This document shows positions 1-64,000 of a DNA stretch of 64,000 nucleotides, in pieces. Where the stretch lies: assembly GCA_963797275.1 (NCBI GenBank), contig CAWCOT010000006.1:163469-227468 (forward strand), in the 5' to 3' direction. The stretch is from an uncultured Chloroflexia bacterium. GTDB lineage: Bacteria > Chloroflexota > Anaerolineae > Anaerolineales > UBA11579. The notes below the pieces were generated by a model. That model had not been told where the DNA came from. It saw only the letters and a program-made list of their open reading frames with translations, and did no database searches. A program made the translations under genes and the position numbers. Each line of letters starts with the position of its first letter. Position 1 is the first letter of the stretch.

Positions 1-669
1 ATGCCGGGCCCGATGTCGTCCGAGAAATGGAAGAGGCCTAGCTCCTTGCCCAGCTTACGGTGGTCGCGCTTCCTGGCCTCCTCCTGGCGCCACAGGTACT
101 CTTCGAGTTCCTGCGGCGTCTCCCAGGCCGTGCCGTAGATGCGCTGCAGCTGCTTGTTGTGCTCGTCGCCGCGCCAGTAGGCCCCGGCGATGCTCATCAG
201 CTTGAACGCCTCCGGGTTGACCTGCCCCGTGGATTTGACGTGCGGCCCGCGGCACAGGTCCGTGAAGCTGTCCTGCGTGTAGAACGAGATCTCCGGCTTT
301 TCCTTGAGCGGCTCGCCGTTCTCGTCCACGCCCCCGGCTTCCAGACCCTCAATCAGCTCCAGCTTGTAGGGCTGGCTCCTTGAACTGCTTCTTGGCCTGC
401 GCCGCCGAGACGACTTCCTTCTTGAACGCAAAGTCCTTGCCAATGATCTCGCGCATGCGCTTTTCGATCACGGGGAAATCCTCCGGCGTCAGCGCCCGCG
501 GCAGGTCGAAGTCATAGTAGAAACCATCCTCGATGGGCGGCCCAATGGCCACCTTGGCCTGGCTGTCCGGGAACATCTCAGTGACCGCCTGCGCCATGAT
601 ATGCGCCGCAGAATGGCGGATTTTATATATTTCCGTGTCTTGGTATCGTTCTGTCTTCTTTTTTGCCAT
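1..669 (-). CDS. thrS: threonine--tRNA ligase, 5' portion; gene runs off the window at base 1 and has an apparent 1-nt frameshift near 372-375
   Basis: Minus ORF 349..669 reads [29 protein letters not shown]...[12 protein letters not shown]. My translation of the minus strand of 1..371 in the neighbouring frame continues [14 protein letters not shown]...[10 protein letters not shown]...[24 protein letters not shown]...[15 protein letters not shown]. This is typical ThrRS. The two frames join only if one base is removed around GAGCCAGCCCTAC. Confidence 0.9.
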
Positions 670-693
670 GTTCTCTCCTTAAAGAACGCCTCC

Positions 694-736
694 GTCATTG
701 CGAGGAGTGCCCACGAAGTGGGCCGACGAAGCAATC
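694..736. repeat. short GC-rich palindromic repeat unit (GTCATTGCGAGGAG-hairpin-GACGAAGCAATC) inside the thrS 5' UTR
   Basis: gtcattgcgaggagtgcccacgaagtgggccgacgaagcaatc shares its flanks with the unit at 8023-8072. It has an internal GCCCAC/GTGGGC hairpin. Confidence 0.5.
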
Positions 737-763
737 TTCGAGCCACTCGAGCAACGCCGCTTT

Positions 764-793
764 AAAAAAAGTTCGCCCATGTATAGGGCGAAC
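764..793 (-). terminator. T-box leader terminator hairpin (GUUCGCCC-loop-GGGCGAAC plus U7)
   Basis: Reverse complement of 764-793 is GTTCGCCCTATACATGGGCGAAC followed by TTTTTTT. It sits immediately 3' of the T-box core. Confidence 0.8.
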
Positions 794-1100
794 TATATAG
801 TCCGTGGTTCCACCTAACTTGATCGGTTAAATTGGCTAGCCTGTTTAATCGAATTTTGAATTAGCCGATTAGCTGATTATCGATCATCTCGTATGCCTGC
901 TAACGGAGGCTGCCGTTCGCCTTACTAAGTCGAAGCTCTTAGGGCTCTTGCTTGTGGGGGGTTTTCGGGCTGGCTGGCTTGCGGAGGCTTGCAGTTAGTG
1001 AAGGCGACTGTTTAACGTCGGCGTCACAGGCCTCGGCTCCCTGGTAACCGCTTCCAACCTTAGTCGTCCCGGTCAACGTGTGATGTTCAGTTGTGGTTCG

Positions 1101-1129
1101 ATTATACGGCGTGTGGGCTGAGAGGGCAA
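1101..1129 (-). promoter_or_regulatory. sigma-70-like promoter for the thrS leader (TTGCCC, 17 nt, TATAAT)
   Basis: Minus strand reads cTTGCCCtctcagcccacacgccgTATAATcgaacc. The same architecture recurs at the second T-box leader. Confidence 0.6.
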
Positions 1130-1362
1130 GCGCAGAGTGCTACTTCGTGAGTTTTTCTTATGCGCCTATTTGCTTATCACTTTAATGGTTTTAGGACTTA
1201 GGCTTACGACTTTCCGTATCAATGCGACATGCCTTTCACAGGTTGAGTAAGGCATCATTCATTACATTAACTTCCCCCAAAGAGTTACCCTCAGCTAGAA
1301 ACGATTAGTGTTGTATCTTTTGCGCTTCCAGGGCATTATCCTGTTTGTCTTTACAACCCTGC

Positions 1363-1945
1363 CTACGTAATCAGGATCATAATGTGATCGAAAACCGGGC
1401 TGCTTATGGTAAAAGAACGTGGCCGTTCTGATTTTGATGTAGGCATACCTAGTTTGAGAAGGATTTGCTTTCCTGAAAACAAGGAGTTACCTGTAAATGT
1501 TTGCGCAACAATTACAAGAATCTTATCCTTTTTGGAAAGCGAAATATCAGGATTGTTAAGTTCAATCTTTTCTACACGAGCACGAGAATCGAAGCTAGAA
1601 TGCTTTTTGTAATAAACAGTGGAATTGATAACTTCAAGTTTTATCTTTTTGGTTTGGGACACTCCCCCTTTGACAATTACGCTTTTTTGCATTTCTTGAC
1701 TTAATAGATCACTACAAATTTAACCTGCAGCGATTGCCCTCCCTCCCTATACCAATGATGACAGTAGGAAAAAATCCGGAGTCGTTTAACTTTTCAACTA
1801 AGTTTCGTTGGGCTTCCTGAACTTGTTCCCACGGTATAGATTTGTCTACAAGTAATTTCCAAACACCTTGCCAACTGTCGCCCCAAAACTGGGGTATAGC
1901 GACCAAAAAACCAACTATTGTAATAAAAATGACGAAGTTATCCAC
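1363..1945 (-). pseudogene. membrane-anchored phosphoribosyltransferase-like gene, disrupted by a frame change near 1738-1748 plus an in-frame TAA at 1720-1722
   Basis: ORF 1712..1945 has an N-terminal hydrophobic helix, then SIPWEQVQEAQRNLVEKLNDSGFFPTVIIGIGREG, which is PRTase-like. ORF 1363..1692 contains KILVIVAQTFTGNSL, a degenerate PRPP-loop-like motif. The adjacent frame reads G(R)AIAAG-stop. The region is AT-rich. Confidence 0.45.
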
Positions 1946-2019
1946 TATATCCTCCTTTTTCTTTAGTCTTTAGTACGACCAACATCAAAAACCAAAGGGC
2001 CTTAGTCATTTTTTGATAA

Positions 2020-2797
2020 TCAGTCTTTTTTTCCGAATTGCAACATCTGGAAGTTTTCCCCACTAGTCAAAACCAATTTGCTATTGTAGGGGGAGAATGC
2101 TCCTTTACTAATATCAGTATCCAACTCAAAAAACGATTGACCACTAAGTTTCCTTTTTCGCAAAGTGATTAGTTTATGAAGGATAGGATCAGGGAACCTG
2201 TTTACAAAGCCATCGCTTAGCAGCACTGAATTCGTCTCTTTCGTAATCCTAATAACCGCATCTACTATGGAAATTTGAGGTAGCAGGTAATTTTTTTCCA
2301 AGCTCTGCCTTTCTGCTAACTGCCGAATGGCCTCTCTCCGAGGATAGTTCCTTTCAACAATGTCGCGGTCGAATTTTCCATTCTTTGCGCAGTTCCTCGC
2401 TTGGGTAAACGAAAATAGAGAAATCGATAATTTTCTCGGTGGATATATTGTTCAACAAGCCTGCGTGAAGACCCTCTACAATTACGATCGGCTTTGGCGT
2501 AACTCTAACAGGCTTACCGAGAAGTCCGTCAACGTGGCTATATGTAGGGGCAAAAATTGCACGCCCTGATCTAAGAGCCTTAATATGGGAAATTAATTCG
2601 TGGAAATCATTTGCATCAATTTGGTCGGGATACTCGTTTATTTTTTTTCTGTCCGCCCTGCTTCTAAAGTGGTACCCGTCCATGTCTAGTATCGCAACAG
2701 AATTCTTCTCAGCTAGCGAAGCTAGATTTCCACTTAGCGTGGACTTTCCTGAAGAACTTAATCCCGCCACTCCTATTACGAATGATTTGGATTGCAA
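2020..2797 (-). CDS. phosphoribulokinase/uridine kinase family P-loop protein, TTG start, apparent 1-nt frameshift near 2364-2369
   Basis: Walker A GVAGLSSSGKSTL, then LDMDGYH, IVIVEGLH and EELRKEWKIR. Shifting one base continues RDIVERNYPRREAIRQLAERQS-LEKNYLLPQ into ORF 2020..2301. This matches the PRK/Udk WKIxRD...ER motif pattern. Confidence 0.7.
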
Positions 2798-3165
2798 GTT
2801 GATTCCCGATCTATTTGAATTAATTTAATACAAAACCCCTTCGTCATTCTAATCCCCAACTTTGCACCTATGTGCTTCCCGATGTCAGTTTGTGCTCAAT
2901 TTCTGTACTTTACCATTTCGGCCCAACCAAATCACAAAATTTTCTCTAGTCTACAATTCCTAATTCGCCTGGGAGCTATAGCCGAGTGTGACCCGCAGGT
3001 CAGCGCCACGTCCATCTGTTTCCTCAAGCTTGATATTCACCCCAATTCCCCTACCTTCGCTTGCCTCCATGCTAAATATGGGGCTACTGGCTGCGCTACC
3101 CGGTCCTGGCAGAAGCAGGCTGCATGCCAAGAGCAGCACTAAGCCCTTTCATCGTGCCTCACTTA

Positions 3166-3445
3166 TTAGCGTGTAGTCAGATCCTTGTCTTCCATCTCCC
3201 AGGCATGGTCGAGCACGTGATAGGCCGTATGTCGGATCAGGAGCGCAGCGAGCCAATTGCGCGCCATTTTGCCCTGCGCATGAAACTCCCGGATGGCATT
3301 GCAATAAGCATCGCTATGCGCCTTCATTCCCTTGGCGCTCAGCATGGCTTCATCCGGGGTGGCCACGCTGAGCTTCTTAGCCGAGTCTTTCATTGGCAAA
3401 GATGTGCCGCACGATGCCATCCGGTCGTCCTCCACCGCGTGGTTC
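3166..3445 (-). pseudogene. 3' fragment of a DinB-like gene (partial paralog of 5800..6471)
   Basis: High nucleotide identity by eye to 5800-6082. One stretch of about 50 nt is identical: tccatctcccaggcatggtcgagcacgtgataggccgtatgtcggatcagg. The protein tail AKKLSVATPDEAMLSAKGMKAHSDAYCNAIREFHAQGKMARNW...IRHTAYHVLDHAWEMEDKDL matches the full-length copy. There are internal indels relative to the parent and no N-terminal two-thirds. Confidence 0.8.
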
Positions 3446-3454
3446 AGACCGACT

Positions 3455-3725
3455 TAAACAAAAATGCTTGCCCGGTATTGGGGCAAGCATCGCTCGCGGT
3501 TCCACCCAATTTAGCCTGATGTCGCTAGGCTATCTTGTATTGCCTGATATCGGAGGCATCCGGTTCCCTTACTGGCCAAGCCGTGTTTTTTACGGCAGTG
3601 TTCAGGGTTCCGCTCGCGGGTGGTTTTCGTGCCGTTTGGCCTGCAAGGGCTCTCAATCGTTGGCCCTGGCTCCCTGGTGGCTGAGGCGGCAATACTCGTC
3701 CCGGTCGACGCGTGTTCTAAATTGT
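3455..3725 (-). promoter_or_regulatory. second T-box riboswitch leader (putative ACC/Thr specifier) with no aminoacyl-tRNA synthetase downstream
   Basis: Minus-strand RNA has AAAUUGGGUGGAACCGCGAGCG (plus 3491-3513) followed by a terminator. The stem-I-like GACCGGGACGAGUA...CCAGGGAGCC parallels leader 1. GAAAACCA (plus 3621-3628) gives ACC followed by a purine. Confidence 0.75.
3458..3490 (-). terminator. terminator hairpin of the second T-box leader
   Basis: Reverse complement reads ATGCTTGCCCCAATACCGGGCAAGCAT followed by TTTTTGTTT. Confidence 0.75.
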
Positions 3726-3731
3726 GCCCTG

Positions 3732-3760
3732 ATTATACGGCGCGGCGTGATCAAAGGCAA
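3732..3760 (-). promoter_or_regulatory. sigma-70-like promoter for the second T-box leader (TTGCCT, 17 nt, TATAAT)
   Basis: Minus strand reads cTTGCCTttgatcacgccgcgccgTATAATcagggc. Confidence 0.6.
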
Positions 3761-3813
3761 GCGCTGCTTCTCGTCCCGGCAGAGTCAGAAATTCCGGTTA
3801 ATATTAAGGAACC

Positions 3814-4194
3814 ATGGGAACAAAAGAGACTGTGACCAAACCGCGCATCTATGCCATGAGCTTCGCCAGAGTCTATCCCCTTTATCAGGCCAAGGCGGAG
3901 AGGAAAGGGCGCACGAAAGAAGAAGTTGATCAGGTCATTCGCTGGCTGACCGGCTATACCCAGCCAGAGTTAGCCGCCCAACTGGAAAAGCAGACCGATC
4001 TTGAGACCTTCTTTGCGCAGGCTCCCCAACTGAATCCGGCACGCGTTTTGATAACGGGCATGATCTGCGGCGTCCGCGTGGAAGATATCAAGGAACCCAC
4101 CATGCAGGAAATTCGCTACCTGGATAAATTGGTCGATGAGCTAGCCAAGGGGAAAACTATGGAGAAGATTTTGCGGGAAATCCCGCGTTCCTAA
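3814..4194 (+). CDS. DUF2200 family protein
   Basis: [37 protein letters not shown] is the pattern I associate with DUF2200. The ORF is clean. Confidence 0.7.
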
Positions 4195-4209
4195 AGGAGC
4201 TCTTACCAC

Positions 4210-4518
4210 ATGGAAAACAAGAAACTCTATCTGCTGCCCAGCGCCTACATCCCGTTCGCTCTGTCGCTGGCCTCGCTGGCCCTGGTGCTGGGGCATGTGG
4301 CCTTGTACGGCACCGCCCGCCAGGCCGACGAGGGCGCCGCCGCCCATCTCTTCCAGCTCTTCATGGTCGTGCAGTTGCCCATCGCCGCTTACTTCGCCAT
4401 CAAGTGGCTGCCCCGCAAGACCGTGCAGGCCCTACTCGTGCTCGGCCTCCAGGCCCTGGCTTACTTCGCCGCCTTCGGCGCCCTATATTGGTACGAGGTG
4501 CTTAGTCAGGTGCATTAA
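4210..4518 (+). CDS. small integral membrane protein, unknown function
   Basis: 102-aa ORF with three hydrophobic segments and an AAGGAG ribosome-binding site 7 nt upstream. It lies 15 nt after the DUF2200 gene. Confidence 0.6.
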   Translation: MENKKLYLLPSAYIPFALSLASLALVLGHVALYGTARQADEGAAAHLFQLFMVVQLPIAAYFAIKWLPRKTVQALLVLGLQALAYFAAFGALYWYEVLSQVH

Positions 4519-4584
4519 CCGTCCGCCAAACATTGGGATAAACTCTAGGGAATTCACAATAGTTTTCGGTTGGCAAGTTCACAT

Positions 4585-5317
4585 ATGAAACAGTATGAAG
4601 CTGTAATAAAGGTCATGCAACAAAATGGCGGGTTCGCAACATTAGGGCACCTCAATAGAGAGGTCTTAAAAGTACCTGACGTCGAATGGAAAACACAAAC
4701 CCCCTATGCAAGCATTCGGCGTATTGTCCAAGACAAGAGATTTTTCTTCAAGATAAAGCCCGGCTTATGGGCGCTGCTTACGTACAAAGATAAATTACCT
4801 GAGCAACTACAACCGGCTGAAAATATATCAAAGCACCAAGAGCAAATGTATAGCCACTCCTATTTTCAAGGATCTCCTTGTAGAAATCGGTAATTTAAGG
4901 AAATATGAAACATTTGTCCCTAATCAAGACAAAAACAAACTTTTCCTAGAAAGACGACTTGGTGATGTTTGTTCGCCGAACACTTTTTACGAATTTGGTT
5001 ACGACCCGATGGTAAGAAAGGCAAGGACTATAGATGTGAGTTGGTTCAATGACCGAAAGATGCCTATCCGGTTTTTTGAAGTTGAACATTCAACAGACAT
5101 TCAAAATTCCTTGCTGAAATTCATGGAGTTACAAGACTTCAACGTCGGATTTTTTATCGTCGCGGACAGTGCAAGAAAGCGAGAATTCAAAAGCAAATTA
5201 GCCTATTCTGCATTTAAGCCCATAAAGGGGCGTGTCCAATTTCTTGATTATGAAAATCTATCAGTCTTGCATTCAAAAGAATATGAGTATAGATCCCTAG
5301 AGATCGGCTGGTTCTAG
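4585..5317 (+). CDS. winged-helix plus restriction-endonuclease-like (PD-(D/E)xK-like) protein, apparent 1-nt frameshift near 4871-4874
   Basis: N-terminus is MKQYEAVIKVMQQNGGFATLGHLNREVL...IRRIVQDKRFFFKIKPGLWAL. After HSYFQG the next frame continues LLVEIGNLRKYETFVPNQDKNK...TIDVSWFNDRKMPIRFFEVEHSTDIQNSLLKF into ORF 5009..5317. The nuclease assignment is tentative. The region is AT-rich. Confidence 0.6.
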
Positions 5318-5322
5318 TATTC

Positions 5323-5538
5323 TTAGTTCCAAAATTCAACTAAATGGACATTATGATATTCAGCATCTATTTCTGCTTCAGCGTTGTCTTCTGCCAACAT
5401 CCATAGTCTCCCTCCATTTAAGCTGTCAATGTAATCACCAGATTCTTCGACATTTCTATGGCCAAATTCAACTAATTCCTCAACAGAAGAGACAGTTCCA
5501 TTATCATTTAAGGTAACAACATATCTTTTAGCACCCAT
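5323..5538 (-). CDS. small acidic hypothetical protein (71 aa)
   Basis: Internal ATG at 5538 is preceded by GGAGG 7 nt upstream. The product is MGAKRYVVTLNDNGTVSSVEELVEFGH...EYHNVHLVEFWN. The N-terminal extension in the 138-aa track ORF is Arg/Ser/Gly-rich and lies in different base composition. The region is AT-rich. Confidence 0.5.
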   Translation of the reverse strand: MGAKRYVVTLNDNGTVSSVEELVEFGHRNVEESGDYIDSLNGGRLWMLAEDNAEAEIDAEYHNVHLVEFWN

Positions 5539-5799
5539 AGGTATTCCTCCGCAAGTTGAATGTTGCGATCCTACCATTCCCGCGCTATTTCTCATAGCAT
5601 CATTCTCATCACTTCGCCCTTTGGAGGCCGGGCATGAGGGAGATCGCTGTGGCTCTGCGCACCCCGAAGGCAAGCCCTGCGTCTTTCTGAGCAAGCCCTC
5701 AGTCCTCCACCAGCCAATAAGCTGGCCCGAGGAATTCATAGGATTCCGTCTCCCCGAATGCGTCCCCTCTACCAGCTATCTTCGCCAGCCAACTACCTC

Positions 5800-6471
5800 T
5801 TACTTCTTCGTCAAATCCTTATCCTCCATCTCCCAGGCATGGTCGAGCACGTGATAGGCCGTATGTCGGATCAGGTAGCGCAGCGGCCAATTGCGCGCCA
5901 TTTTGCCCTGCGCATGAAACTCCCGGATGGCATTGCAATAGGCATCCCGATGCGCCTTCATTCCCTTGACGCTCAGCATGGCTTCATCCGGGGTGGCCAC
6001 GCCCAGCTTCTTGGCCCAGTCTTGTTCATTAGCAAAGATGTGCCGCACGATCCTGTCCCGATCCCGGCCCCCGCCCCGCGGGCCCTTTTGCAGTTCAGCC
6101 GAGACGCGCGACTTGACCTCATCAAAAAAGGTCCAGCACGCCCGCAGCAGTTTCAACTCGCGTTCAAGCTCTTCTACAGACATGCTTTGCTCGTCGATGC
6201 TCGAGAAGCCAAACGAGATGCCCCAGAAGTCGGTTGAGCCAGGGCCGGTGAAGCGCTCGACTACTTCGGCGTCGCTTAACCCCTTGAACGCGTCGCCCAT
6301 CCCAGCCAGCTTTGCCACGACTGCATAACGGGGGATGTAATCGACCAAGCGTTCCACTGCGGCTTCTTCAGTCTTTGCCCCCCGCTCAAGGCCCGGCCAG
6401 TCCGGTGCAAATGCCGCCATCTTTTTGCCTTTCGGTCCGATTTCCAACAGTACGCGCAACGGTTTTGGCAT
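5800..6471 (-). CDS. DinB-like four-helix-bundle family protein (assignment tentative)
   Basis: Clean 223-aa ORF. The C-terminal RYLIRHTAYHVLDHAWEMED His pattern resembles the DinB superfamily. It is the full-length parent of the fragment at 3166-3445. Confidence 0.6.
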   Translation of the reverse strand: MPKPLRVLLEIGPKGKKMAAFAPDWPGLERGAKTEEAAVERLVDYIPRYAVVAKLAGMGDAFKGLSDAEVVERFTGPGSTDFWGISFGFSSIDEQSMSVEELERELKLLRACWTFFDEVKSRVSAELQKGPRGGGRDRDRIVRHIFANEQDWAKKLGVATPDEAMLSVKGMKAHRDAYCNAIREFHAQGKMARNWPLRYLIRHTAYHVLDHAWEMEDKDLTKK

Positions 6472-6827
6472 GCTTCCTCCACAAAATCATATTTCATTCA
6501 GGCGTGCTAATCAACTTAAATACAGAATACACAGTACCGGGATTATTCCCTCTTTTTCCATTCCCGCCAACTTCCTCCCCCTAAATATCAGCATCCATTC
6601 CTTGACATTCGTGTCCTTTTCGTCCTCATGAATACCTTTCGTGCTACATTCTCCAACACAGTAGCGCCGCCATCAACTTATGACTTACAGCCTAGAGCTT
6701 ACAGTTTATGAAATGCCTCATTTGCCTCGCTTGTCCCACCCCCTGCCCAATTATTATTATTACAACTTTCAGGAGCCATATAACTCAAAGTAGAATATGC
6801 GCATACTCTTCGCCATAAGGAGCTTCC

Positions 6828-7937
<1,110 letters not shown>

Positions 7938-7992
7938 CGAGAGGTAGCACCCGTGGTTGCGAGAAGCGCCAAATTCACGATGGTCGCCGTAG

Positions 7993-8072
7993 GGGCGGTT
8001 TGCAAACCGCCCGCCTTCCTTCGTCATCGCGAGGAGGGGCGAGGCGAAGCCATCCGCCCCGACGTGGCAATC
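7993..8072. repeat. cluster of GC-rich palindromic repeat units
   Basis: Perfect 20-nt palindrome gggcggtttgcaaaccgccc at 7993-8012. It is followed by gtcatcgcgaggag-GGGGCG...CGCCCC-gacgtggcaatc at 8023-8072, which shares both flanks with 694-736. Confidence 0.6.
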
Positions 8073-8129
8073 TCCGCCATCAAACACACTTCATGATGGA
8101 AACGAGATAGAAGGCACACCTACAAAAAA

Positions 8130-8594
8130 ATGACCATCCGCCTAACCCCCATCGCCACCATCAGGAACTCCCGCCTTTCACCCATCGACGACGGCTGGGA
8201 CACCATCCCCAGCCAGATCGTCCTGGCCGAAGACCTGCCAGAGGAAGCCTTCGCCGGCATCGAAGCGTTCTCGCACCTGGAGGTCATCTTCTACTTTGAC
8301 CAGGTGCAGAAGCACGACGTAGTCATCGCTGGCCGGCCGCGCGGCAACCCCAATTATCCACTGATGGGCATCTTCGCTCAGCGGAAGAAAGACCGGCCCA
8401 ACGCCATCGGGCTGAGCACAGTCGAGCTGCTGGAACATAACGGCCGCAGCCTCACCGTCCGCAATTTGGATGCCATGGATGGCACCCCCGTGCTGGACAT
8501 CAAGCCGGTGTTTAAGGAATTCGAGCCGCAGGGCGCAATCCGCCAGCCGGATTGGGTATCAACTTTGATGACGAACTATTGGAGCAAGCTTTAG
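8130..8594 (+). CDS. TsaA/TrmO-like (YaeB family) SAM-dependent methyltransferase
   Basis: IATIRNSR..., SHLEVIFYF, FAQRKKDRPNAIGLSTVELL and MDGTPVLDIKPV are hallmark YaeB/TrmO motifs. Confidence 0.8.
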   Translation: MTIRLTPIATIRNSRLSPIDDGWDTIPSQIVLAEDLPEEAFAGIEAFSHLEVIFYFDQVQKHDVVIAGRPRGNPNYPLMGIFAQRKKDRPNAIGLSTVELLEHNGRSLTVRNLDAMDGTPVLDIKPVFKEFEPQGAIRQPDWVSTLMTNYWSKL

Positions 8595-8635
8595 GATTAT
8601 GTATTCTTTATGTCCTTGTGGTGAATAAGAAAATC

Positions 8636-8932
8636 ATGGTCCGCGTCAAACTCCCCTATCACCTGCAAAACCTGGCCGGTGCCGGCCCGGAAGTTGAGGT
8701 CAGCGTCCAAGGCGAAGTTACCGCCGCCTCCATCCTGGATGCGCTGGAAGCCCAATACCCCATGCTGCGCGGCACCATCCGCGAGCATGGCAGCGGCCGG
8801 CGCCGTGCCTACCTGCGCTTCTTCGCCTGCAAAGAAGACCTGTCGCACCAGCCGCTGGATACGCCTTTGCCGACCGAGGTGGCAGAAGGCAAAGAACCCT
8901 TTATGGTGGTGGGGGCCATTGCAGGGGGATAG
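8636..8932 (+). CDS. MoaD/ThiS family ubiquitin-like sulfur-carrier protein (C-terminal Gly-Gly)
   Basis: 98 aa from the internal ATG, MVRVKLPYHLQNLAG...FMVVGAIAGG-stop. Size, beta-grasp-like pattern and the terminal GG all fit. Confidence 0.7.
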   Translation: MVRVKLPYHLQNLAGAGPEVEVSVQGEVTAASILDALEAQYPMLRGTIREHGSGRRRAYLRFFACKEDLSHQPLDTPLPTEVAEGKEPFMVVGAIAGG

Positions 8933-9006
8933 CAAGTGTCAAACGTAACCCAACACTAGGGACGGGGGATGGTGGATAGTCAAACCACAACAGCTAAAAT
9001 AAGCCC

Positions 9007-11148
9007 GTGCCTGCCCCCAAAAAACTCAACGCTTTCTTCCGCCCCAAATCGGTGGCGCTGATTGGCGCCTCCTCCGACCCCTCCAAGCTTGGCTACGCGG
9101 TGATGCGCAACCTGGTGGAATGCGGCTATTCCCGCTTCGGCAAGATCTATCCGATTAACCCCAAGGCCGGGGAAATCCTGGGCGAAGAGGCTTTCCCTTC
9201 CGTGCTGGAAGTCAAAGAGCCTATCGAGCTGGGCGTCATCGTCATCCCGGCCAAATACGTTGCCGACGCCTTGCGTGAATGCGGCGAAAAGGGCATTAAG
9301 GCGTGCATCGTCATCTCGGCCGGCTTCCGCGAGGCTGGCCCTGAGGGCGTAGAGCGCGAGCATGAGATCATCCGCATCGCCAAGCAGTATGGCATGCGCC
9401 TGATCGGCCCCAACGTACTCGGCGTGGTGGACACCTTTACGCCGCTCAATGCTTCCTTCGCCGCCGATACGCCACCCAAAGGCCCCATGGCCTTCAGTTC
9501 GCAGTCCGGCGCCCTGGGCGCCGCCATCCTGGATTGGGCGCTGGGCGGAAACATGGGCCTCTCCAAGTTCGTCAGCTTGGGGAACAAGGCCGACGTCACT
9601 GAACTGGACCTCTTGGAAGAGTGGAAAGACGATGATGAATCGCGCGTCATCCTGCTCTACAGTGAGGAGTTGACCGACGGGCAGAAATTTATGCAAATCG
9701 CCCGTGAAGTCTCCAAGGTCAAACCCATCGTAGCCATCAAATCCGGCACCACTCAGGCCGGGGCGCGAGCCGTGTCTTCGCACACGGGCTCGCTGGCCGG
9801 CTCGGAGCAGGCCTACCGGGCGGCCTTCCGCCAGGCAGGCGTGATCCGCGCCAATTCCATGCAGGAATTATTCGACATGGCCCTGGCTTTTGGCTTCCAG
9901 CCCCCGCTGGCCGGCAAGCAGATTGCCGTGATCACCAACGCCGGCGGCCCGGGCATCCTGGCCACAGATGCGCTGGAACATTACGGGCTGCAGCTGGCCC
10001 ACCTGGAGCCCAGCACCATCCAGGCGTTGGCGCAGACGCTGCCGCCAGCGGCCAGCCCCAACAACCCCGTGGACGTATTGGGTGATGCGCACGCCGACCG
10101 CTACCAGGCGGCCCTGGAACTGGTGGCCGCCGATCCCCACGTGGACGGCATGCTGGTGGTGCTAACCCCACAAGCCATGACCGAAATCGAAGCCACCGCC
10201 GACGTAGTCGCCGCGGCTGCCAAGAAACTGAACAAGCCCGTGCTGGCCTGCTTTATGGGTGCCCTCCGCGTGCAACCCGGCATTGATAAGTTGATGAATG
10301 CGGGTATCCCGAATTATCCCTTCCCCAATCGCGCCGCCCAAGCCTTCTGGGCCATGGCGCAATACCACGAGATCTGCCAGCAGCCTGAGCCTGAATATGC
10401 GCATTTCGACATTGACCGGGCCGCCGTGCAGGCCGCCATCGACAAGGCCCGTTCCGAAGGGCGGCTGAGCATCGGCGACGCCGAATCGCGGGCCATTTTG
10501 CAGGCCTGCGGCCTGCGCATACCGCGTGCCGAGATCGCCCCTACCGCTGACCGCGCCGTGGAACTGGCCGGCCAGATCGGCTACCCGGTGGTGCTCAAGA
10601 TCGCCTCTCCCGACATCCTGCACAAGACGGATGTGGGCGGCGTCAAGATTGGGCTGCAAAGCGACGAAGAAGTGCGCGATGCCTTCGAACTGATGATGTA
10701 CCGCGTGCAGCGCTATTTGCCCGAGGCGCGCCTGTGGGGCTGCCTTGTGCAGGAGATGCTTTCGGGGGACAATCTGGAAGTGCTGATCGGCATGAACCGC
10801 GACCCGCAGTTTGGGCCGCTGGTCACCTTCGGGCTGGGCGGCATCTACGTGGAGACGCTCAAAGACGTTACCTTCCGCATCGCTCCCTTCTCCAAGCGCG
10901 ACGCCGAGGACATGTTGGCGGAAATTCGCACCAGCGCCCTGCTGGACGGGGTGCGCGGCCAGCCGCCCGCAGACAAGCCCGCCATTGCGGATGCGCTGCT
11001 GCGCATCGGGCAATTAGTACAAGATTTCCCCGAAATCGTAGAACTGGATATCAATCCCCTGGTGGTCTTCTCTAAATCCAATGGAGCCATGGCCATAGAC
11101 ATGCGCCTGGTGCTTGACGGCAGCCAGGCTACAGGAGCGCCAAAATGA
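9007..11148 (+). CDS. ADP-forming acetate--CoA ligase family protein (fused alpha/beta, CoA-binding plus ATP-grasp)
   Basis: 713 aa with a GTG start. FRPKSVALIGAS is the CoA-binding N-terminus. SSHTGSLAG is the phosphohistidine-loop-like motif. The C-terminal ATP-grasp region reads YPVVLKIASPDILHKTDVGGV. Confidence 0.85.
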   Translation: MPAPKKLNAFFRPKSVALIGASSDPSKLGYAVMRNLVECGYSRFGKIYPINPKAGEILGEEAFPSVLEVKEPIELGVIVIPAKYVADALRECGEKGIKACIVISAGFREAGPEGVEREHEIIRIAKQYGMRLIGPNVLGVVDTFTPLNASFAADTPPKGPMAFSSQSGALGAAILDWALGGNMGLSKFVSLGNKADVTELDLLEEWKDDDESRVILLYSEELTDGQKFMQIAREVSKVKPIVAIKSGTTQAGARAVSSHTGSLAGSEQAYRAAFRQAGVIRANSMQELFDMALAFGFQPPLAGKQIAVITNAGGPGILATDALEHYGLQLAHLEPSTIQALAQTLPPAASPNNPVDVLGDAHADRYQAALELVAADPHVDGMLVVLTPQAMTEIEATADVVAAAAKKLNKPVLACFMGALRVQPGIDKLMNAGIPNYPFPNRAAQAFWAMAQYHEICQQPEPEYAHFDIDRAAVQAAIDKARSEGRLSIGDAESRAILQACGLRIPRAEIAPTADRAVELAGQIGYPVVLKIASPDILHKTDVGGVKIGLQSDEEVRDAFELMMYRVQRYLPEARLWGCLVQEMLSGDNLEVLIGMNRDPQFGPLVTFGLGGIYVETLKDVTFRIAPFSKRDAEDMLAEIRTSALLDGVRGQPPADKPAIADALLRIGQLVQDFPEIVELDINPLVVFSKSNGAMAIDMRLVLDGSQATGAPK

Positions 11149-12212
11149 AATCGATTTACATTACTTCCGTAGAACGCTACTCAGGCAAGACGGCCACCTG
11201 CCTGGCGCTGAGCAAGCGCCTGATCGCCGACGGACGCCAGGTTGGCTATTTCAAGCCGCTCAGCCTGCAGCCCTGGCGTATCGGCGACAAATGGGCCGAC
11301 GAGGATGCCGCCTTCGTGAACGATGTGCTGCATCTAGGCATCCAACCCTGGGAAATCTCGCCGGTAGTGGTGACGCGGGAATACCTGAGCGAGCAGCTGA
11401 CGGAAGGCAAAGACGCTAACCCCATGCAAGCCGTCAAGCAATCGCTCGAACGGGCCGCCAAAGGCAAAGACCTGGTCATCCTGGAAGGCGGCGGCAGCCT
11501 GCGCGAAGGCTATGTGGTGGGTCTGCCCACCCCTCAGGTGGCCGCTGAGATCGGCAGCGACGTGCTGGCTATTGTGAAGTATCGAGACGAGGTGCGCCTG
11601 CTGGATGACGCCCTCACCACGCAGCGGCGTCTGGGCGACCTGTTGCGCGGCATTATCATCAACCGCTTGCCTGAAGATGCCGCCGGTTTTGTGTACGACG
11701 AAGCAGTCCCCTTCCTGGAAAGGAAGGGTATCCCCGTGATGGGAGCTCTTCCGGAAAACCGCGCCCTGGGTGCCATCTCGGTGCAAGAGATCTTGGACGT
11801 GGTCGGCGGCGAGATGCTCTCCGACACCTACGACCCCGAAGCGTTGGTGGAAAACCTTACCGTAGGGGCGATGACATCCGAAGCCGCGCTGAGCCATTTC
11901 CGCAAGATGCCCAATAAAGCTGTGATTACCGGGGGAGATCGCCCGGATATTCAGGTTGCCGCCCTGGAAACTTCCACGGTGTGCCTGATCCTCACCGGAA
12001 ACCTGCGCCCCCACCCGCTGATCCTAAAGCAGGCCAACGAGTCCAAGGTAGCGGTCATCATCGTCCCGGAAACCACCCTGGAGACCATCGAGGCCATCGA
12101 CCAGATATTTGGCAAGACCCGTTTGGCGCAACTGGCCAAGCTGGAAAAGTTTCAGGCCTTATTCGAAAAACATGTGGATGTCGAGCGCTTGTATAAGGCG
12201 CTGGGCCTGTAA
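11145..12212 (+). CDS. phosphotransacetylase N-terminal-like protein (BioD-like P-loop plus DRTGG domain)
   Basis: MKSIYITSVERYSGKTATCLAL...GYFKP followed by VITGGDRPDIQ (DRTGG-type). ATGA start/stop overlap with the upstream ligase. Confidence 0.7.
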   Translation: MKSIYITSVERYSGKTATCLALSKRLIADGRQVGYFKPLSLQPWRIGDKWADEDAAFVNDVLHLGIQPWEISPVVVTREYLSEQLTEGKDANPMQAVKQSLERAAKGKDLVILEGGGSLREGYVVGLPTPQVAAEIGSDVLAIVKYRDEVRLLDDALTTQRRLGDLLRGIIINRLPEDAAGFVYDEAVPFLERKGIPVMGALPENRALGAISVQEILDVVGGEMLSDTYDPEALVENLTVGAMTSEAALSHFRKMPNKAVITGGDRPDIQVAALETSTVCLILTGNLRPHPLILKQANESKVAVIIVPETTLETIEAIDQIFGKTRLAQLAKLEKFQALFEKHVDVERLYKALGL

Positions 12213-12223
12213 ACGCAGCCCTT

Positions 12224-13034
12224 TCAAGAAGCAATAAATTCGAGCACCTGGCGAATCACGTCAGGGTCTTTGAGTGTGCCGCGGTGGCCCAGGCCATGCG
12301 TGGTAATCAGGCGGGCGCTGGGCCAGGCGCGCGCCACGGCCACACCGCTGAGGTAGGGCGTGGTCTCGTCATCCCGGTCATGGATGACCAAGCGCGGGGA
12401 TACTTACCTTGGGCACCACTATGTCCAGGGCGGTGGTTTCCCATACGCGGGCGCCCCAGTATTTTTCGCAGAGGCTGCGCAATTCGGGTACCAGCTCCAA
12501 GGGCAGATGGTTAAATTTGACGAACGGCTCGATCACGTCCTCCAGTCGTCGCGTTGGTCCAAAGAAGACCAGCTTCTCAGCCGCCAACCAGTCCTGCAAA
12601 GCCAGGGCTACCGCCATCGTGCCCAGCGAATGGGCAATGATGGCATACGGCTGGCCGAGCCCGCCAAGCACGGTGTGTATGGCGGCCGCCATCTGGTAGC
12701 CGCTGGCCTGGGTACCCGGCACATCCCCATGGGAGGGCGCGTCGAAGCTGGCAACGGAAAAGCCGGCTGCCACCAGCGGGTCGGCGAAAGCGGCTAGTTG
12801 GCCGCGATGGCCGCCCCAGCCGTGCATCAGGAATACCAGCGGCTGGGCGGCATTTCCCCAGGTAGTGACCGGCAGGTCAAATTCGCCTTCTGGCTTGACT
12901 GGGCTGCTGAAATGCAGCATGGTCGTTTCCCCGGCATTGATCAGCCGCCGCTCGCGCTTGGAGATGGGCAGCCGCGGCACCTGGAGCCACAAGTTCAGGG
13001 CTTCTTCGGCAGATACAGTTTGAGTGGAGTCCAA
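12224..13034 (-). CDS. alpha/beta hydrolase, apparent 1-nt frameshift near 12388-12389
   Basis: HGWGGHRGQ and the AHSLG nucleophile elbow are present. After IPAL the adjacent frame reads VIHDRDDETTPY...THGLGHRGTLKDPDVIRQVLEFIAS-stop, carrying the catalytic Asp and His regions. Confidence 0.8.
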
Positions 13035-13036
13035 TG

Positions 13037-13378
13037 CTATTCCTGCAAAGTTACCTTGAGGCCCATGCGCCCTTCATGGGTGTGCACCACCTCATAGTGG
13101 GTGGCGTAATTATCAAAGCTGACCATCATGGCTTGCACTTCGCCGGGCACCACAGCCAGTTCGGCGTCATCCCCTGCGAACTGCTTGATGGCGTTTACAG
13201 ATTCCCATTCGGTAAGGACCAGGAATTCAACCCCCGCTTCGACATAACGTTGTGAAATGGTAGCGCGCTCAAATCCCTGTATGCGCGACACCGCGGGAAA
13301 AGTGACGGTCTTCAGGTGCTGGACGTAATTATCTGCCTGATCCGCCTTGGCAATACCCTTCCAGGTTCTAAGAATCAT
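13037..13378 (-). CDS. ABM/Dabb-like (antibiotic biosynthesis monooxygenase fold) protein
   Basis: 113 aa from an ATG preceded by GGAGG, MILRTWKGIAKADQADNYVQHL...LVLTEWESVNAIKQFAG. Confidence 0.55.
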   Translation of the reverse strand: MILRTWKGIAKADQADNYVQHLKTVTFPAVSRIQGFERATISQRYVEAGVEFLVLTEWESVNAIKQFAGDDAELAVVPGEVQAMMVSFDNYATHYEVVHTHEGRMGLKVTLQE

Positions 13379-13722
13379 AGGTCCTCCATTTATTTTAAGC
13401 GGATTTATCATACCTGTTCAGAACGTATCGAAATACCCGCGTCAGTTCCGCCATCAAAGCCTCAATCGAATCGGAATTAAACAAAATCTCATTAAACCTG
13501 TAAACGGCTTTCTCAGAACCGATCACGTTCTCAATCATAAATAAAACCACGGGGGGGTTGCTGCCTGTGATGTTCGAGTTTCTGGTTTAGTTTGAGCTGG
13601 CCCTTGAGGCAGGCCGAAAGGGTCATTGTGTCTTGGCATAGTAAGCAGGCGTAATAGCTCGAATGTTGCCAGCGGCTATTTAGGCTGGCATAGTTGCAAA
13701 ACAACAAACGGCACTCAATAGC

Positions 13723-14322
13723 CTATCTCAAGGGGCTCAGGAATTCCCACAATGAGGCGATCAATAAAATGGGGACGACCAGGACAAATATTCTCAGGAG
13801 GTCCTTCAAAGGCTCGGTGGGCATTCCAAGCCATTTATCGCCCGCATAGTAAAGGCGCGGCCGCCATAGTGAGAGGCCCACGTTCACACCGGCGCCGGCC
13901 GCCAGGGTGTAGCCGGCCAATTGAAGGGCGACCACAGAAAGATAATAGGCGGCGCTACCCGCTTCGGCGAGGCGGCTGATGTGGCTGCCGTCCACCGACA
14001 CAATTCCGCCCACCCAACCACGATATGCAACAAAGGGAAATGGGAAAACCACACCCAGGCCGCCGAGTGCATCCGCCGTGGCGCCAATGAAATTTCCAGA
14101 AAAGTCGCCCAAGGCCATGGATAACGCGTCGGGCTGGGCCATTTCAGGTCCCACCTGGGCTGCCGCGACGATCCGATCGCGAACCGAAAGGGCGAACGAG
14201 TTGCCGGAATGCGCCATCAGCGCGCCGGTAGTAACGGCCAGAAAGTAAATAGAGCCAACGGCAGCGATCGGCCCACGGGCCCGGTGCACAGCGCGAAGGA
14301 TCGAAGATAAAAACATTTTCAT
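13723..14322 (-). CDS. SpoIIM-like/DUF95 family integral membrane protein
   Basis: 199 aa and multi-pass hydrophobic. The overall pattern (N-terminal helix, FxG..., C-terminal LWEFL) resembles the SpoIIM family. The assignment is tentative. Confidence 0.5.
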   Translation of the reverse strand: MKMFLSSILRAVHRARGPIAAVGSIYFLAVTTGALMAHSGNSFALSVRDRIVAAAQVGPEMAQPDALSMALGDFSGNFIGATADALGGLGVVFPFPFVAYRGWVGGIVSVDGSHISRLAEAGSAAYYLSVVALQLAGYTLAAGAGVNVGLSLWRPRLYYAGDKWLGMPTEPLKDLLRIFVLVVPILLIASLWEFLSPLR

Positions 14323-14367
14323 TGGGGCAGCCTTTGGAAAAAAACGACGGTCGTTGGACCGCCGTTG

Positions 14368-14442
14368 TGGGCGCGATGAGGACTCGAACCTACGACCTTT
14401 GCGATGTCAACGCAACGCTCTAACCAGCTGAGCTACGCGCCC
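14368..14442 (-). tRNA. tRNA-Val (anticodon GAC)
   Basis: Reverse complement is GGGCGCGTAGCTCAGCTGGTTAGAGCGTTGCGTTGACATCGCAAAGGTCGTAGGTTCGAGTCCTCATCGCGCCCA. It folds as a cloverleaf with anticodon loop TTGACAT and T-arm GGTTCGAGTCC. CCA is not encoded. Confidence 0.95.
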
Positions 14443-14452
14443 GGGTTGCGGA

Positions 14453-16345
14453 TTATATCTGATTCTCCTCGGCCCACAAGGCCAGGCAGGCCAACGCCCA
14501 GAGGCGCTTGCCGTGGTCCTGCTTGCCTGCTCCATGTTCGGCTAGCAAATGCACCAAGGCGTCGCGCTGGAACCAGGAGGCTAGGCGGCCATTCGACGCC
14601 AACAACGTTTCATGGATCCAGCTCTGCAGCGGGCCGCGCAGCCAGGCGCCCACGGGAATGCCAAAACCCTGTTTGCCGTGGCCTTGCACCTCGGCAGGAA
14701 GCAGGTGGGAAAACGCCTTGCGCAGCAAGAACTTGCCGCGCCGGCCGCGCAGCTTATAGCTTTCCGGCAACTTGGCTGCCCACGAAACCAGCTCTTGGTC
14801 CAGGAAGGGTGAACGCCCTTCCAGCGAATGAGCCATGGTCATGCGGTCGGCCTTGACCAGCAGGTCACCGGCCAGGTAACTCTTGATGTCCGTGTACAGC
14901 GTGCGGTCCAACCGCGATTGCGCCGGAGCGCTGTCGTAGATGGCCGCCATTTCTCTTTCGGCGTTAGTCATATCGACTTGTACGGATATATCTGGCCGCC
15001 AAAGGCCGGCCTTCTGTTCGGGGGAAAAATAGGAGCCCCAGCGCAGCAGCGAAGCGCGCGGGTCGATCTGGGCCAGTTGCGGCAAGCGCTTTAAGCCGTT
15101 GGCCAGGCTGCTACCCACCGGGCCATTGCTGCGGTCAGGCAGCGCTGCAGCTAAAGAAGGCACCAGGCGGCGCGTCACCACATCCGGCAAATGCAAATAA
15201 GAGTTTGCATAGCCATCCAACCAATAGCGCTGGTAACCCGCAAAGGATTCGTCCCCGCCGTCGCCGTTGAGGACGACGGTGACATGCTCGCGGGTAACCT
15301 GTGAAAGCAAGTAAAGCGGCAAGGCCGAAGGGTCGGCAAATGGCTCCCCAAATTGATGCAACACGGTTCGCAGCGTGGATGGAATGTCTCCGAAACTCAG
15401 GTTGAATTCGTGGTGGTCTGTGGCGTAGCGCTCGGCAACGGCGCGAGCATAAGGCAGCTCAGAAAAATTGGTCTCCTCGAAGCCAACTGAGAAGGTCTTC
15501 ACCGGCCCGGCGCTGGCTTCAGCCATTAGAGCCACGATAATGCTGGAATCAATTCCGCCGCTAAGATGAGCCCCTAAGGGAACCTCACTCATCAGGCGCA
15601 TGCGCACCGCGTCCCTGGCGATCGAGCGCAATTCTTCAATCAGCTCGCCTTCGCTGGCCGTGTGTTTGGGTTCGTAGGCAAAATCCCAGTAGGGCTCGAT
15701 CTTCAAGTCGCCTTTATGCCAAACCAGCCGGTGGGCGGCGCTCAGCTTGTAAACACCCTTGTACACAGTGCGCGGTTCCGGGATGTATTGCAAGCCTAGG
15801 TAATCGTCTATGCTTTGCAAGTCAATTTCGGGTTTATGGGGCAGCACGCTCAACAAAGCACTTAGCTCGGAAGCAAAATACAAGCGTCCATCCATCATCG
15901 TGTAATGGATAGGTTTCTGGCCCAGGCGGTCGCGCCCCAGCAGCAGGCGTTGCCGATTGGAATCCCACAGCGCGAACGCGAACTGTCCACGCAGATATTG
16001 AACGCAGTCGTCGCCATATTCTTCGTATAGATGGACTACGCATTCAGTATCGGTGTTGGTGCTGAACTGATGGCCCTGTTTTTCCAGATTGGAGCGCAAC
16101 TGGGTGTAATTGAAACATTCCCCGTTGTAAACAATGACGATGGAATTGTCTTCGTTGAATATGGGCTGGTCGCCGCCGGCCACATCGATAATAGCGAGGC
16201 GACGCATGGCCAAGCCAGCGCCCCCCTGCTCGTAATAACCCTGGTCGTCGGGGCCGCGATGCTGGATGGCCGTGTTTAGGCGGCGTAGGATGGCAGCATC
16301 CGGCTGGCGCCCGGCGCTATCCACAATACCGCAAATACCACACAT
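14453..16345 (-). CDS. asnB: asparagine synthase (glutamine-hydrolysing) family amidotransferase
   Basis: MCGICGIV N-terminal nucleophile and the SGGIDSS PP-loop, 630 aa. Its position in a glycan locus suggests a sugar-amidating paralog. Confidence 0.85.
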   Translation of the reverse strand: MCGICGIVDSAGRQPDAAILRRLNTAIQHRGPDDQGYYEQGGAGLAMRRLAIIDVAGGDQPIFNEDNSIVIVYNGECFNYTQLRSNLEKQGHQFSTNTDTECVVHLYEEYGDDCVQYLRGQFAFALWDSNRQRLLLGRDRLGQKPIHYTMMDGRLYFASELSALLSVLPHKPEIDLQSIDDYLGLQYIPEPRTVYKGVYKLSAAHRLVWHKGDLKIEPYWDFAYEPKHTASEGELIEELRSIARDAVRMRLMSEVPLGAHLSGGIDSSIIVALMAEASAGPVKTFSVGFEETNFSELPYARAVAERYATDHHEFNLSFGDIPSTLRTVLHQFGEPFADPSALPLYLLSQVTREHVTVVLNGDGGDESFAGYQRYWLDGYANSYLHLPDVVTRRLVPSLAAALPDRSNGPVGSSLANGLKRLPQLAQIDPRASLLRWGSYFSPEQKAGLWRPDISVQVDMTNAEREMAAIYDSAPAQSRLDRTLYTDIKSYLAGDLLVKADRMTMAHSLEGRSPFLDQELVSWAAKLPESYKLRGRRGKFLLRKAFSHLLPAEVQGHGKQGFGIPVGAWLRGPLQSWIHETLLASNGRLASWFQRDALVHLLAEHGAGKQDHGKRLWALACLALWAEENQI

Positions 16346-17478
16346 CAGGTCGCTCCTGGCACTTTACGCATCAAAGCCAGGTACGCCTTAGCCGCGCCTG
16401 ACCAACTATATTCCGTCGCCGCACGTTGGCGGCCGGCGGCCCCCAAATTTTTCCTAAGCTGAGCGTCAGGCAGCAATTTCTCCAAAGCCGCCTGAAGAGC
16501 TTCAACATCTTCGGGAGGGACAAGCCGTCCGGTCTTCTCGGTGACGAGCTCTTCGTTGCCGGCAATGCGAGTGGCCAACACGGGCAGCCCACCAGCCATC
16601 GCCTCCAACACAGCGTTAGGCATCCCCTCATGACGGGATGGGTACACGAATAGATTTGCCTGCTGGAAGGTGGCAGCCAGGTTTGTGCGATCCTGCCATC
16701 CCAAAAAATTAGTTTTTTCTATGATACCCAGCCCCTGAGCGCGGCGTTTCAAGTTTTCCAGGTTGGGGCCATCCCCTGCGATTGCCAACTCCCAATCCAC
16801 TGCCTTTAGTTTAGCCAAAGCATCCAGCAGCAAATCCAACCCCTTTTGGAAAACGATACGGCCCACGAATAGCAGGCGGGGGGGCATCCAGGAGCGCTCC
16901 TCATCTTTAAAAGCTTGCATATCTACGCCGTTAGGAATAACCGACACCGGATGGCGGGCATCGAATTTATAAGCCAACTGGCGCAGGCCTTCACTGTTGG
17001 CCACTACAGCGCCAGCGCGCCGCCACACCTGGTGCAGCAACGGTCCCAGCAATCTGTGCTGGCGGGCAAAATCATAGGGGCGAAAACCTGGCACATCACC
17101 GCCGCGCAGGCTAACGACGTAAGGCAGTTTGAAAAAGAAACTCCATACCCAGGCAGCTACCCCGCTGGGTGCGCCAAAAAAGGCCAGTACTACGTCTGGC
17201 CGCAACCTGTGCACCCAAACCATCCCAAGGGTAGCGGCGGAGAGCATGAAGACGATCTGCTCAAAAGCTGTAGAGCGATCCGCCTTTTTGCGGACGCCGG
17301 GGAGACGAATGACGCCTACCCCATCGACTGTCTCTTCAAGAGACAACTTGTCAAAGGCCGTAGTGAGCACAGTAACCTGTTGGCCTTGTTTGACGAACTG
17401 AACCGCCAAGTGAGCGCTTGCATTGCTGGCACCACCTCCAATGGGTGGATATTCGCTGTTGACGATGAGGATATGCAT
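16345..17478 (-). CDS. glycosyltransferase family 4
   Basis: MHILIVNSEYPPIGGGA N-terminus and the C-terminal EGMPNAVLEAMAGGLPVLAT motif. Confidence 0.85.
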   Translation of the reverse strand: MHILIVNSEYPPIGGGASNASAHLAVQFVKQGQQVTVLTTAFDKLSLEETVDGVGVIRLPGVRKKADRSTAFEQIVFMLSAATLGMVWVHRLRPDVVLAFFGAPSGVAAWVWSFFFKLPYVVSLRGGDVPGFRPYDFARQHRLLGPLLHQVWRRAGAVVANSEGLRQLAYKFDARHPVSVIPNGVDMQAFKDEERSWMPPRLLFVGRIVFQKGLDLLLDALAKLKAVDWELAIAGDGPNLENLKRRAQGLGIIEKTNFLGWQDRTNLAATFQQANLFVYPSRHEGMPNAVLEAMAGGLPVLATRIAGNEELVTEKTGRLVPPEDVEALQAALEKLLPDAQLRKNLGAAGRQRAATEYSWSGAAKAYLALMRKVPGAT

Positions 17479-17479
17479 G

Positions 17480-19471
17480 CTACTGGTTGCACTTAGTCTG
17501 GCGAGGAACTAATAGCTCAATGGGGGGGTTATCGAAAGTAATAATGGGTTCATACGCACACAGGATGGGGCGTCCAACGTTGCGTACCCAGGCGTTGTTT
17601 TCGGCTGCCAATGTGTCTTCGCTCTCATCGACGATATTGATATAAATAGGATCTGTAACAATCAGAGAGAAGCGCTGCTCATCGATATCTTTATCAAAGT
17701 GGGACAAATAAGCATCGTTATGTGAAATAGCCATTTCCATCAAGAATAGTTTTTCGTATTCGGGCACCAGGGGCACATTTTGGATCAGGTCAAATGTAAG
17801 CAAATGGCGCTGAGAAATAAAGAGTACATCGCGGCCCTTTTCCAGTGCTCGATCCGCCTCAGCCTGGATTCGAGCCAAGTCGCTGGCTGCTTCCTGACGG
17901 CTGGGAAATTGCAGTGGTTCTCCGCTAAAAACCGCAAATCCAACCGGAATTACTAACAAAGCTATCAGCAACCAAAAGGGGAGCTTATTTATGGCAGTCG
18001 CTCTGCCGGTTGCCGGGATATAACCACCAAATGCAACTGAAAGTGAAAAGACCAGCAGCAAGATCAGGTAAGCATCCATATTATGCAAGTTGGTGCCGCC
18101 GCCGATCTTTACACTGACCACCAAGCCGCCTGCAAAAAAGATCAGCAGCGCAGTGAGGATATATATGGCACGCCAAGTTCCGATGCGTGCCCCTTTGCGG
18201 CGCAAGCCGATCCAAAGAACCGCAAACAGGGGGGCCGAGACCAATAAGACGCCAGGCAATATTCCCAAAGGGAATGCGGCGTTGGGCCACAATCGCGCCC
18301 AAAGCAACGCCGATGTAAACGAGGAACTGAATTGGTCAACCGGGTTACCCGAATTGACAATGTAGAGCGCGTAGGTACCAATTGCTATCAGGCTGCCTCC
18401 CACAGCAAAAAGAGCGGGCTGCCAGAGGTAGCTGAGCATTAGGGGGGATTTGCTTCCAGGCGGCCGTGCCTCCAACAAATAGAGCACAGCGGCCAACGTC
18501 CCGGGCAGCGGCGCCCAGTTAACACGGCTGATTCCTGCCCAGACGGATGCAATGGCCACGAAAAGGAAAGAGCGCCAGGGGTGATCTTTATCAAAACCAA
18601 ACAGGATCAAGAAGACACAGGGCAACAGATGGTAATAGACCGGGGCCAGCAGTAGGAACAAAAAGATCCACAGCCCTGAAAGTCTGCGCAGCCAAACAGG
18701 CTGTACTTGCAAGCGGCGAACTAACGCCCAGGCAGTAATCAAGGGCATCCCCACCCAAAGCAAAGCCTGCCACAGCCGGTGCAGCCAAAGGGTTGATCCG
18801 GGTATCAAAAAGGGAATGGATTGAAGTAAATAACGACTGGGATGAGTTACCGGAAGAGGCAGAGGAACTCCATAAACCTGCTGGCTGAAGAAAAAGGAGG
18901 CCTGGTAGTAGCGGCTAATCTCCGACCATTCTAGAGAGAAGGGGAAGTCAGTGACCAGATAAAAGAACGTTGCTGCAACGTAGACAGAGGCAAATATGAC
19001 GAGAGAAGCTGGCAGGCTGGTTAACCAGTCGCTTTTACGCCAGGCAGCCAGCAACAAGGTCCCAATAGCCACCAGGCTCCAGAATAAAAATAAGCGCGGA
19101 AATATAGCGGTAAGGAAACGGCCATAGAAACCCAGCACAATAAACGGGAATGCGGCGAGAAGAACTGCAAACCCTAAGAGCGAGATGACGCCCAAGCGGC
19201 GATTGCTGGCCTGTAAACGCTCGAGGAAGGATATTAGCAGCCGCACCCAAGGCGTCCAAGAGACAAGCGTCGCTATCGCTAACACGATGACCAGAGCATA
19301 AACGGCGTATAAGCCGACGCGGAAATTGGCTGAAGTCACAATAAGCTCTTCGGCCACAAGTTGCGCCTTGAATTGCCAGGCGGCTGCGAAGCCTAAGAGG
19401 GTGCTTAACAGCAGACCAATGCGCAGTGAGGCTTGTGGGCTAGGCTTTTGAAATTGAATCGTGGAACTCAT
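17480..19471 (-). CDS. large polytopic membrane protein (663 aa) with a C-terminal soluble domain, possible GT-C-type transferase or polymerase
   Basis: More than 12 hydrophobic segments followed by a roughly 150-aa hydrophilic tail. Sits inside the glycan locus. No motif I can name with confidence. Confidence 0.5.
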   Translation of the reverse strand: MSSTIQFQKPSPQASLRIGLLLSTLLGFAAAWQFKAQLVAEELIVTSANFRVGLYAVYALVIVLAIATLVSWTPWVRLLISFLERLQASNRRLGVISLLGFAVLLAAFPFIVLGFYGRFLTAIFPRLFLFWSLVAIGTLLLAAWRKSDWLTSLPASLVIFASVYVAATFFYLVTDFPFSLEWSEISRYYQASFFFSQQVYGVPLPLPVTHPSRYLLQSIPFLIPGSTLWLHRLWQALLWVGMPLITAWALVRRLQVQPVWLRRLSGLWIFLFLLLAPVYYHLLPCVFLILFGFDKDHPWRSFLFVAIASVWAGISRVNWAPLPGTLAAVLYLLEARPPGSKSPLMLSYLWQPALFAVGGSLIAIGTYALYIVNSGNPVDQFSSSFTSALLWARLWPNAAFPLGILPGVLLVSAPLFAVLWIGLRRKGARIGTWRAIYILTALLIFFAGGLVVSVKIGGGTNLHNMDAYLILLLVFSLSVAFGGYIPATGRATAINKLPFWLLIALLVIPVGFAVFSGEPLQFPSRQEAASDLARIQAEADRALEKGRDVLFISQRHLLTFDLIQNVPLVPEYEKLFLMEMAISHNDAYLSHFDKDIDEQRFSLIVTDPIYINIVDESEDTLAAENNAWVRNVGRPILCAYEPIITFDNPPIELLVPRQTKCNQ

Positions 19472-19482
19472 GGGAAAACGGA

Positions 19483-20442
19483 TCAGCCATCCGCTTTATT
19501 TATTAGAGGTTGGGCTTTAGCCATTCCAGGCAACACGTCGGAAATGAACAGGGCCCCAGGAAGACTGGCCAATATAAATAGAGTGCGGATCAATAACGCC
19601 AGGACCAAGCTATCGGCCGGGGCTACACCACCCAGTACTGAAAACGCATAACTGATAGAGAATTCCTGAACGCCCCAACCGCTGATGCTAATGGGAATCA
19701 GGGTTACTACATACACCAGACTCTGCAGGCCAGCCACACTCCAAAAAGGGAGCGCATCGTGCATACCATCTAGGAAAATATAGATCGTTGAAAAGAGACA
19801 AGCCATATGCACAAAGGTGAATAAAAGTGCCATAAACAGGGCACGCGGTTGGCTGGCCCACAACTTTACTGCCTTCAATAGGCTGGCCCAGAATTTGCGC
19901 AACCATCCGGCAACGCGGTTTCGCCAACCCGACTGGGTGGTCAACAAGGCTGCCGGTAAGGCTGCACCCGTATGCAAATTTGCAGCCGTAAAATATTGCA
20001 ATCCGATCGGTAGGGTAAAAGCGAATCCAAGCAAACCGATCAAGCGGTCCGCAATCAATGAGGCAGCCGAAATACCGGCATCAAACCCCACCTGGATGGA
20101 CCCGGCGAGGCGGGCCACGTCGCCCCCCACAGTGCTGGGTAGGAAATTATTGGCGAACAAGCCCGCAAAAGTAATCCGCAAGCTTTGCATCCAGGTAGCT
20201 TGGATGCCACCCGAGCGCAATAAAATATGCCAGCGACGCGCCACAGCCACGCGCGAAACCAGGGTAAGCAAGATTGCCACAGCAAAGCGCCAAGGCTCTA
20301 TGCGAGAAACTGCATCAGAAATTTCCCCCCACCCCTGCTCGCTGATCAGAAACACCACTAAGCCCAGGGCCAGCAGGGTCCCCAGGACGCGCACCCAGCC
20401 GCCTGGAGAGAGCCGGCCAGAATGCTTAGCGGCCTTTGCCAT
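19483..20442 (-). CDS. flippase-like (lysylphosphatidylglycerol synthase TM region, UPF0104) membrane protein
   Basis: WVRVLGTLLALGLVVFLISEQGW...RVAVARRWHILL and GGDVARL match the pattern typical of this family. Confidence 0.65.
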   Translation of the reverse strand: MAKAAKHSGRLSPGGWVRVLGTLLALGLVVFLISEQGWGEISDAVSRIEPWRFAVAILLTLVSRVAVARRWHILLRSGGIQATWMQSLRITFAGLFANNFLPSTVGGDVARLAGSIQVGFDAGISAASLIADRLIGLLGFAFTLPIGLQYFTAANLHTGAALPAALLTTQSGWRNRVAGWLRKFWASLLKAVKLWASQPRALFMALLFTFVHMACLFSTIYIFLDGMHDALPFWSVAGLQSLVYVVTLIPISISGWGVQEFSISYAFSVLGGVAPADSLVLALLIRTLFILASLPGALFISDVLPGMAKAQPLINKADG

Positions 20443-21454
20443 TCCCTCTCTGGATGACGTAACGGACCTTATAAATAGGTTTAGACTGCGATTCGTGGTA
20501 AGTGCGCACCGACATCTCCGCCAGTAAGCCCATCAATACTGACTGGATACCTATTACACATAACAAGGCACTTAGCAGGAAAATCGGGGAATCGGCGGTG
20601 CTCACACCATAAAGATAACGTCGGACAAAAAGGAATATCAAGCCCAAAACACCTAAGCCGGCAAATCCAATCCCGACGCCACCAAACAAATAGATAGGTT
20701 TATTCACATAGCCGCTCAAAAACTTGACTGTAAATAAATCCAGGATGACCTTGACCGTGCGTTCCAGCCCATATTTACTTTTGCCATGCAAGCGAGGGTG
20801 GTGGTGAACTGGAACTTCAGTGATTCGTGCGCCAACATAGCCAGCGTATGCTGGAATAAAACGGTGCATCTCACCGTACAGCCGGAAACCCGTGATAACC
20901 TCTCGGCGATAGGCTTTTAGTGTGCATCCATAATCATGCAACTCAACCCCGGTGACCCAGGAGATTAGCCAGTTAGCTATACGTGACGGAAGGGTGCGTG
21001 TGAGAAAATTATCCTTCCGATATTTTCGCCAACCACTAACAAGGTCATAGCCCTTGTTGATTTCGGCCAGTAAGGCGGGGATATCGGAAGGGTCATTCTG
21101 CAGATCGCCATCCATTAAGACTATAACTTCGCCCGAGGAGTAATCAAGACCCGCCGAAATGGCGGCTGTTTGCCCAAAGTTACGACGCAAAGCCACTACT
21201 CGCGTGTGGGAGGGATCGTTTCCAGCGGCAACCTCCATGGCTTGTAAGCTTCCATCGGAACTGCCGTCATCTACGAAGACCACCTCCCATTTTTGACCAG
21301 ACTTCTGCATGGCTTTACTGACGCGGCGATGCAATTCGGGGACGCTCTGGACCTCGTTAAATACGGGGATAACCACGGACACCGAGAGGCGCTGCGGGCG
21401 AGTAAGGGCCGGTTTCGATTTAGTTCGTGTAGGGGGCATATCTAATTTGAGCAA
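20426..21454 (-). CDS. GT2 polyprenyl-phosphate glycosyltransferase (GtrB/ArnC/DPM1-like, two C-terminal TM helices)
   Basis: SVVIPVFNE, VFVDDGSSDGS and LMDGDLQNDP, plus C-terminal membrane helices. Overlaps the downstream flippase-like gene. Confidence 0.85.
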   Translation of the reverse strand: MLKLDMPPTRTKSKPALTRPQRLSVSVVIPVFNEVQSVPELHRRVSKAMQKSGQKWEVVFVDDGSSDGSLQAMEVAAGNDPSHTRVVALRRNFGQTAAISAGLDYSSGEVIVLMDGDLQNDPSDIPALLAEINKGYDLVSGWRKYRKDNFLTRTLPSRIANWLISWVTGVELHDYGCTLKAYRREVITGFRLYGEMHRFIPAYAGYVGARITEVPVHHHPRLHGKSKYGLERTVKVILDLFTVKFLSGYVNKPIYLFGGVGIGFAGLGVLGLIFLFVRRYLYGVSTADSPIFLLSALLCVIGIQSVLMGLLAEMSVRTYHESQSKPIYKVRYVIQRGNGKGR

Positions 21455-23506
21455 GCCCGCAAGTCTAGCATGCGGCGAAAATTAACGTGAGAATTATCCC
21501 AAACTTCGGCGAAGGTTACAACGCACGAAGCATCCAAACCCGCTGCGGCTTGGATCTCGGGTGAATAATCCTGCCAGGACCGGCTATCTATGTAGGCAAA
21601 TTCATAACCATATTTGTCCAATAATTGCAAAGAAGGTTTACTCATTATCTCCTGCCACGCATCGCGATCAGAAGGCTCTCCTATCATTTGTCCGCTCAAT
21701 TGACCAGACAATATCGTTGTGTTTCCTAATGGCCCAAATATTTTCAAGTCGCTCGGGAGGTTTCCCCACAACTGAGTTGAAATCGCAGCATCTAGTTTGT
21801 CAAAGCCGTCTCCTAAGAGCGTGGTGCTTGCAGCCGACATTTGTGTGCCGGCAATGATTAGCCCGCCAAAGGCCATTAAGGCCAACGCGGCAACCCCTGC
21901 CTGGCGTAGCCAAGTTCGCCAAGGGAATGAGCGGTCAGCCACAACAAACAGGAGCAAAATCGTCCAAGTGAGCAGCGCCTGCCAACTGAGGCGTGAAATA
22001 TCGCGATCCAATTCGTATTGAAAGAAAATGGGCACCAATAAACCAATCCAACCGAGGCAAGCCAATAAACCCAGCATCCAATCCCCAGCCTGAGCGCGCC
22101 GCCAGGCCCAGCGTGTTATCCAGGGAATGAACAAGATCACTGGGCCCAGTTCAAAAAGTCCAACGATGAGCTGCATCGGCGATAGGATGCTGAGGGGGCC
22201 AAGATGCGCCGACAAGATCGCAGGGGGCCAACGCAGCGAAAAACCTAAAATATCCAAACCGGGTGTGGAGGCAGGGGAAGCAACATTTATCAGCCCGCCG
22301 ACTATCACCCCAAAGCTATGCATAAACGCGGATTGACCCGAATTGGAAAGCAAGCCGCGGGCCATCTCGGTCAAAGTTCCCCCTTGGACAACGGAGAACA
22401 GCAGCGAAATGCCTGCCGCCGCCATGACCGGTTTGAAATCAGGTAAAGCCAGCGACCGCTTGCTCCAAAAAGTAATCCCGGCAAACATTATCATTCCCAG
22501 CAGGAAGAGCCCATAGGTGGCTTCCCAAGCTAGGGCCCAGGTAGCAAACACCGTTGCAAGTATGTAGGAAAGACCAACGTCCCTTCAACTTAGGGATAAG
22601 CAACCAAACCAGCAACAAAATTAGCACGGCCAATATATTGGGTCCCTGATGTGCCATCACCATGGGGTCCATGATGCCGTTAAGGAAACCAAACAAATAG
22701 GGCATGGGTGGTCCACCATCTACCGGCCAGGGCAAAAGCAAGGCCTGGGAAAAAGGCTTCCCGATAATGGCACTGGTCCCTTGTAGCTGCACCACCTTAT
22801 CGGCCTGCAGAAGGAAACCAGGCGGCAAAAGCATTAAAAGGTACCGCGTGCCGCTAGCCAGGGCTACCACCGCCGCCGCCGCCCAAGCGCCCCAGGCTCG
22901 GCCGACGTAACGAAGTCCCAGGAGCGCCGCTAACAGCAGCATCACCGCCCACAGGAAGGCCTTGGAAACGTCGAATGCGCTCCATGGGAGCAGATCGCCC
23001 AGACGCATCAGGCTGGCGCCTATAAAATGAAAGCCGTAATGATATGCAAAAAGGAAGGGAGAGTTTGCAGCAAAATGGGGAGGGATGTCCCCGTTTCCGA
23101 TGATTGAAATAAGAGACAGATTCTTCTGTTCGTCAAATAAGGTTAAGCCTTTGCTCCAAACAAAGAATAAGTAGAACAGTCCGAACCCCGCAACGAGCCA
23201 GGGCCACACATTCAGGTCTTCCTTATTGAGCCAAATACTTTTACGGCTCCACGCTAACGCCAAACCAATAGCTAAAAGGGCAACTGCGGGCAAAACGAAT
23301 GTTACATCCGGAGAAAGCCAGTGCCCGAACAGGTTGGCCAGCCAAATATAGAGCACCACACCCAAGGCCAAGCCTGCTATCAGCCGTTCACGGGCTTGAA
23401 GCTTGAAGGCGTGTGTAGCCAGCAACCAGCCCGCCAGCCAGGTCACCAACATGGTGGTTAGCCAGGGGAGTAGGCTTAAGGAACTGCCGTCACGGAACCA
23501 GTACAT
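21442..23506 (-). CDS. large polytopic membrane protein (about 688 aa if joined), apparent frameshift near 22565-22585
   Basis: ORFs 22439..23506 and 21442..22551 overlap. The upstream ORF tail (SFLHTCNGVCYLGPS...) loses hydrophobic character. The other frame continues SYILATVFATWALAWEATYGLFLLG as membrane sequence. Confidence 0.6.
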
Positions 23507-23562
23507 AGCTCAAATTGGGAAATCAACGAAATTGTAACGCCTAAGGCTTTCCAGATAGAAAC

Positions 23563-24531
<969 letters not shown>

Positions 24532-24579
24532 TCAATCTCTCACTTTTACAAAAATGCGAAGCGCGGATTATATCTTAGC

Positions 24580-25698
24580 CTATCGTTGCAAGCCGTGCAG
24601 GATGCGCTCTGCGCGTTTCTGCCACGTATAATGGCGAGCGGTGGTTTGTGCCGCAACGGACAATGTCTTTCTTTGCCGCGGCGATTTTTGCAGTTTATTT
24701 AAGGCTTCGGTCCAGGCTTCCTTATCGCCACTGGGCAACATGATGGCGTTTTTTGAATTAAGTACCTCTCGGAGAATGGGTAGATCACTCGCCACAATAG
24801 GCCTACGCGCAGCCAGATATTCAAACATCTTCAAAGGATTGGTGTACGGCGCAATGTCTCCACCGCCTGAACCCGCCACCTGCTGCCGATAAGGAAGCAG
24901 CAGCACATCGCATGCGGCTTGGTAAAGGGGTAATTCTGCATTAGGCACAAAGCCGGTGAAATGGGCATTGGGAAGCTCCCTGGCTTGCCGTTGCCTGGAG
25001 GCCACGTCCACTGGCCGACCGCCAACAAACAGGAATTGCATTTGCGGCAACTGCCGCGCCAATTCCAGCATAAATCCGATGCCGCGCCCTTGGTAAAGAT
25101 GCCCACTGTAGCCGACGGTGAAACCCTCGGGCTGGCCTATTCTCTTGCGGGCCTGCTTTGGAGTCAGCAGCTTCTCATAGCGCCGCAAATCTACACCATT
25201 GGGAGCCACCAGCAGCAGCTTCTCGGACCCGCCGTAATGTCTTCTAACCTGATCTTCCAGAAATTTCGTGTTGACCACGATGCGGCGTGCACCAGGCCCT
25301 CGCATAAAGCCGCGTAGCAACCGCGGACCCATGCCTCCGCTGGGCATATCGTGTAATTCAAAGATGGTAGGCATTCCGCTCCTGGCGGCCAGGGTCGCGC
25401 CCTGTGGTAAGCGCGTATAGATCAAGTCCGCTCCCCAAGCCTGCGCTTCACGCAAAGCGCGCCAGGCGTAGTCATAGCGCCGCAACGCCGACCAGGCGGG
25501 CAGCCAGGTGATATCCAACTTCGCCATAAGGCCATACTGCTGTGCCAAGGATTGCCAGTCGACGCATGGATCAGCGCCTGGAGCAAACACTCGCAAGCCG
25601 TGGTCAGTCTGGGCTATAGCCTGGGCCATTTTCATCACTTGAATGCTGTTGGCGGTGCGGGCGGGGATGGGCGTGGGGGAGATCAGGGCGATGTTCAT
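24580..25698 (-). CDS. glycosyltransferase family 4
   Basis: GT-B fold pattern. The C-terminal NPLKMFEYLAARRPIVASD is E-x7-E-like. Confidence 0.75.
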   Translation of the reverse strand: MNIALISPTPIPARTANSIQVMKMAQAIAQTDHGLRVFAPGADPCVDWQSLAQQYGLMAKLDITWLPAWSALRRYDYAWRALREAQAWGADLIYTRLPQGATLAARSGMPTIFELHDMPSGGMGPRLLRGFMRGPGARRIVVNTKFLEDQVRRHYGGSEKLLLVAPNGVDLRRYEKLLTPKQARKRIGQPEGFTVGYSGHLYQGRGIGFMLELARQLPQMQFLFVGGRPVDVASRQRQARELPNAHFTGFVPNAELPLYQAACDVLLLPYRQQVAGSGGGDIAPYTNPLKMFEYLAARRPIVASDLPILREVLNSKNAIMLPSGDKEAWTEALNKLQKSPRQRKTLSVAAQTTARHYTWQKRAERILHGLQR

Positions 25699-27056
25699 GC
25701 TTCGGCAGGAGGTTTATGAGCGCGCAAGTCACCCACTATACGCATTACAGATAGGCTGACGGTGAAGATGTAATATCCGGAGAGTAAGGCAGCAAATGCA
25801 ACCGCTCCGGCAGAGGCAAACAAAAGGATACCGGCTACCTTCAGCAGCATACCTGCCAGGTTCACGATGGCGGGGTAAACGGGGCGATTAAAGGCCAATA
25901 GCGCGGCCCGGCTCCAATAGAAAACATTGGCAAATGTGTATCCCCCAATTAACACGACCAGAGGCAAATAAGCTGGCAAGAAGTCGGGGTTACCTGTATA
26001 CAGCAGAATCACATTTTGGCCAAATATCACCAGCAAAATGGCCACTGGCAAAGAGTACAAAGCCGCCAGGGCTGAGCCGCGACCAAGCACTTTGCGCACT
26101 GCCGCCCAGTTATCTTGCGCCACTGCCCGCGATAGCTCGGGGTATGTGGTGGATGGCAGCGGACTTACCGGGATCTGCAGAAACCCTATCATAGTACGCG
26201 CTAGGCTGTAAAAACCGCCAGCCGTGTTACCCAGAAATGCATTCACCCACAGGTCTTCGCTGTCCTTGGCTACCAAGCTCACCGTGGCGCTCAGGTTGGT
26301 GCTAAATGCAAAGGTGAGCAGACTGCGCTGGTCGGAATGTAGCACCGCGATGGGTGTGCGCCACCAGCCGCGCCCCCATTCTTTGTTTGCGGTACGAAAA
26401 GCCAGGGTCATCACCGCTGCAGAGCGCAGCAGGCGGCCCGCCAGCTCAGCCAGCACGATTTCGAACAACCCACCGCCCGTAACGAAGACCCATACTGTGA
26501 GCCCTAAGCGCAGTACGCTCTGGGCGATGTCAATCACGGACTTGGCATCGAAGCGATCGAACACTTGCAACATGCCATCCGAACTGTCAAATATCAGGTT
26601 GATAAGTACCAGGCTGCCGTACAGGATGAATACCCACTCGACACCGGAGGTATCCGAGAACAGGCGTACTCCCAGAGGCGCCAGTAGAGCGATGAGAACA
26701 AAGGCTACTATCGAGCCGCCAGCTTCCAATAAGGCAGCCAGTTTGTAGACCGCCGCTGCCATTTTGTATTGTTTGCGTTCCTGGTAAAGGCGCACGTACT
26801 TCACCACTAATTCATCGATGCGAAAAGAGGTGAAACGATTAATCACATTGGAAAAGGTGGCAATGGCAGCCAGCAAGCCTAAGCCGGACACATTCAGGAC
26901 GCGGGCCTGCAAGGCGTTTTGCACCATGCCCATCCCTGCCGCCAACACCGTGGCGCTAACCAGATAGCTGGAATTCTTGACAATGCGACGCAGGAACTCA
27001 GAATCGAACGCCCGCAGGTAAAGCTGCTCAAGGCGGTCCAAGGGGAGTTTCAACAT
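25695..27056 (-). CDS. oligosaccharide flippase (Wzx/MOP superfamily)
   Basis: 453 aa, about 12-14 TM segments, in glycan-locus context. 4-nt overlap with the downstream GT4 gene. Confidence 0.65.
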   Translation of the reverse strand: MLKLPLDRLEQLYLRAFDSEFLRRIVKNSSYLVSATVLAAGMGMVQNALQARVLNVSGLGLLAAIATFSNVINRFTSFRIDELVVKYVRLYQERKQYKMAAAVYKLAALLEAGGSIVAFVLIALLAPLGVRLFSDTSGVEWVFILYGSLVLINLIFDSSDGMLQVFDRFDAKSVIDIAQSVLRLGLTVWVFVTGGGLFEIVLAELAGRLLRSAAVMTLAFRTANKEWGRGWWRTPIAVLHSDQRSLLTFAFSTNLSATVSLVAKDSEDLWVNAFLGNTAGGFYSLARTMIGFLQIPVSPLPSTTYPELSRAVAQDNWAAVRKVLGRGSALAALYSLPVAILLVIFGQNVILLYTGNPDFLPAYLPLVVLIGGYTFANVFYWSRAALLAFNRPVYPAIVNLAGMLLKVAGILLFASAGAVAFAALLSGYYIFTVSLSVMRIVGDLRAHKPPAEA

Positions 27057-27077
27057 GAGGTCTAGGCTGTGAAAAGC

Positions 27078-28049
27078 TTAGTCGGTCTTAATGTCCTTGG
27101 CCCAGGCACGCTCGGCGATATACCATTCCGCCAAACGCCGTACGCCCTCCTGGAGCCCCACCTGAGGTTCCCAACCCAGCAAGCGACCGGCCTTGCTCAC
27201 ATCGGCCCAGCTGGCCAGCATATCCGCCGAATCGCGCGGCTTGCGTTCGATAATTGCTTTTCTCCCTAATACCTTCTCGAAGAGAGTGATCAAGTCGTTG
27301 ATGGAAATGGACTCATGGCCGCCCAGATTGACTATCTCATAGCCTACGGGCTTGAGCGCCAAGATGGTGCCGCCGGCAATATCATCTATATAAGTAAAGC
27401 CGCGCGTCTGCTCACCATCGCCAAAGAGCTGGATTGGCTGTTCCTCAGCGATGGCTTTGACAAAGCGGAACATAGACATGTTCGGGCGGCCAATAGGGCC
27501 ATACACGGTGAAGTACACCACCACGGTCACGTCCAAGCCATGCAGGAAATGGTAGGCGTGCGCCATAGCTTCGGCGCCCTTCTTGCTGGCTGCGTAAGGT
27601 TGCAGGGGGTGGTCGCTGTCGGCGGTCTCAGGGGTAGGCAGCGGGGCATCGGCCCCGTAGATGCTGGAAGTCGAAGCCAACACAAACTTGGGGATGCCGC
27701 GCTGGCGACACAACTCCAACATATTGAGCGTGCCAGTCATATTGGAATCAACGTATGCCCAGGGATCCAACACGCTATCGCGCACGCCTGCCCGAGCCGC
27801 CAGGTTTATGACTGCATCCAGGGAACCAGTATCCAGGTTTTCCATAGCCCGGCGGTCGGAGATATCGCTTTTGAAGAATGAAAAACCCTCGCGCGACTGC
27901 AGAGTCTTCAATCTATGTTCTTTCATGCGCACGTCGTAGGAATCGTTCATATTGTCGATGCCTACCACGCCGTGGCCTGAATCCAATAGTAATTCGGTTA
28001 CCCGCGCCCCAATAAATCCTGCCGCCCCAGTAACCAGATATCGCGCCAC
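27078..28049 (-). CDS. NAD-dependent nucleotide-sugar epimerase/dehydratase (UDP-glucuronate 4-epimerase-like)
   Basis: VTGAAGFIGARV Rossmann motif and YAASKKGAE (YxxxK). Confidence 0.8.
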   Translation of the reverse strand: MARYLVTGAAGFIGARVTELLLDSGHGVVGIDNMNDSYDVRMKEHRLKTLQSREGFSFFKSDISDRRAMENLDTGSLDAVINLAARAGVRDSVLDPWAYVDSNMTGTLNMLELCRQRGIPKFVLASTSSIYGADAPLPTPETADSDHPLQPYAASKKGAEAMAHAYHFLHGLDVTVVVYFTVYGPIGRPNMSMFRFVKAIAEEQPIQLFGDGEQTRGFTYIDDIAGGTILALKPVGYEIVNLGGHESISINDLITLFEKVLGRKAIIERKPRDSADMLASWADVSKAGRLLGWEPQVGLQEGVRRLAEWYIAERAWAKDIKTD

Positions 28050-29368
28050 TACAACCGCACCACGTTGGCATATTTCTTCCCCTCTTGACCCAGGGCGTTG
28101 CGCGTGTCAATGATCAATTTGGAATTCTTGAGCAACTCGGAGTAATCGTATGCCTTGTGGTTGGTCACAATCAGCACTACGTCCGCAGCCTTGGCTGCTT
28201 TCAAATAATCCTTAACCGAGTCCATCGACCAGTCGTCATGATCTAAGTGCGGAATGTACGGGTCGTGGTAACTAACGTCGGCCTTCTTTTCGCGCAGCAG
28301 CGCGATCACATCCAAAGCCGGGGATTCGCGCAGATCGTCGATATCCGGTTTGTAAGCCGCACCCAGCACCAGCACCTTGCTGCCATTCAGCGCCTTTCCC
28401 TGATCGTTCATGGCCTCCAACGTGCGGCTCACAACGTAGCGAGGCATGTTGGTATTGATCTCCGAAGCCAGCTCGATGAAACGCGCGGTGTAGTTCAGCG
28501 ACTTCATTTTCCAGGATAGATACAGGGGGTCGATAGGGATACAGTGCCCACCTAATCCGGGGCCAGGCGTGAATTTCATGAAGCCGAATGGTTTGGTGGC
28601 GGCCGCATCGATCACTTCCCACACATCCACGCCCAAACGGTTGCACATCAAAGCCAGTTCGTTGACCAGCCCAATGTTCACCATGCGAAATGTGTTTTCC
28701 AGAAGCTTGGTCATCTCGGCCACTTCAGCAGAACTTACCGTAACCACGGTTTCCAGCGCTTGCGAGTACCATGTCGCGGCCACCTCACTGCAAGCCGGGG
28801 TTACGCCACCCACTACCTTGGGCATATTGCTGGTGGTCCAATCAGTGCGACCGGGGTCCACGCGTTCCGGGGAAAATGCCAGAAAGAAATCTTCACCCAC
28901 CTTCAAACCACTCTTGGCGGTGAGCATATCCAGCACCAGTTCGCGCGTGGTGCCCGGATACGTGGTGGATTCAAGTACTACCACCATGCCTTTGTGCATC
29001 TGCTCCGCCAGCTTTTCTGTGGCGGAAACAATAAATGAGAGATCGGGGTCACCCGTCTTGCGCAACGGCGTGGGCACGCAGATGCTCACCGCGTCCACGG
29101 TAGCCAGTTCAGCAAAATCGGCCGTGCCACGCAATTTCTTGGCCTTAACCAACTTAGTTAATTGTTCGCTGCTCACGTCACCGATGTAGGATTTGCCCGT
29201 ATTGATGGCTTCGACTTTTCGCGGATCAGGATCCACGCCCAGCACCTCAAAGCCAGCTTCAGCAAATACTACTGAAAGTGGCAGACCTACATAACCCTGG
29301 CCCAAGATGGCGACTTTGGCGCTGCGTTCTTGCAGTTTCTTTTCCAGCGCCACACGAATTTCATTCAT
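28049..29368 (-). CDS. nucleotide-sugar 6-dehydrogenase (UDP-glucose/GDP-mannose dehydrogenase family)
   Basis: VAILGQGYVGLPL, the catalytic-Cys region GLGGHCIPIDP, and the C-terminal UDP-binding domain. Confidence 0.85.
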   Translation of the reverse strand: MNEIRVALEKKLQERSAKVAILGQGYVGLPLSVVFAEAGFEVLGVDPDPRKVEAINTGKSYIGDVSSEQLTKLVKAKKLRGTADFAELATVDAVSICVPTPLRKTGDPDLSFIVSATEKLAEQMHKGMVVVLESTTYPGTTRELVLDMLTAKSGLKVGEDFFLAFSPERVDPGRTDWTTSNMPKVVGGVTPACSEVAATWYSQALETVVTVSSAEVAEMTKLLENTFRMVNIGLVNELALMCNRLGVDVWEVIDAAATKPFGFMKFTPGPGLGGHCIPIDPLYLSWKMKSLNYTARFIELASEINTNMPRYVVSRTLEAMNDQGKALNGSKVLVLGAAYKPDIDDLRESPALDVIALLREKKADVSYHDPYIPHLDHDDWSMDSVKDYLKAAKAADVVLIVTNHKAYDYSELLKNSKLIIDTRNALGQEGKKYANVVRL

Positions 29369-29374
29369 AGCACC

Positions 29375-30005
29375 TCAAAATAAAGAAAGTTGCTCCGGGT
29401 TCTCGGTTTCAGGAGCAGGTGGATCGATTTGCATCTCGGGAATATTATCCGCCTTTTTCATCCATTCGGGTAGATTACGGAAATCCGCCTCGACACTGGG
29501 GCGCAGGGAAGGCTGGTGCAATGCGGCCGCCGGATGGTACATAGGTACGATCATGCGGCCATGCATACGCACCGCTTGGCCGTGGATTTCACCAATTTTG
29601 GCATTAGGCAGGAAACGAGCCATAGAATAACGCCCCAGGGTAACGATGACTTTCGGGTTGATGGCCTGGACTTGCCGTTCAAGATAGTCGCTGCAGGCCT
29701 GCAACTCTTCTGCTTGCGGGTCGCGGTTTCCCGGCGGGCGGCATTTTACCACGTTGGTTATATAGACCTGCTCGCGTTTCAAGCCGATCGATTCTAGGAG
29801 TTGCTCAAGGAAGTGGCCCGCGGCTCCCACAAAGGGGCGTCCCTGGTCGTTCTCATGGAACCCTGGCCCTTCGCCGATGAACATGATCTCCGCATCCGCT
29901 GGGCCTTCGCCGGGCACCGTTAGCTTGCCGCGAGAAATGCAGTTCACATTTCTCACAAACCGAGACTTGCTTGGCAACCTCCAACAGGGCCTCAGTTGGG
30001 TTCAT
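29375..30005 (-). CDS. uracil-DNA glycosylase family 4, apparent 1-nt frameshift near 29928-29931
   Basis: The ORF has GEGPGFHENDQGRPFVGAAGHFL. My translation from the ATG at 30005 gives MNPTEALLEVAKQVSVCEKCELHFSR, the expected Fe-S Cys-containing N-terminus. It joins KLTVPGEGP only after removing one base. ATGA overlap with the rimI stop. Confidence 0.8.
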
Positions 30006-30508
30006 ATCGCGCCCAGGCGCGGCAGCCGCATCAAAATGGCATCCTCGCGGTTGTCGCTGTAGTAGCGCTCGCGCCGGGCGATCTCGATAAACCCAAATTC
30101 CTTGTACAAGTTCTGGGCTGCAAGGTTACCAGCCCGCACTTCCAGCGTGGCACTATGCAGGCCCTGTGCCGCAGCGCGGTCAAGAAGATGGGCAAGCAGT
30201 TGCCGCCCCAAACCTCGGCGCCGAAACTCCGCGGCCACGGCGAAATTAGCGATGTGCAGTTCTTCGCCCAGTACCCAACACACGCTGTAGGCCGCAACCT
30301 CGTGCTCATCGCCTTCGGTTTGCGCCTCGATCACCCACTGTTCCGAGGCGGAATTCTCATGCAGTTCAAATTCATAGCTCTTGCGCGTCCACGGCGTGGC
30401 AAAGATGCGCAGTTCCAGAGCAAAGACTCGGTCCAGGTCTTCGCTACTCATACGGCGTACCAGGAATTTCGATTTCCGAAGGGGCTCAGGCTTCACCAGC
30501 ATTTTCAT
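30002..30508 (-). CDS. rimI: ribosomal-protein-alanine N-acetyltransferase
   Basis: GNAT motif RRRGLGRQLLAHLL. Sits next to tsaB and tsaE as in many bacteria. Confidence 0.75.
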   Translation of the reverse strand: MKMLVKPEPLRKSKFLVRRMSSEDLDRVFALELRIFATPWTRKSYEFELHENSASEQWVIEAQTEGDEHEVAAYSVCWVLGEELHIANFAVAAEFRRRGLGRQLLAHLLDRAAAQGLHSATLEVRAGNLAAQNLYKEFGFIEIARRERYYSDNREDAILMRLPRLGAI

Positions 30509-31176
30509 ACGGGCACCGCCTCACCAGTCTGCAGATAAATGGGTGCCAGGCCTTTGGCTTCATCAGTGTCCCCGGCTTGCCAGCGCGCCCAGCCGATTTC
30601 TGCCAATATGCCCGGGCGCCGGACACCCCAGGCTGCCGATTGCAGAATGGCATTTTTGTATTTTCGTCCCAGGACACCGCGATCCTCCTGAGAAATTTCA
30701 CCGCTAATCAAGGTCGGCGAATGAATGCTTTCTGCCAGTTCAGCGGTCGTCATCAGCGTCGGTTGGCCTTCGGCCGTCCAGCGCTCTCGCTTGACTGCAT
30801 AGCGGCCCACTGCCAGGCGGTTGCGACCTGCTTGCAGCACGGCGGCTAGAGGGAGATCCCGCACAGGTTGCCCAGCCGCCAAAACATCCAAAGTAGGCAC
30901 AGCTACCAAGGCCAGGTCATGTGCATAAGCCAGCCCCTTTGCAATGGCCAGGCCGATGCGCAGTCCGGTGTACGAGCCGGGGCCAATAGCCACGGCCACG
31001 GCTTCCAGATTATCCACGCTCAAGCCAACTACATTCAGGGCTCGTTGGATGCCAGGCGCCAATTCAACGCCGTGGTAGCCCGGCCCTGTCCATACGCACT
31101 CATATAGCATGCCGTCACCAGCATAAAGAGCCAGACCGCTGGTTTGCGTGGAGGAGTCAATCGCCAGAAGGGTCAT
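30505..31176 (-). CDS. tsaB: tRNA t6A37 biosynthesis protein TsaB
   Basis: MTLLAIDSSTQTSGLALY and GPGSYTGLRIGLAIAKGLA. Confidence 0.85.
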   Translation of the reverse strand: MTLLAIDSSTQTSGLALYAGDGMLYECVWTGPGYHGVELAPGIQRALNVVGLSVDNLEAVAVAIGPGSYTGLRIGLAIAKGLAYAHDLALVAVPTLDVLAAGQPVRDLPLAAVLQAGRNRLAVGRYAVKRERWTAEGQPTLMTTAELAESIHSPTLISGEISQEDRGVLGRKYKNAILQSAAWGVRRPGILAEIGWARWQAGDTDEAKGLAPIYLQTGEAVPV

Positions 31177-31670
31177 GCCAGACCAAATACCGTTTCTTGC
31201 AAGGAAGCTGCCATAGGCTGGTAGTGATCGCCTTGCGGCGCAATCTCCAGTCGGCGACGATATTCATCCATCCAGAATATCTTGACCCATAATCGCTCGG
31301 ATGGAAGGGCGCGTTCGATGCGTCCGGCCCATTCCACTACCATAGGGCCTTGATTCAGCAATATCTCGAGATCCAGGGCCTCCGCCTCAACTGGGCCTTC
31401 CAAGCGGTAAGCATCCAAGTGGGAAAGCTGGGTGCCGTCCGGACGTTTATATACATTCACCAAAACGAAGGTAGGGCTGGTTACGATATCCGCCGATCCC
31501 CACCCGGCAACGATACCCTGTGCCAAGGTGGTCTTGCCGCTGCCCAGGTCTCCTTCTAGGCAAACTAGATCGCTGGATTTTAGGAGGGCGCCCACCTGCA
31601 TTCCCAACCGGCGGGTCTGCTCGGGACCATTGCTGAACATTTCGAAAGCACCGGCGCGCAGGATGGGCAT
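31173..31670 (-). CDS. tsaE: tRNA t6A37 biosynthesis ATPase TsaE
   Basis: LEGDLGSGKTTLAQGI, SPTFVLVNVY and HLDAYRL. Confidence 0.85.
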   Translation of the reverse strand: MPILRAGAFEMFSNGPEQTRRLGMQVGALLKSSDLVCLEGDLGSGKTTLAQGIVAGWGSADIVTSPTFVLVNVYKRPDGTQLSHLDAYRLEGPVEAEALDLEILLNQGPMVVEWAGRIERALPSERLWVKIFWMDEYRRRLEIAPQGDHYQPMAASLQETVFGLA

Positions 31671-31714
31671 ATAAAGATTATACGCGCCGTATTCGCCCGC
31701 GCGGCCAATCGAGG

Positions 31715-32560
31715 CTATCTACGCGCCAAATACCAATCCAGGAATCTATCCGGCAGCCAACGCATCGCCCAAATGGCAAACGCCGTGCCGCGCCCGGGGG
31801 CATAACGCGTGCGCGGGTGCGCCGCGCTTAGCGCATTTGCCACATCTCGTGCCACTACCTCTGGCAGAACGCCATGCACACCCAGCCTCTCAATGCCACT
31901 TAACATACGTTGCATCCTTGCCCCATACAGAGCCTCGGCTTGCTTGGGCAATTTAGTGCGAGTTCCCCTGGCGGTATCCAGGGACTTTTCCCAGATGGGA
32001 GTGGCGATGGGGCCAGGTTCTACGCTGGCTACGTGCATACCCCACGGGCGCAGTTCACGGCGCAGGCCATCCGTGAAGGCTTCTAGCGCAAATTTAGATG
32101 AAGAATACGGCACCAGGAAGGGACTGGTCACTCTCCCACTAATGGAGCTCATATTCACAATGCGCCCTTTGCCGCTTCGCAGCAGAGGCAGACAGGCCTG
32201 AGTTACTGCGACCTGCCCTATGAAATTAACTTCGTGTTGTCGGCGCAACTCCTCGATCGGAAGGAATTCCATGGGGCCGGCCAAAGCGATACCGGCATTA
32301 TTGACCAGGCCTTGCAGCCCATCCCGGCCGACCGCTTCTTGAATCTGGCGCACGGCCGCGGTGATTTGCCCACGCTCCGTTATATCCAAAGACAGCGGAT
32401 GAATTTCTGGCGAAAGAGCCTTCAGTTTATTGGCGTCAGCCGTTTTGCGTACCCCCGCAAACACGCGCCAACCATATCCCGCCAGATAGATCGCGCAAGC
32501 CTCACCGATGCCCGTTGAAGCCCCGGTGATCAACACACTGTTCTTCTTTTGTGGAACCAT
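31715..32560 (-). CDS. SDR family oxidoreductase
   Basis: VLITGASTGIGEA, NNAG and YSSSKFALE. Confidence 0.85.
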   Translation of the reverse strand: MVPQKKNSVLITGASTGIGEACAIYLAGYGWRVFAGVRKTADANKLKALSPEIHPLSLDITERGQITAAVRQIQEAVGRDGLQGLVNNAGIALAGPMEFLPIEELRRQHEVNFIGQVAVTQACLPLLRSGKGRIVNMSSISGRVTSPFLVPYSSSKFALEAFTDGLRRELRPWGMHVASVEPGPIATPIWEKSLDTARGTRTKLPKQAEALYGARMQRMLSGIERLGVHGVLPEVVARDVANALSAAHPRTRYAPGRGTAFAIWAMRWLPDRFLDWYLARR

Positions 32561-32568
32561 AACAATTT

Positions 32569-33396
32569 CTAGCGTCCCAATCCGGCCATCTCCGCCTTCA
32601 CCGCCTGGTACAGGTTCTCTGCGCGCAACTGATTGAGCGTATAGCAGGGAGATTTGAGGTGCTCCGCCAGAGCATTGGCCAGGCCCTGGTCAAAGGCGGC
32701 GTGTTCCATGTTGATCACTACACTGCGAATATCGTCTTTAGCGATCTGGTCGGCCAGGTTGTGGGCCTCCTTTTGGGGGGCACCGTCCCCCATGGATACG
32801 TTACCCGCCCCATCCGTAAGCAAGATCAGCAGCGGCATTACGTCCGGGTGCAGACGCTTCTCACGCGTTACAACCTCGTACGCCAGCAGCAACCCGGCCG
32901 ATAGCGGCGTCTTTCCGCCCACCGGGATATCCGCCAGGGCCCGCTGGGCCAGTTGTACGGAGCTGGTAGGCGGCAGTATCAGGTTAGCGCGGTCTTTCTG
33001 GAAGACGATCAACCCCACTCGGTCTCGCCGCTGATAAGCGTCCGTCAACAACGACAGGATGGCGCCCTTAGTGGCCGACATGCGCTCGGCGACGGCCATG
33101 GACCACGAAGCATCCACGACGAACATCACCAGGTTGGCAGCCCGCTTGACGCGCACCTTGCGCTGCAAGTCCTGGTGTTGGATGGCGAAAGCGACTTCCT
33201 CGCGCTGCTCGGCGCGCTCTTTCTGGTGCGGCGCGGCTGCCCGGAATGTGGCGTCGAAGGCAATGTCACTCAGGTCGTCTCCCGCCGGGCGCGATTGAAT
33301 ATAGCGGCCACGTTTGCGCTCTGTATGCGTGCGCGAACGTCGTCCGCCCTGCCGTCGGGTGACCTTATCCAGGGGGTTGTCTAGCTTACGCGGCAC
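32569..33396 (-). CDS. VWA domain protein (Mg-chelatase D-subunit C-terminal-like); start uncertain
   Basis: MIDAS motif VVDASWSM, then GGKTPL and LLTDGAGN. The frame stays open upstream with no start codon as far as an A9 run at 33533-33541. Confidence 0.75.
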   Translation of the reverse strand: MPRKLDNPLDKVTRRQGGRRSRTHTERKRGRYIQSRPAGDDLSDIAFDATFRAAAPHQKERAEQREEVAFAIQHQDLQRKVRVKRAANLVMFVVDASWSMAVAERMSATKGAILSLLTDAYQRRDRVGLIVFQKDRANLILPPTSSVQLAQRALADIPVGGKTPLSAGLLLAYEVVTREKRLHPDVMPLLILLTDGAGNVSMGDGAPQKEAHNLADQIAKDDIRSVVINMEHAAFDQGLANALAEHLKSPCYTLNQLRAENLYQAVKAEMAGLGR

Positions 33397-33524
33397 AAAG
33401 GGGCGACTGGCTTTGACCTGCTGGCCGCCTTCCCACCAGCGGGCCGAGCCGCTGTCGAAAACATCTTGCGGGCCGGGTTCCGCGGTGCGGTCCTTTGGCT
33501 CGGCATCGCTAAGTTGCTGTTGGT

Positions 33525-34638
33525 CTAGGCCTTTTTTTTTACAGGCTCTTTTTCGTCGTTCTGGTCTTCTTCTTGCGCTTCGGTTTCGCCCTGTGCATCC
33601 GCATCCTTTTGCATCTCGGCAATGCGTTCCTGCAGTTCGGTAACCGTCATCTCACTCTGGTAAAAGGGGCCGCGCTTGATGCGGTGCGTCAGCGCCAGTT
33701 CGGCCGCAATGGCAATATCCATGTCGGTGATCGCCTTGCGCCCATCGAAGGCTGCCTGAGCCCGCGCCGTCTTTAAGGATCACCAAGTCACCACGGTGGC
33801 CGTCAACCTGCAACGAAGAGGTCAGCGCGGCTATGGAAACCAGATCGCGTGACGAATAGCCGACCTTCTCTACCATTTGGCGTGCCGCAATGATCTTCTC
33901 GGCAAGCTCCTGTTCTTTGGGTTGCCATTCCTTATAGAAGGCTTCAGGGTCGCTTTCGAACTTGATGTTGCGCTCCATAATCTGCACCCGCTGGCGCGCA
34001 TCCCGGATGCCGTGCATTTCCACTGCCAGGGCAAAGCGGTCCAACAGCTGGGGACGCAGGTCACCCTCTTCGGGGTTCATCGTGCCGATCAAAATAAAGC
34101 GCGCTGGGTGGCTGAATGAAATACCCTCGCGTTCGACGATGTTCACGCCCATGGCCGCAGAATCCAGCAGCAGGTCCACCACATGGTCATCCAGTAAATT
34201 GACCTCGTCGATGTACAGCAAGCCGCGGTTTGCCGCGGCCAACACTCCCGGTTCAAAGTGCTTCTCGCCCTTTTGGATGGCGCGCTCGATGTCCAGTGTG
34301 CCAACCACGCGATCTTCGGTAGCGCTTACAGGCAAGTCGATGAAACTGATTTTGCGCTTGGCTACTTTCAGCTCGCTGCCTGCCGCCTTGCGCTCTTTCG
34401 CCCAGTCGGACCAGGTATCCGGACTATGGGGGTCATCGTTGAATGGCGACTCGGCGAAGACCTCGATCTCGGGCAGCAGGGCAGCCATGGCGCGCGCCGC
34501 CGTCGATTTGGCCGTACCGCGTTCCCCGCGAATCAATACACCGCCGATGCGCAAATCAACGGCATTGAGGATCAGGGAGCGTTTCATGCGCTCCTGGCCA
34601 ACGATAGCCGTAAAAGGGTAGATGGTTCTGAGGTTCAT
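33525..34638 (-). CDS. ChlI/BchI-like AAA+ ATPase, apparent 1-nt frameshift near 33772-33776
   Basis: FTAIVGQERMKRSL, Walker A GERGTAKST and Walker B LLYIDEVNLL. After LVILK the adjacent frame reads TARAQAAFDGRKAITDMDIAIAAELALTHR, continuing into ORF 33525..33722. Confidence 0.8.
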
Positions 34639-34799
34639 GGATGTTAGCCCGCTACTTCAGGCAACGTTCGGTATGTTATCACAGGCACAATCTTACTTGC
34701 ACAGGGCGCTTGGACGTCTTCTTCATTAACGACGTGGGGACTCTTGAAGTTTTTCCCGGTTATAATAGCGCCCATCTTGTAACTGGAGTTAATAATTTA

Positions 34800-36263
34800 A
34801 TGGAGCAAAACGAGATCCCCCACGAGGGGGAACAGGCTGAACCGAAAGCCACGGAGGCAAACCATTCGGTAAATGACCTGACAATGGAACAATTGCTGGA
34901 ACAGGGGGACCTGAATCTGGAATTACCCAAACCCGGCGAAGTGGTCACCGGGGTGATCGCGGGCATAACCAACGATGAGGTAATGGTAAGTATTGGCGCC
35001 AAGTCTGAGGGCGTCATCCCTTCACGCGAACTTCAGCAGCTTAGCGATGATGAACATGCAAATTTGAAGGTTGGGCAGGAGATACAGGTCTACGTTGTAG
35101 GTTTCGACGCAGGCAAAGGCATCATGCAGCTCTCCTACACCCGTTCAATGGAAGACGATGACTGGGCTAGCGCTGAAGAACTGCTGAAGTCAAAGGAGAC
35201 TTACGAAGGTGAGATTGCCGGCCACAACAAGGGCGGTCTCATCGTGCGCATGGGCCGCTTGCGCGGCTTTGTGCCTGCGTCGCAAGTCAGCCAGGCCCGC
35301 CGCATGCAATACAAAGGGGACACCCCTGAACAGCGCTGGGGCGAGATGAACGGTCAGAAATTGACTGGCCGCGTTATTGAGGTGGACCGCGAACGCCGTC
35401 GTCTCATCCTCTCCGAACGGGCTGCCGCACAGGAAACACGCGAAGCCCTCAAGGATCGCTTGCTTACCGAGATCAGCATCGGCGAAACTCGCAAGGGGCG
35501 CGTCACCAGCATCGCAGATTTTGGCGCCTTTGTGAACATCAATGGCGCCGACGGCTTGGTGCACCTTTCCGAGCTGTCCTGGGAGCGCATTGACCATCCC
35601 GGCCAAATGCTTAAAGTGGGCGACGAGGTCCAAGTCAAGGTGATCAGCATCGACCAGGATCGAAAGCGCATCGGTCTTTCTATCCGCCAGTTGCAGTCTG
35701 ACCCTTGGGAGGAACACGTCAACGAGTACAAAGTGGGCCAGTTGGTGGAAGGCACCATCACCCGCCTGGTGAAGTTCGGTGCTTTTGCCCGGCTGGACGA
35801 TTACATTGAGGGCCTGGTGCACATTTCGGAACTAAGCGAAGAGCGCATTGAGCATCCCAAGGAAGTTGTGCAAGAAGGCGATAAGGTGGCTTTGCGCATA
35901 ATCCGCATCGAACCCGATAAGCGCCGCATTGGCCTTTCGCTGCGCAAGGTAGATTCGGCCCAATTTAGCGACCAGGACTATGAAGCCGCAATGGCTGAAG
36001 CCGGCTTGTCCGCTGAAGATAACCAACAGCCTGCTGCTGAGACCCGCGCCGAAGCCCCGGAGGCAGAGGTCGTTTCAGAAGAGCAGCCGGAGGTCATGGC
36101 CGCTGAAACGCCCAAAGCTCCTGAAGCGGAAGCATCCACCGAGCCTGAGACGGAAGTCGCCACAGAAGAACAACCTGTAGCCATGGCCGAAGAAACGCCC
36201 GAAGCTCCTGAAGCGGAAGCCTCCGAAAGCGAACGAGAGCCTGTCGAGGCCAAAGAGGAATAA
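34800..36263 (+). CDS. rpsA: 30S ribosomal protein S1 with an acidic repeat tail
   Basis: Multiple S1 domains (GEVVTGVI..., GHNKGGLIV, GRVTSIADFGAFV, GTITRLVKFGAFA). Start taken at MEQNEIP, because the longer track ORF has a non-protein-like N-terminus. Confidence 0.85.
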   Translation: MEQNEIPHEGEQAEPKATEANHSVNDLTMEQLLEQGDLNLELPKPGEVVTGVIAGITNDEVMVSIGAKSEGVIPSRELQQLSDDEHANLKVGQEIQVYVVGFDAGKGIMQLSYTRSMEDDDWASAEELLKSKETYEGEIAGHNKGGLIVRMGRLRGFVPASQVSQARRMQYKGDTPEQRWGEMNGQKLTGRVIEVDRERRRLILSERAAAQETREALKDRLLTEISIGETRKGRVTSIADFGAFVNINGADGLVHLSELSWERIDHPGQMLKVGDEVQVKVISIDQDRKRIGLSIRQLQSDPWEEHVNEYKVGQLVEGTITRLVKFGAFARLDDYIEGLVHISELSEERIEHPKEVVQEGDKVALRIIRIEPDKRRIGLSLRKVDSAQFSDQDYEAAMAEAGLSAEDNQQPAAETRAEAPEAEVVSEEQPEVMAAETPKAPEAEASTEPETEVATEEQPVAMAEETPEAPEAEASESEREPVEAKEE

Positions 36264-36282
36264 GCAGAACTGCTTTTATGGG

Positions 36283-36314
36283 AAAAGAGCGCGCCAAGAC
36301 CGCGCGCTTTTTTT
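36283..36314 (+). terminator. rho-independent terminator after rpsA
   Basis: AGCGCGC-caagacc-GCGCGCT followed by TTTTTTT. Confidence 0.8.
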
Positions 36315-36322
36315 ATCCAAGG

Positions 36323-37843
36323 ATGACTCAAATGGAAAAGAAAAAGCCAGGCAAGCATCGTCAAGTAGGCATCCTGTTGCTGATTGCGGCGATATTCGTT
36401 GTTAACTCCGCTCTTTTACTTGCTTCGCGCGACTCTTATCCCACCCAGCTAGACTTCCTGGGCAATGCGATCTGGATAGTCAATAGCCTCATCTTTGCCG
36501 TTGTCGGCGGCCTGATCCTGATGCGCCAGCGCCGTCATATTATCGGTTGGCTGCTAATGATCCTTCCGATCATGGTTACTATCAGCTCGATATTGGATTT
36601 CTTTCTAAAACAACGCACGATCAACTCGGTGCAGCTAGATATCTGGGGGTTTTTATATCTCTGGTTCGGCGGTTGGTCCTGGTGGCTTTTAATCGGTCCT
36701 CTGTTGCTCATCTTCCTCCTCTATCCTACGGGTCATTTATGGTCGAAGAGCTGGCGCTGGGTCGCTTTCCTTTTGGCTGCCACTTTCCTGCTGTTCCTTT
36801 TCGTCGAAACATTCACAGTTACTGCAGAAACGATTGACAGCGCACTAACTTGGCCTAATCCCATTGGATTTCTCTCCGAGGACAGCGCCGCCCTCCTCCT
36901 GAGCATCATGCCACCCATGCTAATCGTAGCCGTCATCGCATCCGTGGCCTCGATATTTGTTCGCTATCGCAATGCGCAGGCAATCGAGCGTGCCCAAATC
37001 CGCTGGCTGTTCTCGGCCGGCGCGTTTTTCATGGTCGTCTATCTGCCTGCATTTATCATGGAGGACCAATCTATTTGGAGTTCTTTGTTTGGAATGTTGT
37101 TTATCTTTGGGGTCGCAACAGTCCCCATCGCCATCGGCATCGCCATTTTGCGCTATCGCCTGTGGGATATCGACGTGGTCATCAATCGCTCCCTGGTGTA
37201 CGCCGTGCTCACCACGCTGCTGGCCAGCATCTTTGCCGGCACGGCCGCATTGCTGGCCCAGATTGCCAAGGCGGCGTTCGGTACAGGCATGGAGCAGGCC
37301 GCTGCCGCCGTCGCCGCCATCATCGTCGCCAGCCTCTTTCAACCTTTGCGTACCTGGGTGGAGAATGGCATCAATCGCCGCCTGTTCCCAGAAAACATCG
37401 ACCTGACTCAAGGCTTGATCGAGCTCAACCCGGACCTGTGGAGTTGGATTGGCCTCCCAAAGATCCTGGAAGCTACATTGGACCATTTGCAATCCATATA
37501 CGCCGCTGAAAGAACTGCTATTTTTCTAAAACAAGGCGACGGATATAAACCCGTGGCCGCCAAAGGGATATCAAAAGCGGCTCTTTCCGATTTCAAACCT
37601 AACCAGGCTCAACACAATCAACTGGCGCTCAAACAAGGCTTTGTCTCCGAAAATGACAAGGCCTTTCCGGTTACCGTTCCCATCTATTTGGCTCGCCGCA
37701 AAGGTCCCGAATTGCTTGGGGTGCTGCGCATGGGCGGGCGACCCAAGGGCCGCGGTTATTCAGGAGATGACATCAAGACCTTAGCCGGTTTTGGGGGCAA
37801 ACTAGGGCAGCCCATATACGTACTTTCGTCAGCCAAGAAATAA
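36323..37843 (+). CDS. multi-pass membrane protein with a C-terminal GAF-like domain
   Basis: About 10 hydrophobic segments. The soluble tail is ILEATLDHLQSIYAAERTAIFLKQGDGYKP...LLGVLRMGG. Start placed after the rpsA terminator. Confidence 0.6.
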   Translation: MTQMEKKKPGKHRQVGILLLIAAIFVVNSALLLASRDSYPTQLDFLGNAIWIVNSLIFAVVGGLILMRQRRHIIGWLLMILPIMVTISSILDFFLKQRTINSVQLDIWGFLYLWFGGWSWWLLIGPLLLIFLLYPTGHLWSKSWRWVAFLLAATFLLFLFVETFTVTAETIDSALTWPNPIGFLSEDSAALLLSIMPPMLIVAVIASVASIFVRYRNAQAIERAQIRWLFSAGAFFMVVYLPAFIMEDQSIWSSLFGMLFIFGVATVPIAIGIAILRYRLWDIDVVINRSLVYAVLTTLLASIFAGTAALLAQIAKAAFGTGMEQAAAAVAAIIVASLFQPLRTWVENGINRRLFPENIDLTQGLIELNPDLWSWIGLPKILEATLDHLQSIYAAERTAIFLKQGDGYKPVAAKGISKAALSDFKPNQAQHNQLALKQGFVSENDKAFPVTVPIYLARRKGPELLGVLRMGGRPKGRGYSGDDIKTLAGFGGKLGQPIYVLSSAKK

Positions 37844-37979
37844 CCTGTTTCCCATTATTAATCTGCGGCTCCGCTGGACAAGACGGAATTTGGTAGAATC
37901 ATCTTGTTGCTGGTCAGGCAGTACTGAGCGATCAGTGCTGCTTTTTCAAACCAGGATCGGAGCGTACAACGTGGCAGGA

Positions 37980-40490
37980 ATGGATCGCCTAACTCAAAGG
38001 GCACGCCGTGTGCTGAGCCTCGCCCATCACGAGGCCGAGCGCATGCATCACAATTACATCGGCACCGAACATTTGCTGCTCGGCTTGATTCGCGAGGAAG
38101 GCGGTGTGGCTGCGCGCGTGCTGCGCGAGTTGGGCCTGGAAGCGGGCCGCGTGGAGGAGATCGTCGAGCGCCTTACCGGCGCCGGCCAGCACGAGGGCGG
38201 CAAAATTGACCTCTCCCCAGGAACCCAGCAGGTGCTGGAATTTGCCTTCGAGGAAGCCCGCCGCCTGGGTAACCACTACGTCAGCACCGAACACCTGTTA
38301 TTAGGCCTGGTTCGCTATGGCGAGGGCATTGCCCTCAACGTATTGCGCAAATTGGGCGTTTCCCCCGAACAGATTCGCCGCCAGACCCGCCGCGTGCTGC
38401 AAGAAAGCAGCGCCCCGCGTCGTAGCTCTTCCAACCCGGAACGCCGCACCACTCGCCGCGAATCGCATTCCGCCAAGACGCCCATGATTGACCAGTTGGC
38501 ACTCGATCTGACCACTCAAGCCGAAGAAGATAAGCTCGACCCGGTCATCGGCCGCGAGACCGAAATTGAACGCGTTATCCAGATTCTAGCTCGCCGCAAC
38601 AAGAACAATCCTGCCCTGATCGGCGAACCTGGTGTTGGCAAAACCGCCATCGTTGAAGGCTTGGCCCAACGCATCGTTAATGGCGATGTGCCGGCCCCGC
38701 TGTTGGGAAAGCGCGTGCTACAACTGGACGTTGGCTCCCTGGTGGCTGGCACCATGTACCGCGGCCAATTCGAAGAGCGCCTTAAGAAGGTCATTGACGA
38801 ACTCAAGGCCTCCGATGCTATTCTGTTTATCGACGAGGCTCACATGCTTGTAGGAGCCGGCGCTGCCGGCTCCTCCGTGGATGCCGCCAACATTCTCAAG
38901 CCGGCTCTGTCGCGCGGCGAGCTGCAGGTTATCGGCGCCACCACGCTGGATGAGTACCGCAAGTACATCGAAAGCGACTCTGCTCTAGAGCGACGCTTCC
39001 AGCCGGTGCTGGTAGACGAGCCCACGGTCGAAGAGACCATTGATATTTTGCGCGGTGTGCGCCCCGCCTATGAGGAGCATCACCGACTGCGCATTTCTGA
39101 CGACGCCCTGGAAGCTGCCGCGCGGCTCTCCGCCCGCTATGTTTCCGACCGATTCCTCCCCGACAAGGCTATTGACCTCATTGACGAATCGGCCTCCCGC
39201 GTGCGCATGTACAAGAGCCCTGCAGCCAAGGAAGCCAAAGCCCTAACCGAGCAACTCAAGGATTTGCGCCGCCAACGCTTGGAGGCCGACGACGATGGCC
39301 GCGAGGAAGAAAGCGAGACCATCCAGGCCCAGGAAACAGAACTTGAAACCAAGCTTGAAGCCCTACGCACCACCTGGGACCGCGATAACAGTCCCTTAGT
39401 GGGCGTGGACGACATTGCCGAATTGATCTCCATGTGGACTGGCGTGCCAGTCATGCAGATCGCTCAGGAAGAAACCGAGCGCCTGCTGCACATGGAAGAA
39501 GAATTGCACAAAGCCATCGTGGGCCAGAACGAGGCCATTGATGCCATTTCCAAAGCCGTGCGCCGTGCTCGCGCAGGCCTCAAGGACCCCAAGCGCCCCA
39601 TTGGATCCTTCATTTTCCTGGGCCCCACCGGCGTCGGCAAGACCGAACTGACCAAGGCCCTGGCCATGTTCCTTTTCGGCAGCGAAGAAGCCCTCATCCA
39701 GTTGGACATGTCCGAGTTCATGGAGCGCCACTCCGTGAGTCGCCTGGTAGGCGCCCCTCCCGGTTACGTTGGCTATGAGGATGCCGGCCAGCTCACCGAG
39801 GCCCTGCGTCGCCGCCCGTACTCCATCGTCGTCTTCGACGAAGTGGAGAAGGCCCACCCTGAAGCCCACAACATGCTGCTGCAGATCATGGAAGAGGGCC
39901 ACCTCTCCGATGCCCGCGGCCGCAAGGTGGACTTCCGCAACGCCATCATCGTCATGACTTCCAACGTGGGCGCTGACATGATTATGCGCCGCGGCGAGAT
40001 GGGCTTCCAACTTAAGGCCGACGAGGATTTAGAAGAACAGATTGCCTACAAGGATATGCGCAAGAAGCTTACCGATGCGCTCAAGCGCGTCTTCCGCCCC
40101 GAGTTCATCAACCGGGTCGATTCGGTAATCATCTTCCGCTCGCTCAACAAAGAGAATCTACGCCAGATCGTCAACCTCGAGATCGAAAAGGTAGGCAGCC
40201 GCTTGGAGGACCATCAGGTAATCCTCCAGCCCACAGACGCCGCCCTGGATTTGCTTTCCGAGCTGGGCTATGACCGCGAGTATGGCGCCCGCCCGCTGAA
40301 GCGTGTGATCCAGAACAAGATCGAGGACCCTCTATCCGACGCCTTGCTGAACGGCGAATTCAAAGATGGCGACACCGTGGTCATCGACGCCGAGGTCGGC
40401 GAGGAGCAGCCCGAAGTAGTGCTGCGCAAGGGCCGTAAGCCCCGCAAGAAGAACGCGGCCCCGCCGGCTGCGGCTATTGCCGCAAACTAG
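37980..40490 (+). CDS. clpC: ATP-dependent Clp protease ATP-binding subunit ClpC
   Basis: Clp_N repeats ([13 protein letters not shown] twice), two AAA+ modules ([13 protein letters not shown] and [14 protein letters not shown]), and the [10 protein letters not shown] sensor. Confidence 0.9.
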
Positions 40491-40545
40491 CTCGATAAAA
40501 AGAGCGCCTCGAAGGCGCTCTTTTTTTTATCGAGAACGTCCCAAT
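40491..40545 (+). terminator. rho-independent terminator after clpC
   Basis: CTCGATAAAAAGAGCGCC-tcga-AGGCGCTCTTTTTTTTATCGAG, a long perfect hairpin with a T-run. Confidence 0.85.
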
Positions 40546-40592
40546 AGCCTTGCAACATTTGTCACTGGTTCGCCCTTCCCCCTTGCGCGAAA

Positions 40593-41232
40593 ATGGATAC
40601 GCTTGCCTGGAAAATTTGCACCCCCCAACGCCTCCGAAGACATCCATCGCCTCAAAGCTTTGATTGATGGCGTGTACGCCATCACGCTAACGCTTCTGGT
40701 TCTGGACCTCAAACTCCCGGAGATAGCAGAGGCAAGCTTGGCAGGCGGCTTGGTCGAGCTTCTGCCACGCCTGTTCATTTATCTAATCGCTTTTTATTCC
40801 ATTGCCAACTATTGGATTGTCCAACAACATGCTTTGCGCAATGTAATCAAAGCGAATCTTTCCATGATGTGGATGCTTATCTTGGGCCTTTTGTTCATCA
40901 CCTTAATGCCAGCCTCCACGGCCATCTTTGGAAAATACCCAGACCAGCCATTGGCCATTGCCATATTCTCCGCAGACAATTTCCTCTTCGCATTGTCCAG
41001 TTGGATATTTTGGTCCTATTTGACCAGAAACCGCAAGACCTTCGCCAGCCGCTCACAACCCCAGGTATTGACTATTAACGCTCAGGTTTGGATGTTCATC
41101 AGTCTCAGTTGGCTGCTCGCAGTTCTTTTTTTGCTCGTCAATCCAATGCTCACTTATATTTCCTGGGTTTTACTGCCTAACCTGATTGCTCTTTGGGCTG
41201 GGCGCCAAAGAAAACGACTATTAGCCAAATAA
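40593..41232 (+). CDS. TMEM175-like/DUF1211 membrane protein; start uncertain
   Basis: RLKALIDGVYAITLTLLVLDLKLPE matches the DUF1211 signature. The track ORF start lies inside clpC and its terminator. The ATG at 40593 joins the frame only if the C6 run at 40621-40626 is one base shorter. The alternative is an in-frame TTG at 40603. Confidence 0.65.
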
Positions 41233-41379
41233 AAAGCGCCCCGATGGGGCGCTTCCACTATTTGTAGACTTCTTCCCAAAGGCGAACCTCTCAGGCGAAT
41301 TTGCGCCGCATCGTATCATTCGGCTATTGAAATGGAAAGAGCGCCCGTGGGCGCTCTTTCCATTGTCACGCAGATCAAT

Positions 41380-41610
41380 TTATTTTACGCTCTTGCGCAA
41401 ATCGGGCCCACCGAACGGTTTCCCGAACAGCGGAGCAAACACGCAAACATCGAACAAACCGGCAAACAGCGGGATCAAGCCAATCACGATAACGACGATG
41501 CCGGTGGTGCCGCTGAGTCCCCACAGGCCCCAGGCTACCAGGGCCAAACCCGCCACAACGCGAGTGATCCGTCCGGACATTGATGCGATAAATATAAAGA
41601 ATGGGTTCAT
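41380..41610 (-). CDS. DUF2892 (YgaP-like) small membrane protein
   Basis: GRITRVVAGLALVAWGLWG...GLIPLFAGLFDVCVFAPLFG is the typical DUF2892 pattern. Confidence 0.7.
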   Translation of the reverse strand: MNPFFIFIASMSGRITRVVAGLALVAWGLWGLSGTTGIVVIVIGLIPLFAGLFDVCVFAPLFGKPFGGPDLRKSVK

Positions 41611-41736
41611 AATTTCTCCTTTGCTTTATAGACCTTTCCGCCCCCCGCGGCCTTAGGGGACAAAGGCAATGATTATTTGGGACAATTGACCCGTAACCAG
41701 ATAGCACATTCGTTCTATTTAGTGTAAAATAACTTC

Positions 41737-43146
41737 ATGCCCAAGACCATCACTCGCTTCGTATGCACCTCCTGCGGCCGGGCGGCCGCCAAGCCGCTGG
41801 GCCGCTGCCCTACCTGCGGTGATTGGAACACCTACGTTGAAGAAGTGGTGGAGACATCCGGCGGCCGGCACACCACCGGCAATGGCGCTCACCCCAAGAG
41901 CACCCCGCGGCCGCTGGCCCACATTGAGGGCGGCGCCGAAGCCGACCGGCTGCCCCTCTCCATCGGTGAGTTCGCCCGTGTCCTTGGAGGCGGCATTGTG
42001 CCCGGATCGCTGATCCTACTCGGCGGCGACCCCGGAATTGGCAAGAGCACCCTCCTGCTGCAAACAGCCGTCGAACTGGCTCCTATCGGCCCGATACTTT
42101 ACGTATCCGGAGAAGAATCCGCCGCGCAGATCAAAATGCGAGCTGTGCGGCTGGGAAACGCCGCGGGAGTTGCCGGTGAAGCCGGCAACTCCACCCTGTT
42201 GCCAGCCAGCCTGCTCATCGTCACTGAAACCAACCTCGAATCCATCCTTCACCACGTGGAGCAGGTCAAGCCCCGCGTGCTCGATTATCAACTCCATCCA
42301 GACCGTCTACGACCCGGGGATCGACTCCTCGGCTGGCTCGGTCACCCAGCTGCGTGAATGCTCCGACCGTTTCCGCCAGCTTGCCAAGGGCAGCGGCTTG
42401 GCCGTCTTCCTTATCGGCCACGTCACCAAAGAAGGTGTCATCGCCGGCCCGCGCTTGCTGGAGCACATGGTGGACACGGTGCTGTATCTCGAGGGCGACC
42501 GCTTCCAGAGCTACCGCCTGCTGCGCGCCGTCAAGAATCGCTTCGGGGCCACTGACGAGGTCGGCGTATTCGAGATGCGCGGCCACGGCATGGCCGAGGT
42601 GCCCAACCCCTCCGAGGCTTTTCTCGCCGAGCGCGTGGTAAACGCGCCGGGCTCCGCCATCGCCGTCACCATGGAAGGCACCCGTCCCCTGCTAGTGGAG
42701 GTGCAGGGCCTCACCAGCCCCACCTCTTTCGGTAACCCGCGCCGCTCGGGCAACGGCGTGGACCTCAACCGCCTGCTGCTCATCACCGCCGTGCTCACCC
42801 GCCGCCTGGGCCTCAAGCTGGGTGACCAGGACGTCTTTGTTAATGTAGTTGGCGGCCTGCGCATAGGCGAGCCGGCCGCCGACCTGGCTCTGGCCGCCGC
42901 CATCTACTCTTCGGCCAAAGACCAGCCCCTGCGCGCCGACACCGTCCTCATCGGCGAGGTCGGCCTCAGCGGCGAACTGCGCGCCGTCTCCCACGCCACC
43001 GCTCGCCTCAAGGAGGCCGCCGCCCTGGGCTTCAAGGCCGCCGTGCTGCCAAGCGTCTCCGCAAAAGTGAAGACCTGCCCAAGGGCATTGATGTCAAAGA
43101 AGCTCGCACGTTGCGCGAGGCACTGGAGCTGGGAGCAGTAAAGTAA
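41737..43146 (+). CDS. radA: DNA repair protein RadA/Sms, two apparent indels (about 42279-42284 and 43049-43053)
   Basis: Zinc ribbon CTSCG...CPTCGDWN, Walker A GGDPGIGKSTLLLQ, then IINSIQTVY...GHVTKEG...KNRFG in a second frame. The Lon-like domain follows. The final RLRKSEDLPKGIDVKEARTLREALELGAVK-stop is in a third frame. Confidence 0.85.
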
Positions 43147-43391
43147 GTATGTTTATGATTCCCGCATTCCTGGCTCTGTGTCGGCATGCAATCGATCTCT
43201 TGCTGACCCTCACCTTCCTCTCATTGATGTAATAGAAAGCCACTCGCCCTGGGGAAGCCGGGTGGCTTTCTAAATAGGATGTACACGCATAGACGCGGAC
43301 ATTTTCACCCTCGCCGGTTTACATTTGACCCTAACCCAATCCCGGCTTGCCCTGCATACTATCCTCGACACTTGCTAAGGAAGGAGTGGTC

Positions 43392-43790
43392 ATGCTCTAT
43401 CTATTTGCTTTCTTTATATTTGCCCATGGTATAGCCCATCTGGTCTACACCTCTATGGCCATGGGTTGGTTGCCGGACGCCGATGTGAATTCCAGCTGGA
43501 GCGGGTTCTCCTGGCTCTTCAGCGGGCTCCTGGGCCGCACAACTCTCACCCTGAGTGCCGCAATCTTCGGCGCAGTCACCCTGGCTTTCGCTGTGACCGC
43601 CGTCGGGCTGGCCTTCCACCAACCCTGGGCCACGTCTTGGCTGGCCGGAACGGCTGTCGCCTCCAGTCTCACCATCTTCCTCTTCTGGGACGGCAGCCCC
43701 GAAGACCTGGTATCCAAAGGCCTTATTGGGCTGCTTATTAATATCGGGCTCCTGGTGGTTTTGTATGTGTTCCGCTTCCCGGCCCTTTAG
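43392..43790 (+). CDS. small integral membrane protein, unknown function
   Basis: 132 aa from an ATG preceded by AGGAAGGAG. Four hydrophobic segments. Confidence 0.55.
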   Translation: MLYLFAFFIFAHGIAHLVYTSMAMGWLPDADVNSSWSGFSWLFSGLLGRTTLTLSAAIFGAVTLAFAVTAVGLAFHQPWATSWLAGTAVASSLTIFLFWDGSPEDLVSKGLIGLLINIGLLVVLYVFRFPAL

Positions 43791-43805
43791 CATGGATGAT
43801 AACAA

Positions 43806-44891
43806 TTGAGCTTCCTTAGCCGACGTTCCGCACTGGTTTTGTTGGTTGTCTTAGCGCTGGGCACATTATTGCTGGCCGCGGCCCAGCCTGCCCAGGCTCA
43901 AACTCCGCAGGTACGTGCCGTGCTGTTCTACTCACCCACCTGTCCTCACTGCCATTACGTATTCACTCAAGTCCTCCCGCCCCTGCAGCAAACCTACGGG
44001 AGCCAGCTCTCCATTGTGTTTATCAATATTGATACCCAACAAGGCGCCCAAACCTGGGGCTCCGCCCTCGAGACCTTCAACATCCCCAACGATCGCTACG
44101 GAGTGCCTTTCCTTTTGGTTGGCGACCAAAATATGGTTGGCCAACTTGAGATCGAGCAGATGTTCCCAGGGCTCATCCAAACCTACTTGAGCGCTGGCGG
44201 AGTGAGCTGGCCGATTTTCCCCGGCCTTCAGCCCTACCTGGACGATCCAACTGCATACCTGGCTCCCCTGGCAACCGCCGTCCCGCCTCCCACACAGCCG
44301 TCCATTACGCAGCGGCTGCAAGGGGATGTGGCCGGCAACACCCTGTCTATTTTGGTGCTTTTGGGTCTGTTTGCCAGCGGGCTATGGAATTTGCGTCGCA
44401 TTCGGACCGAACCCAACCCGGGCCAGCCCTGGCCCACATGGGTGGAGCAGTTCCTCCTCTTTGCCGGGCTGGTAGTGGCAGGCTATCTCACTTGGATTGA
44501 GATCACCTCAAGTGCCGCCATGTGCGGCCCGGTTGGGGATTGCAACGCCGTCCAGCAAAGTGAATACGCCCGTCTCTTCGGGTTCCTGCCCGTTGGCTTG
44601 CTAGGGCTTGGCGGGTATGTAGCTTTCAGCATCCTTTGGTTGTTAGACCCAACTCTCAAAGGCACGCCGCGCCTCAACCTTAATCGGGTGACTTGGTGGC
44701 TGGCTGCTTTTGGCGTGGTCTTTTCACTTTATCTAACCTTTTTGGAGCCGTTCGTCATTGGCGCCACCTGCATTTGGTGCCTGAGTTCTGCCATTTTAAT
44801 GGGGTTGATTTTCTGGCAGACCACCACCAAACTTCTTTGGGTGCGGGAGAACGGTCACCATAGAAAGAGACATAGAGGACATAGCATATGA
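43806..44891 (+). CDS. thioredoxin-like domain fused to a vitamin K epoxide reductase (VKOR) domain
   Basis: Signal/TM segment, CPHC in the N-terminal domain, and a C-terminal VKOR pattern CGPVGDCNAVQQSEYA...GATCIWCLSSA. Confidence 0.75.
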   Translation: MSFLSRRSALVLLVVLALGTLLLAAAQPAQAQTPQVRAVLFYSPTCPHCHYVFTQVLPPLQQTYGSQLSIVFINIDTQQGAQTWGSALETFNIPNDRYGVPFLLVGDQNMVGQLEIEQMFPGLIQTYLSAGGVSWPIFPGLQPYLDDPTAYLAPLATAVPPPTQPSITQRLQGDVAGNTLSILVLLGLFASGLWNLRRIRTEPNPGQPWPTWVEQFLLFAGLVVAGYLTWIEITSSAAMCGPVGDCNAVQQSEYARLFGFLPVGLLGLGGYVAFSILWLLDPTLKGTPRLNLNRVTWWLAAFGVVFSLYLTFLEPFVIGATCIWCLSSAILMGLIFWQTTTKLLWVRENGHHRKRHRGHSI

Positions 44892-45292
44892 AAATCGCAG
44901 CAGCTAGTGACGACGGTATCACCATCAGTTCCCATTTAGGACGCGCCCAGTTCTATGTGGTTTTCACTATTGAAGGCGGCTTGATCACCGACCGACAATT
45001 GGTTGCCAAGCAGGATTTCCATCAGCAGCACGACCAGGGTTGCCATGAAGACGGGGACCGCGAGCACCGCGGCAATGACCCTCATGCCGAAGAGAAGCAT
45101 CGCCAGATGTTCACCCCATTGGCGGATTGCGAAGCTCTGATTGCGCGTGGCATGGGCATGGGCGCCTATCGCGGCCTGCAGCAAGTCGGAGTACAGCCAA
45201 TGCTCACCGATCTAGAGGACATTCAGGTGGCCGTGGCGGCTTACATGGCTGGTGAGCTGGTAGATCACCTGGATCGGGTGCACCACCACTAA
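44888..45292 (+). CDS. NifB/NifX-family (dinitrogenase FeMo-cofactor-binding-like) protein with a His-rich insert
   Basis: MKIAAASDDGITISSHLGRAQFYVVF...ALIARGMGMGAYRGL. ATGA overlap with the VKOR gene. Confidence 0.7.
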   Translation: MKIAAASDDGITISSHLGRAQFYVVFTIEGGLITDRQLVAKQDFHQQHDQGCHEDGDREHRGNDPHAEEKHRQMFTPLADCEALIARGMGMGAYRGLQQVGVQPMLTDLEDIQVAVAAYMAGELVDHLDRVHHH

Positions 45293-45330
45293 CAAATGAC
45301 GCCTTGTGAGTAACCTGGATTTTGTAGGGC

Positions 45331-46179
45331 CTAGAAGGGTTCTGCAAATGTGCCATTCTTGATGTCTTCGAACACCTGGCGTATCTCCGCCTCGGTGTTC
45401 ATCACGAATGGGCCATAAGGCACGATAGGTTCTCCAATGGGTTGGCCGGCCATCAGCACAAAGCGCGTACCGCGTTGGCTGCCGGCCGCTATCGTGTTGC
45501 CCTCCCCGAACACCAGCATTTTTACAGCTTCAATTCCAGTGCCCCCAAATTCGCCTGCCCCTTCAAACACATACGCATTGGCAGCGTAATCCGGAGAAAC
45601 TGGCAGCTCAAACTGGGTGCCAGGGGCCAGCGTCACATCCATATAAAGCGCCTTGATAGCGATCTCTGTAACTGGACCCTTAACGCCAGCATATTCTCCG
45701 GCTACCAGCCGTACTGTGACCCCATCCCTCTCTACAGTGGGCACCTCTGCGGCAGTGACCTCCTGGTAGCGTGGCTTGCTCATCTTATCTTTAGCCGGCA
45801 AATTGACCCAAAGCTGAAAGCCATCCACCTTGCCTGCAGAGCTACGCGTGGGCAATTCTTCGTGCAGGATGCCCCGACCGCTGGTCATCCACTGCAGATC
45901 GCCCGGACCGATTACACCCACGTTGCCCAGGCTGTCGCGGTGGCGCACATTTCCCTCCAGCATATAGGTCACCGTTTCGATGCCGCGGTGAGGATGCTGT
46001 GGAAAACCCACAATAGGGCCCTCGATGGGGTCATTGAAGGCGAAATGATCGAACAGCAAAAAGGGGTCGAAGGGATTGTCGCGAAGTGGCCCGAAGGATC
46101 GGCGCAGTTTTACGTCCGCACCCTCGATCACGAATTGGGGCTCGATGATTTGTTTTATGGAACGAATGGTCTTAGTCAT
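45331..46179 (-). CDS. pirin family protein
   Basis: FPQHPHRGIETVTYMLEG...DLQWMTSGRGILHEE. Confidence 0.85.
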   Translation of the reverse strand: MTKTIRSIKQIIEPQFVIEGADVKLRRSFGPLRDNPFDPFLLFDHFAFNDPIEGPIVGFPQHPHRGIETVTYMLEGNVRHRDSLGNVGVIGPGDLQWMTSGRGILHEELPTRSSAGKVDGFQLWVNLPAKDKMSKPRYQEVTAAEVPTVERDGVTVRLVAGEYAGVKGPVTEIAIKALYMDVTLAPGTQFELPVSPDYAANAYVFEGAGEFGGTGIEAVKMLVFGEGNTIAAGSQRGTRFVLMAGQPIGEPIVPYGPFVMNTEAEIRQVFEDIKNGTFAEPF

Positions 46180-46214
46180 GCCAACCAGACGGCACCGGCG
46201 GCCCAAAGATTACT

Positions 46215-47240
46215 TTACAAAAAGCGCGCCAGCACCTGCTGGGCGATCCACAAACCCAGCGGCAGGAACACCGCCGAAAGGAAGCCGCGCAGCGTCCCCG
46301 GGTTCCACGGCCAGGTAGGCACTTTTTGGATTTCTTCCCGCATACGGTACAAACTGCTCAATGATTTTTCCATGTCCCCGCTCTTCTTGAAGTCCTTCTC
46401 GTTGAGATGAACGTAAAGAATCTGGTGAGCCTTCTCAATTTGCAATCCGTTCTCTTCGAGCGATGTCACTTTTTTATTTTGGATGCGCACATGCATGCCC
46501 CACAGAGGGACGATAAATGTAATGAAGGCCAACACGACATACGGCAGCGAAAACGTGAGAGCCAACAGGACATCCACTCCGCTAGGAAGGCCGCCCATGA
46601 AATTGCTTATGAAATTCAAATTCAGTATCAATAGCCAGAAAAGACTGGAGGTCATGGTAAGGCTGGAAAATGCGTACAATGGCTGGAGGTGGAACAGGTT
46701 GATTTCGTTCACCAATCGAAAAGCTTTGATCACCAGGTTCAGCTGACGAAACCCGTGGAAGAGCATTATGGGAGCGAACGAATAGGAAAACATATACACC
46801 GGCATGAATAACAGTTTGGGCACCGTTTCTTTCACTCCCAGGAGTGAGGCGTCGAAAAACGTACCCAAAATGACCACGCCACAAATAATAAGAGTCAGGA
46901 CCAGGGCGGGCAAGGCCGGTACGTTCGTCATTTGATAGCGGATATCTTCCAATTGAGCTCTCTTGCGAGGCACCAATATGGCAAATCTATCGATGGCCCG
47001 ATTCGCAATGTGGTCTAGTGTGGATAAGAACGCAATGCCAATCACGCTCCAGATTCCGTTAAAAAGCAAAATGCCTACTGGCGTCCCGAACGGCACCGCA
47101 CCATCCAACCAGTAAGCAACGTGGTAACTAAGGACTGATACCAGGTAGATGAGGATGAAAATTACCCACATGGGGATGGGCAGCCTGTTCAGCCAATTAA
47201 CAAAATGGTTGGCCCAGCTCGGCGTATACGGTCGTTTCAT
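46215..47240 (-). CDS. polytopic membrane protein of unknown function (tandem paralog A)
   Basis: MKRPYTPSWANHFVNWLNRLPIPMWV...QLEDIRYQMTN...VPTWPWNPGTLRGF...ARFL. Collinear similarity to the next gene. Confidence 0.6.
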   Translation of the reverse strand: MKRPYTPSWANHFVNWLNRLPIPMWVIFILIYLVSVLSYHVAYWLDGAVPFGTPVGILLFNGIWSVIGIAFLSTLDHIANRAIDRFAILVPRKRAQLEDIRYQMTNVPALPALVLTLIICGVVILGTFFDASLLGVKETVPKLLFMPVYMFSYSFAPIMLFHGFRQLNLVIKAFRLVNEINLFHLQPLYAFSSLTMTSSLFWLLILNLNFISNFMGGLPSGVDVLLALTFSLPYVVLAFITFIVPLWGMHVRIQNKKVTSLEENGLQIEKAHQILYVHLNEKDFKKSGDMEKSLSSLYRMREEIQKVPTWPWNPGTLRGFLSAVFLPLGLWIAQQVLARFL

Positions 47241-47266
47241 CAGCGTCGCCTTTCCTTTAATTCTTG

Positions 47267-48307
47267 CTACAAAAACCTCGCAGCCAAGGTTTGCGCAAGC
47301 CATAACAACATGGGGATGAGCACTGCAGTAAGAAAATTACGGAAAGTCCCAGGCGCCCATGGCCAAGTTGCCACATTTTCAAGTTGCTTCTGTTCCCTAT
47401 ACAGACTACTCAGGGCCCCATCCAGCCCCTTCACATCGTTGTAGCTTTGCTTGTCGATCGCCTTATATAGCTTCGTGCGCGTATTGGTTATCTGAGTGCT
47501 ATTCTTTTCCAACACCAGCATCCTGGCTTCTCCCAGCCGCTGGTGGATGCCCCACAACGGAAGTAAAACGATCACGACGGAAAGCGGGATGATGACAACA
47601 CTCAACGCCAAATTGATCACATCTTCCGTGGAGGATGGATCATAGATCACTTCGCCCATGTAGGTTATATACACCAACGCCACCAGGAAAAGAGCGGTGC
47701 GCATGGTCAACCCGGAAAATGCATACATGGGCTGCTGGTGGAACACGTCCACTTTGTCCACCAATTCATAGGCCTTGGTCACCAGGTTGAGTTGCCGTGC
47801 AGCGTGATAGATCATGATAGGCGCCAAACTGTACGATGTCACGCCAAACAACGCGCTCAATGCCCAGGTAACAGGGTGGATTGGACCAGCGCTGAGATCG
47901 AAAACCACAAGTTTGGGATCTTGGATTGCCCCAATCAGCAAAACGGTGACTGCCACAATCGAGATCCACAAAACCGTCCGCGCCGGCATGTTGGTCATTT
48001 GATACGTAATATCTTCCAGCTGAGCTGCCTTGTTCCTCACCAACGACCCAAAGCGTGCCAGCGCATGTTTGGCAACCTGGTCGGTGTTGTGGATCACAAA
48101 TAGTGCCAGTGGCAGCCAGATTGCGTTGTAGAACTGACTCGCCGACGCCACCCCCCAGGGGAGGGCACCATTTAACCAGCTAGCCAAGTTCAAACTCAAT
48201 GCGGCGATTAGGTAAAGGATTAAATAAAAAGTCCAGACTGGGACTGGTAAGCTCTCGATCCAATTTGTCAGCCGGTCAACCCAACTAGGTTTATAGGGAA
48301 TCTTCAT
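47267..48307 (-). CDS. polytopic membrane protein of unknown function (tandem paralog B)
   Basis: MKIPYKPSWVDRLTNWIESLPVPVWT...QLEDITYQMTN...VATWPWAPGTFRNF...ARFL. Confidence 0.6.
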   Translation of the reverse strand: MKIPYKPSWVDRLTNWIESLPVPVWTFYLILYLIAALSLNLASWLNGALPWGVASASQFYNAIWLPLALFVIHNTDQVAKHALARFGSLVRNKAAQLEDITYQMTNMPARTVLWISIVAVTVLLIGAIQDPKLVVFDLSAGPIHPVTWALSALFGVTSYSLAPIMIYHAARQLNLVTKAYELVDKVDVFHQQPMYAFSGLTMRTALFLVALVYITYMGEVIYDPSSTEDVINLALSVVIIPLSVVIVLLPLWGIHQRLGEARMLVLEKNSTQITNTRTKLYKAIDKQSYNDVKGLDGALSSLYREQKQLENVATWPWAPGTFRNFLTAVLIPMLLWLAQTLAARFL

Positions 48308-48382
48308 CCAAGTCCTCAATCCTAAACAATGATTTTAATATAAAAAACGCCGCCAGTTACCGCATCAGGTATACTCCCCACT

Positions 48383-49090
48383 ATGACCCGACCAGTCATT
48401 TCCGTGGTGGTGCCCGCCTACAACGAAGAGCGCATCATTGCTGACTGCTTGCAGCACCTGCTGGATCAAAGCATCCGGCAACCCTACGAGATCATCGTCT
48501 CAGACAACAATTCCAGTGACCGCACCGCCGAGATCGCAAAGGCGATGGGCGCCCAGGTGGTTAAAACCACAAACAAGGGCTACGTGCACGCCGCCATCGC
48601 CGGCGTACAGGCCGCCCAAGGCGAAATCATCGCCATGACCGACTGCGACACCCGCGTACCGAAGGAGTGGCTCCTGCACATTTACGAGGGCCTGCAGACC
48701 CATCCGGACTTGGTGGGGGTCGGCGGCCCCTTTGAATTCTATGATGGCCCCGACGGCGTTCGCAATGCTGTTCGCCTGCTTAACGACATCTCTCCGCGCC
48801 TTATGATTGCCTCCCTCTCCGGCATGAATATGGCCTTCCGTAGGTCAGCCTACGAAGCCGTTGGTGGCTTCAACCCTGCTATCAACCTTCAGGCCGATAC
48901 TCATCTGGGCAACCGCTTGGCAAAATATGGCAAGACCGCGTTGATCAAAAAAAATAAGGTTCAGACTTCGGGACGCCGCTATCAGACTGGTGGTCAAATC
49001 ATTTCCGAGACTCTGGTGCGCATGATCAATTCGCTTTCCATCAAGTTATTCGATACCACCCTGTTCAAACACCAACCCGACATCCGTTAG
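48383..49090 (+). CDS. glycosyltransferase family 2
   Basis: SVVVPAYNEE, VSDNNSSDRT and MTDCDT (DxD-like). Confidence 0.8.
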   Translation: MTRPVISVVVPAYNEERIIADCLQHLLDQSIRQPYEIIVSDNNSSDRTAEIAKAMGAQVVKTTNKGYVHAAIAGVQAAQGEIIAMTDCDTRVPKEWLLHIYEGLQTHPDLVGVGGPFEFYDGPDGVRNAVRLLNDISPRLMIASLSGMNMAFRRSAYEAVGGFNPAINLQADTHLGNRLAKYGKTALIKKNKVQTSGRRYQTGGQIISETLVRMINSLSIKLFDTTLFKHQPDIR

Positions 49091-50460
49091 CCCTTTTTTG
49101 CAGCATTAGCCGCCCGGGGGTCATTCACCGTGACTTCGGGTTCTCCGTTCATCACCGCATTGGCCCATTCCACGCCTTGCATAAAAGTGTGGTCCTGGTT
49201 GGACACTTCATATTTCCACGCTCCAAAGCGCCCCCGCGAATAGATACCGTGCTCAGCCAGAGCCGGCAGGGCCGCGTTTAGTGATGCGTCGCGGTTCAAG
49301 GTCGGCGTAGGATAGCCATACCCGGCCCGGAAACTCCACACCGACTCGATCTTCGCATTAGCAGGGATCAAATGGGTGCGTTTAGCGCCTTCCACTACCA
49401 GCTTTTCGATGTCACCCTGGGGGAGCGGCACATACTTCGACGAGGCCGTCTCGGTCATCAGCGACCAGGCACCCTCGGGCGCATTGAAGCGCGAATAATT
49501 GGAAAAAACCGTGGCGCGAAAGAACGGCGCTTTGTCCTCGGGGAAATACATCCAGCACTTGGTCCTGAGCTGCTCAGGCACTTCCCCCCGGATGCCGATG
49601 CCCACAATGGTGACCGTCGAATGATGCAGCGGTTTTGTATCCATATCCAGCTCTATACCCCGCAGCATGTTGGCCAGTAAATCCAATGGCATGCTGCTGA
49701 ACAACAGCTCATATTTTTCTAGAGAGCCATCCGCAAATTGCACTTGGCGTTTCGCCGCATCCACCCCGACGACTTCCTTATTCAACTGTACCTTTTCCTC
49801 TAAGTCTTGACCAACCCGCCGCCAGATCTCCCCTGTACCACCGCGCTGAGGGAATTGAAATGTAGCATTCGGTCCCCAGGAAACATCGTCCCGGTTTAAT
49901 CTGATATTTTCTTCAATGCGGTTGATATCCACGGAGGCTACACGGTCTCCTACCCAGCGGAAATTCATCCTTTCCGGTGGATAAGCCCATACCTTGCGGT
50001 TGTAGGGCAACATGAAATGTTTGGCGATGCCCTTACCAAACGAAGCCTGAATCCAATCCGCGAAGCTTTCCGGTTGGTCCGCGGGATGGGCAGCCAATTC
50101 CTTTAGTCCTTGCAGGCATTCTTCCAAAACCTTCGATGGCAATCGGTGAATATTATTCTGGAAGGGGTAAGGAACAAAGCGGTCGTAAATCCACACCCAC
50201 GATTCGCGTTGCAGTGTGAAATAGTCACCCCGCATCACCTGCTCGAATACAGTATCAAAATAAGCATAGTGGGAATGAATTACGTGCCCACCTACATCCC
50301 ACGTGAATCCGGACGAATCTACAAAAGATGTTGCCAGCCCCCCAATGTGTCCCGCTTTCTCCAAAACAGTAAAGTCGTTGTGGCCTAGTTCGGCCAGCCG
50401 CCAGGCTGCACCCAGGCCCGCCGGCCCGGCGCCAATGATGAGAATTCGCGAAGCTTTCAT
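49087..50460 (-). CDS. FAD-dependent oxidoreductase, UDP-galactopyranose-mutase/amine-oxidase-like
   Basis: ILIIGAGPAGLGAAWRL dinucleotide fold, then GGLATSFVDSSGFTWDVGGHVIHSHYAYFD. Confidence 0.7.
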   Translation of the reverse strand: MKASRILIIGAGPAGLGAAWRLAELGHNDFTVLEKAGHIGGLATSFVDSSGFTWDVGGHVIHSHYAYFDTVFEQVMRGDYFTLQRESWVWIYDRFVPYPFQNNIHRLPSKVLEECLQGLKELAAHPADQPESFADWIQASFGKGIAKHFMLPYNRKVWAYPPERMNFRWVGDRVASVDINRIEENIRLNRDDVSWGPNATFQFPQRGGTGEIWRRVGQDLEEKVQLNKEVVGVDAAKRQVQFADGSLEKYELLFSSMPLDLLANMLRGIELDMDTKPLHHSTVTIVGIGIRGEVPEQLRTKCWMYFPEDKAPFFRATVFSNYSRFNAPEGAWSLMTETASSKYVPLPQGDIEKLVVEGAKRTHLIPANAKIESVWSFRAGYGYPTPTLNRDASLNAALPALAEHGIYSRGRFGAWKYEVSNQDHTFMQGVEWANAVMNGEPEVTVNDPRAANAAKKG

Positions 50461-50570
50461 AAGGGGACGAGCGCATTATAAAGGGAATGCGTCCAGATTC
50501 TCACGCCTGCGTTTGTATTAGCCCTCTTACTCTGCTACAATTATTTATTCCCCGTTTCACCGGAGTTGAA

Positions 50571-51609
50571 ATGCAAACAGCAGTTCAAAACGAGAAACCC
50601 GCCTGGGTTGATATCGTCAAACAGTACACCGTTCCCAACGCATGGAAGAGTTCCTGGCAGATGATTAACAGCCTGGTACCCTTCTTTGCCATTTGGGCTT
50701 TGATGGTTTACAGCTTGCGCGTAAATTATCTGCTCACACTGGCATTGGCCTTCTTGAACGGATTGTTCCTGATGCGCATCTTTATTATCCAGCACGATTG
50801 TGGGCATAACTCGTTCTTCAAATCCACGAAGTTGAACAACCAGATAGGGACGGTGCTGGGCATCCTAACCCTGACTCCTTATTATGCCTGGCGCGGGTCT
50901 CACGCCCGGCATCACGCTTCCTCTGGCGACCTGGACTTCCGCGGCATCGGCGATGTCGAAACCCTCACCGTGGATGAATACCGTGCCCTTTCCTTGTGGC
51001 GCAAGCTGCGCTATCGCTTCTACCGCAGCCCGCTGGTGATGTTCGTGATCGGGCCATCCATCCTGTTTATCATCCTGAACCGTTTTCCGATTGGCTTAGG
51101 GGCTGGCCAGGAGCGCGAAAGGGAAAGTGTTTATTTCACCAATATCATGCTTGCGCTCATTTTCCTTACGGTGGGTTCAATAATTGGCTTCACCGAATTG
51201 CTCATAATGTGGTTGCCCTTGATGGTGTTTGTTTCCTCGGTCGGAGTTTATCTCTTCTACGTTCAGCACCAATTCGAAGACACTTATTGGCGCTGGCACG
51301 CCGAATGGGATTACGCCGAAGCCGCGCTGCGCGGCGCTTCTTTCTTCAAGTTACCCAAAGTGCTGCAATGGTTTAGCGGGAATATCGGTTTTCACCACCT
51401 GCACCATTTGAGCCCCAAAGATTCCCAATTACAACCTGGAAAAAGCCCATTACGAGAACCCTTCCTTCCAGCAGGTGAAGACCATCACGCTGTTAAGCAG
51501 CCTGCAAAGCGTTTTCTTGCACCTGTGGGATGAGCAAACTCATAAACTCATCAGCTGGCGGCAATATGCCCGCCTCTCTCGACCCACCCGCCAACTAAGC
51601 GCCGGCTAA
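50571..51609 (+). CDS. fatty acid desaturase, apparent 1-nt insertion at about 51420
   Basis: Histidine boxes HDCGHNSF, HARHH and HHLHH. After HHLHHLSPK the adjacent frame reads IPNYNLEKAHYENPSFQQVKTITLL...-stop at 51607-51609, the expected desaturase C-terminus. Confidence 0.8.
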
Positions 51610-51619
51610 CCAGGCAAAC

Positions 51620-51652
51620 AAAAAGCGGAGGCTTGCGCCTCCGTTTTTTTTA
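51620..51652. terminator. bidirectional rho-independent terminator between convergent genes
   Basis: AAAAAG-CGGAGGC-ttgc-GCCTCCG-TTTTTTTT. Confidence 0.8.
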
Positions 51653-52711
51653 CTAATTCCCAGGCTCGTTGCCTACGATCACTCCGCTCAAACCATTCGC
51701 AACGTTGTAGGTGATAACCACACTCACCACGCGTCCTCCAAGGCCAAAGCGCAGCGTGCCTATTTCGTCCTTGACCACTTCGTCGATTAGCGACCATCCC
51801 GAGGCCGGCATTTTGTCCTTATAAAAGTCCATAATGATCGTCATTTCCGAAGGGCTTTGATAGCTAAGGATCCCATCGAAGATTGTCTGGTTGGTCGCAT
51901 CCGGCATCACAGGGAAATCACTGGAGGCCATTGCCTCGCATCCAGTTGGGATGCTGATATCCGCATTAGAATTCAAGGGGGCAAAATCCAGGACGTATGT
52001 GAGATTGCCTTCCAGCCCTCCGTCCCCAGTGAGCAGTTCGCTGGTTCCGCGACCTTCCAGCACTACGCGCAGCAAATAATTCCCATCCTGGGCCACGTAA
52101 AGCTCGCCTCTACTTATGCGATTCAACTGCATCGATGTGGCATCTGACATATGCAGGTTGGCCAGGACCAAAGCGTAATGGTAGGCTGCTACCCCATTGA
52201 TCGTGGCGTCCGGCAAAATGCGTTGGACCTGGCCCGAAAGGATACCACCGGCCTCGACCAGGGCATTAAAAGGATTATCCTCTACCCCAACCAGGGTCTG
52301 GCAGCCAATGGAAGGATTGTAAGCGTAGCTTTTCCCATAGAGTGTAGCCACTTCCATAAAGCCGCCTGGAAAAGGAGTGTCACCACTTACTGTAAAGCGC
52401 TGGAAGTTAGCCGGGGGATTGGCTTGATTTTTTTCCGACAGGTTAATTGATGCGGAGATCTGGGAGCCATCTGCCCGCGTTCCCTCGAACCGGAAATCTA
52501 GGGCGACTGTGTAGTTGCCGGGTAACTCAACTAGATTGTCGGGGTCGTTCAAATTCAGGATGCTCGGCCCTGTGTCCTTGGTGGCTGTTTCAGTAGCCGC
52601 AGGCGTCACCGTGGAACTGGGTTCAGCTGTTGCAGTGGGCGTCGGGGGCGTCGAACAAGCCTGTAAGAACCCGAGCGACAAGGCAATTAATAAGGTTGTA
52701 TGTGTCCTCAT
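51653..52711 (-). CDS. secreted lipoprotein, unknown function
   Basis: MRTHTTLLIALSLGFLQAC lipobox, then a Thr/Pro/Ala-rich linker, 352 aa. Confidence 0.65.
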   Translation of the reverse strand: MRTHTTLLIALSLGFLQACSTPPTPTATAEPSSTVTPAATETATKDTGPSILNLNDPDNLVELPGNYTVALDFRFEGTRADGSQISASINLSEKNQANPPANFQRFTVSGDTPFPGGFMEVATLYGKSYAYNPSIGCQTLVGVEDNPFNALVEAGGILSGQVQRILPDATINGVAAYHYALVLANLHMSDATSMQLNRISRGELYVAQDGNYLLRVVLEGRGTSELLTGDGGLEGNLTYVLDFAPLNSNADISIPTGCEAMASSDFPVMPDATNQTIFDGILSYQSPSEMTIIMDFYKDKMPASGWSLIDEVVKDEIGTLRFGLGGRVVSVVITYNVANGLSGVIVGNEPGN

Positions 52712-52854
52712 GTATATTTGTCTAACTCCTTAATTACCCATCGCTCATTTTATCCGGGCCAGATGCTGCCGTATTGAATTCATTGACCCTTAACCTGTAA
52801 AAGAATGACCTATCCTATAATTAAATCACGATTAGCCACACAGGAGAAATCGCC

Positions 52855-54519
52855 ATGCCAAGCAAGCAGCCTAAAAGCACAGCTTCATTCCCCAATATTT
52901 GGATAGGCATCCTGCTGGGCGCCTTGAGTGCCTTCGCCCTAATTGGACTTCTTTCTTTGGGAGGAGACCTACTGGGTACCCCCTTCGTCCCCTTCGATAT
53001 CTTCGATTGGATGAGCCGCAGCCTCCCCGGATGGCTGATCGGTGGAGTGATCGGCATTATGGTCAGCATCATCAGCTTCCTGCAGACTTTTCTCCCCATT
53101 GGAAGCATTTCCAGCACCGCTAAGCTGGCCGAACAGGGCATTGCCTTGGGCCAACTGGTGGTCGGGGGTGCTGCCTTCGGGGGCCTGCTAGCCTGGCTTG
53201 GCCGCAAACCCAAACGCAACCTAATCCTGTATGGGCAGATCGGCGGGTTTGTCCTACTTGGCCTGACCCTGATCATCGAAATTTTGCTGGGAAATCCCGA
53301 AATGCAGGGCTTCGCCACAGTTTGGCTGGCTGTGCTCTTCATCGGTTGGGGTTGGGGGCTGGCTGCGCTACTCGAGCAGCTAGCGGCTTCGCCAGTCGCC
53401 GCCCAGGAACAACAGATGTCTCGGCGCCAGTTCCTAACCATGAGTGGCGCGGGGCTGGCCGCGGCCGCCTTGGGCGCCTGGGGCGTCGGCCGGATCTTCG
53501 GCGAGGGCACCCTGCTGGCGCAGGTTAGCCCGGTGGCCGCTCCGCTGCCCGCCGGCGAGGATCCTTATGGGGTCTCTCAGACTTCGGGCCCAGCGGCTTC
53601 GCCCTCGCTGGATGAACTTGCCGCCCGCCCTGCCGCTGTGCAGGGCACCCGCCAGGAACTCACGTCGAACAAAGAGTTCTATCGCATCGACATCAACACC
53701 GTTCCACCCCAGGTCAAAGAAGAGACCTGGCGTTTGCACGTGCACGGCATGACTGACCAGGAGCTGTACATGACTCTGGACGAGATACGCAGCATGCCCT
53801 CCCAAAGTCAGATACTGGCGATGCAGTGCATCTCTAATCCTGTTGCCGGAGACCTCACCTCTTCCACTCGCTGGACTGGTGTGCGCTTTCTCGACCTTCT
53901 GAACAGCGCCGGCCTGCAATCCGGGGCCGCTGGTGCCTACATCCATGGCGTGGACGGCTTTGACGAATTCGTTAGCATGGAAGACATCCAGGACGAACGT
54001 TGTCTACTGGTCTACGAAATGAACGGGGAACCCCTCCCCGCCGCCCATGGTTTTCCCCTGCGCGTCTACGTCCCTAACCGTTACGGGATGAAGCAGCCCA
54101 AATGGATTCAGGACATTGAAATCGTCCCTGAGCGCCTCGATGGATATTGGGTGGTACGTGGTTGGGACCGCGAAGCTTATGTACAAACCGTTTCCGTGGT
54201 GGACACAGTGGTCGTCGACCCGGATCAGGGCGATAACGGCATGGCCATGACCGGCGGGATAGCCTGGGCCAGCGGCCACGGGATCAGCAAGGTTGAAGTG
54301 AAGATCGACAAAGAGGATTGGCGGGAAGCTGAGCTAATCGACCCTCCGCTAAGCCCATTGACCTGGGTGCTTTGGCGTTATTCGTGGCCCTATGAGAGCG
54401 GACGCCACAGCGTCAGTGTGCGTGCTTATGATGGCAACGGCAATCTCCAGGTAACGGATGAAAATCCGCCACACCCTAGTGGAGCCACCGGCCTCCATAC
54501 AGCCAACGTGACCCTTTAG
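52855..54519 (+). CDS. molybdopterin-dependent oxidoreductase (sulfite-oxidase/YedY-like fold) with an N-terminal multi-TM domain
   Basis: About 190-aa hydrophobic N-terminus, an internal SRRQFLTMSGAGLAAAALGAWG, then FYRIDINT, CISNPVAGD, NGEPL...HGFPLRVYVPNRYGMKQPKWI and a C-terminal Ig-like dimerisation-type domain. Confidence 0.8.
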   Translation: MPSKQPKSTASFPNIWIGILLGALSAFALIGLLSLGGDLLGTPFVPFDIFDWMSRSLPGWLIGGVIGIMVSIISFLQTFLPIGSISSTAKLAEQGIALGQLVVGGAAFGGLLAWLGRKPKRNLILYGQIGGFVLLGLTLIIEILLGNPEMQGFATVWLAVLFIGWGWGLAALLEQLAASPVAAQEQQMSRRQFLTMSGAGLAAAALGAWGVGRIFGEGTLLAQVSPVAAPLPAGEDPYGVSQTSGPAASPSLDELAARPAAVQGTRQELTSNKEFYRIDINTVPPQVKEETWRLHVHGMTDQELYMTLDEIRSMPSQSQILAMQCISNPVAGDLTSSTRWTGVRFLDLLNSAGLQSGAAGAYIHGVDGFDEFVSMEDIQDERCLLVYEMNGEPLPAAHGFPLRVYVPNRYGMKQPKWIQDIEIVPERLDGYWVVRGWDREAYVQTVSVVDTVVVDPDQGDNGMAMTGGIAWASGHGISKVEVKIDKEDWREAELIDPPLSPLTWVLWRYSWPYESGRHSVSVRAYDGNGNLQVTDENPPHPSGATGLHTANVTL

Positions 54520-54534
54520 CCCAATTTAGAGCTA

Positions 54535-54567
54535 AAAAAGAGGGCAGCCAAGCTGCCCTCTTTTCTT
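54535..54567. terminator. bidirectional rho-independent terminator
   Basis: AAAAAAGAGGGCAGC-caa-GCTGCCCTCTTTTCTT between convergent genes. Confidence 0.8.
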
Positions 54568-54582
54568 ATAATTAGGTTCCGA

Positions 54583-54951
54583 TCAAACTGAAATGGGGAT
54601 TAACTCTTCAGCCACGCGGCGCAGTTGTTCATAGCCCACCGGCTTCACCAGGGTGCCGTCCACCTGGCTCGAATATTGCTCCGCTTTGAGCTCATCTCCC
54701 GTAACCAGCAGCACGCGTGTATGGAACAGACGGCCTTGGCTACGTATCTGTCGCAGCAGCACCCCACCGTCTAAACTCGGCAGATGCAAGTCCAGCAAAA
54801 CCAAATCCGGGCTGGTAAAAACCAGATTAGCTTGGGCTTTGTGCCCATTATCCATAATATCGGTCTTGAAACCTGCGTCCTGCAGAGCCTTCTGGAACAA
54901 ACGGGCGACCTGCGGGTCATCCTCGACCACCATAGCGTACGGCGTCCCCAT
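54583..54951 (-). CDS. single-domain response regulator (CheY-like receiver)
   Basis: VVEDDP, DLVLLDLHLPSLDG, and LLVTGD...KP. Confidence 0.8.
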   Translation of the reverse strand: MGTPYAMVVEDDPQVARLFQKALQDAGFKTDIMDNGHKAQANLVFTSPDLVLLDLHLPSLDGGVLLRQIRSQGRLFHTRVLLVTGDELKAEQYSSQVDGTLVKPVGYEQLRRVAEELIPISV

Positions 54952-55048
54952 ATCCTTCTCCTTAGAAATAAGTGCGCGATTCGATTTATCTAATGATTCA
55001 ACACGCAGTTTTTCATTTGGGTTCGCGCTCTTTGAATTTCCCTCCGAG

Positions 55049-55078
55049 TTGACGGCCTCTCAAGGGATATGGTATGAT
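55049..55078 (+). promoter_or_regulatory. extended -10 sigma-70 promoter of the infC-rpmI-rplT operon
   Basis: TTGACG, 18 nt, then TGgTATGAT. The ATG that opens the track ORF (55074) lies inside this -10 element. Confidence 0.6.
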
Positions 55079-55133
55079 GCGGCCCGCCCTTGTTACCGGA
55101 AAAACCGAACAGGTGGCAGAGGAGAAATTACAG

Positions 55134-55766
55134 ATAAGTACATCTGAATACCGGGTAAATAGATCCATTCGCGCCAAAGAGGTACGCCTCATTGATGGAG
55201 AAGGGGAAAATCGCGGTGTGGTCTCAATCGAGGAAGCCCTGCGCATTGCCCAGGCCGCTGGCCTGGATCTGGTTGAAGTTGCGCCGAACTCGAAACCGCC
55301 TGTTTGCCGGGTAGTCAACTACGGAAAATTTACCTACGAGCGGACCAAGAAAGAGCGCGAGGCCCGCAGGGCGCAGAAGAAGATCGAGATCAAAGAGATT
55401 CGCCTGCGCCCCAAGACCACCGAGCACCATCGCGGCTTCAAGGTCAAGGCCGCCCGAGGTTGGCTCAAAGAAGGCAAGAAGGTTCGCGTGCGCATCCGCT
55501 TCCGCGGGCGCGAGCGCGATTATCCTGAAATTGCCCTCGAAGACCTCAAGGAGATCGCCGCTGACCTGCAGGACCTGGCAATGATCGAGCAGGCTCCTAC
55601 ATTTGAAGGGCGCACCCTGTTGATGATATTGGCCCCGCAGGAAGGGACCGCCGCTCCCGCTGCCAAATCGGACGGGGACGACAAGCTTGAAGAGAAAACC
55701 GAGAAAGTAGCCAAGAAGACGGAAAAGGCAGCACCCAAGAAAAAAGCACAGCCCGCAAAAGAATAA
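55134..55766 (+). CDS. infC: translation initiation factor IF-3 (probable non-AUG ATA start) with a Lys/Ala/Glu-rich C-terminal tail
   Basis: RVNRSIRAKEVRLIDGEGENRGVVSIEEALRIAQAAGLDLVEVAPNSKPPVCRVVNYGKF. AGGAG lies 9 nt before the in-frame ATA at 55134. No in-frame ATG, GTG or TTG lies between the promoter and the conserved N-terminus. Confidence 0.8.
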   Translation: MSTSEYRVNRSIRAKEVRLIDGEGENRGVVSIEEALRIAQAAGLDLVEVAPNSKPPVCRVVNYGKFTYERTKKEREARRAQKKIEIKEIRLRPKTTEHHRGFKVKAARGWLKEGKKVRVRIRFRGRERDYPEIALEDLKEIAADLQDLAMIEQAPTFEGRTLLMILAPQEGTAAPAAKSDGDDKLEEKTEKVAKKTEKAAPKKKAQPAKE

Positions 55767-55790
55767 CGCAGCGGGTATTAGGAGAAAACC

Positions 55791-56042
55791 GTGGCAGTAA
55801 AAAAATTCCGCATGAAAACCCATAAAGCCACGGCCAAGCGCTTTCGCTTGACCGGTTCCGGCAAGCTGATGCGCACCAAGGGCGGCAAGAGCCACTTCCG
55901 CCGCCGCACCTCGGAGCGTACCAAAGCGCTGTTCTCCGAGATGATACCTGTAAAGGGCAAGGGCTACATCAAGCGCATCCGCCGCTTAGCCCCCTATATG
56001 AGCAAATACAAGACCAATCCCAATTCGCATACGGCGAAATAA
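55791..56042 (+). CDS. rpmI: 50S ribosomal protein L35
   Basis: MKTHKATAKRFRLTGSGKLMRTKGGKSH. GTG at 55791 follows AGGAG. ATG at 55812 is an alternative start. Confidence 0.85.
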   Translation: MAVKKFRMKTHKATAKRFRLTGSGKLMRTKGGKSHFRRRTSERTKALFSEMIPVKGKGYIKRIRRLAPYMSKYKTNPNSHTAK

Positions 56043-56051
56043 GAGGCAAAC

Positions 56052-56399
56052 ATGGCACGTGTAAAAACCGGCGTTACCCGCCGTAAGCGACATCAACGAG
56101 TTCTAAAAGTTACCAAGGGTCAGTATGGCACGCGCTCCAAGCTGTACAAACGCGCCAACGAAGCCCGATTGAAGAGCCTGTGGTACTCCTATCGTGATCG
56201 CCGCAACCGCAAACGCGACCTGCGCGGCTTGTGGATCACCCGCATCAACGCCGCCGCCCGCCTGAACGGCACCACCTACAGCCGCTTGATGAGCGCCTTC
56301 AAGAAGAATAATATCGGCGTCAATCGCAAGATGTTGGCGGAGATCGCCATCAGCGACCCTCAGACTTTTAAGGCCCTGGTGGAACAAGCCAAGATATAA
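56052..56399 (+). CDS. rplT: 50S ribosomal protein L20
   Basis: MARVKTGVTRRKRHQRVLKVTKGQYG...RDRRNRKRDLRGLWITRINAAAR. Confidence 0.95.
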   Translation: MARVKTGVTRRKRHQRVLKVTKGQYGTRSKLYKRANEARLKSLWYSYRDRRNRKRDLRGLWITRINAAARLNGTTYSRLMSAFKKNNIGVNRKMLAEIAISDPQTFKALVEQAKI

Positions 56400-56419
56400 A
56401 TCTCAAGCAGAATAAAACC

Positions 56420-56458
56420 AAAAGGAGGTTGGCCTGTGCCAACCTCCTTTTGTTGTTT
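56420..56458 (+). terminator. rho-independent terminator after rplT
   Basis: AAAAGGAGGTTGGC-ctgt-GCCAACCTCCTTTTGTTGTTT. Confidence 0.85.
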
Positions 56459-56467
56459 CTCTCAACA

Positions 56468-57571
56468 CTAAACTTGGAATTCTCCGTTCTGGTAGAACAA
56501 TTCGCCGTCCACCCGGATCTCGCTGTCATGGTGCATGTCGCAGATCATGTCCCAGTGCAAGGCGGATTTGTTCCTGCCGCCGGCCTCTGGGAACCCGGCG
56601 CCAACCGCCATGTGGATCGTCCCCCCGATCTTTTCGTCGTACAGAATGCTCTTAGTAAAGCGGTCAATGGCAAAATTGGTGCCGATACCCAACTCACCCA
56701 AAAAGCGGGCGCCTTCGTCCTGGTCCAGCATCTTGATCAAATAATCTTCATTCTTCTTGGCCGTGGCCTTGACCACCTTGCCGTCCTTGAACTCCAGATG
56801 AATGCCGTCGACCTCACGCCCCAGGCGGATGGCCGGGAAAGTGTAGTCCACCCACCCGTTGACCGAATCTTCCACAGGGCTGGTGAATACTTCCGAGCCG
56901 GGCATGTTATGCGTGGCGGATGAATTCAAGAATTTGCGCCCATCCATCGACATGCGAATGTCGATATTTGGGCCATGCAGTTCAATTTTTTTCTTGCCGG
57001 CCAGCCACTTGACTAGCCGCTCTTGTTTGGCTTCGACCTCGGTCCATAGCTTGACGGGGTCTTCCTGGTCCGCGAAGGTGGCTTTGTAGACGAAATTCTC
57101 GTAGTCGCTCAGGCTCATATCTGCTTCTTGGGCATACGCATTGCAGGGAAATTGCGTCAGAGTCCAGCGTAGCTCGCCGGACGCGCTACGTTTGAAATAC
57201 GAATCGTAGATCCCCTTACGCGCCGCCGAGCGGATTTGTTCCTTCTTGGGATCCGCCGCGGTCATTGTCCGTGTGTTTTCCGTCGCCTGGATACTGATGA
57301 ATACATCCGCGTCCTCGAATGGCATGCGATCGAAAGGCGAAATCCATTTGAGTTGCTCCTCATTGGCTTCTTCCAAAACAATCTGTGCTGTCGAATCTAC
57401 ACCCATAAGTAAATTGGTATTCCCGCCCGCCCTCACCGCATAGCGCAGTACCTCACGCGCCAAAGGTTCCGCTATTGGGTGGGCAAGGATGATCACCCAA
57501 TCTCCAGGCTTTACCTTCACCGAATAATCCACCAACGCTTTAGCCAGCCGCTCCACGCGTACGTCCACCAT
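56468..57571 (-). CDS. M29 family aminopeptidase (AmpS/PepS-like)
   Basis: Start at the ATG preceded by GGAGG, MVDVRVERLAKALVDYSVKVKPGD. The C-terminus GTNFAIDRFTKSILYDEKIGGTIHMAVG...ALHWDMI is the M29 hallmark. Confidence 0.8.
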   Translation of the reverse strand: MVDVRVERLAKALVDYSVKVKPGDWVIILAHPIAEPLAREVLRYAVRAGGNTNLLMGVDSTAQIVLEEANEEQLKWISPFDRMPFEDADVFISIQATENTRTMTAADPKKEQIRSAARKGIYDSYFKRSASGELRWTLTQFPCNAYAQEADMSLSDYENFVYKATFADQEDPVKLWTEVEAKQERLVKWLAGKKKIELHGPNIDIRMSMDGRKFLNSSATHNMPGSEVFTSPVEDSVNGWVDYTFPAIRLGREVDGIHLEFKDGKVVKATAKKNEDYLIKMLDQDEGARFLGELGIGTNFAIDRFTKSILYDEKIGGTIHMAVGAGFPEAGGRNKSALHWDMICDMHHDSEIRVDGELFYQNGEFQV

Positions 57572-57649
57572 GAGCGCCTCCTTAAAATTCGGGCATTGGC
57601 ATTCTAACATCTCCGCTTCAGCGGCCTGGCGGTGAATTAGAATACTTGT

Positions 57650-58429
57650 GTGATTACTTCGATCCACAATCCACGCATCCAAGAGCTGCGCGCTCTGCAG
57701 CGCCAGACCAAGCGCCGCCGCGAGACGGGCACCTTCATCGTGGAGGGTGTGCGCCTGGCCCGGGAAGCCTTGGCGTCTGGCTGGCCCATCCGCCAAGCCT
57801 TATACACCGAAGATCTGGCCGCGGCTGACCCAGGTCTGCTGAAAGATATAGCCGCACGTACCCAGGCTGAGCCGGTCGCCGAAACTGTTATGAAGGGTGT
57901 CAGCGATACGCAAACCCCTCAGGGCATCCTGCTGCAGGTTGAGTACCAGGACCTTTCCCTATCCAAGACTCTGGATTTTGCGCTTATCCTCGATGGGTTG
58001 GCCGACCCCGGAAATCTGGGAACATTGCTGCGCAGCGCCGCCGCGGCCGGCTGCGGCAGCGTGCTGCTGGCCCCTGGCTGCGTCGATGCTTTTGCACCCA
58101 AGGTTCTGCGCAGCGGCATGGGCGCCCACTTCCACCAGCCTATCCGCAGTCTGGATTGGCCGGGGATTACTGCTTTCGTGAAGCAATACAATTTGCTTCC
58201 GCTGCTGGCTGCCGCCGGCCAGGGGAATACCTACTCTCAACAAGACCTGACAAAGCCCGTGGCCCTGGTCCTGGGCAGCGAGGCGCATGGTGCCGGGGCG
58301 CATGTGGACGCGCTCATACCAACCTTCATTAATATCCCAATGCCCGGCGGCAGTGAGTCACTCAACGTGGCCGTCGCCGGCAGCATCCTTCTGTTCGAGG
58401 TCGTACGCCAGCGCGCTGCATCAACATGA
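57650..58429 (+). CDS. TrmH/SpoU family RNA 2'-O-methyltransferase
   Basis: DPGNLGTLLRSAAAAG, LVLGSEAHG and IPMPGGSESLNVAVAGSILLFE. Confidence 0.8.
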   Translation: MITSIHNPRIQELRALQRQTKRRRETGTFIVEGVRLAREALASGWPIRQALYTEDLAAADPGLLKDIAARTQAEPVAETVMKGVSDTQTPQGILLQVEYQDLSLSKTLDFALILDGLADPGNLGTLLRSAAAAGCGSVLLAPGCVDAFAPKVLRSGMGAHFHQPIRSLDWPGITAFVKQYNLLPLLAAAGQGNTYSQQDLTKPVALVLGSEAHGAGAHVDALIPTFINIPMPGGSESLNVAVAGSILLFEVVRQRAAST

Positions 58430-59652
58430 AAATTCGCTCGCTTACCTTCTTTATCGACCCAGCTCATCTACCCACTGCCAACGACCTGCAGCCGATGGAA
58501 TCTGCCGCTGCTGCAGCCAAGCGAGCGTACCAGAAAGCTGGCATTGAGGTGCAAACTTTGCGCTTAGCCACCTCTCCGTTTCCGCGCTGGGTCCAACCCT
58601 TGACGCAAAGCCGGGTCGTTGAAGTCGCGGCTGCTCTCGAAACCCTCGCCAGAGAGCACGGCTTCGAATATGTTTCCATGGGGCCCGCGCTCCCCGACTT
58701 GCCCGAAAGTTACCGCTTCATCCCAGATATGCTGGCCGCTACTCAAGGCGTCTTCTTCAGCGGCATTATTGCCTCGCAGCCCTCCGGCATCCACATGTCA
58801 GCTGTGCGCGCTTGCGCCGACATTATCCAGAAGGCTTCTACATTGGAGGGCACCGGTTTTGGCAATTTGCGCTTTGCCGCGCTGGCCAATGTACCCGCCG
58901 GCTCTCCTTTCTTCCCCGCCGCTTATTCGCCCGGCGGACCGCCTGCCTTTGCCATCGCCACCCAGGCCGCCGACCTGGCCGTTGTAGCCTTCGAGAATGT
59001 TGCAGATGCGCAAGAGGGCAGCCAGGCTTTGACCGCCCAAATAGAGCAGCAAGCCCGGCGCATGACCGAAATTGGGCAGAAGATCGCCTCGAGCAGCCGT
59101 GTTTTATTCGCCGGCATTGACTTCTCTCTGGCTCCTTTCCCTGCAGAACGCGAATCTCTCGGTACCGCATTCGAGCGCCTCGGCATTCCCGCCGTCGGGC
59201 TGCAAGGTTCTCTGACGGCCGCCGCCATTCTCACCAACGCCATCGACGCCGCTCAGTTTGCCCGCACCGGTTTCAACGGTTTGCTACTGCCCATCCTGGA
59301 AGACGCCACCTTGGCCAAACGCGCCGCCGAAGGAACTTTGCGCGTAAATGACCTCCTGATGTACTCGGCCGTATGTGGCACCGGCTTGGACACGGTGCCT
59401 CTCCCCGGGGACACCGGCTCAGATGAAATGACAGCCTTACTTGTGGACCTGGCCGCGCTCGCCCTGCGCCTGGACAAGCCCCTCACCGCCCGTCTGATGC
59501 CTATCCCCGGCAAGCAGGCCGGAGATGAGACTAATTTTGATTTTGATTACTTTGTCAACAGTCGTGTGATGAGCCTGGACGCCCACTCGCTCCAACCCCC
59601 TCTATCTGAAACCGAGACTATACAGCTACACCCCCATCACAAACTAAAATAA
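58426..59652 (+). CDS. DUF711 (UPF0210) family protein
   Basis: MKIRSLTFFIDP N-terminus, about 400 aa, and YSAVCGTGLDTVPLPGD near the C-terminus, which is typical of the family. ATGA overlap with the upstream methyltransferase. Confidence 0.65.
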   Translation: MKIRSLTFFIDPAHLPTANDLQPMESAAAAAKRAYQKAGIEVQTLRLATSPFPRWVQPLTQSRVVEVAAALETLAREHGFEYVSMGPALPDLPESYRFIPDMLAATQGVFFSGIIASQPSGIHMSAVRACADIIQKASTLEGTGFGNLRFAALANVPAGSPFFPAAYSPGGPPAFAIATQAADLAVVAFENVADAQEGSQALTAQIEQQARRMTEIGQKIASSSRVLFAGIDFSLAPFPAERESLGTAFERLGIPAVGLQGSLTAAAILTNAIDAAQFARTGFNGLLLPILEDATLAKRAAEGTLRVNDLLMYSAVCGTGLDTVPLPGDTGSDEMTALLVDLAALALRLDKPLTARLMPIPGKQAGDETNFDFDYFVNSRVMSLDAHSLQPPLSETETIQLHPHHKLK

Positions 59653-59811
59653 AGGAGAGCAAAATCGCAAGCACATTGCCTCCCCAAAACCACACCGACC
59701 AGGTAGGGCAATTCCGGTCTTCCAGGTGCAGATGCGTACCATTGCGTATCCTCCTTAGATAAAGTGAGTATCTATTACGATATAACGGGAAGGAGCGCGC
59801 GGGTTACCTTA

Positions 59812-60777
59812 CTAAGGGGCCAGCAGCGTGAACGTATCGATTACTTCCCCGTCAACATTGATGAATTCAAATCGGATCCAGTCCCGGCTGGCCTCTACTA
59901 ACATAGCCCCATGTTCAGCGTTGTAGCGCAGTTGACTCTCAGGCAAGATATTCTGGAAATCGTAAATGGCATCATGTCCACCCAAGCCGTTCACAATATA
60001 GGGAAAGCTGTCCACGGTCAACCGTTCATAAAGATGGTCGTGCCCAGAAAGTACGATGCTGGCGCCCCAATCCTTGAATGGCCATTGCATGTAATCTGTT
60101 GACCCGTGCAACCCGGATGAGTAGGGTGGGTGGTGGTCCACCACGATCTTCCACGGTTCCGTGGCCGCACTTAGGGCGCTCTGCAGCCAAACGGCCTGTA
60201 CCGAGGAGCGGCCCACGCCGTCGGGCTCACGCGTATCGCTATCCAGCACAAAGAAACGCACCGGGCCTCTGGCCACGTCGTAATAGCGTTCATTGCCTGG
60301 CAAGCTGAAATAATCTATATAGGGTTGCGCTCCCTTGGTGTCCCAATCGTGGTTTCCCAGGCTGGGGAAAAAGCGATTTTCGGCGCTGCCACGATTGTAA
60401 TCGCCCGTGTAGTCTCCAATATAGCGGTGGTAATACTGACCCACATTGTCATCAATGGTCCCGGCTGCCCCGCTTTGATAATTGTTGTCCCCGGTTGTAA
60501 CGATAAAATCCACCTTCCAGCCATCGATCATATCCGCTACTTTCAACGCATCCGGCCCAGCCTGCCCATAATCACCAATGACCGCAAAGCGCACTTCGGG
60601 TTCCGAAGTGGGCGCCACAGGGATATCCGTGACCTGGGATAAGACCGTGGGTCGAATCGGCTGGTATGCTGTAGCCGTTGGAACGGCCGACCCTGTGCCT
60701 GCCGGCGCGGGCGGGGTGCAGCCCGCCAGGTTTAAACCCAAGCAGGTGATTAGAAAGACAAGAATGGTTTTCTTCAA
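59812..60777 (-). CDS. metallophosphoesterase lipoprotein
   Basis: Lipobox LNLAGC, then GDYGQ, GDNNY, GNHD and HHPPYSS...GHDHLYER. Confidence 0.8.
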   Translation of the reverse strand: MKKTILVFLITCLGLNLAGCTPPAPAGTGSAVPTATAYQPIRPTVLSQVTDIPVAPTSEPEVRFAVIGDYGQAGPDALKVADMIDGWKVDFIVTTGDNNYQSGAAGTIDDNVGQYYHRYIGDYTGDYNRGSAENRFFPSLGNHDWDTKGAQPYIDYFSLPGNERYYDVARGPVRFFVLDSDTREPDGVGRSSVQAVWLQSALSAATEPWKIVVDHHPPYSSGLHGSTDYMQWPFKDWGASIVLSGHDHLYERLTVDSFPYIVNGLGGHDAIYDFQNILPESQLRYNAEHGAMLVEASRDWIRFEFINVDGEVIDTFTLLAP

Positions 60778-61691
60778 CCTCGCGCCTCCATTTCTGGTAC
60801 GGCAACCTTCAAAGCGCGTGGAACCAATTTGATTTCAACAGGCGTGACCCCGATCAAGTCTCCGTCCCCCTGCACCGGTAGATTGGCGGGCCCCTCAATA
60901 ATTAACGATTCTTGCATGGGGATGTGATCCAGCCAGGGTCTCCGCATATGCCGATTGGCCAGGAAGTTGAATATCACCCATAAATATTTGAAACCGGTAT
61001 TGGCTTCCAGGAAACACAGGTCCATGTGCCCGTCATCAGGCTGCACCTCCGACCACCAACGCAAAGACCTGTAGCCTATAATTCCGCAGTTGGCCGCCAT
61101 CAGATCGCTCGCCCGCACGCTAATTGCCTTCCCATCTATCCGTATCTTATACGTCGTCGGCTGCATAGAGAAGAAATTCAGAAAGAACGAAACTAGATAA
61201 GAGCTTTTACCGAAGATCTTCTTCCGTCTTACGCTGGTCTCGTCCAGAGCTCTCGCCGCCAGCCCCACTCCCACTGCCAGCAAATAGGCTCGTCCAGCCA
61301 CCATCAACACATCCAGCTCGCGCACCGCGAAGTCACCCGCCAGCAGTGCCGCGGATCTCTCCACCTCTACCGGCACGCTCAGCTCGCGCGCCAGCACGTT
61401 TCCTGTCCCTAGGGGAAGAATCCCCACGGGAGGTCCATCTGAAGGTAGCCCACTGGCGATGTCCGAAATGGTGCCGTCTCCCCCAGCTGAAATGATCAAC
61501 TTGACTCCCTTGCGTAGCCAGGGGGCCAGCCGCTTTGCCATGTCTTCGCGGCTGCATTCCACTATATCCACTTGGCGGCCGGCGAAATATTTATCCAACA
61601 ATCTGTGGATTGTGCCCACGTCCGCCGCGCTGGCTTTGGGGTTGTAGACGACTAAGACATCAGCCAGGGGGGTGGGCGAAAGGGAAGCCAA
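60774..61691 (-). CDS. diacylglycerol kinase family lipid kinase (YegS/BmrU-like)
   Basis: LIISAGGDGTISD and GILPLGTGNVLAREL. Confidence 0.8.
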   Translation of the reverse strand: MASLSPTPLADVLVVYNPKASAADVGTIHRLLDKYFAGRQVDIVECSREDMAKRLAPWLRKGVKLIISAGGDGTISDIASGLPSDGPPVGILPLGTGNVLARELSVPVEVERSAALLAGDFAVRELDVLMVAGRAYLLAVGVGLAARALDETSVRRKKIFGKSSYLVSFFLNFFSMQPTTYKIRIDGKAISVRASDLMAANCGIIGYRSLRWWSEVQPDDGHMDLCFLEANTGFKYLWVIFNFLANRHMRRPWLDHIPMQESLIIEGPANLPVQGDGDLIGVTPVEIKLVPRALKVAVPEMEARG

Positions 61692-61697
61692 GATGGG

Positions 61698-62963
61698 TTA
61701 TTGGGCTTGCAGCTGGAAGATACTGCCGGAGCGGTTCACTACGTAAATCTCCCCCGTTTCGTCCAGCCCGAAGGACGTGATTTGGAAGTTGGTGTCAAAC
61801 AGAAGCTGATTTTCCCATTGTCCGTCAGCGTGCTGGACGAGGCCAAATATCTCGCCGGAACAGAAATCGCCATACAGATACACTCCCTGCCAGGCAGGTA
61901 TCGCGTTGCCGCGGTAGACATACCCCCCCGTGATGGAGCAGCGCCCACCGTGGCTATATTCAGCCACCGGGGTCACGAAGAGCGCGCCGTCCGGCGGGGT
62001 ACCTTGGTATACATGCGTGCCCTCAAAATAATTCCACCCTAGATCCGAGCCGCCGGGCGTTCCACTGGGCAGGAAGTCCACTTCCTCCCATTGATCCTGC
62101 CCTACGTCGGCAATATACAGGTCTTGCGTCGCCCGATCGAAAGTAAAGCGCCACGGGTTGCGCAGGCCATAGGCCCAGATTTCCGGCTTCCCGCTGCCGT
62201 TGGCGAATGGGTTATCAGCCGGGATGCCGTAAGGGTCGCCACTATCCACATCGATGCGCAAGATCTTGCCTAAATAGGTATTCAGCGATTGCCCGTTGCC
62301 GGAAGGGTCCCCCCCAGATCCGCCGTCTCCCAACCCGAAATACAAATAACCATCCGGGCCGAATTCCAAATATCCGCCGTTATGGTTGGCGTACGGCTGG
62401 TGCACTTGCAGCAGCACCTTTTCGCTGTCCGGATCAGCCACGTTGGGGTCGGCCGACACCTGAAAACGCGCAATCACCGTATCCCCCGTCGTATCCGTGT
62501 AATTTACGTAAAAGGTACCGTTTTGAGCGTAATTGGGGTGGAACGCCAACCCCAGCAGACCCTGCTCGTTCCCCTGGCTGCCTACCTCGGAAATGATGTC
62601 AAGGAAAGACTTGTCCAGCACGGTCCCGTTTTGGATGATGCGGATCTCCCCTTTTTGCTCGATCACGAACAGTCGTCCGCTGCCATCCCCGGCATTGGTT
62701 GCGAATACGGGGCTTTGGAATCCATCTGCCACCTGCACCCACGCATACCCCGCCGGGTCAGGCAATTGAGCGTCTGGAATTGGCGTCGCCGTAGGTTCAA
62801 GGGTTGCCGTTGGGGTTTCTGTGGGTACCACTGATGGCTCCAGAGTAGCGGAGGGCAGCTCCTGTATTGGAGCGCTGGTGCTGCCAGAGGTCGCAGGCTG
62901 GGCGCACGCTGCCAGTACCGCCACCAGCAGTAAGCAAATTGCACTTCGTCCGGCAGCTCTCAT
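61698..62963 (-). CDS. PQQ-dependent sugar dehydrogenase (soluble glucose/sorbosone dehydrogenase beta-propeller)
   Basis: Signal peptide with Cys, then GLLGLAFHPNY, HNGGYLEFGPDGYLYFGLGDGG and GLRNPWRFTFD. Confidence 0.8.
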   Translation of the reverse strand: MRAAGRSAICLLLVAVLAACAQPATSGSTSAPIQELPSATLEPSVVPTETPTATLEPTATPIPDAQLPDPAGYAWVQVADGFQSPVFATNAGDGSGRLFVIEQKGEIRIIQNGTVLDKSFLDIISEVGSQGNEQGLLGLAFHPNYAQNGTFYVNYTDTTGDTVIARFQVSADPNVADPDSEKVLLQVHQPYANHNGGYLEFGPDGYLYFGLGDGGSGGDPSGNGQSLNTYLGKILRIDVDSGDPYGIPADNPFANGSGKPEIWAYGLRNPWRFTFDRATQDLYIADVGQDQWEEVDFLPSGTPGGSDLGWNYFEGTHVYQGTPPDGALFVTPVAEYSHGGRCSITGGYVYRGNAIPAWQGVYLYGDFCSGEIFGLVQHADGQWENQLLFDTNFQITSFGLDETGEIYVVNRSGSIFQLQAQ

Positions 62964-62969
62964 CGAATG

Positions 62970-63329
62970 CTATTCCTTGTCGTGATAACGCGCATCAATG
63001 ACATCTTTGACATCAATGCTGTCATCGTCTTTTTTCTTAGGGTGCGCTTCGGTCTCCAAAGCATTGCGATGTTCTTCCACCACTTCTGGCGGGCACAACT
63101 CCAGGAACAGCGTGTTGGCGATCCACAGTACAAAGGCATCATCCACGAATGGGATAACCGCGTCCAGTGGCGAGATCAAATAGATCAACGAGAATAGCGG
63201 CAGAGCTTTCAGGAACATATTGACCCGCCGGTCGCCCATTAGGCGGAGGAGCAGGCGGATTTGCAGTCCGAAAGAAGTGAAAAAATCGCCTTCGAATTTT
63301 GAAACTAAGCGTCGTTTGGGATCGGGCAT
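62970..63329 (-). CDS. DUF1232 (YkvA family) membrane protein
   Basis: LIYLISPLDAVIPFVDDAFVL matches the YxxSPxDxIPD motif region. Confidence 0.65.
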   Translation of the reverse strand: MPDPKRRLVSKFEGDFFTSFGLQIRLLLRLMGDRRVNMFLKALPLFSLIYLISPLDAVIPFVDDAFVLWIANTLFLELCPPEVVEEHRNALETEAHPKKKDDDSIDVKDVIDARYHDKE

Positions 63330-63416
63330 TTTCTACCAGCTTTTATACAACGATTGGAAAGTCGAAAAGATTATACCTGTCAGACCCATTTTAGCCTTGC
63401 GGTTACAATGGCCGCC

Positions 63417-64000
63417 ATGCCTGATTCCTCCGGCCCTCTCTGGAAGCCTTATGCAGCTCTCTTCGCCGGCGTGGGCATCCTCGGTTTCTCCGCCATCTTC
63501 ACTCGCCTTGCCGACGCCCCCGGAGCCGTAGTCAGCTTTTACCGCATGGCTATCGGTACTGCTGTGCTTGCCATCCCCTTTGCCGCCGTCTTCCGCCGCC
63601 ACAAACCAAAATTACCGCCGCGCGGCTTCTGGCTTGCCGTCCTGGCCGGTGCCTTCTTCGGCTTGGATTTGGCTTCTTGGGCCACCGGCATCAACGCTGC
63701 CGGCGCTACCATTCCAACCCTTTTGGGTAATCTGGCGCCCGTGATTGTCGGTTTGGGGGCCTGGCTGCTCTTCAAAGAAGATCTAAGCTGGTTTTTTTGG
63801 CTGGGCCTGGCCATCGCCCTCGCCGGCGTGGTGACCGTCCTCGGCTTGGACTTTAACGGAGCCATGGCCTTTAACCCCGGCGCATTGTTTGGCCTGCTCT
63901 CTGCACTTTTCTACGGTTCCTATCTGCTCACCGCCCAGAAGGGCCGCGACCAACTCAGTGCTCTCAGCTTCTTTTGGATCGCCGCCGCGGCCTCCACGCT
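63417..64000 (+). CDS. EamA/DMT family transporter, 5' portion (runs off the window end)
   Basis: My translation from the ATG at 63417 is MPDSSGPLWKPYAALFAGVGILGFSAIFTRLA...SFYRMAIG...LLFKEDLSW...ALAGVV. The frame is open to base 64000. It is absent from the ORF track because there is no stop codon. Confidence 0.7.
   Translation, partial: MPDSSGPLWKPYAALFAGVGILGFSAIFTRLADAPGAVVSFYRMAIGTAVLAIPFAAVFRRHKPKLPPRGFWLAVLAGAFFGLDLASWATGINAAGATIPTLLGNLAPVIVGLGAWLLFKEDLSWFFWLGLAIALAGVVTVLGLDFNGAMAFNPGALFGLLSALFYGSYLLTAQKGRDQLSALSFFWIAAAAST

Follow-up and report, generated by a model that had tools for sequence, protein, structure and literature searches.

A predicted threonine T-box leader, probably separated from thrS by a strain-specific DNA block in Anaerolineales

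Organization of the thrS region

The DNA analysed here is a stretch of 64,000 nt, referred to as the window, to which all coordinates apply. All of the features described below are located on its minus strand. The 5′ part of thrS (1..669, from the ORF list) runs off the window and contains an extra base at position 374, which creates an apparent frameshift. Upstream of thrS and in the same orientation, we distinguished (i) a thrS-proximal T-box leader (leader 2) with its own promoter, (ii) a two-gene cassette, (iii) the 3′ remnant of a gene encoding a 223-aa protein, and (iv) a second, distal T-box leader (leader 1), which is likewise preceded by a promoter. A full-length resident copy of the 223-aa gene (5800..6471; protein P0019), recognized from the ORF list, homology and AlphaFold/Foldseek analysis, represents the source family of the remnant.

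Two other contigs were used for comparison. The first (ENA contig ERZ25039539:contig_18694; 488 kb; hereafter L001) was found via a sequence-identical 223-aa protein, and the second (ERZ25039533:contig_66096; a 5-kb contig from a sample other than that of L001; hereafter L082) via P0001, a PRK-family protein. ERZ25039533 and ERZ25039539 are samples of one project, in which both of the alleles described below occur. In blastn alignments, L001 is collinear with the window from 16459 to 3428 (99.26% identity) and then from 737 to 1 (98.5%), and L082 is collinear with positions 5677..723 (98.5%), a region which covers the DUF2200 gene, leader 1, the joint, the remnant, both cassette genes and leader 2. 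A block of 2,690 bp (738..3427) is therefore present in the window and L082, and absent from L001. As judged from these alignments, the block apparently represents a strain-level indel polymorphism, seen in a second assembly.

The distal T-box leader

Leader 1 begins after a sigma-70-like promoter, P1 (TTGCCT-17-TATAAT; 3732..3760), which was detected by a consensus scan (10/12 matches) and is identical in L001 and L082. The leader is approximately 270 nt long, and its T-box of type 1 (3476..3717) matches the Rfam covariance model RF00230 over positions 1-219 of 219, with a score of 74 bits (E=4e-15 in a search of 7 kb; 3.7e-14 in a search of the whole 64-kb window). Alignment to the specifier positions of the model indicates the codon ACC (Thr; 3624-3622), within the sequence GAA-A-ACC-A. 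The T-box core, AAAUUGGGUGGAACCGCG, is located at 3512-3495, and an intrinsic terminator (3456..3491), predicted by consensus scan and folding, is composed of an 11-bp stem (3491-3463) with a 7-nt loop, and a U-run (3464-3456). When the 3′ arm was included in the folding, the terminator was formed; when this arm was left out, the RNA adopted the canonical bulged antiterminator, which carries a UGGA bulge. Stem I also folds as expected. The complete T-box leader reported in the preliminary description was thus recovered in full, with promoter, core and terminator all on the minus strand at the positions given here. The Thr (ACC) specifier proposed there is equally well founded, since ACC occupies the specifier loop of the model and is conserved in the thrS leaders of the relatives.

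The sequence of leader 1 is the same in the window and in L082 (74 bits in both). The variant present in L001 (62.6 bits) differs from that of the window only in the distal part of stem I, and the changes at the stem base are compensatory. No tRNA-Thr gene was found in the 64-kb window, whose sole tRNA gene is that of tRNA-Val. The sequence and its folding predict that leader 1 is a genuine tRNA-Thr-sensing T-box transcription attenuator.

The gathering score of RF00230 in Rfam is 93 bits. A default Rfam scan at this threshold reported no T-box, and E-value thresholds were needed to recover the leaders. The leaders adjacent to thrS score 62.6 bits in L001 (see above), and 67.7, 82.3 and 55 bits in the relatives L002, L003 and L004, respectively. 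In general, the confirmed thrS leaders of the clade fall between 46 and 82 bits, all of them below the gathering score, which in consequence overlooks all of the thrS T-boxes observed in this clade of Anaerolineales. The 93-bit threshold is too strict for the clade, and a score below it is no argument against T-box membership.

Leader 1 shares most of its features with the Bacillus subtilis thrS/tyrS paradigm of the RF00230 T-box: a sigma-70-type promoter, a leader of approximately 270 nt, a specifier loop in stem I, the T-box core, a UGGN bulge, mutually exclusive antiterminator and terminator structures, and, in L001, the cognate thrS gene directly downstream. In contrast to this paradigm, its host belongs to the Chloroflexota (Anaerolineales), its score lies below 93 bits, and, in the window, it is located 2.7 kb from thrS.

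The strain-specific block

In the direction of thrS, the order of elements is as follows: the remnant of the 223-aa gene, about 300 bp of DNA of normal G+C content, a PRK/uridine-kinase-family gene, a phosphoribosyltransferase (PRTase)-like gene, and promoter P2 with leader 2. The PRK gene (2020..2797; Pfam PF00485, E=2.7e-20) encodes a protein of 258 aa when intact, and contains an extra base at position 2368 of the window. The PRTase-like gene (1363..1945), broken in the window, was recognized by six-frame reading and a weak match to Pfam PF00156 (E=7.8e-4). The G+C content of this cassette is 37-45%, compared with about 60% in the flanking regions. Exact-protein look-ups of the cassette ORFs gave no match because the copies of the window are frameshifted. 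One frameshift in the PRK gene was therefore repaired by hand before the protein-database search, and the repaired query identified P0001, an intact protein of 258 aa (99% identity) encoded on L082. A homologous pair of PRK and Pribosyltran genes is present in L083. The possibility that the cassette and its neighbours constitute a defence system was rejected, as no PADLOC match was obtained.

Leader 2 (type 2; 763..1085, with its Thr T-box at 781-1085) was identified with RF00230 (46.4 bits, E=5e-8). Consensus scans placed its promoter, P2 (TTGCCC-17-TATAAT), at 1101..1129 and its terminator at 794-770, and its specifier, ACC, is found at 962-960. Judging by these predicted elements, leader 2, with its own promoter, would directly serve thrS in the two-leader strain.

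In the window, thrS starts at position 669, on the same strand as leader 1 and 2.7 kb downstream of it, and is 98.5% identical to the intact gene of L001, whose 600-aa product contains the domains tRNA_SAD, tRNA-synt_2b and HGTP_anticodon. Leader 1 of L001 is situated directly upstream of this gene, at a distance of approximately 70 nt. In the window, thrS stands behind the remnant, the two cassette genes and leader 2. The preliminary description had placed no aminoacyl-tRNA synthetase behind leader 1 and had supposed that the regulated gene might have been lost. This is not supported, in view of the downstream thrS and of the fusion of leader 1 to thrS in L001. The earlier text had also considered that in relatives this leader might immediately precede an intact gene, missing here through misassembly: L001 indeed shows leader 1 on thrS, but L082 identifies the cause as an indel polymorphism, not a misassembly.

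From its predicted elements and its position in both alleles, leader 1 most plausibly belongs to the thrS locus, displaced by the block rather than orphaned. Our main interpretation, to which we assign a probability of roughly 80%, is that leader 1 is the Thr T-box of an Anaerolineales thrS locus, split from thrS by a strain-level indel block. The apparent anomaly of a T-box "with no synthetase" would thereby be removed: it would be a thrS leader displaced by a strain-specific block.

Two lineages of thrS leaders

Leaders 1 and 2 have similar promoters and both contain all of the T-box elements, yet they share only 74% identity over the aligned columns and are separated by large indels. The nearest match to leader 1 is the thrS leader of L086 (79%), and leader 2 most resembles those of L002 (78%) and L088 (76%). 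The 3′ domain, the terminator and a TAATC-rich insertion of leader 2 group with those of L002, L085, L087, L088 and L089. The leader 2 type occurs in five of the six relatives compared, and is thus typical of the clade. A single Thr T-box per thrS, with a conserved ACC position, was found in L002, L003, L004 and L085-L088. By sequence identity, the two leaders appear to be as distant as those of different species whose ThrS proteins are about 80% identical, and one of them is xenologous. A recent local duplication of the thrS leader was rejected, given the 74% identity and the greater similarity of each leader to that of another species. On this point, our results agree with the preliminary description, which had noted the divergence and had ruled out a recent copy.

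In L002, L085, L087 and L088, the interval that runs from a conserved BNR-like gene to thrS is syntenic, but its gene content differs in each of them. It contains, for example, a BglII-type restriction-modification system in L085 and feoAB in L002; in the locus studied here it carries an NmeDI_C-like gene, a DUF2200 gene and the 223-aa gene. This interval is a recombination hot spot.

A scan of GTDB genomes with ThrS showed that the nearest species shares 78% ThrS identity. Among the 80 GTDB loci returned, none carried relatives of leader 2, the cassette, the 223-aa gene or the DUF2200 gene near thrS. A scan of JGI metagenomes with a 26-mer of the thrS 5′-UTR gave 0 matches. A pattern scan of the same resource, with a pattern that fits leaders of the L086 type and not leader 1 itself, revealed 16 Thr T-boxes, all of them more distant, but no close relative of type 1.

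The truncated gene at the joint

Directly after the terminator of leader 1 lie the last 93 codons (residues 131-223; 3166..3442) of a second copy of the 223-aa gene, referred to as copy B, whose product is of the HicB-like/four-helix-bundle kind. The homology at the protein level begins at residue 131, with the motif PRGGG (position 3442), and the DNA of 3176-3415 is 93% identical to the 3′ end of the gene at 5800-6471. Among 120 family members, the remnant is closest to the resident copy, P0019 (89% aa identity), and shares 72-78% aa identity with the other members listed. The reading frame of the remnant is broken by indels in the window, at positions 3388, 3251 and 3241. A hand count of the differences between the remnant and the full copy gave about 15 synonymous and about 7 non-synonymous changes. 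The differences being mostly synonymous, copy B had diverged as a working gene before its truncation.

The first 15 nt of the remnant, CCACGCGGTGGAGGA (3428..3442), constitute the in-frame PRGGG codons and are kept in L001. They differ from the corresponding sequence of the full copy, CCGCGGGGCGGGGGC, at five third-codon positions only, and the segment GPRGGGRDRD is invariant, or nearly so, across the 223-aa family. Differences confined to third-codon positions in CCACGCGGTGGAGGA are, by their pattern, the likely signature of a diverged coding sequence.

Origin of the two alleles

The two-leader arrangement probably came first, and the L001 allele would have arisen from it by a later deletion of 2.69 kb, after which leader 1 was the sole thrS leader. 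The two-leader arrangement itself most likely goes back to an illegitimate joining event, in which a type-1 thrS promoter and leader of foreign origin were linked to the interior of copy B. The recombination joint lies near 3428-3442 (GGAGGA|CGGGAC), and the deletion junction of L001 shows 1 nt of microhomology. L001 is probably a deletion derivative because it has retained CCACGCGGTGGAGGA, which comprises in-frame PRGGG codons and differs from CCGCGGGGCGGGGGC in third-codon positions. Deletion is also favoured because a single junction suffices, and because leader 2 is typical of the clade and its post-terminator motifs cross the junction; these motifs (AGTGG...GATT) run across the corresponding position in L085 and L002 as well. 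The two alleles, one with serial diverged leaders and one with a single leader, may thus offer a natural snapshot of riboswitch leader replacement, in which one deletion would leave a leader of foreign type as the only regulator of the essential thrS gene.

Homology-facilitated illegitimate recombination in bacteria has reportedly been described by de Vries and Wackernagel. As in such illegitimate recombination and deletion events, the locus contains a single novel joint, at which microhomology is minimal or absent, a truncated gene at this joint, and DNA of foreign composition beside a conserved anchor gene; we infer the mechanism from the sequence. No donor of the recombined DNA was identified in the genome and metagenome scans. 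An intact locus of the corresponding lineage B (full copy B, cassette, leader 2 and thrS) was not found in the genome, metagenome and protein searches made.

The reverse history, which we regard as possible and rather doubtful, is that the L001 arrangement is ancestral, and that the 2.69-kb block (gene fragment, cassette and foreign type-2 leader) was acquired from a related lineage, with one end anchored by homology in the thrS 5′-UTR or coding region and the other at a GC-rich microhomology past the leader 1 terminator. The AT-rich cassette does suggest foreign DNA, and, since thrS would remain expressed from the promoter and leader that the block brings along, the insertion would be tolerated. 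Moreover, the sequences that follow the terminators of the two leaders have short matches (GTGG...GA) in common, and if the block had entered an L001-like ancestor by microhomology-guided joining, a GC-rich match at the joint could equally have resulted. However, such an insertion would require that a fragment both composite and non-mobile entered without duplicating or shortening the thrS UTR, and that a non-coding 15-mer of the recipient fitted the PRGGG codons in frame at all 10 first and second positions. The UTR of the donor must also nearly match that of the recipient exactly from GATTGC onward, although the leaders are only about 74% identical, which implies an additional, earlier swap at the same breakpoint. 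Furthermore, the type typical of the clade is that of leader 2, not of leader 1. The thrS 5′-UTR is ambiguous with respect to leader type, as its SD-proximal part resembles both L086 and L088. The finding of CCACGCGGTGGAGGAGATTGC after a native type-1 leader, in lineages that never had copy B, would favour insertion over the deletion that we prefer.

Predicted regulation of thrS

By analogy with known T-box biology, transcripts initiated at P1 would end at the terminator (3456-3491) when tRNA-Thr is charged. With uncharged tRNA-Thr, the antiterminator would form and transcription would continue across the remnant and both cassette genes, to reach leader 2, which would respond to the same signal, and to add to the transcription of thrS from P2. 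A simple consensus scan revealed no terminator-like sites on the minus strand between 3463 and 1129, and the only such sites between leader 1 and thrS are the two T-box terminators. Read-through from P1 into the cassette and thrS is inferred from this absence of predicted terminators. The Thr control of thrS may therefore be split between two gates, of which leader 1 would be the first and distal one, and the cassette would incidentally come under Thr-starvation control.

It can be envisaged that the two-leader arrangement is no short-lived intermediate and has instead been kept by selection, leader 1 having taken on the activation of the horizontally acquired PRK/PRTase-like pair when tRNA-Thr is uncharged, and that complete leaders at thrS are exchanged in natural populations by insertion followed by deletion, with L001 as the completed swap. 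We consider this improbable. If it were true, the T-box would be controlling genes unrelated to amino-acid supply.

The thrZ gene of B. subtilis is preceded by repeated leaders. In a survey of the Bacillota, thrS was the only synthetase gene with tandemly arranged T-boxes (PMC12452182). The locus analysed here resembles these tandem T-boxes in that two T-boxes with Thr specifiers are placed in series toward thrS. Unlike them, the leaders are non-contiguous, with an interval of about 2.3 kb that includes two or three genes, and leader 2 is preceded by a separate promoter. The layout also varies from strain to strain, and the pair appears to have arisen by recombination of diverged leader lineages (74% identity) rather than by local duplication. 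Contiguous tandem T-boxes have no gene between them; here, the remnant, the PRK-family gene, the PRTase-like gene and P2 intervene. A thrS T-box in Anaerolineales is known in kind, and the strain-specific layout is unusual but explicable.

Sequence quality and alternative interpretations

The window contains an ORF of 84 codons that starts with the ATG at 3420, is preceded by GGAGGA at a distance of 7 nt, and encodes the C-terminal helices of the 223-aa protein at its 3′ end. In the preliminary description, this chimeric ORF was considered a candidate target of leader 1, and GGAGGA was noted 7 nt ahead of its ATG. The ORF does exist in the window, but it is not conserved in L082: it arises from deletions of 3 bp and 2 bp, both of which are absent from L082, where the ATG is out of frame. 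The sequence GGAGGA does not appear to be a Shine-Dalgarno sequence, as it simply represents two glycine codons within the conserved motif PRGGG. In view of the window-specific indels and these Gly-Gly codons, we rejected the 84-codon ORF as a gene. The idea that leader 1 is an orphan T-box which has lost its regulated gene, and now controls a small DinB-derived peptide encoded by this ORF, draws on the spacing of GGAGGA and ATG; it is very unlikely, given also the presence of thrS downstream on the same strand, the placement of leader 1 directly on thrS in L001, and the unreliability of reading frames in the window, where similar frameshifts affect thrS, the PRK gene and the NmeDI_C-like gene.

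These frameshifts are caused by extra single bases in thrS (374), the PRK gene (2368) and the NmeDI_C-like restriction-enzyme gene (4873), each of which is intact in the other assembly (L001 or L082). They are probably consensus errors, and for thrS, an essential single-copy gene, a consensus error would be the simplest account. No common sequence motif that might be a sign of systematic error was evident around the extra bases. The window and L082 differ at 77 positions, mostly by single-base indels, with 29 gap openings in 5 kb, and because of these differences they can be treated as independent consensus sequences. Since both are indel-rich assemblies, the exact bases of the joint and the reading frames are uncertain. 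In long-read metagenome assemblies, apparent frameshifts and chimeric ORFs call for a second assembly before they are interpreted.

An assembly artefact as the source of the block is unlikely: that two co-occurring strains were fused into a chimera, one carrying leader 1 directly on thrS and the other carrying copy B, the cassette and leader 2 ahead of thrS, might be suspected from the resemblance of the window and L082 to error-prone long-read consensus sequences and from the presence of both alleles in samples of one project, but it is scarcely credible that the same joint would then appear in two independent consensus sequences with that many differences, and the joint has no long repeat to mislead an assembler, only 15 nt being shared.

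The 223-aa protein family

The remnant had been described as a truncated DinB-like fragment. That it is a fragment was borne out by its 93% DNA identity to the resident gene; the "DinB-like" label is weakly supported, given that it relies on structural modelling and has no counterpart in Pfam. The 223-aa protein matched no Pfam family even at E<=10, DinB (PF05163) and DinB_2 (PF12867) included, and a profile search against PDB sequences gave chance-level matches only. Its AlphaFold model (pLDDT 85) yielded weak Foldseek matches to 1rxq (prob 0.82), 2yqy (0.85) and 3dka (0.35), with E values of about 0.4-1.7 and TM scores of 0.34-0.56 for the four-helix bundles of YfiT, TT2238 and YjoA. The N-terminal domain gave a low-confidence match to HicB-like antitoxins.

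Like the DinB/YfiT-like proteins (PDB 1rxq, 3dka, 2yqy), the 223-aa protein has a C-terminal half that is predicted to form a helical bundle with invariant His residues; unlike them, it has an additional N-terminal HicB-like alpha/beta domain and lacks a Pfam DinB/DinB_2 match. The family, which is unannotated, comprises more than 8,000 homologues, with about 75% identity among the top matches, and four histidines (His144, His203, His207 and His211) are invariant in it.

T-box leaders of the clade

All of the thrS T-boxes seen in this Anaerolineales clade (at positions 781-1085 and 3476-3717 of the window, and in the related thrS loci L001 to L004) score between 46 and 82 bits. The gathering score of RF00230 in Rfam is 93, and therefore none of these leaders is picked up by default Rfam annotation.

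Comparison of leader 1 (window 3476-3717) with its counterpart in L001 (12754-13014), a 99%-identical contig in which this leader directly precedes an intact thrS gene, revealed approximately 17 extra nt in L001, inserted in the 5′ arm of stem I (relative to window 3629-3688), which may be able to form a small hairpin. The base of stem I carries compensatory changes between the two sequences, and outside the insert and these changes the leaders are identical. The L001 variant resembles a mosaic patch, which suggests recombination inside the leader.

T-box leaders were also found in two JGI metagenome contigs, Ga0182027_10451898 (L092, 970-1207; 82 bits) and Ga0315284_10001018 (L094, 8438-8680; 64.7 bits). 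Both contain the specifier region GAAAACCACC (ACC), identical to that of the thrS leader. The gene located immediately 3′ of each is not thrS but panB, encoding ketopantoate hydroxymethyltransferase (Pfam PF02548, E=7.5e-99). The presence of a Thr-type T-box in front of a pantothenate gene is unexpected.

Genes of the thrS region

Between thrS and a conserved BNR-like gene (6828-7937) lies a variable island (window 3760-7940; L002, L085, L087 and L088), whose restriction-modification or other genes differ from relative to relative. L085 has BglII with a methyltransferase there and L002 has FeoAB, and the window contains an NmeDI_C-like gene, with AT-rich DNA at 4570-5740.

The gene at 5800-6471 (minus strand) belongs to a highly conserved family of proteins of approximately 225 aa, with more than 8,000 members, the top matches being about 75% identical. 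The family has no Pfam domain. Its predicted fold comprises an N-terminal HicB-like alpha/beta domain and a C-terminal helical bundle, and its invariant motifs are GPRGGGRDRD and RHTAxHxLDHAWEMEDKDL.

Directly downstream of the remnant of the second copy of this gene, in DNA of normal G+C content, lies a 59-codon ORF (2960-3139, minus strand) with a hydrophobic N-terminus (VLLLACSLLLPGPGS...). This ORF, which matches no Pfam family, may have survived from the genomic surroundings in which the remnant first stood.

In a conserved gene pair (1363-2797, minus strand), the first gene belongs to the PRK/uridine-kinase family and the second is phosphoribosyltransferase-like, its product having a hydrophobic helix at the N-terminus. 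The same pair is present in GCA_024281315.1 (L083, 6001-7486; 43% and approximately 30% identity), and it has no match in PADLOC.

Sequence differences in the window

Single extra bases, relative to L001 or to the independent contig L082, occur in the window at positions 374, 2368 and 4873, where they break thrS, the PRK-family gene and the NmeDI_C-like restriction-enzyme gene, respectively. Positions 684, 3451 and 14378 are also affected, and two more differences are located in the tRNA-Val gene. A search for a common sequence context found none, and all of these are probably long-read consensus errors.
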